A stretch of DNA of 41,846 bases, from the NCBI GenBank assembly GCA_947626095.1, contig CANQQV010000013.1, positions 1-41,846 of the forward strand, written 5' to 3'. How positions within the stretch are numbered: the stretch's first letter is position 1; each line of letters opens with the position of its first letter. Made by a program: the position numbers and the translations under genes. This DNA is from an uncultured Bacilli bacterium (GTDB lineage Bacteria > Bacillota_I > Bacilli_A > RF39 > UBA660). The notes beneath the pieces were generated by a model, which was not told where the DNA came from, made no database searches, and saw only the letters and a list, made by a program, of their open reading frames with translations. Below, one piece after another: positions 1 through 41,846 of the stretch.

Positions 1-1
1 T

Positions 2-64
2 ATATCAAAAGGAGGATTAAATGATTACTACGACGCTACCGCTATCATATTCATACCGGCATAG
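2..64 (+). CDS. Possible 3' end of a gene entering from the left (..ISKGGLNDYYDATAIIFIPA*)
   Basis: Frame 2 is open from the window start to TAG at 62-64, which lies inside a terminator hairpin, as many stops in this window do. An alternative reading is a 16-aa ORF at 21-71. Confidence 0.3.
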   Translation: MSKGGLNDYYDATAIIFIPA

Positions 65-129
65 CCGGTAGTTTTTTTGTTTGACCTTAGTGGTCAAACA
101 TAATAAAAAAAATGGAAGTTACCTTCCAT
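54..129. terminator. Cluster of three hairpins between convergent units
   Basis: TACCGGC-ATA-GCCGGTA plus T7 (54-78, + strand terminator); TGTTTGACC-TTAGT-GGTCAAACA (78-100); ATGGAAG-TTAC-CTTCCAT preceded by an A-run (112-129, minus-strand terminator of trmB). Confidence 0.75.
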
Positions 130-133
130 CTAT

Positions 134-772
134 TTAATTTTTAAAACTAGCGTCAACGTAATAAATTGGTCTTCCCTCTTCATAATAACGGCGTTCAAAA
201 TCAGTCATAATATTTGGGATTGGGTTTTCATCATGATGTAGATCTAGACTTACACGATCAAAGACATACCAGTATTGAGATAAGGTTTGTAATGAATAGG
301 CAAAGAATCCTTTATTATCAGTTTTTAGAATAATGTGTTTGTCGCGTTTAAAGATTTTATCATATATTTTTAAATAGTTAACATGAGTAAATCTTTTCTT
401 TTCATCTATTCTTTTTGGCCATGGATCACAGAATGTTAGATAGATAGTATCAATTTCTTTACCAAAGATATTATCTATTTCATGAGCATCATAATTAATT
501 AGTTTTAAATTAGGTAGTTGTTGATTGTTTAAACGATTAACGGCTTTAACCATTTGAGAATCAACGACTTCTAAACCAATAAAATTAATTTTAGGATATG
601 TTTTAGCCATATTAATTATAAAGTCACCACGACCCATACCTAGTTCTAAATGAATGGGATTATTATTACCAAATAAATCATGCCATTTATTTTTATATTG
701 GGTTGGATTATTAACAACATAAGGTGATCTACCAACTATTTTGTCTGCATCTTTTATAACTTTGTATTCCAT
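134..772 (-). CDS. trmB: tRNA (guanine-N7)-methyltransferase TrmB
   Basis: Motifs LELGMGRG, FxDPWPK, LKTDN, IMTDFE. Start moved to ATG 772 (GGAAGTG RBS; extended -10 TGTTATAAT at 793-801). Confidence 0.9.
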   Translation of the reverse strand: MEYKVIKDADKIVGRSPYVVNNPTQYKNKWHDLFGNNNPIHLELGMGRGDFIINMAKTYPKINFIGLEVVDSQMVKAVNRLNNQQLPNLKLINYDAHEIDNIFGKEIDTIYLTFCDPWPKRIDEKKRFTHVNYLKIYDKIFKRDKHIILKTDNKGFFAYSLQTLSQYWYVFDRVSLDLHHDENPIPNIMTDFERRYYEEGRPIYYVDASFKN

Positions 773-813
773 AAGTTCACTTCCTATCGACAATTATAAC
801 ATAAGACTGATAA

Positions 814-1707
814 TTATTTAAATATTTCATCAATTGCAGCACTATAAATGCTTTTTGCTTTATCTTTTCCGTCTGGCATTAGTTCAATAAAGTTTTCCAT
901 CATAACGCCACTATTTACTTCTAGTACTAGTAATTCACCAGTTACTAATTCGATTATATCAACACTGATAAAGTTTAAATCTAGTTCTTTAGCTACTTTC
1001 GTAGCTAATTCTTGAATCTTGGTATTTAGTATTTCGTTAGTACTATAAAAAGGACGAGCTCCTTTAGATAAATTAAATTGCCAGTTATATTCATATTTTT
1101 CATTTGAAGCTAATATTTTATTTAATTCTTCTTTGGGTTTTATCTTATTAAAGTAATAATGGTTAAATTCACATAGTAGTTTGTGAATAGTTTTTATACC
1201 ATCACCAATAATATATGGCTTTTCTTTACCATAAAATAATTTAACTTGTTTATTTAATAAGATAGTACGATATTCATTTTTAATATCATAATATGGTGAA
1301 ATACTAATTGAGTAATGTTTAGATAGTAGTTTATCAATATATAAGAATAAATCAGATTCAGTAGTTGTATGATACATATCATTCCCACAAGTACCAGTAT
1401 TACTTTTAACAACCATATTATAGTTATATTGTTTAGCGTATGTAATTACTTCTTCTTTAGAATAGTTTTTAAAGAGAATATGATATTCAGCAACTGGGAT
1501 ATTTAAGTTTTTTAAGACATCATATAGTGCATACTTATCATCACATATCTGACCTACTACATGGTTATTTAAAGGAAATTTATAACCAATTATGTATTTG
1601 GTTTTATTATCTTTTTGTAAGACCATAACCCAGTCTTTAGAAACATAATTAACTTTAATATTTTTTTCACTACATATTTCATTAAGTAATTTTTGAACAG
1701 GATTCAT
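814..1707 (-). CDS. ATP-grasp ligase (RimK/GshAB/CphA-like)
   Basis: CDDKYALY, VVKSNTGTCGND, EYRT, FNLSKGA, SVDII and LEVNSG match ATP-grasp motifs. Confidence 0.8.
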   Translation of the reverse strand: MNPVQKLLNEICSEKNIKVNYVSKDWVMVLQKDNKTKYIIGYKFPLNNHVVGQICDDKYALYDVLKNLNIPVAEYHILFKNYSKEEVITYAKQYNYNMVVKSNTGTCGNDMYHTTTESDLFLYIDKLLSKHYSISISPYYDIKNEYRTILLNKQVKLFYGKEKPYIIGDGIKTIHKLLCEFNHYYFNKIKPKEELNKILASNEKYEYNWQFNLSKGARPFYSTNEILNTKIQELATKVAKELDLNFISVDIIELVTGELLVLEVNSGVMMENFIELMPDGKDKAKSIYSAAIDEIFK

Positions 1708-1798
1708 TCTAACACTTCCATTCGCTAAAAAAAAGACAATGATGTCTTTTAATTAAATCGTTTATATTGTAACATATAAAAGTTATTTTTTAAAATTA

Positions 1799-2881
1799 TT
1801 ATTTTTTTAAAATCCAAGTTAAGCCATTATCATTACTAATAAAAATTAATTCCTTGTCTTCATAATTTTGATTATCAGATTTTTTTTGATGAAGAGAACT
1901 TCTTATAGTTAGAATATCTTGGTTATAGTATGGTCCTTCTTCAATAGTAAGAAAATCAACTTGGTTATTGATATATTTAAATTCAGCTGATCTAAATTTT
2001 CTTCCTCCGTCATTGGTAACGTAAAGACTAGTTGAGTTATTTAACATTATTAGATTATTCACAGATACAAAGCCTAAATTTTCATCTAAAAATGTAAACT
2101 TAGCATAAGGTTCAACTTTAAGAACTTTGTTTGTAACTACATAAAAATTATGACCATTATCTCGACTTATTAAAACATTGACTAATCTTTCTTGATTATT
2201 AGAATCATCAATTATTTGACCAAAACGAAGAATATTATTGCCAAACTTTTTTTCATAAAGAACTTCCTCTACTGAAGGTAAAGAATAATCATGATTAATC
2301 TCAGGATTAGAATTATTTTCAATTCCAACTATTTTACCAGAAGCATTTGTAAAATAAGCTTCTTTAACTTTATTTCTTATATTACCTTTTTCATCATAAT
2401 ATGTATAAGTTACTTCTTTAGGTTTATAAGATTTATTATATGGATCATAGCTACCTTGACCAAAATAACCACTTACTTTTAAAGTTGAGCCTTTAAAGAT
2501 TGAACCATAATAATCATAATATAAAACAGTAGTTTGTTTAAATGAATGAACTTCAGCTAGATAAGTAGTATCTTTTAAAGTAACAACATGCTCAGGAATA
2601 TAAGAAAAAACTAAAATAAGATAAATAATAGGACATAATAATATTGACACTAAAATTAATGAAGAAATTATAGCAGCAACTTTTGTTTTATTTCTAAGAA
2701 AGATTTGAATTAAACCAATAAGAAAGAAGATAAATAAAATAAGTAAAATAAACATAAAAGGTATATACCTAAATTTAATATTAAATAAAGATAAAATTAT
2801 ATTTAAAATTATAAAACATACGAAAATTAAAACATCTAAGATAATAATATTATGGGTAACTTTATGTAATAATTTTTTCAT
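1799..2881 (-). CDS. Membrane protein, 3 N-terminal TM helices and Asp-box (BNR) repeats
   Basis: Hydrophobic N-terminus; ISRDNGHNF, VTNDGGRKF and ISNDNGLTW fit the SxDxGxTW-like Asp box. ATG 2881 preferred as start. Confidence 0.7.
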   Translation of the reverse strand: MKKLLHKVTHNIIILDVLIFVCFIILNIILSLFNIKFRYIPFMFILLILFIFFLIGLIQIFLRNKTKVAAIISSLILVSILLCPIIYLILVFSYIPEHVVTLKDTTYLAEVHSFKQTTVLYYDYYGSIFKGSTLKVSGYFGQGSYDPYNKSYKPKEVTYTYYDEKGNIRNKVKEAYFTNASGKIVGIENNSNPEINHDYSLPSVEEVLYEKKFGNNILRFGQIIDDSNNQERLVNVLISRDNGHNFYVVTNKVLKVEPYAKFTFLDENLGFVSVNNLIMLNNSTSLYVTNDGGRKFRSAEFKYINNQVDFLTIEEGPYYNQDILTIRSSLHQKKSDNQNYEDKELIFISNDNGLTWILKK

Positions 2882-2908
2882 TATTTCCACCGTTTAAATT
2901 ATATCACT

Positions 2909-4033
2909 TTATTCTTCAATAGGTTGTTCTTTTGCAAATTCCCAAGTTAAACCATTATTATTAGTTGTAAAGATCCAATCGACTTTTTCAAGGGTATTAT
3001 CGACATGTCGATAAACTAAACATTTTAATTTTAAATATCCATCTTCAAGATATGGAACGTCATAAATACCAATATAATAAACATTAGTATCATATAATAA
3101 TGTTCCTGTTGTAAATGTTTTACCACCATCTTGACTAACATATATATCAATATTTTTGGTACTATCCATTGATGTGTTAGGTACGACAAAACTTAAGTTT
3201 TCATCAATAAAGTTAATTTGTGAAGCACTATTTAATGATAAACTATCTTTTTCAGTTACAATATTGAAGGTTTTACCATTATCTTCACTAGCAATTACTC
3301 TCACTAATAATCTTTGACCTAAGGCATAGTCTAAAACAGCATATCTTAGGATTTTATTAGCAAATCTTTTTTCGTATAAGACTTCACAATCAGCTAAAGT
3401 ACGAGGTTTTTCTTCATTATTATAATTTTCTTTCTTTTCAGGATATATTTTTTGACGGTCGGTGATAATTTGATTTTCATTGTAATGAATTTCTTCTACT
3501 TTTAAAAGTAAATTATTTGAATCATAATAATAGTATTTTACATAAAAAGGATTAGTGTATTTTTCGGTATTAAAATGAACTTTTTCGCTTTGGTAGTCAG
3601 CAACTATTTTAACATTATTGCCCATAATAAAGAGGTTTTTATATTCATAAAATTCAATAACGGATTCATTATTATCTTTAATATAGACAATATATTGTTT
3701 ATCGTCAAATATCATATAATACTCTTTATGAAAACTAAAGGTATGATTAAAAAGACAAAAGAAAATTATATAATATAAGAGAATAACTCCGACTAAAGCT
3801 AGTGAAATAATACTTGTAATAAGGATATAAGATTTTGTCTCTTTATCAAATATAAGTTTTAGATTACCAATGATAAAGAAAATTAGAATTAGAAAGCTAA
3901 TTAAGAGGAATAACCATAATCTTAATTTTAAATCATTTAAATATAGAATAAAGTTTAAAGTAAAGAAAATAACAAAAGCAAGTAGATCATATTTTATAAT
4001 ATTTATTTTTTTTAATTTGTTTAATATACTCAT
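2909..4033 (-). CDS. Paralogous membrane protein with Asp-box repeats
   Basis: Same architecture as 1799-2881: EVLYEK(K/R)F, ASEDNGKTF, VSQDGGKTF, TTNNNGLTW. ATG 4033 follows AGGTGA. Confidence 0.7.
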   Translation of the reverse strand: MSILNKLKKINIIKYDLLAFVIFFTLNFILYLNDLKLRLWLFLLISFLILIFFIIGNLKLIFDKETKSYILITSIISLALVGVILLYYIIFFCLFNHTFSFHKEYYMIFDDKQYIVYIKDNNESVIEFYEYKNLFIMGNNVKIVADYQSEKVHFNTEKYTNPFYVKYYYYDSNNLLLKVEEIHYNENQIITDRQKIYPEKKENYNNEEKPRTLADCEVLYEKRFANKILRYAVLDYALGQRLLVRVIASEDNGKTFNIVTEKDSLSLNSASQINFIDENLSFVVPNTSMDSTKNIDIYVSQDGGKTFTTGTLLYDTNVYYIGIYDVPYLEDGYLKLKCLVYRHVDNTLEKVDWIFTTNNNGLTWEFAKEQPIEE

Positions 4034-4042
4034 TATTATCAC

Positions 4043-5047
4043 CTACTTTAAAATTATACTATCACTATATTTTGCTAAGTAATTATCATTTAAAACTAAA
4101 GAGATGCCATCAATAGTAAAGGTTGACTCTTGAGGAACTTTAATATTTTCAGAAGTTTTAGCTAGTGTTTTACGATTATAAGTTAAAATATTATTTTCGA
4201 TAGTATAAGTTCCATTTGATATTTCAATGGTTTCATCATTATTATTTTTATCTTTAGCAGTAACAACTAAATTAGCATTATATGTATTTTTTCCTTCGAT
4301 ATCGCCATAGATAGAAAAATAAAGTTCTATATTATCTGATTTATATTGATATGTTTTAAATGAAGTTTTTTCTTTATATTTTTCGTATTGATAGGTATTA
4401 CAGTATTGGCCGTTTTTTATGTGATAATTAATGGTATTATAAAGAAGATTACTAGTAACGCTATAATCAATTATAGTTATATCACTTACCGGGTCATAAT
4501 AATAAGTTGTATTTTTACAGTTAATATGTTCTAACTTATTAACATAGTCTTTAGCTTCACTTAGTAAAACATAACGACTTCTAAAACTTTTATAAGAATA
4601 ACTATCTTCAATGTTTTGCATGAAGAAGGAAAATTTAGGGACACCTAAATCAATTATCTTATTATCGTTATAATTATATATTTCATGTTTAATGGTATAA
4701 CCAAAAGGATATAGTTTAAATAAAATAATAAAGATTATTATAATAATTATCAATGAGGAATAAAATATTTTATTTCTAAATTGTTTTTTAATTTTTATTC
4801 TTTCATTTTGAACTATTTCTTCAAGATTAAGGTTTTTCTTCTTTTGGATTTGTAAAATATTATAAATATCTGTATCAAGAATATCAGCTAGTTTTTCTAA
4901 AATAGAAATATCTGGAAGGCTTAAACCTCTTTCCCACTTACTCACTGCTTTATCTGTAACAAATAATTTATCTCCTAATTCTTGTTGGGTTAAACCTTTT
5001 TTCTTACGTAGTTCGGAAATGTTTTTACCAACTTTAATAATATCCAT
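4043..5047 (-). CDS. Membrane-anchored XRE-family HTH regulator with extracellular C-terminal domain
   Basis: LRKKKGLTQQELGDKLFVTDKAVSKWERGLSLPD, then a single TM helix. Confidence 0.85.
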   Translation of the reverse strand: MDIIKVGKNISELRKKKGLTQQELGDKLFVTDKAVSKWERGLSLPDISILEKLADILDTDIYNILQIQKKKNLNLEEIVQNERIKIKKQFRNKIFYSSLIIIIIIFIILFKLYPFGYTIKHEIYNYNDNKIIDLGVPKFSFFMQNIEDSYSYKSFRSRYVLLSEAKDYVNKLEHINCKNTTYYYDPVSDITIIDYSVTSNLLYNTINYHIKNGQYCNTYQYEKYKEKTSFKTYQYKSDNIELYFSIYGDIEGKNTYNANLVVTAKDKNNNDETIEISNGTYTIENNILTYNRKTLAKTSENIKVPQESTFTIDGISLVLNDNYLAKYSDSIILK

Positions 5048-5121
5048 ACTTCTCGCCTCATCGTAATTATATTATAAATTAGAAATATTTTAAATCGACT
5101 GTTAGTTTACATTAATTTAAT

Positions 5122-5147
5122 AAAAAAAAGAGTATTGATTACTCTTT
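5122..5147 (-). terminator. Intrinsic terminator overlapping a stop codon
   Basis: AAAGAGTA-TTGAT-TACTCTTT with adjacent A-run (U-tract on the minus strand). Confidence 0.7.
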
Positions 5148-6153
5148 ACATTTTAGGTGCTGATGAATCTGGAATTGGTTCTTTTACAATTTCCATCATT
5201 ATACCTCTTTTTTCATTATCTATTACATATTTAGCAAATTCTTTTTTATTACCATTATTATCCATTAAAGACAAGAAAGTACTTATATCAATTTCGTCAA
5301 TGTAAAATCTTTGACGAGCAAGAGAAATACTTTCACTCATATTGGGATATATTACATAGTGACCTTCAGTTGCTTTGCCACTTATAACGACTTCTTTATC
5401 CGGATTTTCTTTATAAGCTAATAAATCAACACAGTAAATATAGTCTAAACAATATAAGAAAAAAGCAAAATCATATTGTAACTTATATTTTTCTTTTGCA
5501 AGATTATATTTGGCTTCTAGGTCTTTTAAGCCTTCATTATTTTTATACATATAATTAATTTTAACAAAGTAATCTTTAGAAACACCTAATAGAATAGCTA
5601 ATTTAGTTAGTTCACAGTCGTACATTTCATAATTATGTAAGTTTGAAATAACTGTACCACCTTTTAACATACGAAGATTTTCTGAAGGTATTTCTCGTTC
5701 AGGGAAAGTTATATTATGAATTTTAGAATAAATTTTTTCAGCAATATATTGAGTTTGAGCTTCCATAATTAAACGACCTATATCGTAACTTTGATTTATA
5801 CCTACTTCGTCATTTAAAGGATTAGTTTGAACTGCATGATGAAGTTCATGATAAATAGTTATTTCTCTTAATGGTTCTCCTAAATTATCTCTAATATAAA
5901 TTGTTTTAGTTTCGGGATCACAATAACCTTTAGCATCTAATCCGTTTTCTTTGGCTACTCGATGATTTTCATCATAAAATTCAATTTTATTAGCATAAGT
6001 TAAGGCATTTTCAATCAATTCTTCTAAACTAACACTGTCAGGAATTAAATCTTCTTCTAAAACAACACAGAAATAATTTAAATAATAATTTAAAGTTAAG
6101 CTATCAACTTCGGGATTCTTTTGTAAAATAATTTCTTTAATTTTTTCACGCAT
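5146..6153 (-). CDS. Putative zinc metallopeptidase (HExxH; ImmA/IrrE-like or gluzincin)
   Basis: KGYCD..KTIYI, then IYHELHHAVQ and a downstream E in IMEAQTQY. No signal peptide. Confidence 0.6.
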   Translation of the reverse strand: MREKIKEIILQKNPEVDSLTLNYYLNYFCVVLEEDLIPDSVSLEELIENALTYANKIEFYDENHRVAKENGLDAKGYCDPETKTIYIRDNLGEPLREITIYHELHHAVQTNPLNDEVGINQSYDIGRLIMEAQTQYIAEKIYSKIHNITFPEREIPSENLRMLKGGTVISNLHNYEMYDCELTKLAILLGVSKDYFVKINYMYKNNEGLKDLEAKYNLAKEKYKLQYDFAFFLYCLDYIYCVDLLAYKENPDKEVVISGKATEGHYVIYPNMSESISLARQRFYIDEIDISTFLSLMDNNGNKKEFAKYVIDNEKRGIMMEIVKEPIPDSSAPKM

Positions 6154-6181
6154 ATTTTCACGACCTTACTAAAATTTATTA

Positions 6182-6850
6182 TTACCAATATTTTCCATGA
6201 TAATATGTATTATTTTCTAATTCATTATAATAGTCGATGTCTTCTTGACGACTTTGATGATTTTGTCTTTGCTGCTCTTTTAATTGTTCTTCAATATTTT
6301 TATTTTCGTCAGGATTATCGTTATCATCATCATTATCATCATCTTTACCATCATCACTATCATCATCTTTACCTGATTCTATTTGCTCTTCTAACTTTTT
6401 AATTTCTTCTTCTAACTCTTCAGCTTTACTACTCTTTCCATTATCATCGTCTTCGGATGCACAATTATCTTCATATAAAATATTTTTAGCTTTTTTTAAA
6501 ATACTTAAAGCTTCTTCAGGCTTGGTTTCATTAATTGTTTTAATATAAGATAAAGATAAATTAATTCTGATATCACAGACACGATCTTCTTTGGGATGTT
6601 TAGTTAAAGAAGTTTCATATTTAGTAATAGCTTCATCATATCTTTCTAAACGATATAATAAATTACCATGATTATAATAAACGATATATGGTTCATTAAT
6701 ATTTAAAAAATATAAAGTATTAATTAAGTTATTGTCATATTTATTATTTTCATAATCTTTAATAATTATTTCATTAAAGAAATATGTAGAACCTAGTTTA
6801 AGGAGAATTAAAGATAAAAAGATAATAATAATTAGTATAATCTTTTTCAT
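6182..6850 (-). CDS. TPR protein with acidic linker (BatC-like)
   Basis: N-terminal TM; YYNHGNLLYRLERYDEAITKY TPR; Asp-rich tract; last gene of the MoxR/VWA operon. Confidence 0.75.
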   Translation of the reverse strand: MKKIILIIIIFLSLILLKLGSTYFFNEIIIKDYENNKYDNNLINTLYFLNINEPYIVYYNHGNLLYRLERYDEAITKYETSLTKHPKEDRVCDIRINLSLSYIKTINETKPEEALSILKKAKNILYEDNCASEDDDNGKSSKAEELEEEIKKLEEQIESGKDDDSDDGKDDDNDDDNDNPDENKNIEEQLKEQQRQNHQSRQEDIDYYNELENNTYYHGKYW

Positions 6851-7794
6851 AAGCTCCTCCTTTTATATTCATTATATAGTAAGAATAGTAAGATTAATAA
6901 AGGAATAGTAAAGATATAGTATATATCTGTATATGATGAGATATCTGATTCTGTTCCAGTTGTATTTATTGATTTTTTGACTTTTTTTAAGGTTTTATCT
7001 ATATTACTTTGTTTGTTCATGTAAACATAATCAACACCTAGATCTTTAGCAATATCTTCTAAGTTATCTTCATCTAATTTAGAGATGGCTTTTTTATATG
7101 GCCAAGTTGAAGTATCTTCAACATATTTTATTTCATTACTATAACCATCATTTTGTTTCATATATCCACCATCTGTAGTTCCATAGCCTAGAACAGCTCC
7201 ATCATCAATGTATTCTTTTAAATCACTAAAGGATTTTAAACGTGAATCATCAGTTATTTCGCCATCACTAATAAAGAAGACTATTTTCTTACGTTTATTA
7301 TCTTGGTTATTTTTTAAGATACTTTCCATATCGTTATGAGGCGTATTAAGTGATGAACCTTTAGCATAGTAACTAACCATTGGCTGTAAAATATCAATTG
7401 ACTCATTGACAATATTATTATCAAAAGTAAATGGTATATCTATTTTAGAGGAATTATTAAAAGTGATTAAAGCAAAACGAGCTCCAGATAATTCTCTAAT
7501 AATATAAGAGCAATCCTCTTTAACGGCGTTTATTCTTTCTGAATTATTTGAACTGTAATCTTCAGCATACATACTTATTGTATTATCAACAACAAATAAG
7601 ACATCTAAGTCATTAACAATGATATTAGAATTGCCAGAAGAAAACATTGGACGAAGATTGATTATAAATAATAAAATAATAATAAAAATCTCATAAATAG
7701 TTACTCTACTCTTTTTCGTAATAAGAACAATGATAATTAAAAAGATGGAAATAGGCAACATAAGCCAGATAGGAATTATAGGGAATAATCTCAT
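6847..7794 (-). CDS. VWA-domain membrane protein (BatB-like)
   Basis: MIDAS motif DNTISM, FFISDGE, GYGTTDGG; N- and C-terminal TMs. Confidence 0.85.
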   Translation of the reverse strand: MRLFPIIPIWLMLPISIFLIIIVLITKKSRVTIYEIFIIILLFIINLRPMFSSGNSNIIVNDLDVLFVVDNTISMYAEDYSSNNSERINAVKEDCSYIIRELSGARFALITFNNSSKIDIPFTFDNNIVNESIDILQPMVSYYAKGSSLNTPHNDMESILKNNQDNKRKKIVFFISDGEITDDSRLKSFSDLKEYIDDGAVLGYGTTDGGYMKQNDGYSNEIKYVEDTSTWPYKKAISKLDEDNLEDIAKDLGVDYVYMNKQSNIDKTLKKVKKSINTTGTESDISSYTDIYYIFTIPLLILLFLLYNEYKRRSL

Positions 7795-8795
7795 GATATC
7801 ACCTTCTTACTTAATAGAATTAAAGTAAAGATGGAAACTAATAAAATAACAAAAGGAATAGTTGGCGTATCAACTTCTTTACGTTGAGATTCTTTTTTGA
7901 TCAATGATTTACTAGTTTTTTCAATATCATTAACTATATTTTTAACTGAGGATGTTGTGGCATCATAATACTTACCATTAGTTGTGGCAACAGCTTTTTG
8001 ATAGTTTTCTTTTTCTTTGACAAATTCTGGACCTAAACCATAAACTATAACTTTTTCCTTTTTACTTATAGTAGCAGCTTCATCTAAAGTTAATAATGGA
8101 GTACCAGCTAGAGCATTATCAGTAGTAAAGATAATAATTCTAGTACGATCTTCCTCTAAATTAGAAAAACTATAAACACATGATGCTAGGCCATCACCAA
8201 TTAATGAAGAACCTTTCTTATCATTACCCTCTAAAGTACCACTATTAATATAATTAACGGTAGTTAAATAATCATCTTTTTCAAAGATATTCATATTACG
8301 ATCATTACTATATTCAATGGCTTTTTTTATCTTTTTTAATGAATCAGTTACATAGTTATAATCATCAGTTAACGGAACTAATAAAACAGATGAAGTATTA
8401 AAGATGGAAATACCGAATCTTTCCCCTTTTAGTGATGATACTGTTTCAATTAAATTATCAACTAATTCATAGTTTAATTCATCTACTGAAGCTGAGACAT
8501 CCATACATAAAAAGATATCACGATTATATTCTTCATCCGTGGTTATTTCAACATTATATGGTCTAGCAAGTAAAAGGCAGGAAATAAGCATAGCTATAAG
8601 GCAAAATATTTTAGATGATAATAAAATAACTTTATAAAGTTTCACTCTTTTTTTAAAGTATGGTAACTCTTTGACAAATGAAGTATTAGCAACTTTAGTT
8701 CCATCTTTATAAGAGGTTTTTCTCGTTTTTAAAATGATGGCAATAACAATAATAATTAGACCAATTATTAGGATATATGGGTATCTCATTTCCAT
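7791..8795 (-). CDS. VWA-domain membrane protein (BatA-like)
   Basis: LLARP, MIDAS motif DVSAS, PLTDDY, IGDGL, FTTDN. Confidence 0.85.
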   Translation of the reverse strand: MEMRYPYILIIGLIIIVIAIILKTRKTSYKDGTKVANTSFVKELPYFKKRVKLYKVILLSSKIFCLIAMLISCLLLARPYNVEITTDEEYNRDIFLCMDVSASVDELNYELVDNLIETVSSLKGERFGISIFNTSSVLLVPLTDDYNYVTDSLKKIKKAIEYSNDRNMNIFEKDDYLTTVNYINSGTLEGNDKKGSSLIGDGLASCVYSFSNLEEDRTRIIIFTTDNALAGTPLLTLDEAATISKKEKVIVYGLGPEFVKEKENYQKAVATTNGKYYDATTSSVKNIVNDIEKTSKSLIKKESQRKEVDTPTIPFVILLVSIFTLILLSKKVIS

Positions 8796-9247
8796 CTGGC
8801 AACTACCTCTCTTGTCTTGGTTATAGAAGAGATAATATCTCCTTTAGAATCTTTAGCAAATTCAGGATGGTAATATTCTTCAACTAAAGTTGATAATATA
8901 GGAAGGTTAAGAGTTTTAATATCACTTAAAGTGCAGTTTTGAACTTTAATACCAGTTACTTCATAAACAAAGTTTCTAATTAACTTACTCAATTTTTGAT
9001 AAGCCAAGCGAAGACTTATTTTATTTTCATTAACAGCTATTAAAAGATTATTTATCTCTTGTAAATATTTATTTTTTATATCATTAATATTTGGTGGTCT
9101 TACAATAGTAATTTGTTGGACTGGTTTAGGTTTACGATTTAGAATGATAAGAACAATTGATAAAATAACAATAAGAATGATTATAAAAATAATTAATGGT
9201 AAAAAAGAATAAGAAAACATATCTTGTAAATCAAGAGAAGTTGGCAT
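8786..9247 (-). CDS. Single-TM protein of the MoxR/VWA operon
   Basis: TM plus helical domain, overlapping both neighbours; usual position between DUF58 and VWA genes. Confidence 0.65.
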   Translation of the reverse strand: MPTSLDLQDMFSYSFLPLIIFIIILIVILSIVLIILNRKPKPVQQITIVRPPNINDIKNKYLQEINNLLIAVNENKISLRLAYQKLSKLIRNFVYEVTGIKVQNCTLSDIKTLNLPILSTLVEEYYHPEFAKDSKGDIISSITKTREVVARWK

Positions 9248-10106
9248 ACTTGTGACTTTCTAATAATTCAATTATTTTAGGGTTTATTTCTTGTAAACTA
9301 GAAATAGTTACTAAACATATTTTATTTTTTCTTAATCTTTCTTTATTATATTTATAGATTTGTTCTTTTGTTTCTTTTTCCATTTTATTCAACTTCTTAT
9401 CTTTTAAAAGCATTGTAGGAATATATTCACTACTATCTAAATCAAAAATATTTTCACCAAACATATAAGCATCATTAATATTAATAAATAAAACATCATT
9501 TTGCATACTTAATTCTTTAAGTGTTTTATCTGTTATAGAGTTCATACCTTTTAAATCCGTAATAACAAAAATAATCATTTTCTTTTTGATATTACGCGTT
9601 ATAAAATGAAGAGTTTTTTCTAAACCTTCGTTATTAACTATAAGAGCATTTTTATCATATTCAGTTAGATATTCTTCTAGATTATATAAGTTATATTTAA
9701 ATTTTTTAAATATAATATTATCGTTTTGTTTATAGAGCATACCTATATAGTCATTGTTTTTTATAGCTAAATAACCTAATGTTCCAGCAGCGTATAAAGC
9801 AATATCTTTTTTTAAATCTTGATGATCTGTTTGACCATTCATTTTAATTCCGGTATCCATAACAAATAAGATATTATGTTTCTTTTCGGCAATGTACTGT
9901 TTAACTAATAATGTATTATTACGCGTTGATGATTTCCAATCGATATCTTTAATATCATCATTAATAACGTATTCTCTTAAGTTTTCAAAGTTCATACTTT
10001 TACCACGATAGACAGATTTGTAAGTTCCATCTAGAATGTTATAAGTTTTACGATTAGAAAAGATTGAAATATTAGCTCTTATCTTATTTATATATTTTAA
10101 GTTCAT
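9231..10106 (-). CDS. DUF58 domain protein
   Basis: GKSMNFENLREYVINDDIKDIDWKSSTR is the DUF58 signature. Confidence 0.9.
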   Translation of the reverse strand: MNLKYINKIRANISIFSNRKTYNILDGTYKSVYRGKSMNFENLREYVINDDIKDIDWKSSTRNNTLLVKQYIAEKKHNILFVMDTGIKMNGQTDHQDLKKDIALYAAGTLGYLAIKNNDYIGMLYKQNDNIIFKKFKYNLYNLEEYLTEYDKNALIVNNEGLEKTLHFITRNIKKKMIIFVITDLKGMNSITDKTLKELSMQNDVLFININDAYMFGENIFDLDSSEYIPTMLLKDKKLNKMEKETKEQIYKYNKERLRKNKICLVTISSLQEINPKIIELLESHKYANFS

Positions 10107-11128
10107 GGTGTTGCAATAGCTCCTATGATTGTATCTATTACTTGTTCAACACTAACATTATCAGCAATAGCTGAGAAATTTAAAGATATACGATGTCTTA
10201 AAACACTATATCTTAGAGCTTTAACATCATCTGGAGTTACATAGGTACGACCACACATTAAAGCTAAAGCTTTGGAACATTCCATAAAAGCAATGGTACC
10301 ACGGGGACTTGAACCTAAATTAATATACTCAGCTATTTTAGGATTGATATATTTACTTGGATTTCTAGTTACTTCAATTATTTGAGCGATATATCTTTTG
10401 ATTGAATCATCTATATAGACTTTCTTAGTTATATCTTGAAGATATGATAAATCATCTAAGGTAAGAATAGCATTGCCTTCAGTAAAAATATTTTTTTCAA
10501 TACGATTTAAAACTTCAATTTCTTCATCCATAGTTGGATAAGTTATCTTTTCTTTAATTAAGAAACGATCTAATTGGGCTTCAGCTAAAGTATAAGTACC
10601 TTCTTGTTCAATAGGGTTTTGGGTAGCAATAACAATAAATATTTCGGGCAATTTATATCTTTTGTTATCAATAGTTATTTGTCTTTCTTGCATGGCTTCT
10701 AAAGTTGCACTTTGCGTTTTAGCACTTGATCTATTTATTTCGTCTAATAAAACAAAGTTGGCATAGATAGGACCAATTTTAGTTTCAAAACTATTATTAG
10801 CATAATTAAAGATTTGCGTACCAATAATATCACTTGGTAATAAGTCTGGTGTACATTGAATACGAGAGAATTTACCATTAACAGCTTCAGTTATAACTTT
10901 AGCAGCAGTTGTTTTGGCAAGACCTGGTACTGACTCTAATAAGATATGACCATTAGCCATTAAAGATATTAATAAAGAACGTTGTAAATTAGTTTGACCG
11001 ACAATACGCTCTTTATAATAATTAAAGATTTGATTAATTATGTTTTGGGCTTTAGTTAACTCTTCTTGAGTGATATTACTACTTTGCACCATTGTATTTT
11101 GATTATTTATTTGATTATTATTATTCAT
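10103..11128 (-). CDS. moxR: MoxR-family AAA+ ATPase
   Basis: HILLESVPGLAKT, RIQCTPDLLPSD, LLDEINR, ATQNPIEQEGTY, AQLDRF, LGSSPRG, VLRHRI. Confidence 0.95.
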   Translation of the reverse strand: MNNNNQINNQNTMVQSSNITQEELTKAQNIINQIFNYYKERIVGQTNLQRSLLISLMANGHILLESVPGLAKTTAAKVITEAVNGKFSRIQCTPDLLPSDIIGTQIFNYANNSFETKIGPIYANFVLLDEINRSSAKTQSATLEAMQERQITIDNKRYKLPEIFIVIATQNPIEQEGTYTLAEAQLDRFLIKEKITYPTMDEEIEVLNRIEKNIFTEGNAILTLDDLSYLQDITKKVYIDDSIKRYIAQIIEVTRNPSKYINPKIAEYINLGSSPRGTIAFMECSKALALMCGRTYVTPDDVKALRYSVLRHRISLNFSAIADNVSVEQVIDTIIGAIATP

Positions 11129-11235
11129 TTTTATCCCTTACTTCTTTATTCTTCGTTATCTTTATTATATTAAAAATAATCGTTTATAACAATTATTTTT
11201 CTCTTTATTTTAGAATATTAAATACTTTAACATAT

Positions 11236-11256
11236 AAAAACCTCGTTAAAGCGAGG
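11236..11256 (-). terminator. Intrinsic terminator of the 62-aa gene
   Basis: CCTCG...CGAGG stem next to an A5 run. Confidence 0.6.
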
Positions 11257-11271
11257 CTTTTGATATTAATC

Positions 11272-11460
11272 TTATTTTTTTCGAAAATATATTACAACGC
11301 CACCTATTACTAATAATAGTGATCCAACTGCCAAACCAACATGTAATAAGATATTATCCAAAGTATTAGGTACGCTTTCGACAATTGGGGCAGCATTGAC
11401 TTCTGTTATTGCAAATAAAATAGTAATTAGGCCAATAAATAATATTAGTTGACTTTTCAT
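11272..11460 (-). CDS. 62-aa protein: signal peptide, VPNT sorting-like motif, TM and RKK tail
   Basis: AAGGAGAG RBS; VNA|A signal cleavage site; VPNTLD followed by a hydrophobic helix and basic tail. Confidence 0.7.
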   Translation of the reverse strand: MKSQLILFIGLITILFAITEVNAAPIVESVPNTLDNILLHVGLAVGSLLLVIGGVVIYFRKK

Positions 11461-11565
11461 TTTAACTCTCCTTTACCCAAATGTTCTTTATTCGATTATA
11501 TCTTTAAAAGATAAAGAATTCAACCTTATATAAGGGAAAGATGGGATATTTAGTGAGTTTTTATA

Positions 11566-12924
11566 CTATATATTTAGTTTTTCTATTATAGAATGAGCGG
11601 CTTTTTTACCAGCTTCCATAGCTAAGATGACTGTTGCAGAACCAGTTACAGCATCACCACCAGCATAAACTTTTTGATTATTTGTTACACCTTCAGGAGC
11701 GATAATTAAACCTTTTTCATCAGTCTTGATATCACTATTTTCTGTAGCAATTGGGTTAGGCATAGTACCTAAAGCAACAACGATAGTATCACATGAAATT
11801 TCTTCGTACTTATCTGGAATTTCTTTAACTCCTCTTCGACCACTTTCATCAACATCAGTTAATTCCATTAAAGCAACTTTTAAACCTTTAACATTATAGT
11901 TTTCATCAATTAAGACTTCTTTAGGATTTTTAAGTAAATCAAAAACGATTCCTTCTTCAACTGCATGTTCGATTTCCGTTTTACGAGCTGGTAGTTCTTC
12001 CATTGTACGACGATAAACGATTGATACATCATAACCAATACGTTTTAAACTACGAGCAGCATCCATAGCAACATTACCACCACCAACAACTAAGGCTTTT
12101 TGGCCTTTTTTAATTGGGGTTTTGGCATTTTCTTCGTAAGAACCCATTAAGTTAATACGGGTTAAGATTTCATTGGCAGAAAAGACACCATTGGCATTTT
12201 CATTTGTTATACCTAAAAATTTAGGTAAGCCTGCACCAGTAGCAAGATATACATAGTCATAAGTATTTTCTAATTCTTCTAAAGTAATTGTTTTACCGAT
12301 AACAGCGTTTAATAAGAAACGAGCACCTAGTTTTTTTAAGTTATCCACTTCATTTTCTACTATTTTCTTTGGTAAACGGAATTCGGGAATACCATAAGTT
12401 AAAACACCGCCAGCTTTATGTAATGATTCATAAATAGTAACATCGATTCCTTCTTTTAGTAGTTCACCAGCACATGTTAGACCACTTGGACCAGAACCAA
12501 CAATAGCTACTCTTTTACCAGTTTTAGGCTTTTTATTAGTAGCATTTAAATTATTTGCTAAGGCATAATCAGCAACATAACGTTCGAGGGAACCAATGGC
12601 AATAGCATCACCTTTAAAACCTTTGATACACATTTGTTCACATTGTTTTTCTTGTGGACATACACGACCACAAATAGCTGGTAAAGATGATGAATTTAAA
12701 ATTATGTTATAAGCTTCGGCGATATTATCTTCTCTTAAAGCTTTAATAAATTTAGGAATTTCAATATTAACTGGGCAACCTTTAACACAACGAGGGTTCG
12801 CACATTGTAAGCAACGATTAGCTTCTTTTTTAGCTTCTTCAGCATTGTATCCTAAAGCAACCTCGGCAAAAGTATGAGATCTTTCATTAGGATCTAAGTT
12901 ACGCATTTTTACTTTTTCATCCAT
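11566..12924 (-). CDS. nfnB: NADPH-dependent GltD-like oxidoreductase, probably NfnB/SudA (often annotated gltA)
   Basis: RCLQC..PRCVKGCPV, CGRVCPQEKQCE, VGSGPSGL, YGIPEFRLPK, VGGGNVAMD, GGDAVTG; paired with a SudB-like gene. Confidence 0.85.
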   Translation of the reverse strand: MDEKVKMRNLDPNERSHTFAEVALGYNAEEAKKEANRCLQCANPRCVKGCPVNIEIPKFIKALREDNIAEAYNIILNSSSLPAICGRVCPQEKQCEQMCIKGFKGDAIAIGSLERYVADYALANNLNATNKKPKTGKRVAIVGSGPSGLTCAGELLKEGIDVTIYESLHKAGGVLTYGIPEFRLPKKIVENEVDNLKKLGARFLLNAVIGKTITLEELENTYDYVYLATGAGLPKFLGITNENANGVFSANEILTRINLMGSYEENAKTPIKKGQKALVVGGGNVAMDAARSLKRIGYDVSIVYRRTMEELPARKTEIEHAVEEGIVFDLLKNPKEVLIDENYNVKGLKVALMELTDVDESGRRGVKEIPDKYEEISCDTIVVALGTMPNPIATENSDIKTDEKGLIIAPEGVTNNQKVYAGGDAVTGSATVILAMEAGKKAAHSIIEKLNI

Positions 12925-13787
12925 TATTTATCACCACAATTTCCACATCCACCAGAATGGGACTCCCCTTCTAAATCTTTTAAGTATCTTCGACCTTCTT
13001 CATCTTTATATAAATTCATTCTTTTAATAGCAGCATCAAAATCAACTAAGTGACCATCAAATTCTGGACCATCAACGCAAGCAAATTTAACCTCATTATT
13101 AACTAATAAACGACAAGCACCACACATACCAGTACCATCAACCATAATTGGATTCATACTAGCAATAGTTTTAATATTTAGTTCTTTAGTTAAGTTACAA
13201 ACAAATTTCATCATCACAGTTGAACCCATAACAATACATAAATCATAATCGTGTTTTTCTTTTAAAGCATCAGTTACTAAGCCTTTCATACCATATGAGC
13301 CATCATCAGTGACAATGGTTAAATTATTACATACTTCTTTTAACTTATCTAAGATAATTAATAAATCTTTGTTCTTAGCACCATAAATAATATCAACATC
13401 AAGACCATGATTTTTAAAGTATTTAGCTTGAGGATAGACAGGAGCGATACCAACGCCACCACCTATCATAATGATTTTTTGACCTTTATACTTATCAATA
13501 TTAGTAACGACTTCACTTGGTTTTCCTAAAGGACCCGCAACACTAAATATTTCATTTTCGGTTTTACTAAGTTCTAAAGTTGAAGATCCGACTACTTGAT
13601 ATATCATACTTAAAATAGAAGTATCTTTATCATAATCGTAAATAGTTAAGGGAATACGTTCACTATCACTTTTAGCCATGACAATAACAAATTGACCAGG
13701 TAAAGCATTTTTAATAACTAAAGGAGCTTTTACCTCTAATAAATAGATATGATCACCAATTGGTTTATTTTTTAAAATCTTGTACAT
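12924..13787 (-). CDS. nfnA: NfnA/SudB-like ferredoxin-NADP reductase subunit
   Basis: PGQFVIV, ERIPLTI, GPLG, GGGVGIAP, TDDGSYG, MVDGTGMCGACR, FACVDGPEFDGH. Confidence 0.85.
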   Translation of the reverse strand: MYKILKNKPIGDHIYLLEVKAPLVIKNALPGQFVIVMAKSDSERIPLTIYDYDKDTSILSMIYQVVGSSTLELSKTENEIFSVAGPLGKPSEVVTNIDKYKGQKIIMIGGGVGIAPVYPQAKYFKNHGLDVDIIYGAKNKDLLIILDKLKEVCNNLTIVTDDGSYGMKGLVTDALKEKHDYDLCIVMGSTVMMKFVCNLTKELNIKTIASMNPIMVDGTGMCGACRLLVNNEVKFACVDGPEFDGHLVDFDAAIKRMNLYKDEEGRRYLKDLEGESHSGGCGNCGDK

Positions 13788-13835
13788 ATTATCACCTATT
13801 ATATTATAACATGCAAATGATAAAATTTTGAAAAT

Positions 13836-13860
13836 AAAAAAAGGTCAATTTGACCTTTTA
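13836..13860 (-). terminator. Intrinsic terminator overlapping a stop codon
   Basis: AAAAGGTCA-ATT-TGACCTTTT; stop codon at 13858-13860. Confidence 0.7.
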
Positions 13861-15021
13861 GAATGCTTTGCTTGGAGTTCTTTTTTCAAAGTACTGCATT
13901 GGTAATTCTAATGAATGATTTTTACAATAATTAAATAGCCATTGAGAACATTGTTGATGATGATTTAAATATGTAGCTTCTTCAGTAAATAAGTATGAAC
14001 GACTAAAGATACATCTTAGAGCTTGACTAATTGAATTTCTTTGTCTTACATATTCTCTAAAGCTTATTAAATCACTACCACGATAGTATATAGCACTATC
14101 TCTTTCGATAAGTTTAAGGGCTTTTTTATTGTGGATATAACGTGGTAAATTATGGAAAAATCTTACCATATTATGTGCTGGTTTTTGCTCTTCATAGTCA
14201 TAAGTAGGAACAATTTGATATTGACGAGAGAATGTGGCAGCGCTTTGGGTAAATTTTTCATCGACATCCGCAAAATCAATTTCAGAAATAGTTTGCATAG
14301 AAGTATAAACTGATGGTCTAGAAAAAATAGATGGTAGCGGTATCAAGCCAATGCTTTCATTAGATTTATCTTCTGGTGGAAGAATTTCAATATCAGGAAA
14401 TACAACTTCACCTAATAATTCTTCATTGATTGTTTCAATCGGTGTTATTACTTCTTCTTTAGGAGTGACAGTTGGTTTTTTTATTGTACGCTTTTTAGGT
14501 TGTGGATTTAGATTACGAGTGTTATAACTTATTTCACGCCTTATTGATTTCTTTAACTCTTTTAATTCTTCAGCTGACAAATTAGCTAAATTATTATATG
14601 ATTCATTAATAGCATTGATATTGCTTTCTCTTTTTAAGACTCTTAAATATCGAGCTATATCTTTTCTAAAAGTAGTAGTTTTTTCTAAGTAAGTATCAAT
14701 TACAGATTCTTCAACATTACGATTTTTTAAGATATTTTTAATTTTATTAATATAATAATTTAATTTCTTACGGAGATTGATAATGTCCTCTGAAGATGTA
14801 GCATTTACTATTTCTTGCGTTAAATCTGTAATTAACTCTTGAGCTTCAATTACTGCTTTATATTGTTTGGCATCAAGTTCAGAAGCATTAAGAATTTGAA
14901 CAACATCTACTACACTTTCATTAAAATTATTTCTATTACTAGATAAGCTTTCTTTTACCATTTTTAGTAAAGCAAGATGAGCTTGATTCATTTTATCAAT
15001 ACGTTTATTAATTTTCTTCAT
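13858..15021 (-). CDS. Hypothetical protein (helical N-terminus, K/P/E-rich linker, C-terminal domain)
   Basis: Long ORF; ATG 15021 follows AGGTGA; no recognised motif. Confidence 0.7.
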   Translation of the reverse strand: MKKINKRIDKMNQAHLALLKMVKESLSSNRNNFNESVVDVVQILNASELDAKQYKAVIEAQELITDLTQEIVNATSSEDIINLRKKLNYYINKIKNILKNRNVEESVIDTYLEKTTTFRKDIARYLRVLKRESNINAINESYNNLANLSAEELKELKKSIRREISYNTRNLNPQPKKRTIKKPTVTPKEEVITPIETINEELLGEVVFPDIEILPPEDKSNESIGLIPLPSIFSRPSVYTSMQTISEIDFADVDEKFTQSAATFSRQYQIVPTYDYEEQKPAHNMVRFFHNLPRYIHNKKALKLIERDSAIYYRGSDLISFREYVRQRNSISQALRCIFSRSYLFTEEATYLNHHQQCSQWLFNYCKNHSLELPMQYFEKRTPSKAF

Positions 15022-15130
15022 TTGTTTCACCTTTTTCTTTAGTTTTTAATTCATCATCCATTCCTTGTAAAATGGATAATAATTCAAGTAAAGAGCCATT
15101 ATCTAAATCTTCTAAATTAATAGTATCCAT
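15008..15130 (-). CDS. Unannotated 40-aa acidic protein MDTINLEDLDNGSLLELLSILQGMDDELKTKEKGETNEEN
   Basis: Manual translation; AAAGGGGAG RBS; TATAAT near 15157-15162; its stop overlaps the start region of the next gene. Confidence 0.65.
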   Translation of the reverse strand: MDTINLEDLDNGSLLELLSILQGMDDELKTKEKGETNEEN

Positions 15131-15230
15131 ACTTTTCTCCCCTTTTGTGCTTTGTATTATACAAATAAAATTAAAAATAGACAAATTTAGCTTAATTTTT
15201 CACTAAAAAAAGGTTATTTTTATAACCTTT

Positions 15231-16214
15231 TTAGAAGTGTCTTGATGCTCCGCCACCTCCAGATGAGCCACCGCCACCGGAAAAACCACCTCCGGAAAAA
15301 CCGCCGCTTGAGTAACCACCACTTGAGTAACCACCATAGTCTCCGCCTCTATCGTAGTAACCGCCACCAAAGCCACCTTTTTTACCATTATGACGAGGAT
15401 TGATAATAAAGGCTGACAAAAGTGCTCCAACAATTGCAAGAATAATTTCCGCAATAAGAGATTCGGTTATTTCAGAATTTAGATCATAAACAATCGATAA
15501 ATGTGATAAAGCATTAATAAGATATATATTGGATAATATAGCAAAAATGCATAGAATGACAAAAACTAAACGAACAGTTGCGTTATCTTTTTTGATAAAG
15601 AAGCCAAAGATTAAACCAGAAATCAAGCCAACTGCATATAACATCATTTTTAATGATTCGCGTTTTTTTATTTCAGTCATATTTTGAGCAGCTATGTTTT
15701 CGATTTTTATATTAGATGTATCAATTTCATAGTAATCACAGATTTTTTTATAAAGAGCTGAATAACCGTTTTTTATTCCTTCATCCCAATTGTCTTCTTG
15801 AAAGTAAGGAACAAAGTAATTATCTAAATAACGACCAGCTAAACCATCAGTAATAATTCCTTCTAAGCCATAACCAACTTCAATTCTTACATCTCGTTCA
15901 TGAGGGGCAAGTAGAATTAATAAACCATTATTTTCGTTTTCTCCACCAATACCAAATTTACGAAATAAAGCAGTAGCATATTTTTCGATGTCTTGGCCTT
16001 CTAAACTTTTTACAGTTACAACAACAATTTGAGCGTTAGTAGCACTGGCTAGTTTAACTGAATTACTCATTATATAATTTTCCGTTTCTTCTGATAAAAC
16101 ATTAGCATAATCATTAACGTAAAATTCTGATGTTGGTTCAACTAATGCCATTACTTTAGTAGTTATACAAAATATTAAAGTAAGAAAGAATAAGATTGGT
16201 AATAATTTTTTCAT
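15231..16214 (-). CDS. TPM-domain membrane protein with Gly-rich tail (YgcG-like)
   Basis: YVNDYANVLS, QIVVVTVKSL, NNGLLILLA, RIEVGYGLEG, and a GGFSGGGGSSGGGGASRHF end. Confidence 0.9.
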   Translation of the reverse strand: MKKLLPILFFLTLIFCITTKVMALVEPTSEFYVNDYANVLSEETENYIMSNSVKLASATNAQIVVVTVKSLEGQDIEKYATALFRKFGIGGENENNGLLILLAPHERDVRIEVGYGLEGIITDGLAGRYLDNYFVPYFQEDNWDEGIKNGYSALYKKICDYYEIDTSNIKIENIAAQNMTEIKKRESLKMMLYAVGLISGLIFGFFIKKDNATVRLVFVILCIFAILSNIYLINALSHLSIVYDLNSEITESLIAEIILAIVGALLSAFIINPRHNGKKGGFGGGYYDRGGDYGGYSSGGYSSGGFSGGGFSGGGGSSGGGGASRHF

Positions 16215-16227
16215 AAATACTTTTCCT

Positions 16228-16327
16228 TTCTATCTTTATAATTTAATTATATAAAAATCTAATTGGTTTTAAAATTAATTTCTAATTATTTGACATAAAA
16301 AATATGCTTATGGTAAGCATATTAATT
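16228..16327. repeat. Direct repeat copy 1 (terminator + promoter intergenic unit)
   Basis: Hand alignment to 18815-18917 gives 14 mismatches and one 3-nt gap over ~100 bp. Confidence 0.85.
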
Positions 16328-16546
16328 ATTGTTAAGTTCCTTATGAAAACTTTCCATAACTTGAAGAGCTATATCCATATCTAATTCTTCAATTAATGTT
16401 CCATTATCTTCCTTAACGATTAACCAATCATTACTATTATTAAAATCCATTATTAAGTAATAATATTGATTGTCATAAAATGTTTTATTAGTAACAACGA
16501 ATTTTTGATTATTTTTAATTATTAAAATATCTTTTAAATTATACAT
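16322..16546 (-). CDS. 74-aa hypothetical protein, cassette partner
   Basis: GAGGGCG RBS; 20 bp downstream of the 748-aa gene; its stop lies in the repeat's terminator. Confidence 0.7.
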   Translation of the reverse strand: MYNLKDILIIKNNQKFVVTNKTFYDNQYYYLIMDFNNSNDWLIVKEDNGTLIEELDMDIALQVMESFHKELNNN

Positions 16547-16566
16547 ATTATCGCCCTCATTCCCAT

Positions 16567-18813
16567 TTAATGCGATATTCCTAATATTTCATCTTCAAAG
16601 TTTTTTGGCTTGATAATTTCAATTTGTTTTTTTCCTTCTAAGACATTACGTAATCGATCTAGTATTGCATTAACTATATGGCAACCATAATGATTGGAAA
16701 GTAGAGGTGAATAACTATCACTTGAGTTAGAATTATTAACTGTTTGCCCAACAATTTTTTGGCCTTTATCTACTAATTTATCTATATATACACTTAGTTT
16801 GTCTTTTGGTTTAGATGAGAAACCATTATAAAATCTATTTTCACTATTATTATCAATAACATTCATCACATTAAGAACACGAGGATTATCCTGTTGAATC
16901 GTATCTTTTAAATGATCTTCTTGAATGGTTGTTATAATATTAAACAACATATCTACTTTATTATCATTACGATACAAAGCAGTCATGGCTTGCATCACCA
17001 TCATTGAATTAGTTAAATTATGTTTATAAATATTTTTATCCTTACCAAATAATTCAAACAATTCCTTAGCCATAATACTAACTCTATACTTAGTACTAAA
17101 TTCTTCTTCAAACGTAACGTTTGTTGGATTATTATTGGTTCCTAATAAATAATCAGGAACAAATGAATTCTTATCACGGTTTCTGTTATATATATAATAA
17201 AAGTAGGCAATCCAAAATTTTAAATTAGTACCTTTAGACTCATATGCTTTTTTATATAAAGTCAAAGTTGCTAGATATTTTTGCTTCCATTCTATTCTTT
17301 TTGGGGAATAGTTATGATAATGATTTAAATTTAAGTTATATTTTCTTTCTAAATAATTTCTAACAGTTTCGTTGTTTTCTAACTGATAATTTAAAACATC
17401 GTCAATTTTGTCTGGATATTCTAAAATATAAGATGATAAGGTATCTGATTCAAGCATATAAGAAATAGCACTTTCCTTTGTTGGTAACGAATACCTATAT
17501 TGATAAATCTGAACTAAATTACTAAAATTATTTCCTGCATAGGCTCTTTCAAATAAATATAGTTGACCTTTTCTTTGTTCAAAGTTTGGCGTTTTAGTAT
17601 AAAGACTTTCATTGAAAATATCATTATTTAAAAATTCTTTTAAATCTTCCAGTTTAATAGAAATGTTTATATATTTCTCATCATCGTCATCTAATTGATC
17701 CCAAAATTCGATTGTATCACCATTAATATTTAAACGCCCATGAGAAACAGAATTCCTTAAGTGAGTTATTAAGACCGGAGTTGGATAATAAAGATTATTA
17801 TCCGTCTTAGCCATTTTATTTGATATACAAAAAAATGATTCGCTAGAGTTTTGATTACCATTAGATAGTTGACTGTCATTAACTAATCTTGAAAAACTAC
17901 TGCTTAAGGTTTGAGCTTCTTGATTATTTAAATATAAAAAATAATGTTTGTTGAAAAATTTATCTTTTAATATTTCTTCTTCAGTAACTTGATTAGTAAT
18001 TTTAACCTGAAATTTGGAGCAATCAAAAAAGCATTGTTGTTTTTCTAAATATTTATCTAATACACTTTCTTTATTATAACTTAGCATTAAAGATAAGCTA
18101 ATAAGGACTTTAAGATTGGCAAAATCTTGACTTAAAGATAATAAGTTTTTAAATTCTATTTTTTCAACAGCTTTTGATGGTGTTGCAGCTTTATTTGGAG
18201 ATTCTTGAGCTTTTTTGAATTGGGTTACATCATCTTTTATGGCTTTATATGCAGCGAATAACATATGTACTAGTTGATTTGAAGAATTTTCGTGATTAGC
18301 TAAACTTTTTTCTAAAATGGAGATTAAACGATCTTTAGAAGCAACAATTGTTAGGTCTGGTTCTGATGTTGGACGATGTTTACTTATTAGAGTTAATAAA
18401 CCTCCATCTTCGTCGTAGTTTATCGAACCAGAGCCATGAGCAAATATATTTCTCATATGAGTAAAAATTTTTTTGTTATGATCACCCTCATTTGTGTTGG
18501 GGTGATCATCAGTTTGCATATTAAAACCTCTTGGATTATCTCTTAAAACAAAATAATCAACTACTTTTTTATCATCATCCATTGTAGCTGTTTTCCTTTT
18601 ATTATTTTTGTTAGTATCTTTATACTCAGGAATATTGTTTATGTTTGAAACGGTTTCTTTATCAGCAATGATAGCAATTGTAAATAATATAAATAATTTG
18701 ATATCTTCAAGTTCAGAGGGAGTTATACTTGAAAAATCTTTTATATTAAGACAGTTACAAAACTTTTTTATAATAGGATTTATATAATCTTTATAATTTT
18801 TCATTATTATCAT
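16567..18813 (-). CDS. 748-aa protein with two HEPN-like RxxxxH motifs (putative RNase/defence effector)
   Basis: IFTHMRNIFAHG (R121-H126) and LITHLRNSVSHG (R353-H358); the second is followed by GDTIEFWD. The start may be ATG 18804. Confidence 0.6.
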   Translation of the reverse strand: MIIMKNYKDYINPIIKKFCNCLNIKDFSSITPSELEDIKLFILFTIAIIADKETVSNINNIPEYKDTNKNNKRKTATMDDDKKVVDYFVLRDNPRGFNMQTDDHPNTNEGDHNKKIFTHMRNIFAHGSGSINYDEDGGLLTLISKHRPTSEPDLTIVASKDRLISILEKSLANHENSSNQLVHMLFAAYKAIKDDVTQFKKAQESPNKAATPSKAVEKIEFKNLLSLSQDFANLKVLISLSLMLSYNKESVLDKYLEKQQCFFDCSKFQVKITNQVTEEEILKDKFFNKHYFLYLNNQEAQTLSSSFSRLVNDSQLSNGNQNSSESFFCISNKMAKTDNNLYYPTPVLITHLRNSVSHGRLNINGDTIEFWDQLDDDDEKYINISIKLEDLKEFLNNDIFNESLYTKTPNFEQRKGQLYLFERAYAGNNFSNLVQIYQYRYSLPTKESAISYMLESDTLSSYILEYPDKIDDVLNYQLENNETVRNYLERKYNLNLNHYHNYSPKRIEWKQKYLATLTLYKKAYESKGTNLKFWIAYFYYIYNRNRDKNSFVPDYLLGTNNNPTNVTFEEEFSTKYRVSIMAKELFELFGKDKNIYKHNLTNSMMVMQAMTALYRNDNKVDMLFNIITTIQEDHLKDTIQQDNPRVLNVMNVIDNNSENRFYNGFSSKPKDKLSVYIDKLVDKGQKIVGQTVNNSNSSDSYSPLLSNHYGCHIVNAILDRLRNVLEGKKQIEIIKPKNFEDEILGISH

Positions 18814-18814
18814 C

Positions 18815-18917
18815 TTCTATCTTTATATTTTAATTATATAAAAAATTGGGTTATTTTGAAATTAATTTCAATTTAATTGACATAATAAAAAATATGCTTT
18901 TAGTAAGCATATTAATT
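18815..18917. repeat. Direct repeat copy 2 (dapA terminator + promoter)
   Basis: Shares TTCTATCTTTATA, TTTAATTATATAAAAA, AAATTAATTTC, TGACATA and AAAAATATGCTTnnnGTAAGCATATTAATT with copy 1. Confidence 0.85.
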
Positions 18918-19799
18918 TTGAGAATCAAATTCAGTCATTTTATTTTTTAAAACTAATCTATTTGGTTCAGTTATTTTAACTAATGGTAATCTTGGTGAAC
19001 CAAAGTTAAAGCCTTTCATATTTAATGCCTCTTTAACTGGTATAGGATTTACTTCACTGAATAAGGCTTCAATTAATGGTAAAGCGGTTAATTGCATATC
19101 TAGTGATTTAGTTACATCACCATTTAAATAGTTAGCGACAATATCATGAGTATACTTAGGATAAATATTAGATAAAACAGAGATTACTCCTTTACCACCT
19201 AATGATAAAATTGGTACTATTTGATCATCGTTACCGGAATAGATAGTTAAATTATCACCACATAAATGAGCTATTTTAGCTACTTGAGAAATATTACCAC
19301 TAGCTTCTTTAATAGCAACAATATTATCTATCTTAGATAGTTCATAAGCTGTTTCGGGATTAATATTTAAACCTGTACGACTAGGAACATTATATAAAAT
19401 AATAGGAATATTAACTGATTTAGCAATAGCTTTGTAATGTTCAATTAAACCACCTTGGGTTGTTTTATTATAATAAGGTGTTACAACTAAAATACCATCA
19501 GCCCCAACACTTTCAGCATACTTTGACATACTGATAGCTGAAGCTGTGTTATTGCCACCAGTACCAGCAATGACAGGTATTCTTTTATTAACTGTATCAA
19601 CAGCAAATTTAATACATTCTTTCTTTTCTTCTAAACTCATTGTAGCTGATTCACCTGTAGTACCACAAACGATGATAGCATCAGCTTGACCTTCTATTTG
19701 ATATTCAATTATTTTTTTAAATTCATCATAATTTATACCATCTTCGGTAAATGGTGTGGCGATAGCTGTACCACAACCAGTAAATAAAACTTTTTTCAT
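18912..19799 (-). CDS. dapA: 4-hydroxy-tetrahydrodipicolinate synthase
   Basis: GTTGES, AGTGGN, VTPYYNK, LYNVPSRTG, IKEASG, SGNDD, NPIPVK. Confidence 0.95.
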   Translation of the reverse strand: MKKVLFTGCGTAIATPFTEDGINYDEFKKIIEYQIEGQADAIIVCGTTGESATMSLEEKKECIKFAVDTVNKRIPVIAGTGGNNTASAISMSKYAESVGADGILVVTPYYNKTTQGGLIEHYKAIAKSVNIPIILYNVPSRTGLNINPETAYELSKIDNIVAIKEASGNISQVAKIAHLCGDNLTIYSGNDDQIVPILSLGGKGVISVLSNIYPKYTHDIVANYLNGDVTKSLDMQLTALPLIEALFSEVNPIPVKEALNMKGFNFGSPRLPLVKITEPNRLVLKNKMTEFDSQN

Positions 19800-19955
19800 T
19801 ATTTAACCTCCCTATTAAATTTATTCACTTAAAAGCGAAAAATTTAATTATACTCTAATAATATACAAAGACAAGGTTAAAATTGAGTAATGAAAATCCA
19901 CACTATTATTTTTCTTTCCACATTTTTTAGTAATAAAAAAGAAGATTAAATCTTC

Positions 19956-20522
19956 TTAACTAAAATCAACAGTTGGATTTTCTTTTTTACTTTCTTCAAC
20001 TTCAAAGTAAGTTGCTTTTTCGAAATGGAATATTCCAGCAACTATATTACTAGGAAATTTTTGAGTTTTAGTATTATATGCTTTAACAGCTTCATTATAA
20101 TCATGACGCGAAGTTGAAATTCTGTTTTCCGTACCAGCCAATTCATCTTGAAGATTAATAAAATTCTCATTAGCTTTTAAATCGGGATAGTTTTCAACAA
20201 TAACCATTAAAGCATTAATAGCATTGGTTAATTCTTCATTAGCTTCTGATTTTTCATCAACAGTATTAGCTTTAAGTAAGTTTTCACGAGCTGATGTAAC
20301 TTTTTCAATAGTTTCTTCTTCGTGTTTTACATAACCTTTAACGGTATTAACTAAGTTAGGAATTAAATCTGCTCTTCTTTCTAGTTGAACATCAACGTTA
20401 GAATATTGAGTATCAACGTCTTCTTTTAAAGTAACTAATTCATTATATGATGAACCAATTGCCATACCAATAAATGCTAATAAAGCAACTATTACTATAA
20501 CTACAATTAAGCTTTTTTTCAT
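19956..20522 (-). CDS. lemA: LemA family protein
   Basis: QLERRADLIPNLVNTVKGY, ENYPDLKANENF, ELAGTENRI, FPSNIVA. Confidence 0.95.
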   Translation of the reverse strand: MKKSLIVVIVIVALLAFIGMAIGSSYNELVTLKEDVDTQYSNVDVQLERRADLIPNLVNTVKGYVKHEEETIEKVTSARENLLKANTVDEKSEANEELTNAINALMVIVENYPDLKANENFINLQDELAGTENRISTSRHDYNEAVKAYNTKTQKFPSNIVAGIFHFEKATYFEVEESKKENPTVDFS

Positions 20523-20628
20523 AGTAGTCCTCCTTATATTTACATTGTATCATATTAATTTTTTTTTAATACTTTTTATAATGGGCTTTGACAAATTATT
20601 TGTAAAAATAAAAAGAGCTATAAGCTCT

Positions 20629-21393
20629 TTACTTTAAATTATCATTAATATAATGTAATAGTTCTTCTTGTTCAATATTATAACCAGTAATATTATATGA
20701 AACATTTTCATAATTAAATGATATGTCAATTACTAAATCTTCATTTGGATCATTATTTGGATAAGAACTAATTATAATAACTGGGGTTTTTATATTAGCT
20801 ATTTCTTGTAAAACAGTTGTTTTGCCATAATTATGAACATCAGTATCGCTTAAATCACTTTCATAATTTTTAGTATATATAACAGCATTGCCATAAATAA
20901 CTTTATCATGACGTCCTTGCATAACTTTACACTCTTCTTGGCAATCAATTGGTATTTCAAAGTTAATATACATTGCTCCTACTTTTGATTCACTATTTAG
21001 GTTTCCATAACTATATGAATAACGCCCTTTAGAAAAACCTAAGACATTTACTTTAGATATATTTCTTACATCTTCGATTGTTACATTATTAACATGTTTA
21101 TGAATATCCTTTGAGTCGATAACGAGATCATCTATAGCAGTATTAGTAATTTTAATGTCACTAAGAGTAACTTCTTGACCATTGCTTTCAATTGTCTTAC
21201 TACCTAAATTTTTAATAAAGTCTTTGATAGTGTCAGCATTAACAATGGTTGTGGTAATAGTAATAAACATTAAAATTAATAAGAAAGCATTTTTTAACTT
21301 AGAATTATTCTTTTTTCTTTGGATAGTATTAAGAATTTCATCATCAATATTTTTATCTACATTATATTTACTAATTTGATTTTTATAATTCAT
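20629..21393 (-). CDS. Putative anti-sigma factor (single TM, extracellular domain)
   Basis: 1 bp downstream of the ECF sigma gene; short cytoplasmic N-terminus followed by a TM. Confidence 0.65.
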   Translation of the reverse strand: MNYKNQISKYNVDKNIDDEILNTIQRKKNNSKLKNAFLLILMFITITTTIVNADTIKDFIKNLGSKTIESNGQEVTLSDIKITNTAIDDLVIDSKDIHKHVNNVTIEDVRNISKVNVLGFSKGRYSYSYGNLNSESKVGAMYINFEIPIDCQEECKVMQGRHDKVIYGNAVIYTKNYESDLSDTDVHNYGKTTVLQEIANIKTPVIIISSYPNNDPNEDLVIDISFNYENVSYNITGYNIEQEELLHYINDNLK

Positions 21394-21394
21394 A

Positions 21395-21850
21395 TTATTC
21401 CTCCTTTAAAAAATCTTTTAATATTTGACGACTTCGATAAAGTCTTACTTTAATATTTGATTCACTCATTTTTATTAGTTTAGAAATCTCCGCTATTTTA
21501 TAACCTTCATAATAATATAAGTGAATAATTAATGAATCTTTTTTAGATAGCTTAGAAAAGGCTTCAAGGAATGATATATCGATATTGTCTTTATCTCTAA
21601 TGTTTTCTTCTAGAGTTTGAATTTTATTTTTCCAAGGTGACATTAAAGATGTTTTACATTCATTGATAGTTACTTTAATTAACCATCTTTTGATTAATAA
21701 GTCTTCGATTTTAGACATCTTACGATAATACTTGAAAAAGACATTCTGCATAATATCTTCACTATCTTTGATATTTTTTGTATAACTAATAGCAAGACGA
21801 TATATATCATTTTTATATTTGTTATATACTTCTAAAAACTTATCTGTCAT
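21395..21850 (-). CDS. ECF RNA polymerase sigma factor
   Basis: IYRLAISY..DSEDIMQNVFFK, WLIKVTIN, LYYYEGYKIAEIS..NIKVRLYRSR. Confidence 0.92.
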   Translation of the reverse strand: MTDKFLEVYNKYKNDIYRLAISYTKNIKDSEDIMQNVFFKYYRKMSKIEDLLIKRWLIKVTINECKTSLMSPWKNKIQTLEENIRDKDNIDISFLEAFSKLSKKDSLIIHLYYYEGYKIAEISKLIKMSESNIKVRLYRSRQILKDFLKEE

Positions 21851-21883
21851 ATTGCACCTTCTATTGAACCGGTTCTACTATAT

Positions 21884-21911
21884 TAACTTTTTAAATAGCT
21901 TAATCGTTACA
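21884..21911 (-). promoter_or_regulatory. Candidate autoregulatory ECF promoter
   Basis: Minus strand TGTAAC-N18-GTTA upstream of the sigma gene; AAC/GT pattern is typical of ECF promoters. Confidence 0.4.
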
Positions 21912-21951
21912 AATTTTTTATTATATTTAAAAAGAAGGTTTGGTAACCTTC

Positions 21952-23352
21952 TTATTTAGCAGCTGATGCTAATAATTTATTCATTAATGTATATACAGAA
22001 TCACTTAAGATTTTACTCTTATGAATCTTAGATAGATTATTAGCTATTTCTAAATATTCTTCTTTAGTAAGAGTTTGGCCTTTAGCTTCATTTAATTTTA
22101 CTAATTGTCTTACGGTTAAAGAGAATATTTGAGCTTCATTTTTTATTTCTTCATCACTTAATTCCATGATAGCAGCTGTTTCGACATAATTAACATCTAA
22201 ATCAATATTATAACTAGATAAAGATGATTTAATACCATAATTCATGAATGAAGATAAGATAGATTTAAAGTCTTCATTACGGAATAAACATAAGAATAAA
22301 TCTTCAGTAAATTCATCATCAGTAAAGGCTTTAATAAATTCATCACTGTCTTCTATTTCAGAAATATTATATTTATCTAAAATATCACTTAATTCAAAGA
22401 TAGTATCAATATCATTTACTAAACTATCACGATCCCATTTACTTACAATATCTAATAAATCTAAATAGATATCTTTACTACTATCTTCTGGTATTTCAAT
22501 AGTATTTCCCATAAATGATTTATTATCTTTCCAACGATTAGCAGCATTAGCACATACTTCACTAACGAAAGCTGGAGCAATATAAGTATTAGTAAATGAT
22601 TCTTTAATGATATTAAATTGGTCATTTAAATTATCAGAATTTTCCATTTGGGATAAAGTTAAGACAATTGTTGTAAGACTGGTTAATTCGTTAGTATTTT
22701 TTATTTTATTATCATAATCTTTGATCTTAGTAACATTATTAAAGATGGTTTCACTAAAACCATTAGAATATAATTTAATAACTGGATTACTTAAGACTGG
22801 TTTAAGACCTGAGACATTATAATTTGTTGCTTTAGTGGATACATCAGTCATTTTAACAAAAGTACCTAATGGGTATAGAAAAGCAAAAGAGATAATAATA
22901 AATGATACTAATGATATACCAACATTAACTAATTTATTATCTGGTTTAGGTGACTCATACTTACTATATGGAACTTTTTTAACTAATTTAAAGACTAATT
23001 TCTTTAATAGATGATTAATAATATAGAGAATGATGAAAATAAAGAAGAAACTTATTAAACCAATTATAATGGTTGAGATAAATTTAGTTATTAATTCAAT
23101 TGAAGAATCATTAACCCACTCTTCTTGATTAACATCAATTGCTTCTTTAATAAGATCACTTAAAAAAGGGACTACTTTATTACCAGCTAAAGTAATAGTT
23201 AATTTAGTAAATAAGAAAGTCATAATAAATGTAATGACATTTGTAACAAGACAAAAAATATTTTTTAAAGTTTTTCTTTTAGATGCAATTAATAAATAAG
23301 ATATTAAAATAATTAAAAATAAACAAGTAAAAATTATTGATACGATTTGCAT
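21952..23352 (-). CDS. Membrane protein, ~4 TM plus large helical domain
   Basis: Hydrophobic N-terminal third; AGGAGG RBS; terminator overlapping the stop. Confidence 0.7.
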   Translation of the reverse strand: MQIVSIIFTCLFLIILISYLLIASKRKTLKNIFCLVTNVITFIMTFLFTKLTITLAGNKVVPFLSDLIKEAIDVNQEEWVNDSSIELITKFISTIIIGLISFFFIFIILYIINHLLKKLVFKLVKKVPYSKYESPKPDNKLVNVGISLVSFIIISFAFLYPLGTFVKMTDVSTKATNYNVSGLKPVLSNPVIKLYSNGFSETIFNNVTKIKDYDNKIKNTNELTSLTTIVLTLSQMENSDNLNDQFNIIKESFTNTYIAPAFVSEVCANAANRWKDNKSFMGNTIEIPEDSSKDIYLDLLDIVSKWDRDSLVNDIDTIFELSDILDKYNISEIEDSDEFIKAFTDDEFTEDLFLCLFRNEDFKSILSSFMNYGIKSSLSSYNIDLDVNYVETAAIMELSDEEIKNEAQIFSLTVRQLVKLNEAKGQTLTKEEYLEIANNLSKIHKSKILSDSVYTLMNKLLASAAK

Positions 23353-23413
23353 ATGTATTCCTCCTAAGATATTTATAACACATTTTAAATTGTTAAGCTA
23401 TTAAAATTGTAGC

Positions 23414-23782
23414 TTAATCATCTTCATAATAGTAATCATCTTCTTCGAGTTCTTCTTCATCAAAGTTATATGATGAATATTTACCTTCTCTTACTAAATC
23501 TTTTTGCCAATCTTCAAGATTTTGCGAATTCATTTTGCTTTCTAGTTCTTCATCTTCTAGTTCATCATCATTAAGTAAAGTAGCTAAAGCAAGGCCAGTA
23601 GCAAGTTTTTTATTATCTTTTTTATCTTTTTTATTTTCTTCCTGTTTATTAGTAACTATTTTAAAAATAAAAGATATTAAGTTAATTAAAGCTTTAATTA
23701 TAAAGAAAATAGCAACAAAAATTACGGTTATTATTGTTGCTAAAGATTTGGTATCATCATTCTTTTTCGCCATATTACTCAT
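23414..23782 (-). CDS. Small membrane protein with very acidic C-terminus
   Basis: TM, Lys-rich patch, ends EEELEEDDYYYEDD. Confidence 0.6.
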   Translation of the reverse strand: MSNMAKKNDDTKSLATIITVIFVAIFFIIKALINLISFIFKIVTNKQEENKKDKKDNKKLATGLALATLLNDDELEDEELESKMNSQNLEDWQKDLVREGKYSSYNFDEEELEEDDYYYEDD

Positions 23783-23856
23783 CTCACTAATATTATATTA
23801 TTAAATAAATGGTTAAGCAATTTTTAAATAAAAAAATAAACAAACATTAAGTTTGT

Positions 23857-24519
23857 TTATTCAGGATTACCCAATTTTATATCTTTATCTTTTTCTTTAA
23901 CAACTAAAATGCGATCAAATAAAACCATTAAATCACTATAATCAAGCAAGGCATCAGCTTTAACAACAGCATTAATAAATTCATTTTTATTTTCGATTAA
24001 GGAATAATCTAAGTTATATTCTTCTAAACCATTAGTTTTACAGATATAATCAAGTAGTTGTCTTACAAATTCTCTTTCTGTACGACCATTACCTTCTCTA
24101 AAAGGATGAATAATATCTAAGTTAGCATAGAATTCTGTAATAAATTTTAGTAAGTCTTCACGATTATGAATATTAGGTATAGTATATTTTAGACTAGCAA
24201 ATAGTTTGTTTAGTTCAGTAGTTATATATTGCGGCAAACAAAAAGGAATTCGTTTAGAAATGACTTCTGTTCTGATCTCTCCAGCAAATGGATAGATATC
24301 TTCAAATAAAAATTTATGAATAGATTTATAGTGTTCAATATCAAATGTTTGATGACCAGGATCTAAATATAATTTAGCTAGTTTATAGCTAGTAACCATT
24401 CTTTCAGCTTTATTTAGTAATTCTTCATCATCGAGATTAAGTTTATTTTGTAAAACACCACCAGCTCTAGTATATGGTGATTGATAATTTAATATTTCAT
24501 CGATTCTTCCCATAACCAA
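23857..24519 (-). CDS. fic: Fic-domain toxin (AMPylase)
   Basis: IHKFLFEDIYPFAGEIR and the canonical HPFREGNGRTER motif. Confidence 0.92.
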   Translation of the reverse strand: MVMGRIDEILNYQSPYTRAGGVLQNKLNLDDEELLNKAERMVTSYKLAKLYLDPGHQTFDIEHYKSIHKFLFEDIYPFAGEIRTEVISKRIPFCLPQYITTELNKLFASLKYTIPNIHNREDLLKFITEFYANLDIIHPFREGNGRTEREFVRQLLDYICKTNGLEEYNLDYSLIENKNEFINAVVKADALLDYSDLMVLFDRILVVKEKDKDIKLGNPE

Positions 24520-24721
24520 GTTCTCCTTTTTGTTCTTCCCCTGGTTTATATTTTTTAACTAATTTAACAACAGAGTATAAAAAACTTTCATCAGTTTTAG
24601 TTTCTAATCCTTTTATTACTGCTGCGACTTCTTGATCAGTTAAGCTATTATTTTCTAGACCATTACTACTACTAGCATAAGTAACAGCTGTTTCGATTTC
24701 TTTACGAGGTTTTTCTTCCAT
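24497..24721 (-). CDS. VbhA/FicA-like antitoxin
   Basis: SNGLEN fits the (S/T)xxxE(G/N) inhibitory motif; overlaps the fic start. Confidence 0.8.
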   Translation of the reverse strand: MEEKPRKEIETAVTYASSSNGLENNSLTDQEVAAVIKGLETKTDESFLYSVVKLVKKYKPGEEQKGELGYGKNR

Positions 24722-24770
24722 TTATTCACCATCTTCCAAAGTTATTTTATATTTATATCTTATCATATAA

Positions 24771-25268
24771 TTATAGTTTTTTTAAATAGACATTTCTTAT
24801 TCCTCTTGTGAATTGTTTGGTAGTTATTAACATGAAGTTATCCTTAAGAATATTATTAATAGAATAATGATTATCAGGATGAACTGTTACTATAGCGTAG
24901 GACATTTGATTTTGATAATAATTATCTAAGTATTGTAACATTTGATATTGCAATCCTAAACCACGATATTTAGGATTAACAAACATTGGTCCATAATCAA
25001 TTACTTCGTTATAGTTATAGTCGGTTAATGATAAACGATGAAGGCTTTTGTTAGTACTTGGAATACTCATCATAGAACAAACGAATTCTTCGTTATTATA
25101 AAACAACCAAATTTTAGAACCAGTAGCTAAAAGATTAGTTAAAGCATCAGAATCAAAATCACCTAACCAATCAGGATGAGGCATTGTTTTTTTTATTTCT
25201 TCACGATACTTTAGATATTCATTAATATCAATATTAGTATTTACAGCTTTTAATTTATTTAAACGCAT
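24771..25268 (-). CDS. GNAT family N-acetyltransferase
   Basis: FVNPKYRGLGLQ, TVHPDNHYSINN. Confidence 0.85.
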   Translation of the reverse strand: MRLNKLKAVNTNIDINEYLKYREEIKKTMPHPDWLGDFDSDALTNLLATGSKIWLFYNNEEFVCSMMSIPSTNKSLHRLSLTDYNYNEVIDYGPMFVNPKYRGLGLQYQMLQYLDNYYQNQMSYAIVTVHPDNHYSINNILKDNFMLITTKQFTRGIRNVYLKKL

Positions 25269-25277
25269 ATTTTATCC

Positions 25278-26219
25278 TTATTTATATTTAACACTTCGGC
25301 CGGTTATACAGGTTGATAAAAATTTAGCATAAGAAGTACCATAACGAGGTTTATCATAAACATATAATTTAACTTTTTTTAATTCACCATGAGGAATAGT
25401 AGCGACAAATTTACTAGCAACATCATTAAGTAAAGCTTCTTTGGAATTATAACTGTGTAAGCCACGATATGCTAACCAAGAATTTTCAACCCAATAATAT
25501 TTTTTATGATCTTTATAAATTAAGAAAGTATGACTTATATCATATTCATCATCAGGATATGTCATATAGTATGTACGATAATCTACATTTAATTTAGTAG
25601 CTATTTCGCGTTCAACTTCAACTTGTTCAAAACAAGTAGCTATTTTACTTTCTAAGACTTGTTTAGGGCTTTGAAAATAGAAGATATCTTTAAAATTTCT
25701 TTTATAACCTAAATATTTATTACCTTCTCTATCACGATAACCTATTTTAACATCTTTTAGTTTTTCTTTAATAGTATCGTATAAACTATCATATTTCATA
25801 ATAGTAGTACGGCCATTTCTTACAGGTAGAAAACCTTTATTAGTAAAGAAATTAATTGCTTCTTTGTTTTCTTTATATACCCAAACATAAAGAATAGGAA
25901 AATCTTTTTTTAATCTTTCGATAATAGTTGTTCCAATTGTTTGACGACGGTATTCTTTAAAGAGATATAGAATATCAATCATATATCCGTTTTCGTAAGG
26001 TGTTAAAGAGTAAGCGCCACCTATTTTTTTATCAATATAAATAAGTTTATAGTTAGCAAAGGTCTTTTTTAAATCTCTTAAAATGCTTTTTCTTACTTTA
26101 TTTTTCTCTTCGAATGATAAGGCTTTGTCCATATCGTCATCAATCATTGTAACTAGTTTAATACTAGATAATATTTCAATATCTTTTTCTTTTGCATCAA
26201 CTATTTTAAACTCAAGCAT
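25278..26219 (-). CDS. GNAT acetyltransferase fused to a transglutaminase/papain-like domain
   Basis: N-terminal LYLFKEYRRQTIGT...NKEAINFF; C-terminal QSPKQV..ATCFEQVE, SHTFLIY, YWVENSW. Confidence 0.65.
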   Translation of the reverse strand: MLEFKIVDAKEKDIEILSSIKLVTMIDDDMDKALSFEEKNKVRKSILRDLKKTFANYKLIYIDKKIGGAYSLTPYENGYMIDILYLFKEYRRQTIGTTIIERLKKDFPILYVWVYKENKEAINFFTNKGFLPVRNGRTTIMKYDSLYDTIKEKLKDVKIGYRDREGNKYLGYKRNFKDIFYFQSPKQVLESKIATCFEQVEVEREIATKLNVDYRTYYMTYPDDEYDISHTFLIYKDHKKYYWVENSWLAYRGLHSYNSKEALLNDVASKFVATIPHGELKKVKLYVYDKPRYGTSYAKFLSTCITGRSVKYK

Positions 26220-26295
26220 ACTATCACCTATTTCTGCCCATTATACTACCAAAAATTTCAAAAAAAATATAGTACTTTCATACTATATTCTTATT

Positions 26296-27750
26296 TTATT
26301 TCTTTTCAGAGGCGTTTTTACCTTTAATTACAACGCCACGATTTTTACAACTATCTTTACCTTCTGGACAATATTTTAAGACTTTGCAAGTAGGTCCAAG
26401 TGATTCACCAATTAATGGAGCGACTTCACTAGCTTCAGCAACCATTTGGTTAGCGATATTTCTAATAGCAGTTTGAGCTTTATTACAACATCTCATACGA
26501 CTTATCCATTCAAGAGTGCGAGCACTCATAGTTGTTGAGATATTGCATGCATTACCTGATAGATAGAAGTATACTAGGTCTTCATCTCGAACACCTTGAC
26601 TTCTAAAATATTCCATTAAGGCTTTATTATCAGCGAATATTTTATCATATTCAGCTTGATGCTCTTTTAAATTTTCAGGCATAACGTATGTACCTAAATC
26701 CCACATTGGGACAAAGTCTGGGACTAATAGCGAATGCATACGATGTCTAGTTATATGAGTTAGAACAGCTAGTTCAATAGGAATTTCGAAAGAGAAGATA
26801 GCTTGTTCTAGTTCTCTTTGTTGTTTACTATGAATTAAAGCATCCATTAGTTTATGATCGATTTCAGGATCTTCTTTTCTTAAAGCATTTAATTTCTTTA
26901 AAGCTTCAACATGAGTTATTTGATATCTATTCATTAAAATAGCACATAAAACTTTATTATCAGCATCTGGAGTATAGTCATACATATTAACTTTATCAAG
27001 TAGTTTTTGATGACCATATAATTCTTGGCCTTTTTTACTTAGAGTATCATCTAAGAAGGTGTATTGATCTTCATAGTAAGTCTTTTCTTTTTCATTATCT
27101 AAGGCTCTAACTAAGTATGGCGCATATTCCCTAATGGCAGATGCTAGTTTTTCCCCTAATTCTTTAACTTCAGGAATATGAGAAGCTTTACCGTAGATTA
27201 AATCACTGGTCATATTAAGTAATTCGTTAGCATCACAACCCATAATAATATTGCTATGGAAACAATATGGTAAGACATAACGACAATCTTCAACTGGGAT
27301 TGCTTCATCAACGAATTCACCATATTTATCAAATAAACTTTGAACGTGGTTCATATACATTTCTTTTAGTTCTTGATTATTTGGTAAGACATTACCTTCT
27401 TTATCACAGAAATCAGGAATGACATAACCAGCTGTTCTAAAGTCAACATTTCTTCTTGATTTTATTGTAAATGAAGTCAAGCGATAACTAATTATTATCT
27501 GTTCAATTAAAACAGATACATCTTCTAAAGCAAAAACTAAGTAGTCATGTTCAGATATTGATTTATGACCATAACCAACAACAGCTCTAGCTAATTTTAG
27601 ATTACTTTCATAATTATTATGACTTTCAAATACTTGAGTTACAGTACCATCAGCGCGAGATAAATTACCTGCTGAGGCGACGATTTGTAATCTCTTTTCA
27701 ATTTCTTCTTTGGTATCATTACCAAGCATTGTAACTTTCATTAAAAACAT
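26296..27750 (-). CDS. thyX: Flavin-dependent thymidylate synthase with tandem ThyX domains
   Basis: Domain 1: GHKSISEH, TIKSRRNV, EDCRYVLP. Domain 2: ELEQAIFSF, HITRHRMHS, SARTL..RMRCCNKAQTAIR. Confidence 0.85.
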   Translation of the reverse strand: MFLMKVTMLGNDTKEEIEKRLQIVASAGNLSRADGTVTQVFESHNNYESNLKLARAVVGYGHKSISEHDYLVFALEDVSVLIEQIIISYRLTSFTIKSRRNVDFRTAGYVIPDFCDKEGNVLPNNQELKEMYMNHVQSLFDKYGEFVDEAIPVEDCRYVLPYCFHSNIIMGCDANELLNMTSDLIYGKASHIPEVKELGEKLASAIREYAPYLVRALDNEKEKTYYEDQYTFLDDTLSKKGQELYGHQKLLDKVNMYDYTPDADNKVLCAILMNRYQITHVEALKKLNALRKEDPEIDHKLMDALIHSKQQRELEQAIFSFEIPIELAVLTHITRHRMHSLLVPDFVPMWDLGTYVMPENLKEHQAEYDKIFADNKALMEYFRSQGVRDEDLVYFYLSGNACNISTTMSARTLEWISRMRCCNKAQTAIRNIANQMVAEASEVAPLIGESLGPTCKVLKYCPEGKDSCKNRGVVIKGKNASEKK

Positions 27751-27843
27751 CTCCTTTTACCATAATTCTCTACCAATCTAAATATAGCACAATTAGGGAA
27801 TAGAATAAAGTGTATTTTATACACTTTTAGTATTAAATTTAAA

Positions 27844-27866
27844 AATCCTAGGTATTACCTAGGATT
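27844..27866 (-). terminator. Terminator hairpin
   Basis: AATCCTAGGT-ATT-ACCTAGGATT perfect 10-bp stem next to an A-run. Confidence 0.7.
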
Positions 27867-27941
27867 AATTAAGCCGTAAATTGACGAATTTTGACAGTGT
27901 AAACCCACTATTGTATACATGTATAAAAAAGTTAAATTAAT

Positions 27942-28583
27942 TTATAAATTTGTTAAATCGATGTTTTTAACGTCAATAACGTTCATGCCATCAAAAGTAA
28001 CTTTAAACATCATTGGAGCGGTATAACGACCATCAACAATAGTTTCATCTTCAAAGCTTAAGATAATATTATCATCGACATTATAACCAGTTTCACACCA
28101 AGCCGATAGTAAGGCTGTTATAGCGGTAGCATGAGAGACAACAGCAATACGATTACCACTTTCAAACATAAGAATATTTTTCATAGCTTCAACCATTCTT
28201 TTTTTAGTTTGATTTAGTGATTCACCACCAGATAGTTTGAAATCAAAATCTTTACGTTGAAGGCGTTCAAATTCAGAAGATTTCATCTCACCCATTTCAC
28301 CGATTTTACGTTCATTTAAACGATCGTCGATATTAATAATAGTATTATTTTCTAAGGCTATGTATTTGGCTGTTTCTAAGCATCTAACATAGTTTGATGA
28401 ATAAACAGCATCAATATTTTGGAGTTCTTTGTGTTTACTTAATCTTTCCGCTCTTTTTTCACCACTAACAGAGAGAAATGCTTTCTCATTATTAATTTGT
28501 TTGTTATCATGCATACTAATATTTTTGATATTAGCATGTGGTGTAACTTCAGAATGTCGAATTAAATAAACTACAGTTTCCAT
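27942..28583 (-). CDS. Histidine phosphatase (phosphoglycerate mutase-like)
   Basis: YLIRHSE, YSSNYVRCLETA, RLNERKIG, GGESL, VVSHA. Confidence 0.9.
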   Translation of the reverse strand: METVVYLIRHSEVTPHANIKNISMHDNKQINNEKAFLSVSGEKRAERLSKHKELQNIDAVYSSNYVRCLETAKYIALENNTIINIDDRLNERKIGEMGEMKSSEFERLQRKDFDFKLSGGESLNQTKKRMVEAMKNILMFESGNRIAVVSHATAITALLSAWCETGYNVDDNIILSFEDETIVDGRYTAPMMFKVTFDGMNVIDVKNIDLTNL

Positions 28584-29065
28584 TAGAAAATCACCTCAAA
28601 TATACCAAATGATATAGCTAACATTATTAAGCCAGCTAATAAGACTCCAGCCATAACGGCAGCAATAGTCTTTTTAAAATCTAAATCTAAAATACTAGCA
28701 GCTAGGGTTCCAGTCCAAGCACCTGTACCAGGTAGAGGAATGCCGACAAACATAAATAAAGCAAAATACAAACCACGACCAGCTTTAGCTTCAAGTTTTT
28801 TACCACCTTTTTCACCTTTTAGTAAACACCAAGTAAAAAACTTACCAATGACTTTTTTGTCTTTGCCCCACTCTAATACTTTACGAGCAAATAAATAAAT
28901 GATTGGAACAGGTAACATATTGCCAATAATAGATATAGCAAAATATAAACCTTTATTTAAGTTCCATGCTTCAGCAATAGGGATAGCCCCTCTTAGTTCA
29001 ATTAAAGGAACCATCGATACTAAGAAGACGATTATATATTTAAAAACTTTACTTTTAAAAAACAT
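28583..29065 (-). CDS. Small multidrug export family membrane protein
   Basis: SMVPLIELRGAIP, GNMLPVP, FVGIPLPGTGAWTG. Confidence 0.9.
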   Translation of the reverse strand: MFFKSKVFKYIIVFLVSMVPLIELRGAIPIAEAWNLNKGLYFAISIIGNMLPVPIIYLFARKVLEWGKDKKVIGKFFTWCLLKGEKGGKKLEAKAGRGLYFALFMFVGIPLPGTGAWTGTLAASILDLDFKKTIAAVMAGVLLAGLIMLAISFGIFEVIF

Positions 29066-29240
29066 TAATACTCACCTTTCATGCTTGATAAATTATCTTC
29101 TAATAATTTATATTTAATATCCTGTAATTTTATTATAACACGTATTCAGTTAAAAGGAAAAAGACTTTAGGTGTCGATTAATTAATAAATATTAAGATCT
29201 AATTAAGATCTAGAGGTATTGTGAAACCTAAAATTGCCCT

Positions 29241-29271
29241 AAAAAAGAGAGGAAAAGTAATCTTTCCTCTC
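29241..29271 (-). terminator. Intrinsic terminator
   Basis: GAGAGGAAA...TTTCCTCTC stem with adjacent A6 run. Confidence 0.8.
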
Positions 29272-29425
29272 AAAGTGTGAGTTTGAGTTTATATGTTATT
29301 TTAATTGTATAGGGTTTTATATTATATAATTAAATTATTTGTATTTGTTTTTTCATTTAATCTATAACATAATGTGTTTTATCTGATACCACTTCCTTTT
29401 CATATTTCCATAATACTATAGAATT

Positions 29426-29452
29426 ATGAAAATATTGTGAAGTCTAGGTGAA
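29426..29452 (-). promoter_or_regulatory. Triple TTCAY direct repeat, 11-bp period (OmpR-type box)
   Basis: Plus-strand ATGAA/GTGAA/GTGAA at 29426, 29437 and 29448. Confidence 0.6.
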
Positions 29453-29455
29453 ATA

Positions 29456-30859
29456 TTACTTCTTTACACTATTATCTTTAGGAATTCTAAAATAGAAAGT
29501 TGTACCCTTATCAATTATACTATTAACACCATATATAAACTTATGTTGTTCTAAGATGTTTTTAACAATTGATAAGCCTAAGCCGGTACCCATTACATTA
29601 CGTTTATGATTCTTTTCATTTTTATAATACTTATCCCAAATATGATCGATCTTTTCGGGTTCAATACCTTTACCAGAATCGATTATTTCAATTAAGTAAT
29701 CTTTTTTATCAGTGGTTACCTTAACTATTACTTTTTTATCATCACCAGTATAGTTAAGAGCATTATTTATTAAGTTGTAGATAACTTGACTGATTTTTCT
29801 TTTATCAGCGATTACTGGAGCTTTTTTAGGTAATTTAGGTATTATTTCATAACCTTCATTTTCTTTTAGAATATCATATCTTTTTAAAACGTTATTAATC
29901 TCTTCAACTAAATCAAATGATTCGATATTAAGAGTTGAACTATTCTCTTGGAGTTTAGATAAATCTAAGATATCATTAACTAAAATATTTAAACGATCTG
30001 ATTCTTCAATAATTATATTTAAATTTTTCTCGCGTTTTTCTTTATCTTTATAAGTTATATCACGAACCATTTCCGCATAGGCTTTAATCATGGTTAATGG
30101 CGTTTTTAAATCGTGGGAGACATTTGCCATTAAATCACGACGATATTGATCAGTTTTACTAACTTCACTTTCAAGGTAATTTAAAGTATCAGCTAGTTCA
30201 TCGATTTCTTTAATACCATTCTTTTCGAATTTAACATCATAATTACCTTGGGCTAATTCTTTAGATTTATTAGTTATTTCTACAATTGGTTCACTTATTA
30301 CTTTAGCTAAAAATAAACTAATGATAATAGCTAGGACAATAACCATTATAGTGATATAGATAAGTTGATCTTTAATAATACGATAATTTTTATTAACATT
30401 ACTTAACATTGTGAATAAGTAAACATAGCCATCTGAAGTTTCGACACCATATAATAAGGCATAAGATTTGTAATCTTTATTAACAAGTTTGATAGCTTTA
30501 GTTACCTCACCACTATTTTTTAATTCACGTTTATATTCTTCTAAATCGCTTCCTTCACGACCTAATAAGCAACCGGTAGCAGCATCATTATATAGAACTG
30601 TCATCCCTTCGCGATTAGTATGTTCAATACAAACAGCATTATTATATACAACGTTTTTTAAATATCTAGGTAATTCATCTTTATCTTTTTTACTTACTTC
30701 TTTAGCTATTTCATTCATGTCATTTATCTGATATTTTTCATATAAATAGTTAGACATTAATAATTGAGATTCCCAAAGGACTAACAAAATAAAGATGGAA
30801 AATAAAATTAAATAAAATAATGTTTTATGTTTAATACTACTTATTTTCTTGATATTCAA
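29456..30859 (-). CDS. HAMP-domain sensor histidine kinase
   Basis: Two TMs, HAMP, ANVSHDLKTPLT H-box, NLINNA, DSGKGI, GTGLGLSIV, GTTF. Confidence 0.95.
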   Translation of the reverse strand: MNIKKISSIKHKTLFYLILFSIFILLVLWESQLLMSNYLYEKYQINDMNEIAKEVSKKDKDELPRYLKNVVYNNAVCIEHTNREGMTVLYNDAATGCLLGREGSDLEEYKRELKNSGEVTKAIKLVNKDYKSYALLYGVETSDGYVYLFTMLSNVNKNYRIIKDQLIYITIMVIVLAIIISLFLAKVISEPIVEITNKSKELAQGNYDVKFEKNGIKEIDELADTLNYLESEVSKTDQYRRDLMANVSHDLKTPLTMIKAYAEMVRDITYKDKEKREKNLNIIIEESDRLNILVNDILDLSKLQENSSTLNIESFDLVEEINNVLKRYDILKENEGYEIIPKLPKKAPVIADKRKISQVIYNLINNALNYTGDDKKVIVKVTTDKKDYLIEIIDSGKGIEPEKIDHIWDKYYKNEKNHKRNVMGTGLGLSIVKNILEQHKFIYGVNSIIDKGTTFYFRIPKDNSVKK

Positions 30860-31505
30860 ATTTATAACCTACTTCTCTAACTGTTTTTATATAGTCACCA
30901 TATTTACCTAAATTTTTACGTAATGTTTTAACATGAGTATCGATTGTACGATCATCACCATAAAAGTCGTAGCCCCAGACATTGGTTAATAGCTGTTCAC
31001 GAGATAAAGCAACGTTGTTGTTGTTAACAAAGTATTTTAGTAAATCATATTCTTTAGGTGTTAAATTAATTTTTTGATCACTTATTATGACATCATGAGC
31101 TTTATCATCAATTACTAAGTCGCCAAAACGATAGGTTGTTTCTTCATTATTACTTCTTTTTGTAACAGCTTTAATACGAGCAACTAACTCTTTAGGACTA
31201 AATGGTTTAGTAACATAGTCATCAATGCCAATATCAAAGCCGATTAGTTTATCGTATTCTTCACCACGAGCTGATAACATTATAAATGGCACGTCTTTAT
31301 GGGCTTTAATTTCTTTACAAGCTTGATAACCGTCTTTATGAGGCATCATTATATCCATAATAATTAAACTGTAATCTTTAGCTAAAGCTTTTTCTACAGC
31401 TTCATTGCCATCCTTTGCTTCATCTACTTCATATCCTTCTAATAGCAAGTATTCTTTGATGACATCTCTAATTAATTCTTCATCATCAACGATAAGAATT
31501 TTCAT
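30837..31505 (-). CDS. OmpR/PhoB-family response regulator
   Basis: ILIVDDE, MDIMMP, DDYVTKPFSP, LTPKEYDLL, RTIDTHVKTLR, TVREVGY. ATG 31505 follows GAGGTGA. Confidence 0.95.
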   Translation of the reverse strand: MKILIVDDEELIRDVIKEYLLLEGYEVDEAKDGNEAVEKALAKDYSLIIMDIMMPHKDGYQACKEIKAHKDVPFIMLSARGEEYDKLIGFDIGIDDYVTKPFSPKELVARIKAVTKRSNNEETTYRFGDLVIDDKAHDVIISDQKINLTPKEYDLLKYFVNNNNVALSREQLLTNVWGYDFYGDDRTIDTHVKTLRKNLGKYGDYIKTVREVGYKFEYQENK

Positions 31506-31528
31506 AATTATCACCTCGATATCTATAT

Positions 31529-31558
31529 ATTATAATACTTTTGTGAAATTTAAATGAA
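31529..31558 (-). promoter_or_regulatory. TCS promoter: TTCAT-N6-TTCAC box plus TATAAT
   Basis: Plus-strand GTGAA at 31543 and ATGAA at 31554; -10 at 31529-31534. Confidence 0.6.
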
Positions 31559-31603
31559 AAAAACGAATACAATTTAGTATTCGCTTAAATATTTAAAGTT
31601 TAT

Positions 31604-32128
31604 TTATTTACATATATCCACATTATTCAATGATTTATCTCCTATTATAATATCATTGTTAATTACATCATTTATTCCTGAACCTATTCTTCGACAATCT
31701 ACAATATTAAAATCATCGAAGTATATAATTTTACTTCCACCTTCGTATGCTTTATCATCTGATATTTTCTTATCATATAAATTTTCTAATGTGATTTTTT
31801 GTGAATCTAGTGCTTCCTTAAGTGTTATGCAATCTTTATTTGAGCATATGTATAATTCAATACCCTCTTTATAATAATAAATATTTCTTTCATTATATGT
31901 TGTAATTTTTTGCATATCGGAATTATCCTGAACATTTGATATAAATTTTAATGTAAAATTATCTGTTTTATTAATATTTTGTTTTTCGTTTGGCGAATTA
32001 TTATCTTGATTTGTATTATGCAAATTTTCTTTATTACTAATATGATAAACAATTAATATTCCTGTGAATAATATTAATAAGGCAGCTAAAACGAGGACTA
32101 TTTTTCTAAATTTTTTTGCTTTTTTCAT
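31604..32128 (-). CDS. Membrane-anchored extracellular hypothetical protein
   Basis: Basic N-terminus, TM, Asn-rich linker, 4 Cys; AAGGAGGTG RBS. Confidence 0.7.
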   Translation of the reverse strand: MKKAKKFRKIVLVLAALLILFTGILIVYHISNKENLHNTNQDNNSPNEKQNINKTDNFTLKFISNVQDNSDMQKITTYNERNIYYYKEGIELYICSNKDCITLKEALDSQKITLENLYDKKISDDKAYEGGSKIIYFDDFNIVDCRRIGSGINDVINNDIIIGDKSLNNVDICK

Positions 32129-32215
32129 ATATTCACCTCCTTTAAAATTGATTTTAGAATGATTTACTCAAATTAAAAATAGCTATTTGGGCTCTTTTTG
32201 AGCTTTTTTAGCTAT

Positions 32216-32926
32216 TTATATAGAAAGATTAATTGAAAATTCATGCTTATCACCGTCTGTGTAAATACGTAAATATATATTATTTAAGTTGATACCATTC
32301 TCATCCAAACATAAGGAAGCATTTTGTAACAATTCATCTAGACTTTTCTCTGTTTCATTTTCATAACCTATTTTAGTAGTTACTTTTCCGTCAGATATTA
32401 ATTCTAAAGTAATTTTTTTGGCAAATATGTCTTTGTCTGTGCCAGCATATAATCCTCTGTAACTTATATTGTTAATAATTAATATTTGTCTATTATGATT
32501 TTCAATAAAATATCCTCTTACTTGAATATCGTCACCCGACTTATTTATATTATATACATTATAAGAATTATATTTGATTATAAAAATAGCAAAAATAGAA
32601 ACTAGTACAAATACTATAATGGCAAGTAAAAATGTTTTAAGAAGCTTTTTTTTATTTTTTTTATTATAATATTCAATAAAATCAATTTCGTTATAATCAT
32701 GTTTTTTGTCTTTATCGGTTAAATCTCCATTTATAAATTGAGTTATTGTTATCCCCAATTCAGTGCATAGTGGTTGTATTAATGAAATGTCTGGGGAGTT
32801 TATGCCTCTTTCCCATTTTGATACTGTTGTTCTGTCAACACCTAATTTTTCAGCTAATTGCTCTTGTGTTAATTCTTTTTCTTTTCTTATTCTTGCTATA
32901 AATTTTCCTATTTTTTCTTGATCCAT
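32216..32926 (-). CDS. Membrane-anchored XRE-family regulator
   Basis: MDQEKIGKFIARIRKEKELTQEQLAEKLGV..VSKWERG..PD plus a TM. Confidence 0.88.
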   Translation of the reverse strand: MDQEKIGKFIARIRKEKELTQEQLAEKLGVDRTTVSKWERGINSPDISLIQPLCTELGITITQFINGDLTDKDKKHDYNEIDFIEYYNKKNKKKLLKTFLLAIIVFVLVSIFAIFIIKYNSYNVYNINKSGDDIQVRGYFIENHNRQILIINNISYRGLYAGTDKDIFAKKITLELISDGKVTTKIGYENETEKSLDELLQNASLCLDENGINLNNIYLRIYTDGDKHEFSINLSI

Positions 32927-32999
32927 ATCAACACATCCATATAACTTTTTTATATAATATCATAAATAATTAAAAAAAAGAATGTACTTATTACATTCC

Positions 33000-33512
33000 T
33001 TATGAATTTAAATATTCATCTATTGCATCGATTGTATCAAAGACAGCTCCTCTCACTTTAGTAACTGTTTTAGATACTTCTTTTAGTCTAGCTAATGATT
33101 GTTCTTTAGGTATATATTCTAGATGAAAGCCATGTGATTGCTCATCCTTAGTTAAATTAAGATTATTTGGATTAGGAATTAATTCATCACTTTTTAAATA
33201 ATAAAAGTTGGTAATATATAAGGTATTTTCATTAGTAGTTGGGTAATCTTTAGTAAGATACTTAATACACAAGAAGGGATTTGATACCTCTGGATTAAAA
33301 TTAATTCCAGCTTCTTCTTTAATTTCTCTAATTAAAGTATTATTATCTAACTCATTACCTTCAACATGACCACCAATTAAGAACATATTATTATCTTCGA
33401 CAACAAATAGTAATTCTTGTTTAGAATTTTCAACAATTAATTTAGCGCGTTTAACTATATTGTGACAATCTTTTTCTGTAAGATTATCGTTGTTATGAAT
33501 TATTTCTTTCAT
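33000..33512 (-). CDS. NUDIX hydrolase
   Basis: GGHVEGNELDNNTLIREIKEEAG Nudix box. Confidence 0.85.
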   Translation of the reverse strand: MKEIIHNNDNLTEKDCHNIVKRAKLIVENSKQELLFVVEDNNMFLIGGHVEGNELDNNTLIREIKEEAGINFNPEVSNPFLCIKYLTKDYPTTNENTLYITNFYYLKSDELIPNPNNLNLTKDEQSHGFHLEYIPKEQSLARLKEVSKTVTKVRGAVFDTIDAIDEYLNS

Positions 33513-34228
33513 TATAAATTAACGTTATGATAGATATCGGTGACATCTTCAATTTCATCTAACATATTATATAGTTTATTAAAGACTTCTAAATCTTCAC
33601 CTTCTAAAGTAACTGTATCTTTAGCATACCAACCAGATTCATCTAGTTCATAGTCAACATCTGGTATGACACTTTCAATAACTTCTTTAGCTTTATATGT
33701 ATCAGGATATTTAACAGAAACATTTAAATAACCATCTTCGGATTCGAATTCAACTGGTTCAATTTCAGCATCTAACAAAGCCATTAGAACGTCTTCTTCT
33801 TTATCACTTTTAAAACTCATAACAGTTAAATTATCATAGTTATAAGATACAGAGTTATTAACACCTAAACTTTTATTCATCTTATTAAAAGCTGCTCTTA
33901 CTTCACCGACTGTACGATTAACATTATCAGTTAGAGTTTTAATCATAAATGTTGAGGCACCTGGACCAAATCCTTCATAAATTATTTCTTGATATTCATC
34001 TTTACCAGCGCCTTTAGCTTTATCTAAAGCACGATTAATAATATCAGCTGGTACTTGCATTTTTTTAGCTTTTTCAACAACATGCTTTAAAGCACTATTA
34101 GCTTCTATTTCAGGAACTCCTCTTTTGGCTGCTAAATAAATTTCTTTAGCAAAGTTAGTATATAACTTACCTTTGGCAGCTCCTGTCTTTTTTATTTTAG
34201 CTTCTCTTACGGCATAAGCTCTTCCCAT
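33512..34228 (-). CDS. yebC: YebC/PmpR family protein
   Basis: MGRA..., YEGFGPG, TDNVNRT, DVTDIYHN. ATG 34228. Confidence 0.93.
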   Translation of the reverse strand: MGRAYAVREAKIKKTGAAKGKLYTNFAKEIYLAAKRGVPEIEANSALKHVVEKAKKMQVPADIINRALDKAKGAGKDEYQEIIYEGFGPGASTFMIKTLTDNVNRTVGEVRAAFNKMNKSLGVNNSVSYNYDNLTVMSFKSDKEEDVLMALLDAEIEPVEFESEDGYLNVSVKYPDTYKAKEVIESVIPDVDYELDESGWYAKDTVTLEGEDLEVFNKLYNMLDEIEDVTDIYHNVNL

Positions 34229-34280
34229 ATTCACACCTCTTTTAAGTCTTTCTTATTATACACAATTAAATCTTATATTG

Positions 34281-35333
34281 CTATATAAATCTTAATTCTT
34301 TAAGATATTTATATACAAAGTGTTTCTTATTAATCTTTTTAATTCTTTTTATTAATTTATATGGACTATAGACATCGTAGTAACTAATATTTTCTTTCTT
34401 TAAAACATATTCTAAAGCTTTAATCACTGTATCACGATTATTCTCTGTTCTAAAGAATTTCTGAACACGTTTTTTTAAACGTTTATCAACTTTACGAGTT
34501 AATAATTTATAGTACCAGTCAGGTTTTCTTTTAAAGCAATAAAGGTATCCATCTAGTTTTTTTATGGCTCTTAAGGTATCATAATACCCCATCATTATAT
34601 TATCTTTAATTACTTCACGATTGAGTTCTAAGACAGAACCATTGTCTCTACTTGGAGTTATAATGGTTGTTTTAATATCAGTATGTAGTGTTCGATTAAT
34701 ACCGATACCTTTAATATTTATAACATATACTTCGTCATAACCTTTATCTTTAAGTAATTTAACGGGACTATTGTCATAAAAACCACCATCTAAATAGTAA
34801 TGATTATCGATAATTCTTTTTTCTCTAAAGACTGGTAAATAACAACTAGCCATTAAGTATTCAATTAATTTATCTTGATTAGGAATATCTTCTTTATATA
34901 CATATAAGGGTTCTATTCCTTCGTGAGATATTTTAACTGTTACTAAACCAAAATCTTTATTACTATGAATTAAGTTATCATAATTAGCTACTTTTTGGAT
35001 GGTAGAAAGGAGTTTTGTATTATCTAAGCCAAAGTTCTTAACAATACTAGTTAGACTTGTAAATGCGCCTTTTAAGCCCTCTATATCTAGTTCTTTGTCA
35101 TTAAATAATTCAACAAAGCGTGGATCCATTCCTAATAAAGTACCAGGATCTACTTTATACCAAAATTCTAGTAATTCTCTTTCCATATTACTAGCTAACA
35201 TAACAGCATTAAAAGAACCAATAGATGTTCCTACAAAGCCATCAAATTTAATACCACAATCGCGGAAGGCATAATAAGCTCCTATTTGATAAGAACCTTT
35301 AACGCCACCACCTTCTAAAACCAAACCTCTCAT
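34281..35333 (-). CDS. Patatin-like phospholipase
   Basis: LEGGGVKGSYQIG, GTSIG, ASCYLP, DGG. ATG 35333. Confidence 0.92.
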   Translation of the reverse strand: MRGLVLEGGGVKGSYQIGAYYAFRDCGIKFDGFVGTSIGSFNAVMLASNMERELLEFWYKVDPGTLLGMDPRFVELFNDKELDIEGLKGAFTSLTSIVKNFGLDNTKLLSTIQKVANYDNLIHSNKDFGLVTVKISHEGIEPLYVYKEDIPNQDKLIEYLMASCYLPVFREKRIIDNHYYLDGGFYDNSPVKLLKDKGYDEVYVINIKGIGINRTLHTDIKTTIITPSRDNGSVLELNREVIKDNIMMGYYDTLRAIKKLDGYLYCFKRKPDWYYKLLTRKVDKRLKKRVQKFFRTENNRDTVIKALEYVLKKENISYYDVYSPYKLIKRIKKINKKHFVYKYLKELRFI

Positions 35334-35340
35334 ATTAAAC

Positions 35341-36285
35341 CTACTTATTCTTTCTATAATACATAGCAATAAATGGTAAAGCTAATATACGAGGAATTAA
35401 CCTTGGAAGACGATATTTAGTTAAAGTATCATAGTAAACATCTAAATTTTTACTTCTAAAATGTAAGATTTCTTCAAGTTTATCGCCATCAGGGTAATAA
35501 CCACCACGATAGTTTTTCTCAGCTAATAACCAAGTAGATAAATATCTAATTGATAAACCATAGTTTTTAAAGATAGTTATTAAATAGTTACGATAGGTTG
35601 TACGGAATTTTTCCCCACCAGAAACATTAAAGGTCTTTTTATTAAGTTCTTTTAGGAAATCAATAGCACATACAAAAGCATAACCAGCATCTTCTGATGA
35701 TAAAACTTCTAATTTATTATTTAATGGAACGTTGTATATTAATGACTCACGAGCCGGATTACCTAAGATATATGCTAAACGAAAGATAGAATAATGTTTT
35801 AAATTATCTTTAATATATTTTTCACTTTCTAGTTTATATTTAGAATAAAAGTCATAGTCATCAATATTATTTTTAGATTTAAGAGTTATGTTTTCATAAT
35901 CTTCTTGAATACCATAAACTGAGGTACTAGAAGCATATAGTAAGAAACAATCAGGATTGTAGTCTTTAATTGAATCAACGATTGTTTTAGTTCCTTCATA
36001 GTCAACAGCACGACATAAATCTTCACGAACGTTAGCTAATGATGGAAGAACACCAGCCAAGTGAATAACAATATCATGGTCTTTAACTAAAGCATCAACG
36101 ATTGTATCGTCATTAACATCACCGAAGACAATATTTATTCTTTTACGAAAAGGTTTTAATCTTTTATAAACATGTTTATTTTTTAATTCTAAGGCTGTTA
36201 CTTCGTATTTACCTTCACTTAGTAAGAATCTAATTACTTGAAGGCCGACGGTACCACCAGCACCAGTAACTAATACTTTTTTCAT
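35341..36285 (-). CDS. NAD-dependent epimerase/dehydratase (extended SDR)
   Basis: TGAGGTVG, IHLAG, SSTSVYG, YSKYK. Confidence 0.88.
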   Translation of the reverse strand: MKKVLVTGAGGTVGLQVIRFLLSEGKYEVTALELKNKHVYKRLKPFRKRINIVFGDVNDDTIVDALVKDHDIVIHLAGVLPSLANVREDLCRAVDYEGTKTIVDSIKDYNPDCFLLYASSTSVYGIQEDYENITLKSKNNIDDYDFYSKYKLESEKYIKDNLKHYSIFRLAYILGNPARESLIYNVPLNNKLEVLSSEDAGYAFVCAIDFLKELNKKTFNVSGGEKFRTTYRNYLITIFKNYGLSIRYLSTWLLAEKNYRGGYYPDGDKLEEILHFRSKNLDVYYDTLTKYRLPRLIPRILALPFIAMYYRKNK

Positions 36286-36350
36286 TTATATACACCTCTT
36301 GTTATGCTATTTATATATTATATAATATCATATTTCTTATTTTGATAAAA

Positions 36351-37355
36351 CTAATAAAGTTCATCACTACTTGTGGCATTTAAAGTAAGATCAGCAAACT
36401 CGCCTTTTAAGTATAAAGGATAAGCAGCTGCCCCAATCATGGCCGCATTATCTGTACAATAAAGCATTCTTGGAACACTTAAGGTTACTTCGTATTTATC
36501 AGCCAGCTTTTGAATTTCACCACGTAAGAATTTATTAGCCGAAACACCACCAGCAATAATCATATTTTTAACGTTATATTTTTGAATAGCTAACTCACTT
36601 TTACGAACTAGTTCATCAACAGCAGTATCTTGAAAACTTCGAGCTAAATCAGCTTTTCTTATTTCGTTGCCTCTTTGTCGTTCATTATGAACTAAATTGA
36701 TAATACTACTTTTTAAGCCACTAAAACTCATATTAAAGGAATCATCATTCATAGGAATTGGTAAATCGTATGTATGATTACCTTCTAAAGCCATTTTCTC
36801 AACGTTAGGTCCGCCTGGGTATTTTAAGTCTAAAACACGTGCGACTTTATCATAACATTCTCCAATTGCATCATCTAAAGTACCACCAATATGTTCAAAT
36901 TCGTAATCGCCTTTCATTAAGATTAAGTCAGTATGACCACCACTAACAACTAAAGCTAGTAAAGGGTATTCCATCTTTCTTTCTAGGTTGTTAGCATAGA
37001 TATGACCAGCGATATGATTAACAGCGATTAATGGCTTTTTGTAGATTAAAGATAAGGTTTTAGCAAATTCAACACCTACTAAAAGACTACCAAGTAAACC
37101 CGGTGAATAAGTTACAGCAATAGCATCAATATCATTCATGCTCATCTTAGATTTAGTTAAAGTTTCTTCTAGAACCATTGTAATATTTTCCGTATGCATA
37201 CGTGAAGCTATTTCAGGAACAACACCACCAAATTCAGCATGAGTATCCATTTGCGTTAAAACCGTTAGTTCAACGCATTCAGTTCCATTTTTAATAATGG
37301 CAATACTCGTTTCATCGCATGATGTTTCGATTGCTAGGATATTAACATCTTTCAT
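36351..37355 (-). CDS. tsaD: t6A synthase TsaD
   Basis: AIETSCDET, GGVVPEIASRMH, VNHIAGH, VSGGHT, DDAIGE..DK, SFSGLKS, CTDNAAMI. Confidence 0.97.
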   Translation of the reverse strand: MKDVNILAIETSCDETSIAIIKNGTECVELTVLTQMDTHAEFGGVVPEIASRMHTENITMVLEETLTKSKMSMNDIDAIAVTYSPGLLGSLLVGVEFAKTLSLIYKKPLIAVNHIAGHIYANNLERKMEYPLLALVVSGGHTDLILMKGDYEFEHIGGTLDDAIGECYDKVARVLDLKYPGGPNVEKMALEGNHTYDLPIPMNDDSFNMSFSGLKSSIINLVHNERQRGNEIRKADLARSFQDTAVDELVRKSELAIQKYNVKNMIIAGGVSANKFLRGEIQKLADKYEVTLSVPRMLYCTDNAAMIGAAAYPLYLKGEFADLTLNATSSDELY

Positions 37356-37356
37356 T

Positions 37357-37776
37357 TTATACATCTCTTTCCATTATTATTGCTGTATCAGAACCATAAT
37401 ATTTAGGACGGCGATTTATCTCTTTAAAGCCATTTTTCTTATATAGACTAATTGCTACTTTATTCTTTTCGTTTACTTCTAACATAAGCTTTTCTACATC
37501 GTTAAAATTATTTAAAACGTATTTAATAAGTTGGGTAGCAATGCCTTGATGACGATATTTTTCATCTACAACAATATTGACGATATCAATTGTTTCATAC
37601 ATTTTATTTATATGTATAAACCCAACTAATAATTCATTTTCATAGTAACCAAATAAACTATCATAAGAGGAATTAATTAATTCTTCTATTTGAAATAATT
37701 TAGCAAAGTTTTTATTGACTATTAAACCTAATTCATTAAAACGTTCTTTATCTTTTATTTCAATTTTATTTATCAT
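37357..37776 (-). CDS. rimI: RimI-like GNAT acetyltransferase
   Basis: NIVVDEKYRHQGIA, LEVNEKNKVAISLYKKNGF..RPKYY; lies between tsaB and tsaD. Confidence 0.85.
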   Translation of the reverse strand: MINKIEIKDKERFNELGLIVNKNFAKLFQIEELINSSYDSLFGYYENELLVGFIHINKMYETIDIVNIVVDEKYRHQGIATQLIKYVLNNFNDVEKLMLEVNEKNKVAISLYKKNGFKEINRRPKYYGSDTAIIMERDV

Positions 37777-38338
37777 TTAGAGCGCTGATTCCTTTCACAT
37801 ATAAAGGTTTTACTTCATGGGGATTTAAAGTGTTTAAAGTCATAGCATAGGTATACACTTTTTCATAGTCAATCTCGATATCGGTTACAACATTATGAGT
37901 TTGTTTATATTCTAAATAAGTAGATTTATTTAAATATTTTATTTCTTCAATTAAGTTATTGTCTTGGTCAAAAGTTGCAACAAAGGCCCCATTACGATCT
38001 TCTAGAGCAACACATTTATTTTTATCATTGATGTTTAAACTTAAGATAAGTAAAGAATTGATTGAACGAATAGGAATATTTAAACAATAAGCAATGGTTT
38101 TAGCAATTGTGACAGCAATACGTTCGCCAGTAAAAGATCCTGGTCCATTGACAACAATAATTGAATTAAGTTCATTTATATCAAGATTAGCTGCTTTTAA
38201 AGTATTATCTAAAGTAGGCATTGTAATTTCACTATGCTTGTTTTTAGATTCAAGAATATTTTGCGCAATTACATGACCATCTTTAAAAATAATAATTGTT
38301 ACTTTAGCATCATGAGTATCAAGAAATAATGTGTACAT
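37766..38338 (-). CDS. tsaB: t6A biosynthesis protein TsaB
   Basis: LFLDT, HSE, VVNGPGSFTGERI, PLY. True start ATG 38338 follows GAGGTGG. Confidence 0.93.
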   Translation of the reverse strand: MYTLFLDTHDAKVTIIIFKDGHVIAQNILESKNKHSEITMPTLDNTLKAANLDINELNSIIVVNGPGSFTGERIAVTIAKTIAYCLNIPIRSINSLLILSLNINDKNKCVALEDRNGAFVATFDQDNNLIEEIKYLNKSTYLEYKQTHNVVTDIEIDYEKVYTYAMTLNTLNPHEVKPLYVKGISALNDK

Positions 38339-38399
38339 AAGGACCACCTCTCGTGCCTTATTATACCATATTAAGGCAAAAGAAAAAACTCTTTCGAGT

Positions 38400-38852
38400 T
38401 TATAAAACAGCTTCACATAAGTCTTCGTATTTTTCACCATGTGGAGTAAATACTAAGACTCTTGTTTCATCATCTATTATTTTAATTTTAATGTCTAATC
38501 TTTCTTCTGGCAATTGATCTTCAATCATTTCAGGCCATTCAATTATACAAACGCCATCCTGATTTAAATAATCATCTAGACCAAATTCTTCATTAGAATC
38601 GTCTAATCTATATACATCCATATGGAATAATGGCATTTCGCCATCTAAGTATTCTTTAACTAAACTAAATGTTGGACTGGTAATTGTATCAGTTATACCT
38701 AAAGCTTTAGCAAAACCCTTAGCAAAAACCGTTTTTCCACTACCAAGTTCACCATCTAGACATATAACCATTCCAGGGAATTTTTCACTTTCTATATTTT
38801 CGGCAATTTCCATGGTATCTTGTTCATTTTTTGAAGTATATTTGTAGTTCAT
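38400..38852 (-). CDS. tsaE: t6A biosynthesis ATPase TsaE
   Basis: GELGSGKT, TSPTF, HMDVYRL, IIEWP. ATG 38852. Confidence 0.96.
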   Translation of the reverse strand: MNYKYTSKNEQDTMEIAENIESEKFPGMVICLDGELGSGKTVFAKGFAKALGITDTITSPTFSLVKEYLDGEMPLFHMDVYRLDDSNEEFGLDDYLNQDGVCIIEWPEMIEDQLPEERLDIKIKIIDDETRVLVFTPHGEKYEDLCEAVL

Positions 38853-38920
38853 TCTTATCACCTAAATAGATTATAACAATAGTGAAAAGTATATTTCAAT
38901 ATCTATATGAAAAATTTACA

Positions 38921-39892
38921 TTAAAATTCTTTTAAGCATTCGTTTATCTTATTGTAGATAAGGTTTGCGCCCTCATTATTATAGTGAACACCGTCTGTTG
39001 TTAAGTTGTCAAAGTTGCCACGTTTAGTAAATTCACTATAGGTATCACAGTATCTAACATTATCGTAACCAGATGAAAATGCACTTTCTAATTGGGCATT
39101 GACTTCACTAATACGAGTATTATTGCATTTGCCTTGACCACATGGATTGATACTGACAACTAAGATATCAGCTTTACCATTAACATTATTGATAGTGTTT
39201 TTGTAGGCACCCACCCAGTCTTGACCTAAATTATTAACACCGTAATTTAAAACTAAGTTGTAACGATGAGATGAATTAGAATTAATATAACTTAAGGCTT
39301 TGTTAATATCTACATTATATTCATTCATAGCGCCGCCACCAGTAGCAAATAACTGATCAGTATCACGTAATTGCAATTGATAAGAGTATTGGACTGTTCG
39401 TGAATCACCAACAAAAACAGTTCCATAACCTGGTAACCCTTGATTTTCTTCACGTTCAACTTTGAAGTTATCTCTGATATTTTGTTCTCTTTCTTCACGT
39501 TCTTTTAGAGATTCAGCTAAATCTTTTTGTCTTTGTTTAGCATCTTCTTCAGCTTGTTCTTTTTCTAATTCACGATATTTTTCAATTTTTTCAACTGTCG
39601 AATTAGTAAAACATTGACCAATGCCTAAGCTAGATACATCCACTATATCGGTAAAAACAAACTTTATTATTGTAGGCATAAGAAAAACAACAATGGCAGC
39701 TATAGCAGATTTGGCCATTTTACCAACTGTTTCATTAATTTTATCGCCAGATATAATAACAGGAAATAAGATAGTAATAAATCTTATCATTAAAATTATT
39801 GGTACAACTATGCAAACTATATTAAAAGCATATTTTAAAATTAAGAAGACAGTTAAAACATTGGGATTTGTACAGATATTTCCTAAAATCAT
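38921..39892 (-). CDS. SGNH/GDSL hydrolase with N-terminal two-TM hairpin and coiled-coil stalk
   Basis: FVGDSRT (block I), NYGVNN (block III), DGVHY (block V); Cys-flanked hydrophobic hairpin. Confidence 0.8.
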   Translation of the reverse strand: MILGNICTNPNVLTVFLILKYAFNIVCIVVPIILMIRFITILFPVIISGDKINETVGKMAKSAIAAIVVFLMPTIIKFVFTDIVDVSSLGIGQCFTNSTVEKIEKYRELEKEQAEEDAKQRQKDLAESLKEREEREQNIRDNFKVEREENQGLPGYGTVFVGDSRTVQYSYQLQLRDTDQLFATGGGAMNEYNVDINKALSYINSNSSHRYNLVLNYGVNNLGQDWVGAYKNTINNVNGKADILVVSINPCGQGKCNNTRISEVNAQLESAFSSGYDNVRYCDTYSEFTKRGNFDNLTTDGVHYNNEGANLIYNKINECLKEF

Positions 39893-40191
39893 AATAATCA
39901 CACTACATATTATATATGAATTATTAAATTAAGTAAACTTTTAATTTAATAAGAAAAAAAGGCGAAAAAATAGTAATAGCTTAATTATATTTTATGTTAG
40001 TTTCAAATTATAAATGCATTGACTTTATTATATAATTATATAATTATGTAATATTAATACTATAGTCGGTAAGCGATATAATTAGTTCCGACAATGTCGT
40101 AAATTGGCGTATAATTTAGCAAAGTTGCCAATACTGATCGGAACATAATAACATTTGTTCTTTTTTATATTGATTGAAAAGGTGATAGATA

Positions 40192-41604
40192 GTGAAAAAC
40201 ATATTTAAAAATAAAAAGTTGATTGCTATTATAGGGGTTATAATAGTTATTTTGGCAATAGTAATTACTTGTATCGTCCTAAATACAAATAAAAAGGAAG
40301 AGGCACCAACTCATAAAGAAGAAACACATAGTATGTTTGTCAAAATCAATCCTTTAGTAAAACTTGTATTTAAATATGAATATGATATATGCAAAGACTC
40401 TACAGGACGTGAATATATCTGTGGAGATGAAATTAATAATGTTATTGATTATGAGCTAATTAATGATGATGCTAAGAACTTTTATAAAGATTTAGACTTT
40501 AAAAATAAAGATTTATATGATGCTTTACTTATGCTCTGCGAAACAGCAGTTGATAATGATATAGTATTTGAAAATTTAGAAATAACGACTGATAGTGATA
40601 GTATAAAAGTCGAACAAATTACAGATTACTTACAAGAAAAATCAAAATATGAAATTACGTATACAGTAAATGTAAATTTTGAAGAGCAGATTGATGAAGA
40701 CAAAATTATAGAAGCTGAAGAAACAGAAAACGAAAGGTATTTAGTAACTTTTGATAGTGATGGTGGTAGTAAAGTAGAAAGTCAAACAATTACTAAAGGA
40801 AACAAAGCATTAATTCCTACTTCGCCAACTAAGGAAGGATACAAATTTATTGAGTGGCAGCTTAATGATAAATACTTTGATTTTAATACCGAAATAACGG
40901 CAGATATAACATTAAAAGCTAAATGGGAAAAAGAAAATACAGGTAATGAACAAACTACTAAACCTAATCAAAATGAAAGCAATAATCAGACGACTAAACC
41001 TAATAAAAATGAAAATAACAATAATAGTCAATCTACTAAACCAAGCGGAAATGAAAATACCAATTCAACAACTGATGCTAGAAAAGGGATAATAAACTTA
41101 AATGATAATGTTTTATATAAATTATCTGGTCCACCATCTTCTGAAGAATATAGGGCTTGGAGAATTAAGGATGTTTGCTTCAATAAAACAATAGCGGAAT
41201 TAAAAGTAATCGATCCTAATTATGATAAAGAAGATTTAGAAGATTCAGCTCATGTATATAAAGATGATACTTTAATAACTAAAAAAATGTTTTTAGGCGA
41301 TGATGCTTTATCTCTCTTATATATATTCCCAGGTTGTAAAGATACAATACCAGTTTCTTATAAAAGTATTTTGGATAATGCAATGGGTTGGAAAGTTCTT
41401 TCAATAGAGGATGATACTTTTGAAGTTAAATTAATCGAGTTAGATGAAAGATACAAATGGGAAGACTATCATCAAGAGATAGATTTTAGTAAATATAATT
41501 TATCAGAGCCAAATCCTTACTCTGGTGGAGGAGGACCGAAAACACCACAACTTTTAACTGAGCAAGTTTGTTCTGAATATCATTTAAAATGTGATAGATG
41601 GTAA
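40192..41604 (+). CDS. Surface protein: TM, RsgI-like domain, InlB B-repeat, low-complexity linker, unknown C-terminal domain
   Basis: GTG start after AAGGTGA; FVKINPLVKL; VTFDSDGGS..PTKEGYKFIEW..ITLKAKW B-repeat. Confidence 0.75.
   Translation: MKNIFKNKKLIAIIGVIIVILAIVITCIVLNTNKKEEAPTHKEETHSMFVKINPLVKLVFKYEYDICKDSTGREYICGDEINNVIDYELINDDAKNFYKDLDFKNKDLYDALLMLCETAVDNDIVFENLEITTDSDSIKVEQITDYLQEKSKYEITYTVNVNFEEQIDEDKIIEAEETENERYLVTFDSDGGSKVESQTITKGNKALIPTSPTKEGYKFIEWQLNDKYFDFNTEITADITLKAKWEKENTGNEQTTKPNQNESNNQTTKPNKNENNNNSQSTKPSGNENTNSTTDARKGIINLNDNVLYKLSGPPSSEEYRAWRIKDVCFNKTIAELKVIDPNYDKEDLEDSAHVYKDDTLITKKMFLGDDALSLLYIFPGCKDTIPVSYKSILDNAMGWKVLSIEDDTFEVKLIELDERYKWEDYHQEIDFSKYNLSEPNPYSGGGGPKTPQLLTEQVCSEYHLKCDRW
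40951..41058 (+). repeat. Three imperfect coding repeats Q(T/S)TKP(N/S)xNE
   Basis: ACTAAACC recurs three times; QTTKPNQNESNN / QTTKPNKNENNNNS / QSTKPSGNEN. Confidence 0.7.
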
Positions 41605-41610
41605 TAAAAG

Positions 41611-41701
41611 CTCATTATTCAATGGAATAATGGGTTTTTATTTGGTTTAAAGTTAAATAAAGATATAAAAAAGACTAAATATTTAAAATTTAGTCTTTTT
41701 T
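41611..41701. terminator. Terminators between the surface protein gene and 5S rRNA
   Basis: CTCATTATTC-AATG-GAATAATGGG plus T-run; AAAAAGACTAAA...TTTAGTCTTTTT (bidirectional). Confidence 0.7.
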
Positions 41702-41713
41702 AGAGCAAAAAAA

Positions 41714-41819
41714 AATCGGCGACTTCCTATTTTTGCTTGCGCTATCTTCGGCGTTTAAGTGCTTAACTTCTCTGTTCGGGATGGGAAGAGGTGTTGCCAC
41801 TTAGCTATCGTCACCAACA
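41714..41819 (-). rRNA. rrf: 5S ribosomal RNA (short form)
   Basis: Reverse complement UUGGUGACGAUAGC...CACCUCUUCCCAUCCCGAACAGAGAAGUUAAGC...CGCCGAAGAUA...AAUAGGAAGUCGCCGA carries the 5S conserved motifs. Confidence 0.95.
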
Positions 41820-41846
41820 AAGGAATTATGTCCTTTAAAAACTAGA

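Follow-up and report, generated by a model that had tools for sequence, protein, structure and literature searches.

Insertion with long target duplication of restriction-modification gene units is said to have been described by Nobusato et al. in 2000, and the minimal mobile elements of Neisseria reportedly by Saunders & Snyder in 2002 and by Snyder et al. in 2007. In Campbell-type single-crossover integration, or insertion-duplication, the insert is flanked by direct copies of a homologous segment. Cas13 is a single-chain protein with two HEPN domains. Passages of Furuta et al. 2010 (PMC2853133) describe insertion with long target duplication for restriction-modification units without a mobility gene. 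The features that define it there are direct repeats longer than 30 bp, absence of a mobile element or mobility gene, an insert shorter than 20 kb and a single-copy target in an insert-free relative. Section 6 of PMC3082526 quotes a definition of the minimal mobile elements: conserved genes enclose a stretch whose content is swapped through homologous recombination in these flanks, and no mobility genes take part. The RNases of the HEPN superfamily, including the pEK499_p136 family (PF18736), are treated in sections of Anantharaman et al. 2013 (PMC3710099).

The locus analysed here is a two-gene cassette bracketed by direct repeats in a 41.8-kb window (the whole stretch of DNA under study) that belongs to a 1.6-Mb assembly, G000. 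All features described lie on the minus strand. The gene coding LemA (19956..20522; PF04011, E 1.1e-62), which in relatives is the usual direct neighbour of TPM, precedes the conserved upstream gene dapA (18912..19799; dihydrodipicolinate synthase family, PF00701, E 9.8e-94). Then follow repeat copy B (18815..18917), an ORF coding a 748-aa protein (16567..18813), an ORF for a 74-aa partner placed 20 nt 3' of the large gene (16322..16546), repeat copy A (16228..16327) and the gene of a TPM-domain protein served by copy A (15231..16214; PF04536, E 5e-41). By the alignment of the two copies, copy A consists of the small gene's stop codon, a duplicate of the dapA terminator and the TPM promoter. 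Copy B, delimited by the same alignment and by comparison with relatives, holds the dapA stop codon and the dapA terminator, followed by a TPM promoter copy that at present lies 5' of the large gene. The insert of 2.5 kb is not anomalous in base composition (26.4% G+C vs 27.3% for the window). The first-pass annotation had noted no integrase or transposase nearby, and integrase, transposase and recombinase families are indeed without a Pfam match in the 45 ORFs of the window.

In a global pairwise alignment, copy A (100 nt) and copy B (103 nt) agree at 86 positions and differ at 14, with one 3-nt gap, which reproduces exactly the count made at first reading; the start-to-start spacing is 2587. 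Among the direct-repeat families of the window, the pair ranks first. When copy A is compared with the assembly, copy B is matched at E 2.9e-25 (109 bits), and the match that ranks next is a 53-nt partial one of 48 bits. The intergenic background was defined by comparing 655 crude intergenic regions of the same genome with one another by blastn, leaving out regions less than 150 nt from contig ends. The A/B pair ranks 13 among the 360 intergenic pairs with E<=1e-3, and eight of the 12 pairs ranked above it are one multi-copy repeat family. Chance similarity, the objection that random AT-rich intergenic regions of this genome might resemble each other equally well, is ruled out by the assembly-wide score together with this background, far above which the pair stands. 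Both cassette junctions are spanned by contigs from public runs of two studies, which supports the assembly.

Both copies begin at the stop codon of the upstream gene (AAT TAA) and continue with a hairpin of 9-10 bp followed by U6. The stem of copy A (16297..16323) has 10 bp, -11.4 kcal/mol and a z of -4.9, and that of copy B (18887..18913) has 9 bp, -8.3 kcal/mol and a z of -3.1. Promoter-like hexamers come next, TTTAAA-16-TATAAT in copy A (16246..16273) and TTCAAA-16-TATAAT in copy B (18833..18860). These are consensus matches only, and a promoter-hexamer scan gave 44 sites vs 39 +/- 7 in shuffles, which is no excess; it is therefore comparative evidence, and not the consensus match, that carries the promoter call. 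The promoter part of the unit is homologous to the spacers 5' of TPM2 and TPM3 in the relative G010, with 76-83% identity for copy A and for both copies of the sister species G005, and 70-75% for copy B. The hairpin of both copies is the one found 3' of dapA in G005, G008 and G010, and a different promoter follows it in G008 and G010. The dapA terminator occurs singly in G008 and G010 and the TPM promoter singly in G010, and only these halves are found single. The stop codon, terminator and TATAAT -10 read in each copy by the first-pass annotation are thus seen in both, with comparative support from the three relatives. Taken directly from these alignments, the duplicated unit is the intrinsic terminator of dapA fused to the TPM promoter. 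It would give the insert a promoter and a terminator while dapA and TPM keep theirs, as had been proposed. Rfam families are absent from positions 14800-20800 at E<=1, and tRNA genes from the window.

The sister species G005 has the same layout, namely dapA, unit, 743-aa homolog, 73-aa homolog, unit and TPM, with a unit spacing of 2600. Insertion and duplication are therefore old, in keeping with the earlier view that the event was not recent. Among 27 genomes of the genus, the terminator-promoter junction pattern is found in these two only, in two copies each; it is missing from all 400 further genomes in a sample of the family. Twelve metagenome loci with the junction pattern were rejected as chance occurrences, being pattern matches only; none encodes any of 10 neighbourhood proteins.

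We lean, by a modest degree of confidence, towards an old insertion with long target duplication between dapA and TPM that is now a fixed slot with allele swapping. For the origin of the duplication we infer that, before the split of G000 and G005, a two-gene module coding the 748-aa and 74-aa proteins entered the ~100-nt dapA-TPM spacer, and that the insertion copied the whole spacer to both sides. dapA would still end at its own hairpin after the duplication, the insert would be transcribed from the copy of the TPM promoter and end at the copy of the dapA hairpin, and TPM would retain its own promoter. Each copy would thus serve as a functional signal and be kept for this reason. Later, and in one lineage, the large gene and the promoter part of copy B would have been replaced by a very divergent allele. 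The probable route is homologous recombination in the conserved flanks, with dapA and its terminator as one arm and the small gene with copy A as the second. The module of today would be a fixed chromosomal slot and not an active element.

The likeness to insertion with long target duplication is found in a small gene unit without mobility gene, in flanking direct repeats that are long and made up of host sequence (46-423 bp in the passages of PMC2853133 that report them, 100 nt here), in a repeat that reaches into the 3' end of the upstream gene, in a cargo that looks like a conflict-type gene pair, and in allelic substitution at the same locus, also reported in those passages. Repeats of 100 and 103 nt exceed 30 bp, mobility genes are absent, and 2.5 kb lies well within 20 kb. 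The locus differs in that the defining single-copy target genome was not found: an empty site is absent from the 27 genus and 400 family genomes, many of which are incomplete, and an empty allele may exist. It also differs in its cargo, neither protein of which matches a restriction-modification family, in a duplicated target that is a complete terminator-plus-promoter spacer, and in an event that predates a species split. A target of this kind would explain both the harmlessness to the neighbours and the persistence of the two copies. The locus would add an example with non-restriction-modification cargo to a footprint of unexplained mechanism, and overturns no current view. Among the papers listed by a literature search on duplicated intergenic promoter/terminator direct repeats with insertion, none was relevant. 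Campbell-type integration differs by its need for a circular donor already carrying the 100-nt unit, and there is no sign of such a donor here.

The dapA-TPM adjacency itself is, judging from gene order, derived. The order in G010 is LemA, three TPM genes, dapA and p371, while p287 directly follows dapA in G008. LemA adjoins TPM in G010, G014, G001 and G023, and a further relative, seen through contig joints of run X5, has the G010-like order. As the adjacency is derived, the two units could be remains of earlier tandem duplications. Tandem amplification would have affected a segment that starts with the TPM promoter and ends with the dapA terminator, and the module would later have replaced the content between two junctions. 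This history, which would belong to the third class named in passages of PMC2853133, chance insertion between repeated sequences, seems to us rather unlikely. The locus does amplify in G010, where three tandem TPM paralogs have the same promoter module in each spacer and dapA lies directly downstream; duplication of the promoter-TPM-dapA-terminator segment would yield exactly the joint seen, and the X5 joints extend the G010-like order beyond one genome. What such leftovers do not account for is a cassette without any TPM or dapA remnant, the best blastn match being an AT-rich one of 35.6 bits and tblastx giving nothing below E 0.004. The replacement must moreover stop exactly at start and stop codons, and more steps are required than for one insertion.

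Improbable, to a greater degree, is that the units are a shared regulatory module and not a scar. They would be a portable promoter kept similar by selection or gene conversion, with co-expression of the large gene and TPM, and their similarity would say little on how the genes arrived. The occurrence of the same promoter module 5' of both TPM2 and TPM3 in G010 agrees with this, as does the 53-nt partial match mentioned above, a piece of the promoter region that recurs once more in G000. The orthologous A units are 90% identical between G000 and G005, vs ~70% for the proteins coded on either side. The two copies within G005 are 92% identical, more alike than the orthologous B units (79%). Copy B of G000 is the outlier against all other copies (69-84%), a divergence that is ambiguous, as relaxed constraint would also explain it. 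A shared operator, however, leaves the duplication of the dapA terminator, with its near-identical stem and flanks, unexplained, and no regulator or operator was identified. A regulatory role of the units is, in addition, compatible with target duplication and not opposed to it.

The allele swapping that forms part of our preferred reading, insertion with long target duplication, draws on a mosaic divergence between G000 and G005 that is observed directly. Protein identity between the two is 98% for p466 and p151, 93% for p254, 89% for LemA and 96% for dapA (89-90% to the dapA proteins of G010 and G008). It is 37% for the large protein, 71% for the small protein and 70% for TPM. The dS values are 0.14-0.18 far upstream, 0.45-0.47 in LemA and dapA, 1.21 (saturated) in the large gene, 0.34 in the small gene and 1.0 in TPM. 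At the DNA level the two are 95% identical over the final 100 nt of dapA, 79% over unit B and ~60% over the large gene, before identity climbs back to 89% within the small gene. A divergent large gene within 89-98% identical flanks points to allele replacement by homologous recombination, for which the evidence of mosaic dS and sharp identity breaks is indirect and comes from the two genomes that carry the site. The exchanged segment begins in the promoter part of unit B and ends where the small gene starts, and so differs from the repeat-bracketed unit which the first-pass annotation had supposed to be exchanged. Its suggestion of a variable slot holds for this 37%-identical allele; it does not extend to an empty allele or to other cargo, since neither an empty dapA-TPM interval nor a different gene family between two units was found in the 27 genus and 400 family genomes. 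In run X6, contigs ~87-88% identical to the window cover both cassette ends and dapA contigs are 87-91% identical. Another lineage therefore exists whose large gene is only about as diverged as the gene next to it.

Compared with the minimal mobile elements of Neisseria, the locus similarly has its content between conserved flanks (dapA at 96%, small gene and unit A at 71-90%) and no mobility genes. It is unlike them in that the same gene family is present as 37%-identical alleles and not as different whole-gene cassettes, and in its flanking direct repeats, which are absent from that definition. A strongly diverged allele in near-identical flanks suggests that the slot is a place of exchange for a conflict-type gene.

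That the 2587-bp unit is an active plug-in cassette, still excising as a circle or amplifying by recombination between copies A and B as first proposed, and as hypothesised for restriction-modification units, is highly improbable: ~100-nt direct repeats do lie on both sides, the two G005 copies have identical stretches of 28 and 24 nt in common, and passages of PMC2853133 cite direct evidence for flanking-repeat amplification of restriction-modification units, but the longest identical run between the G000 copies is 16 nt, which makes them a poor substrate for recombination today, the layout is stable over two species, the end points of the allele exchange are not at the two repeats, no recombinase family is found in the 45 window ORFs, and a 2587-bp deletion or circle joint is absent among the joints listed for four runs, which derive from contigs that drop rare forms. 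Integron gene cassettes resemble the locus in that a gene module is transcribed from a promoter which the site of insertion provides. They are unlike it in that no integrase family occurs in the 45 window ORFs and the repeats, being host intergenic DNA with terminator and promoter, are probably not attC sites.

The 748-aa protein has no match in Pfam, PADLOC and NCBIfam scans and belongs to a rare family with 17 representatives among 1.84 billion. It carries two RNxxxHG modules that are HEPN-like by motif only. In the first R-x4-H motif, RNIFAH (residues 121-126; 18436..18453), H126 is invariant in 16 family members and R121 is in the consensus, being less than 90% conserved. In the second, RNSVSH (residues 353-358; 17740..17757), R353, H358 and the following G359 are invariant in the same 16. 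The two motif regions align to one another with 9 of 19 residues identical (E 6e-4). The conserved R-x4-6-H motif by which the HEPN superfamily is recognized is thus present twice.

The likeness to HEPN RNases consists of two conserved R-N-x3-H motifs in one chain, a rapidly diverging gene, a small adjacent partner and a variable locus. The unlikeness is that none of 16 family members matches a HEPN Pfam model at E<=0.1 and that no solved HEPN fold is matched. P0001 gave no match to a curated HEPN family at E<=10. PF18736 is carried as a precomputed domain label by two close homologs, P0003 and P0004, and an Atlas feature search ranks PF18736 clusters first, at 0.83-0.86, which is no more than a lead. 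AF2 models reach a pLDDT of 73.8 for the whole protein and 78.6 for residues 216-420, and beta strands come after the motif helices in the predicted model. Foldseek with these models found nothing at E<=0.001. VIA-align gave a best Z of 6.6, only for a C-terminal helical hairpin, and a Z of 3.5 for the motif-2 domain. No solved HEPN structure and no Cas13 is among the fold-search matches, and the sequence search of solved structures returned only a meaningless match (E 0.28). A further difference from Cas13 systems is that the window has no array-like CRISPR repeats.

For the large protein the most likely function is that of a HEPN-type RNase acting as a toxin or phage-defence effector, in which both motifs would form one active site. 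The HEPN assignment, suggested by the two RNxxxHG motifs, is weak, and the HEPN and defence labels of the first-pass annotation gained no support from Pfam, PADLOC or fold searches. Relatives of the large protein are absent from the viral contigs, plasmids and phages searched. A search of genome contigs returned only the record that matches the G005 contig and one weak partial match, and in a class-level search none of the 398 other genomes that were scored had a relative. A family this rare and uncharacterised, with two R-x4-H motifs per chain, merits a biochemical look. More speculatively, and we think it doubtful, the dapA-terminator/TPM-promoter unit may be a recombinase-free, insulated docking socket common to a gut Bacilli population. 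It would swap diverged alleles of a single-chain two-motif HEPN-like RNase, with the units and the small gene as homology arms and the neighbours left undisturbed.

The large gene has a poor Shine-Dalgarno sequence. The 74-aa protein has no Pfam or NCBIfam family at accepted thresholds, a single weak PADLOC match (PDC-M02A, E 0.0048) and only one other homolog among 5.8 billion clusters. Prediction of a complex between the large and small proteins gave a score of 0.15 vs a mark of 0.32. The small protein is possibly a regulator. Note that its ORF in G005 starts with ATA, with no ATG, GTG or TTG start. The dN/dS of the small gene between the two species is 0.44, on few sites.

The genes LemA (19956–20522), dapA (18912–19799), a 748-aa ORF (16567–18813), a 74-aa ORF (16322–16546) and a TPM-domain gene (15231–16214) follow one another in this reading order on the minus strand. 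The two unassigned ORFs form a cassette bracketed by direct repeats, copy A (16228–16327) before TPM and copy B (18815–18917) after dapA, and their alignment comprises 86 matches, 14 mismatches and a single 3-nt gap, in exact agreement with the first-pass annotation. Both cassette junctions are spanned by contigs from public sequencing runs of two studies and the layout is thus not an assembly artefact. Among 45 ORFs of the window none hit an integrase, transposase or recombinase family, in line with the annotation. A search of the whole assembly (G000; 1.6 Mb, 34 contigs, 28% G+C) returned the second copy at E 2.9e-25, the next best match being a partial one of 53 nt. The copies also stand above the intergenic background: when 655 crudely delimited intergenic regions (contig-end regions dropped) were compared all against all, this pair ranked 13th of 360 at E≤1e-3, and 8 of the 12 pairs ahead of it belong to a single multi-copy repeat family.

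Members of this family, which supplies most of the higher-scoring pairs and reaches 90% identity over 168 nt, recur in the genome (C2:3991–4273, C6:36342–36718, C8:36489–36644, C21:4199–4396 and C19:3228–3467, 5452–5718 and 6901–7016); no tRNA was detected in these regions by ARAGORN. On another contig, a second similar intergenic pair (C3:22908–25069; 78% over 147 nt, direct) brackets response-regulator and histidine-kinase-like genes, and here too an operon may be flanked by a duplicated control region.

Both copies carry a hairpin of 9–10 bp with six U after it (folding energies -11.4 and -8.3 kcal/mol; z-scores -4.9 and -3.1) and a hexamer pair ending in TATAAT. A promoter consensus scan gave 44 sites versus 39 expected, which is uninformative alone in such AT-rich DNA. 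The two parts of the unit were matched separately in genomes of the same genus. The hairpin is that of dapA: in G005, G008 and G010 the same stem lies 3' of the stop codon of this gene. Beyond the T-run the genomes differ, with the p287 promoter in G008, the p371 promoter in G010 and, in G000 and G005, the promoter part of the unit. This part (~72 nt, running up to the ribosome-binding site) also precedes TPM2 and TPM3 of G010, to which copy A and both G005 copies are 76–83% identical and copy B 70–75%. These matches identify the unit as a predicted dapA terminator joined to a TPM promoter; its earlier description as a duplicated terminator-promoter module is correct. With such a duplication dapA would keep its own terminator, TPM its own promoter, and the insert would receive one of each. 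The three tandem TPM paralogs of G010 (L022:1542–4733) are mutually 47–53% identical, and the modules preceding TPM2 and TPM3 are 93% identical to each other. A 53-nt stretch of G000 (C12:19094–19148), 82% identical to the promoter part around the -35 region, lies within a long intergenic region, and no ORF of at least 80 aa is found downstream of it.

The same arrangement is found in the sister species G005, where a 9.6-kb contig carries LemA, dapA, unit, a 743-aa homolog, a 73-aa homolog, unit and TPM, with a unit spacing of 2600. This common layout indicates that the duplication predates the split of the two species. Units A and B are 84% identical within G000 and 92% within G005; between the genomes the A units share 90% and the B units 79%. 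The conclusion that the event is not recent is thus upheld by the layout, but not by the divergence between copies on which it had been based: the A units were held at 90% though the flanking proteins are only ~70% identical, and copy divergence cannot date the duplication.

Comparison of G000 with G005 shows that the large gene departs from its surroundings. Protein identity and dS are 98% and 0.14 for the far-upstream gene p466, 98% and 0.15 for p151, 93% and 0.18 for p254, 89% and 0.47 for LemA, 96% and 0.45 for dapA, 37% and 1.21 (saturated) for the large protein, 71% and 0.34 for the small one, and 70% and 1.0 for TPM. DNA identity in 100-nt windows is 95% at the dapA end, 79% in unit B, 49–70% in the large gene and 89% inside the small gene. 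Selection at the protein level cannot raise synonymous divergence several-fold, and the simplest reading of these sequences is that a deeply diverged large-gene allele entered one lineage by homologous recombination. The left crossover would lie close to where terminator and promoter join in unit B and the right one near the small-gene start, in which case the exchanged piece differs from the repeat-bracketed unit. Contigs of run X6 are ~87–88% identical to the window over both cassette ends (dapA contigs, 87–91%), so that a third lineage carries a G000-type allele diverged only about as much as its neighbour; a database homolog (P0003) is 79% identical to the large protein. TPM is itself deeply diverged, the N-terminal 200 residues of the G000, G005 and G010 TPM2 proteins being equidistant at 73–75%. 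A 15-nt tandem repeat (2.5 copies; 15299–15336) encodes part of its Gly/Ser-rich C-terminal tail, the region most divergent from G005. Elsewhere in the window, identity to G005 drops from >90% to ~55% exactly at a Fic/DOC-family ORF (23857–24519) and a 122-aa ORF (23414–23782); 23414–24519 constitutes another variable islet that includes a toxin-like gene. The MoxR AAA ATPase, DUF58 and VWA-domain genes at 6847–11128 form an ordinary cluster.

Neither an empty allele nor different cargo between units, both anticipated for a variable slot, was found in 27 genus genomes, 400 family genomes and one metagenome scan. The terminator-promoter junction occurs twice each in G000 and G005 (2/27 genus genomes), never as a single-copy site, and in none of 400 further genomes drawn from the family. 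Twelve metagenome matches are attributed to chance, since none of these loci encodes a neighbourhood protein. The slot is variable in that its large-gene allele was probably swapped, but no other cargo was seen and the exchanged piece would not be the repeat-bracketed one. Gene order is LemA, three TPM, dapA and p371 in G010, with two contig joints of run X5 fitting a G010-like order in a further relative; in G008, p287 follows dapA after 52 nt, and in G014, G001 and G023 TPM directly follows LemA.

The layout is best read as a long-standing insertion, of a type already described though still unexplained, that has become a fixed slot where a conflict-type gene was exchanged. This type, insertion with long target duplication, is treated by Furuta et al. 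(2010, PMC2853133) for restriction-modification units that lack mobility genes and are flanked by 46–423 bp direct repeats of host sequence, the mechanism being given as unknown; allelic substitution and a hypothesised amplification-release cycle are mentioned as well. The cassette resembles these units in repeat length, size and absence of mobility genes, but differs in that no insert-free genome with a single-copy target was found among those searched and in that its cargo is not restriction-modification. The large-gene exchange also fits minimal mobile elements as defined in PMC3082526, whereas the "different whole-gene cassettes" mentioned there were not seen in the two genomes with this site. 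The footprint type is not new. It is possible that the two units arose instead by tandem duplication; the locus demonstrably amplifies in G010, but the cassette holds no TPM or dapA remnant. An active, excising cassette is very unlikely: no 2587-bp skip or circle is among the joints listed for four runs (weak evidence, all of it contig data), and the copies share no identical stretch longer than 16 nt in G000 (28 nt in G005). Two other joints, one returning from 16540 to 16261 across 20 other letters (run X1, depth 11.4) and one returning from 18813 to 16517 across 7 letters (run X5, depth 2.9), could reflect diverged relatives or rearranged forms.

The large protein belongs to a rare two-motif family (3 clusters in a word search, 17 representatives out of 1.84 billion), which is the most interesting loose end. 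Pfam, PADLOC and NCBIfam scans assigned no family to it. Its HEPN label is supported by two motifs, RNIFAH (residues 121–126) and RNSVSH (353–358), but not by HEPN models, matched at E≤0.1 by 0 of 16 family members, nor by solved HEPN proteins, none of which was matched by AlphaFold2 models of the whole protein (pLDDT 73.8) or residues 216–420 (78.6). Sixteen members share H126, R353, H358 and G359 without exception; R121 is kept in <90% of them. The motif regions align with each other (9/19 identical, E 6e-4), which suggests an internal duplication. Foldseek returned nothing at E≤0.001 with these models, and VIA-align gave Z 6.6 for a C-terminal helical hairpin only and Z 3.5 for the domain. 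Two leads, not tests, point to the pEK499_p136 HEPN family: two close homologs carry a precomputed PF18736 label and PF18736 clusters top the Atlas feature search (0.83–0.86). Anantharaman et al. (PMC3710099) tie this family to restriction-modification and Pgl neighbourhoods. No CRISPR array was found within the window. With moderate confidence, the large protein is a HEPN-type RNase by motif.

The 74-aa protein, for which no family was found, has a single further homolog in 5.8 billion clusters and a dN/dS of 0.44 on few sites; it is tentatively a regulator. Its G005 counterpart (L021:7991–8212) has ATA at the position of the G000 ATG, with no in-frame ATG, GTG or TTG after the preceding stops, and retains the upstream GAGGTG ribosome-binding site.

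Follow-up and report, generated by a model that had tools for sequence, protein, structure and literature searches.

A two-gene module from an uncultured Bacilli bacterium encoding a putative single-chain dual-HEPN protein and a small DUF1292-like partner

HEPN RNases are central effectors in bacterial immunity and toxin systems, and they use one metal-independent active site that is built from two HEPN domains. The architecture of Cas13 places two HEPN motifs within a single polypeptide. Among the toxin-antitoxin systems that contain HEPN proteins, the RnlA and LsoA pairs have the toxin gene first. To our knowledge, prokaryotic single-chain fusions of both HEPN active-site halves outside of Cas13 have been little described. 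In PMC3710099, the HEPN signature is given as Rx4-6H in which the arginine precedes a polar residue, in most cases N, D or H, and the pEK499_p136 family is described as a predicted RNase of conflict systems. Table 1 of the same source lists Swt1 as a 'dyad of HEPN domains', which provides a precedent for paired HEPN domains outside of CRISPR, and Las1, as presented in a preprint, provides another. The literature that we searched on tandem HEPN proteins and pEK499_p136 contains no account of the family described here, and Additional file 1 of PMC3710099 may list duplicated forms.

Here we describe a two-gene module found in a 41.8-kb stretch of DNA (hereafter, the window) from an uncultured Bacilli bacterium (RF39; UBA660; contig CANQQV010000013.1). 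The large subunit of the module, P0001, is encoded by an open 748-aa ORF on the minus strand (16567..18813). Translation may alternatively begin at the second ATG (M4). The original prediction had placed two HEPN-type motifs 232 residues apart in this protein, and they are found exactly there in the ORF translation. Motif 1, RNIFAH (R121 to H126, aa 121-126), is encoded at 18436..18453, and motif 2, RNSVSH (R353 to H358, aa 353-358), at 17740..17757, both on the minus strand. A motif scan revealed these two as the only Rx4H matches in the 748-aa protein, for which the chance expectation from its own composition is 0.52 Rx4H and 0.057 RNx3H matches. Both conform to the HEPN signature, including the polar residue after the arginine, and both are directly followed by a glycine. 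The whole 748-aa protein has no Pfam match at E <= 1 and none in PADLOC, NCBIfam or PHROGs.

Conservation of the motif residues was assessed in 25 family sequences, not all of which are independent of one another (L004 and P0004, L006 and P0006, L009 and P0010, and L010 and L011 are the pairs concerned). In motif 2, R353, H358 and G359 are present in 25/25 family sequences, and position 354 is occupied by N in 18 sequences, by D in 6 and by H in 1. In motif 1, H126 is likewise present in 25/25, R121 is present in 22/25 (T in 2 and S in 1), and position 122 is N in 22, D in 2 and E in 1. The R and H residues of both motifs are thus conserved across homologues, as would be anticipated from the original prediction.

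The family alignment and an AlphaFold2 (AF2) model divide the large protein into three parts, all encoded on the minus strand. Domain 1 (aa 1-200; 18214..18813), supported by the AF2 model and by hhalign comparison with domain 2, begins in the model with N-terminal helices and a low-confidence loop (aa 67-110), after which come the motif helix (111-126), three strands and a helix. Domain 2 (aa 228-420; 17554..18132), which gives a weak PF18736 match, is the best-conserved part and contains the invariant residues N247 and E249 (YNKES) in addition to motif 2. The C-terminal region (aa 421-748; 16570..17553) is mostly helical in the AF2 model; it is kept in the family to about aa 560 (E422, F430, P467) and divergent beyond, and neither a family nor a lead was found for it, an Atlas search having returned no usable match. 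The model has a pTM of 0.74, indicating that the domain packing is fairly confident. The two motifs terminate helices 111-126 and 345-357, and each is then followed by three strands and a helix, in agreement with the earlier claim of a glycine and a beta-rich stretch after each motif. A HEPN motif is expected where a core helix (helix-3) ends and the next loop opens, and this is the position predicted by the AF2 models. Domain 2 is modelled as alpha/beta with seven strands, in contrast to the plain four-helix up-down bundle of the HEPN core.

When the family profiles of aa 85-200 and aa 318-420 were compared using hhalign, we observed a probability of 94.7% and an E-value of 6e-8 over 51 columns, whereas either domain compared with the C-terminal region as a control gave 0.1%. 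These values indicate that the two segments are homologous to one another, and they support the internal domain duplication that had been proposed. The idea, taken by eye from the alignment, that the duplication extends to the N-terminal 'NKE' helix was not supported (hhalign, 0.3%). The original prediction had further pointed to ~390 aa after motif 2, with LRNVLEG near the end (aa 721-727; 16633..16653, minus strand), and had read this part of the protein as a sensor region. Both the stretch and LRNVLEG are present, but in the family alignment LRNVLEG is shared with P0002 alone, a homologue of 79% identity, and with no other family sequence. LRNVLEG is therefore probably a chance occurrence, and nothing supports a sensor role for the C-terminal region.

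The family nearest to the protein is pEK499_p136 (PF18736), as had been guessed, although the score of the domain-2 slice against PF18736, 15.5 bits (E 0.015), is below the gathering cut-off of 26.6 bits. Domain 2 is the sole match, at 14.5 bits, in a whole-genome six-frame search with PF18736. Homologues P0002 and P0003 carry a precomputed PF18736 annotation, and the three nearest Atlas clusters also bear PF18736, which serves as a lead only. Comparison of the domain-2 profile with a 192-aa protein (L014) gave a probability of 93-95% and E-values of 5e-8 to 2e-7. With 27.3 bits, this 192-aa protein is just above the PF18736 cut-off, making it a borderline member, and three other HEPN families match it weakly as well. 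Against the pEK499 protein that gave the family its name, which is 166 aa long and scores 168 bits with PF18736, the domain-2 profile reaches a probability of only 3.5% (E 0.012), yet the alignment is in register, with ...MRNSVAH... of the namesake aligned to domain 2. Domain 1 reaches a probability of only 28-42% against L014. The order of helix, R-N-x3-H, strands and helix is shared with the pEK499_p136 family (PMC3710099). Unlike the 166-aa single-domain namesake, two domains are fused here in a 748-aa chain that includes the C-terminal region of ~330 aa, and the R-M, Pgl, ART or Macro neighbours described for pEK499_p136 are absent, a small DUF1292-like partner being found instead.

The large protein had been described as stand-alone. 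However, a small ORF of 74 aa (16322..16546, minus strand) starts 20 nt after the large-gene stop, and a homologous 74-104-aa ORF lies directly downstream of the large gene in the window and in 9/9 related loci, often overlapping the 3' end of the large gene, while the other neighbours vary. Thus, the two genes constitute a module, and as regards operon structure the large gene does not stand alone. The partner is DUF1292-like at a level below threshold: five of eight partner proteins match PF06949 (DUF1292) at E <= 1, and four of the scores are 23.9, 19.3, 19.0 and 16.8 bits, all below the 24-bit gathering cut-off, with alignments that span model positions 6/7 to 71/72 of 75. The window's own 74-aa partner has no PF06949 match at E <= 1. 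In hhalign comparisons of the partner profile, two canonical DUF1292 proteins encoded in this genome gave 0.2-0.4%, but an 81-aa paralogue gave 93.9%, which itself scores 18.4 bits to PF06949. A search of the partner ORF against PADLOC-DB 2.0 returned only a weak match to PDC-M02A (E 0.0048, 14.9 bits). Complex prediction for the large and small proteins, performed without controls, gave scores of 0.27 and 0.17, where the mark is 0.32, and speaks neither for nor against a complex.

Like Cas13, the large protein carries two HEPN-type motifs on one polypeptide, which could in principle form an active site in cis. Unlike the type VI effector, it is smaller and has a protein partner, and there are no CRISPR-like repeats in the window. 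The original prediction was correct in noting the lack of an array, since the 41.8-kb window contains only three two-copy direct-repeat families; Rfam likewise finds no CRISPR family over the window, its sole match there being 5S rRNA. The suggested likeness to the active-site logic of Cas13 does not extend to sequence or fold. PDB sequence searches produced no match to any chain, Cas13 included, the profile searches giving only chance-level rows (lipoxygenase, E 0.34; PrgA, E 0.023), and the sole Cas13 row obtained in Foldseek with the full model is 7vtn_A, with an E-value of 2.2 and a TM score of 0.10.

The module also resembles the HEPN toxin-antitoxin pairs (HEPN-MNT, RnlA-RnlB and LsoA-LsoB) in combining a predicted HEPN RNase with a small partner in a compact operon. 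It differs from them in that no MNT nucleotidyltransferase or RnlB-like partner is detected by Pfam in ten neighbourhoods (the window and nine loci), and in that its HEPN domains are duplicated in cis, whereas those of the toxin-antitoxin pairs are supplied by dimerisation. Furthermore, the small gene follows the large one, in contrast to the usual HEPN-MNT order. Swt1 and Las1 are different again, since both are eukaryotic, act in RNA surveillance or rRNA processing and carry other fused domains, and the only sequence tie to them consists of weak Swt1-like HEPN matches in related proteins. Within the same bacterial family, two further proteins, L003 (527 aa) and L015 (610 aa), contain a pair of R-[ND]-x3-H-G motifs with strand-like sequence after each of them, and the C-terminal motif region of both is matched by the domain-2 profile with a probability of 89-92%. 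Their second motif is located close to the C-terminus, at aa 426 in L003 and at aa 517 in L015, the spacer between their motifs is ~300-400 aa, and, unlike the present module, they have no small DUF1292-like ORF behind them. Neither has a Pfam match at the thresholds applied.

Our preferred reading, to which we assign about an even chance, is that the module encodes a single-chain dual-HEPN RNase effector together with a small regulatory or antitoxin partner. The effector would comprise, in one chain, two pEK499_p136-type HEPN-like domains, each with R-[NDH]-x3-H at a helix end, and a helical C-terminal region of ~330 aa. Because HEPN RNases form one active site from two HEPN domains, domains 1 and 2 may pair in cis to create one RNase site, with domain 2 contributing the obligatory catalytic part and domain 1 a half that is partly degenerate. 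The DUF1292-like partner would act as a bound regulator, perhaps an antitoxin or inhibitor, or else as an adaptor. The module behaves like an accessory cassette passed among gut Bacillota with small genomes, and such behaviour fits a role as a toxin-antitoxin or abortive-infection system. If these functional predictions are correct, the module could extend the defence and toxin repertoire of the poorly studied small-genome gut Bacillota by a new regulated RNase, and it could hint at the role of DUF1292 proteins. A more specific proposal, that this is a single-chain dual-HEPN RNase which works independently of CRISPR and is gated by a mini-protein of the DUF1292 family and not by a guide RNA, strikes us as improbable. 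If true, it would represent a protein-regulated counterpart of the Cas13 active-site design and would give a first functional handle on the widespread, uncharacterised DUF1292 proteins, which are found next to RuvX in Bacillota, as nuclease-controlling small subunits.

Several observations bear on whether the HEPN assignment itself should be accepted. The original prediction led us to look for a HEPN or Cas13 fold, and Foldseek returned 0 matches at E <= 0.001, both for the full model against the PDB and for domain 2 against the PDB and BFVD. With no solved or viral fold match, the HEPN fold is a putative one. This outcome, the predicted alpha/beta nature of domain 2 and the sub-threshold PF18736 matches would all be consistent with a new non-HEPN alpha/beta fold in which R-x4-H-G is a mere resemblance and another phosphodiesterase or nuclease chemistry operates, and the non-significant Foldseek rows (E 0.16 to 1.1) include the PLD-type nucleases NucT and Nuc as well as TrmBL2. 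However, those rows have TM scores of 0.13-0.16 and rmsd values of 13-16 A. The PLD motif is of the HxK type, and a PLD-type reading is rejected because the H two residues before the R is not conserved. The profile similarity of domain 2 to L014, a protein that passes the PF18736 cut-off and weakly matches other HEPN families, likewise argues against a non-HEPN fold, which we consider quite unlikely. Even with a HEPN-like fold, the large protein might be an inactive or non-RNase scaffold that serves as a regulator or sensor, its R and H residues being structural or binding a nucleotide or ligand. According to PMC3710099, part of the motif is missing from some HEPN families through loss, and these may bind substrate, and here R121 is replaced by T or S in three of the 25 sequences and the large C-terminal region is uncharacterised. 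The invariance of R353, H358 and G359 with N, D or H at position 354 is, on the other hand, the pattern described in PMC3710099 for active HEPN RNases, and H126 is invariant as well, leaving the scaffold a rather unlikely alternative.

The distribution and surroundings of the module bear on a further possibility, that the large protein is a housekeeping or conditional RNA-processing enzyme that trims or degrades cellular RNA, with a partner that mirrors the conserved RuvX-DUF1292 pairing of Bacillota. The genome does contain a canonical IreB-RuvX-DUF1292-YceG operon, along with further DUF1292-like ORFs that each lie directly behind a larger gene, and two genomes of the genus have the module at syntenic positions in the chromosome. 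Also in keeping with a housekeeping role, housekeeping genes predominate among the neighbours, no defence island can be recognised in the window or in related neighbourhoods, and PADLOC-DB 2.0 yields 0 families for the large protein, so that the anti-phage function suggested at the outset receives no support from either. The family is nonetheless rare and patchy in its distribution. Only 17 representatives are found at E <= 0.001 among 1.84 billion proteins, the module is present in 2/27 genomes of its genus, and there are no full-length matches in 200 other genomes of the bacterial family. The lack of a match in 25/27 genus genomes and in these 200 family genomes indicates that the function cannot be core. 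Moreover, neighbourhoods differ among hosts, and the identity to the syntenic copy within the same genus is 37-42%, indicating fast divergence. Given these observations, we view a housekeeping role as having a small chance of being correct. The hosts of relatives are labelled Bacilli, Clostridia, Muribaculaceae and Ca. Aphodocola, and no matches were found in phages or plasmids by tblastn or in viral contigs by related-locus search. Sequencing runs that contain this DNA come from rabbit-gut and gut metagenomes in two studies, with no RNA run among them.

The two-gene module is bracketed by two copies of a ~100-nt repeat, a terminator/promoter segment whose duplication is in line with accessory behaviour. 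A candidate 'empty site', in which dapA would be directly followed by the TPM gene, was not found; one genome (G486) has LemA directly followed by TPM, and another (G144) has no TPM match. The upstream repeat copy (18815..18915, minus strand) contains a terminator-like hairpin and U-run after dapA, then a promoter-like site, TTCAAA-16-TATAAT, at 18860-18833. The downstream copy (16215..16325, minus strand) contains a terminator-like hairpin after the small ORF and a promoter-like site before the TPM gene. The two copies are 83% identical over 98 nt.

The large ORF (16567..18813, minus strand; 748 aa) lies in an AT-rich window (about 23-34% G+C) whose minus strand holds nearly all genes, and it is present in one copy in its own genome. 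A regex scan of the encoded protein returned exactly two Rx4H motifs, RNIFAH (motif 1; aa 121-126, window 18436-18453, minus strand) and RNSVSH (motif 2; aa 353-358, window 17740-17757, minus strand), 232 residues apart, reproducing the positions and spacing in the original prediction; the chance expectation from the protein's own composition is 0.52 for Rx4H and 0.057 for RNx3H. Likewise, no CRISPR-like repeat array was detected in the window, as had been noted, and the sole Rfam match there is the 5S rRNA at 41714-41818 (minus strand). At whole length, the protein gave no match at informative levels to Pfam, PADLOC, NCBIfam or PHROGs. Since only 17 of 1.84 billion cluster representatives matched it at E <= 0.001 in an exhaustive phmmer search, the family is rare.

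These 17 sequences form the family alignment, which ORFs from eight genome loci extend to 25 sequences; the wider set is partly non-independent (locus L004 pairs with protein P0004, L006 with P0006, L009 with P0010, and locus L010 with L011). Among these 25, not all of them independent, R353, H358 and G359 are invariant (25/25), as is H126, whereas R121 is present in 22/25 and is otherwise T (2) or S (1); residue 354 is N (18), D (6) or H (1). N247 and E249 of a YNKES motif are also invariant in the family alignment. The R/H motif residues are thus kept in homologues, and it looks as though domain 2 (aa 228-420, with motif 2) is obligatory and domain 1 (aa 1-200, with motif 1) is in part degenerate in certain lineages. 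Within the family, the LRNVLEG near the C-terminus (aa 721-727), which had also been pointed out, is retained only in the 79%-identical P0002, and we therefore take it as chance.

Comparison of the family profile with itself bears out the suggested internal domain duplication: hhalign aligned aa 85-200 with aa 318-420 over 51 columns (probability 94.7%, E 6e-8), a stretch that spans the motif helix, the strands after it and the next helix, and control comparisons of domain 1 or domain 2 with the C-terminal region gave 0.1%. A further resemblance between the domains, an 'NKE' helix seen by eye, was unsupported (0.3%). A motif 2 slice scored 15.5 bits (E 0.015) against PF18736 (HEPN pEK499_p136), below the cut-off of 26.6 bits, and when the whole genome was searched in six frames with PF18736, the large gene was the only match (14.5 bits). 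P0002 and P0003 carry precomputed PF18736 annotations in the protein collection, and the three nearest Atlas clusters carry PF18736 (scores 0.83-0.86), though this serves only as a lead. The 192-aa protein at L014, in a different genome of the same class, scores 27.3 bits to PF18736, above the cut-off, and was matched by the profile with 93-95% probability for domain 2, 28-42% for domain 1 and 0% for the C-terminal control. The domain 2 profile stays in register with the namesake from plasmid pEK499 (166 aa, 168 bits to PF18736), but the alignment is weak (3.5%, E 0.012). Given the sub-cut-off Pfam match, the profile match to the L014 protein and the weak namesake match, we call these, from their sequences, pEK499_p136-like HEPN domains and not members by Pfam's criterion; pEK499_p136, one of the HEPN families originally proposed for comparison, is the nearest family.

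The large protein had been described as stand-alone. However, its gene is directly followed by a small ORF (74-104 aa) in the window (16322-16546, minus strand) and at 9/9 related loci from species-representative genomes, all gut or rumen MAGs labeled Bacilli, Clostridia, Muribaculaceae or Ca. Aphodocola. The small ORF starts 20 nt past the large-gene stop in the window and at the other loci overlaps the large gene's 3' end, the overlap ranging from 4 to about 68 nt; in L004, from a syntenic genome of the same genus, it (L004:7990-8212) has ATA at the position of the window's ATG start, with the remaining frame conserved. At L008:7623-9639, the large-gene homologue is broken up into three ORFs (178, 179 and 272 aa) beside an intact partner ORF; the copy is either decaying or misassembled. 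The partner proteins are homologous (46% mean column identity, eight aligned), and five of the eight match DUF1292 (PF06949) at E <= 1, four of them with scores of 23.9, 19.3, 19.0 and 16.8 bits (cut-off 24) over nearly the whole model; the window's own small ORF gave no match to PF06949 (E <= 1). Because all other neighbors, chiefly housekeeping genes, differ between loci, the conserved unit is the two-gene pair, hereafter the module. Elsewhere in the window's own genome there are small DUF1292-like ORFs in a canonical IreB-RuvX-DUF1292-YceG operon, in a PP2C-DUF1292 pair and, with weaker similarity, behind two other genes; the partner profile matched one weaker ORF at 93.9% but did not match two canonical copies (0.2-0.4%). 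These four small ORFs (L035-L038; contigs C4, C2, C18 and C10) each lie directly behind a larger gene, encoding RuvX, a PP2C-domain protein or one of two proteins of unknown function.

The large gene occurs in 2/27 genomes of the genus and, at full length, in 0/200 other genomes of the family, and searches of viral contigs, phage records and plasmid records did not find it. In the other genome of the genus that carries it, the order is syntenic (sigma factor - 254 aa - LemA - dapA - module - TPM), with a large-gene copy only 37-42% identical, and in G486 (L028, same genus) TPM directly follows LemA, with no dapA and no module. Three to four TPM-domain paralogues stand in tandem in another genome of the genus (G482:C4:1542-4730; L027/L031/L032). 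A direct repeat of ~100 nt brackets the module (18815-18915 and 16215-16325; 83% identity over 98 nt); the genome holds no other long match, and L004 is arranged likewise, which suggests that an intergenic spacer was duplicated upon insertion or fixation of the module. Besides a promoter-like site, the segment carries an AT-rich hairpin that, with its U-run, resembles a terminator (-7.7 and -8.3 kcal/mol; z -2.75 and -3.54); its AT-rich stems are the reason that a simple terminator scan found none. L009 is the only locus where a module copy has any hint of a mobile element nearby: a few kb downstream of the module lie a Mob_Pre relaxase-like gene and a large serine recombinase (L009:13556-17009).

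AlphaFold2 modeling from the family alignment gave a pTM of 0.74 and a mean pLDDT of 74.5, and domain 2 modeled alone gave 0.84 and 83. In the model, each motif closes a helix C-terminally; three strands and a further helix come next. Anantharaman et al. 2013 (PMC3710099) locate the HEPN motif 'at the end of helix-3', give N, D or H as mostly the residue after R, and point to a beta-hairpin that comes straight after the motif in Csx1. Neither the full model (against PDB) nor domain 2 (against PDB and BFVD) had a Foldseek match at E <= 0.001, and domain 2 was modeled as alpha/beta rather than a bare four-helix bundle; the HEPN fold is therefore not confirmed. These results also bear on a rival reading, a fold other than HEPN with the motif a look-alike, against which the profile match to the L014 protein may be set.

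The module best fits an accessory two-gene cassette, in which a single chain with two HEPN-like domains would form one RNase site in cis and the small DUF1292-like protein may regulate or neutralize it. By analogy, a defense or toxin role is plausible, since accounts of the related pEK499_p136 family place it in R-M and Pgl contexts, and the patchy distribution also fits; counting against it, the loci examined have no defense-island context, and PADLOC gave no hit. Among the other rival readings, a conditional RNA-processing enzyme would sit readily among housekeeping genes, less readily with such patchiness, and an inactive scaffold would accommodate the R121 substitutions but not obviously the invariance of R353 and H358. 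The proposed Cas13-like logic survives only as two HEPN-type motifs per chain: the window has no array, and the large protein resembles Cas13 neither in sequence nor in fold. Swt1 (Table 1 of PMC3710099) and Las1 (in a preprint) also have paired HEPN units.

Literature on pEK499_p136, DUF1292 and tandem HEPN yielded no description of the large-protein family. Two proteins from genomes of the same bacterial family, at L003:241-1824 (527 aa) and L015:1396-3228 (minus strand, 610 aa), have dual motifs in another layout, with two R-[ND]-x3-H-G motifs near aa 115-120 and near aa 426 or 517 and no small DUF1292-like ORF behind the gene; dual pEK499_p136-like domains thus come in a second arrangement. 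Elsewhere in the window, a 220-aa Fic/DOC-family protein (23857-24519, minus strand; Pfam E 1.5e-14) is encoded at a distance of 5 kb from the module, a 390-aa ORF that matches no family (13858-15030, minus strand) lies between TPM and ferredoxin-NADP reductase-like and GltD-like genes, and a MoxR AAA ATPase - DUF58 - 153-aa - VWA - VWA cluster occupies 6847-11128 (minus strand). Near 40 kb, both the strand and the GC skew change over, and the only plus-strand gene of 40000-41846 has a 470-aa product that carries RsgI-like and Listeria-Bacteroides repeat domains.
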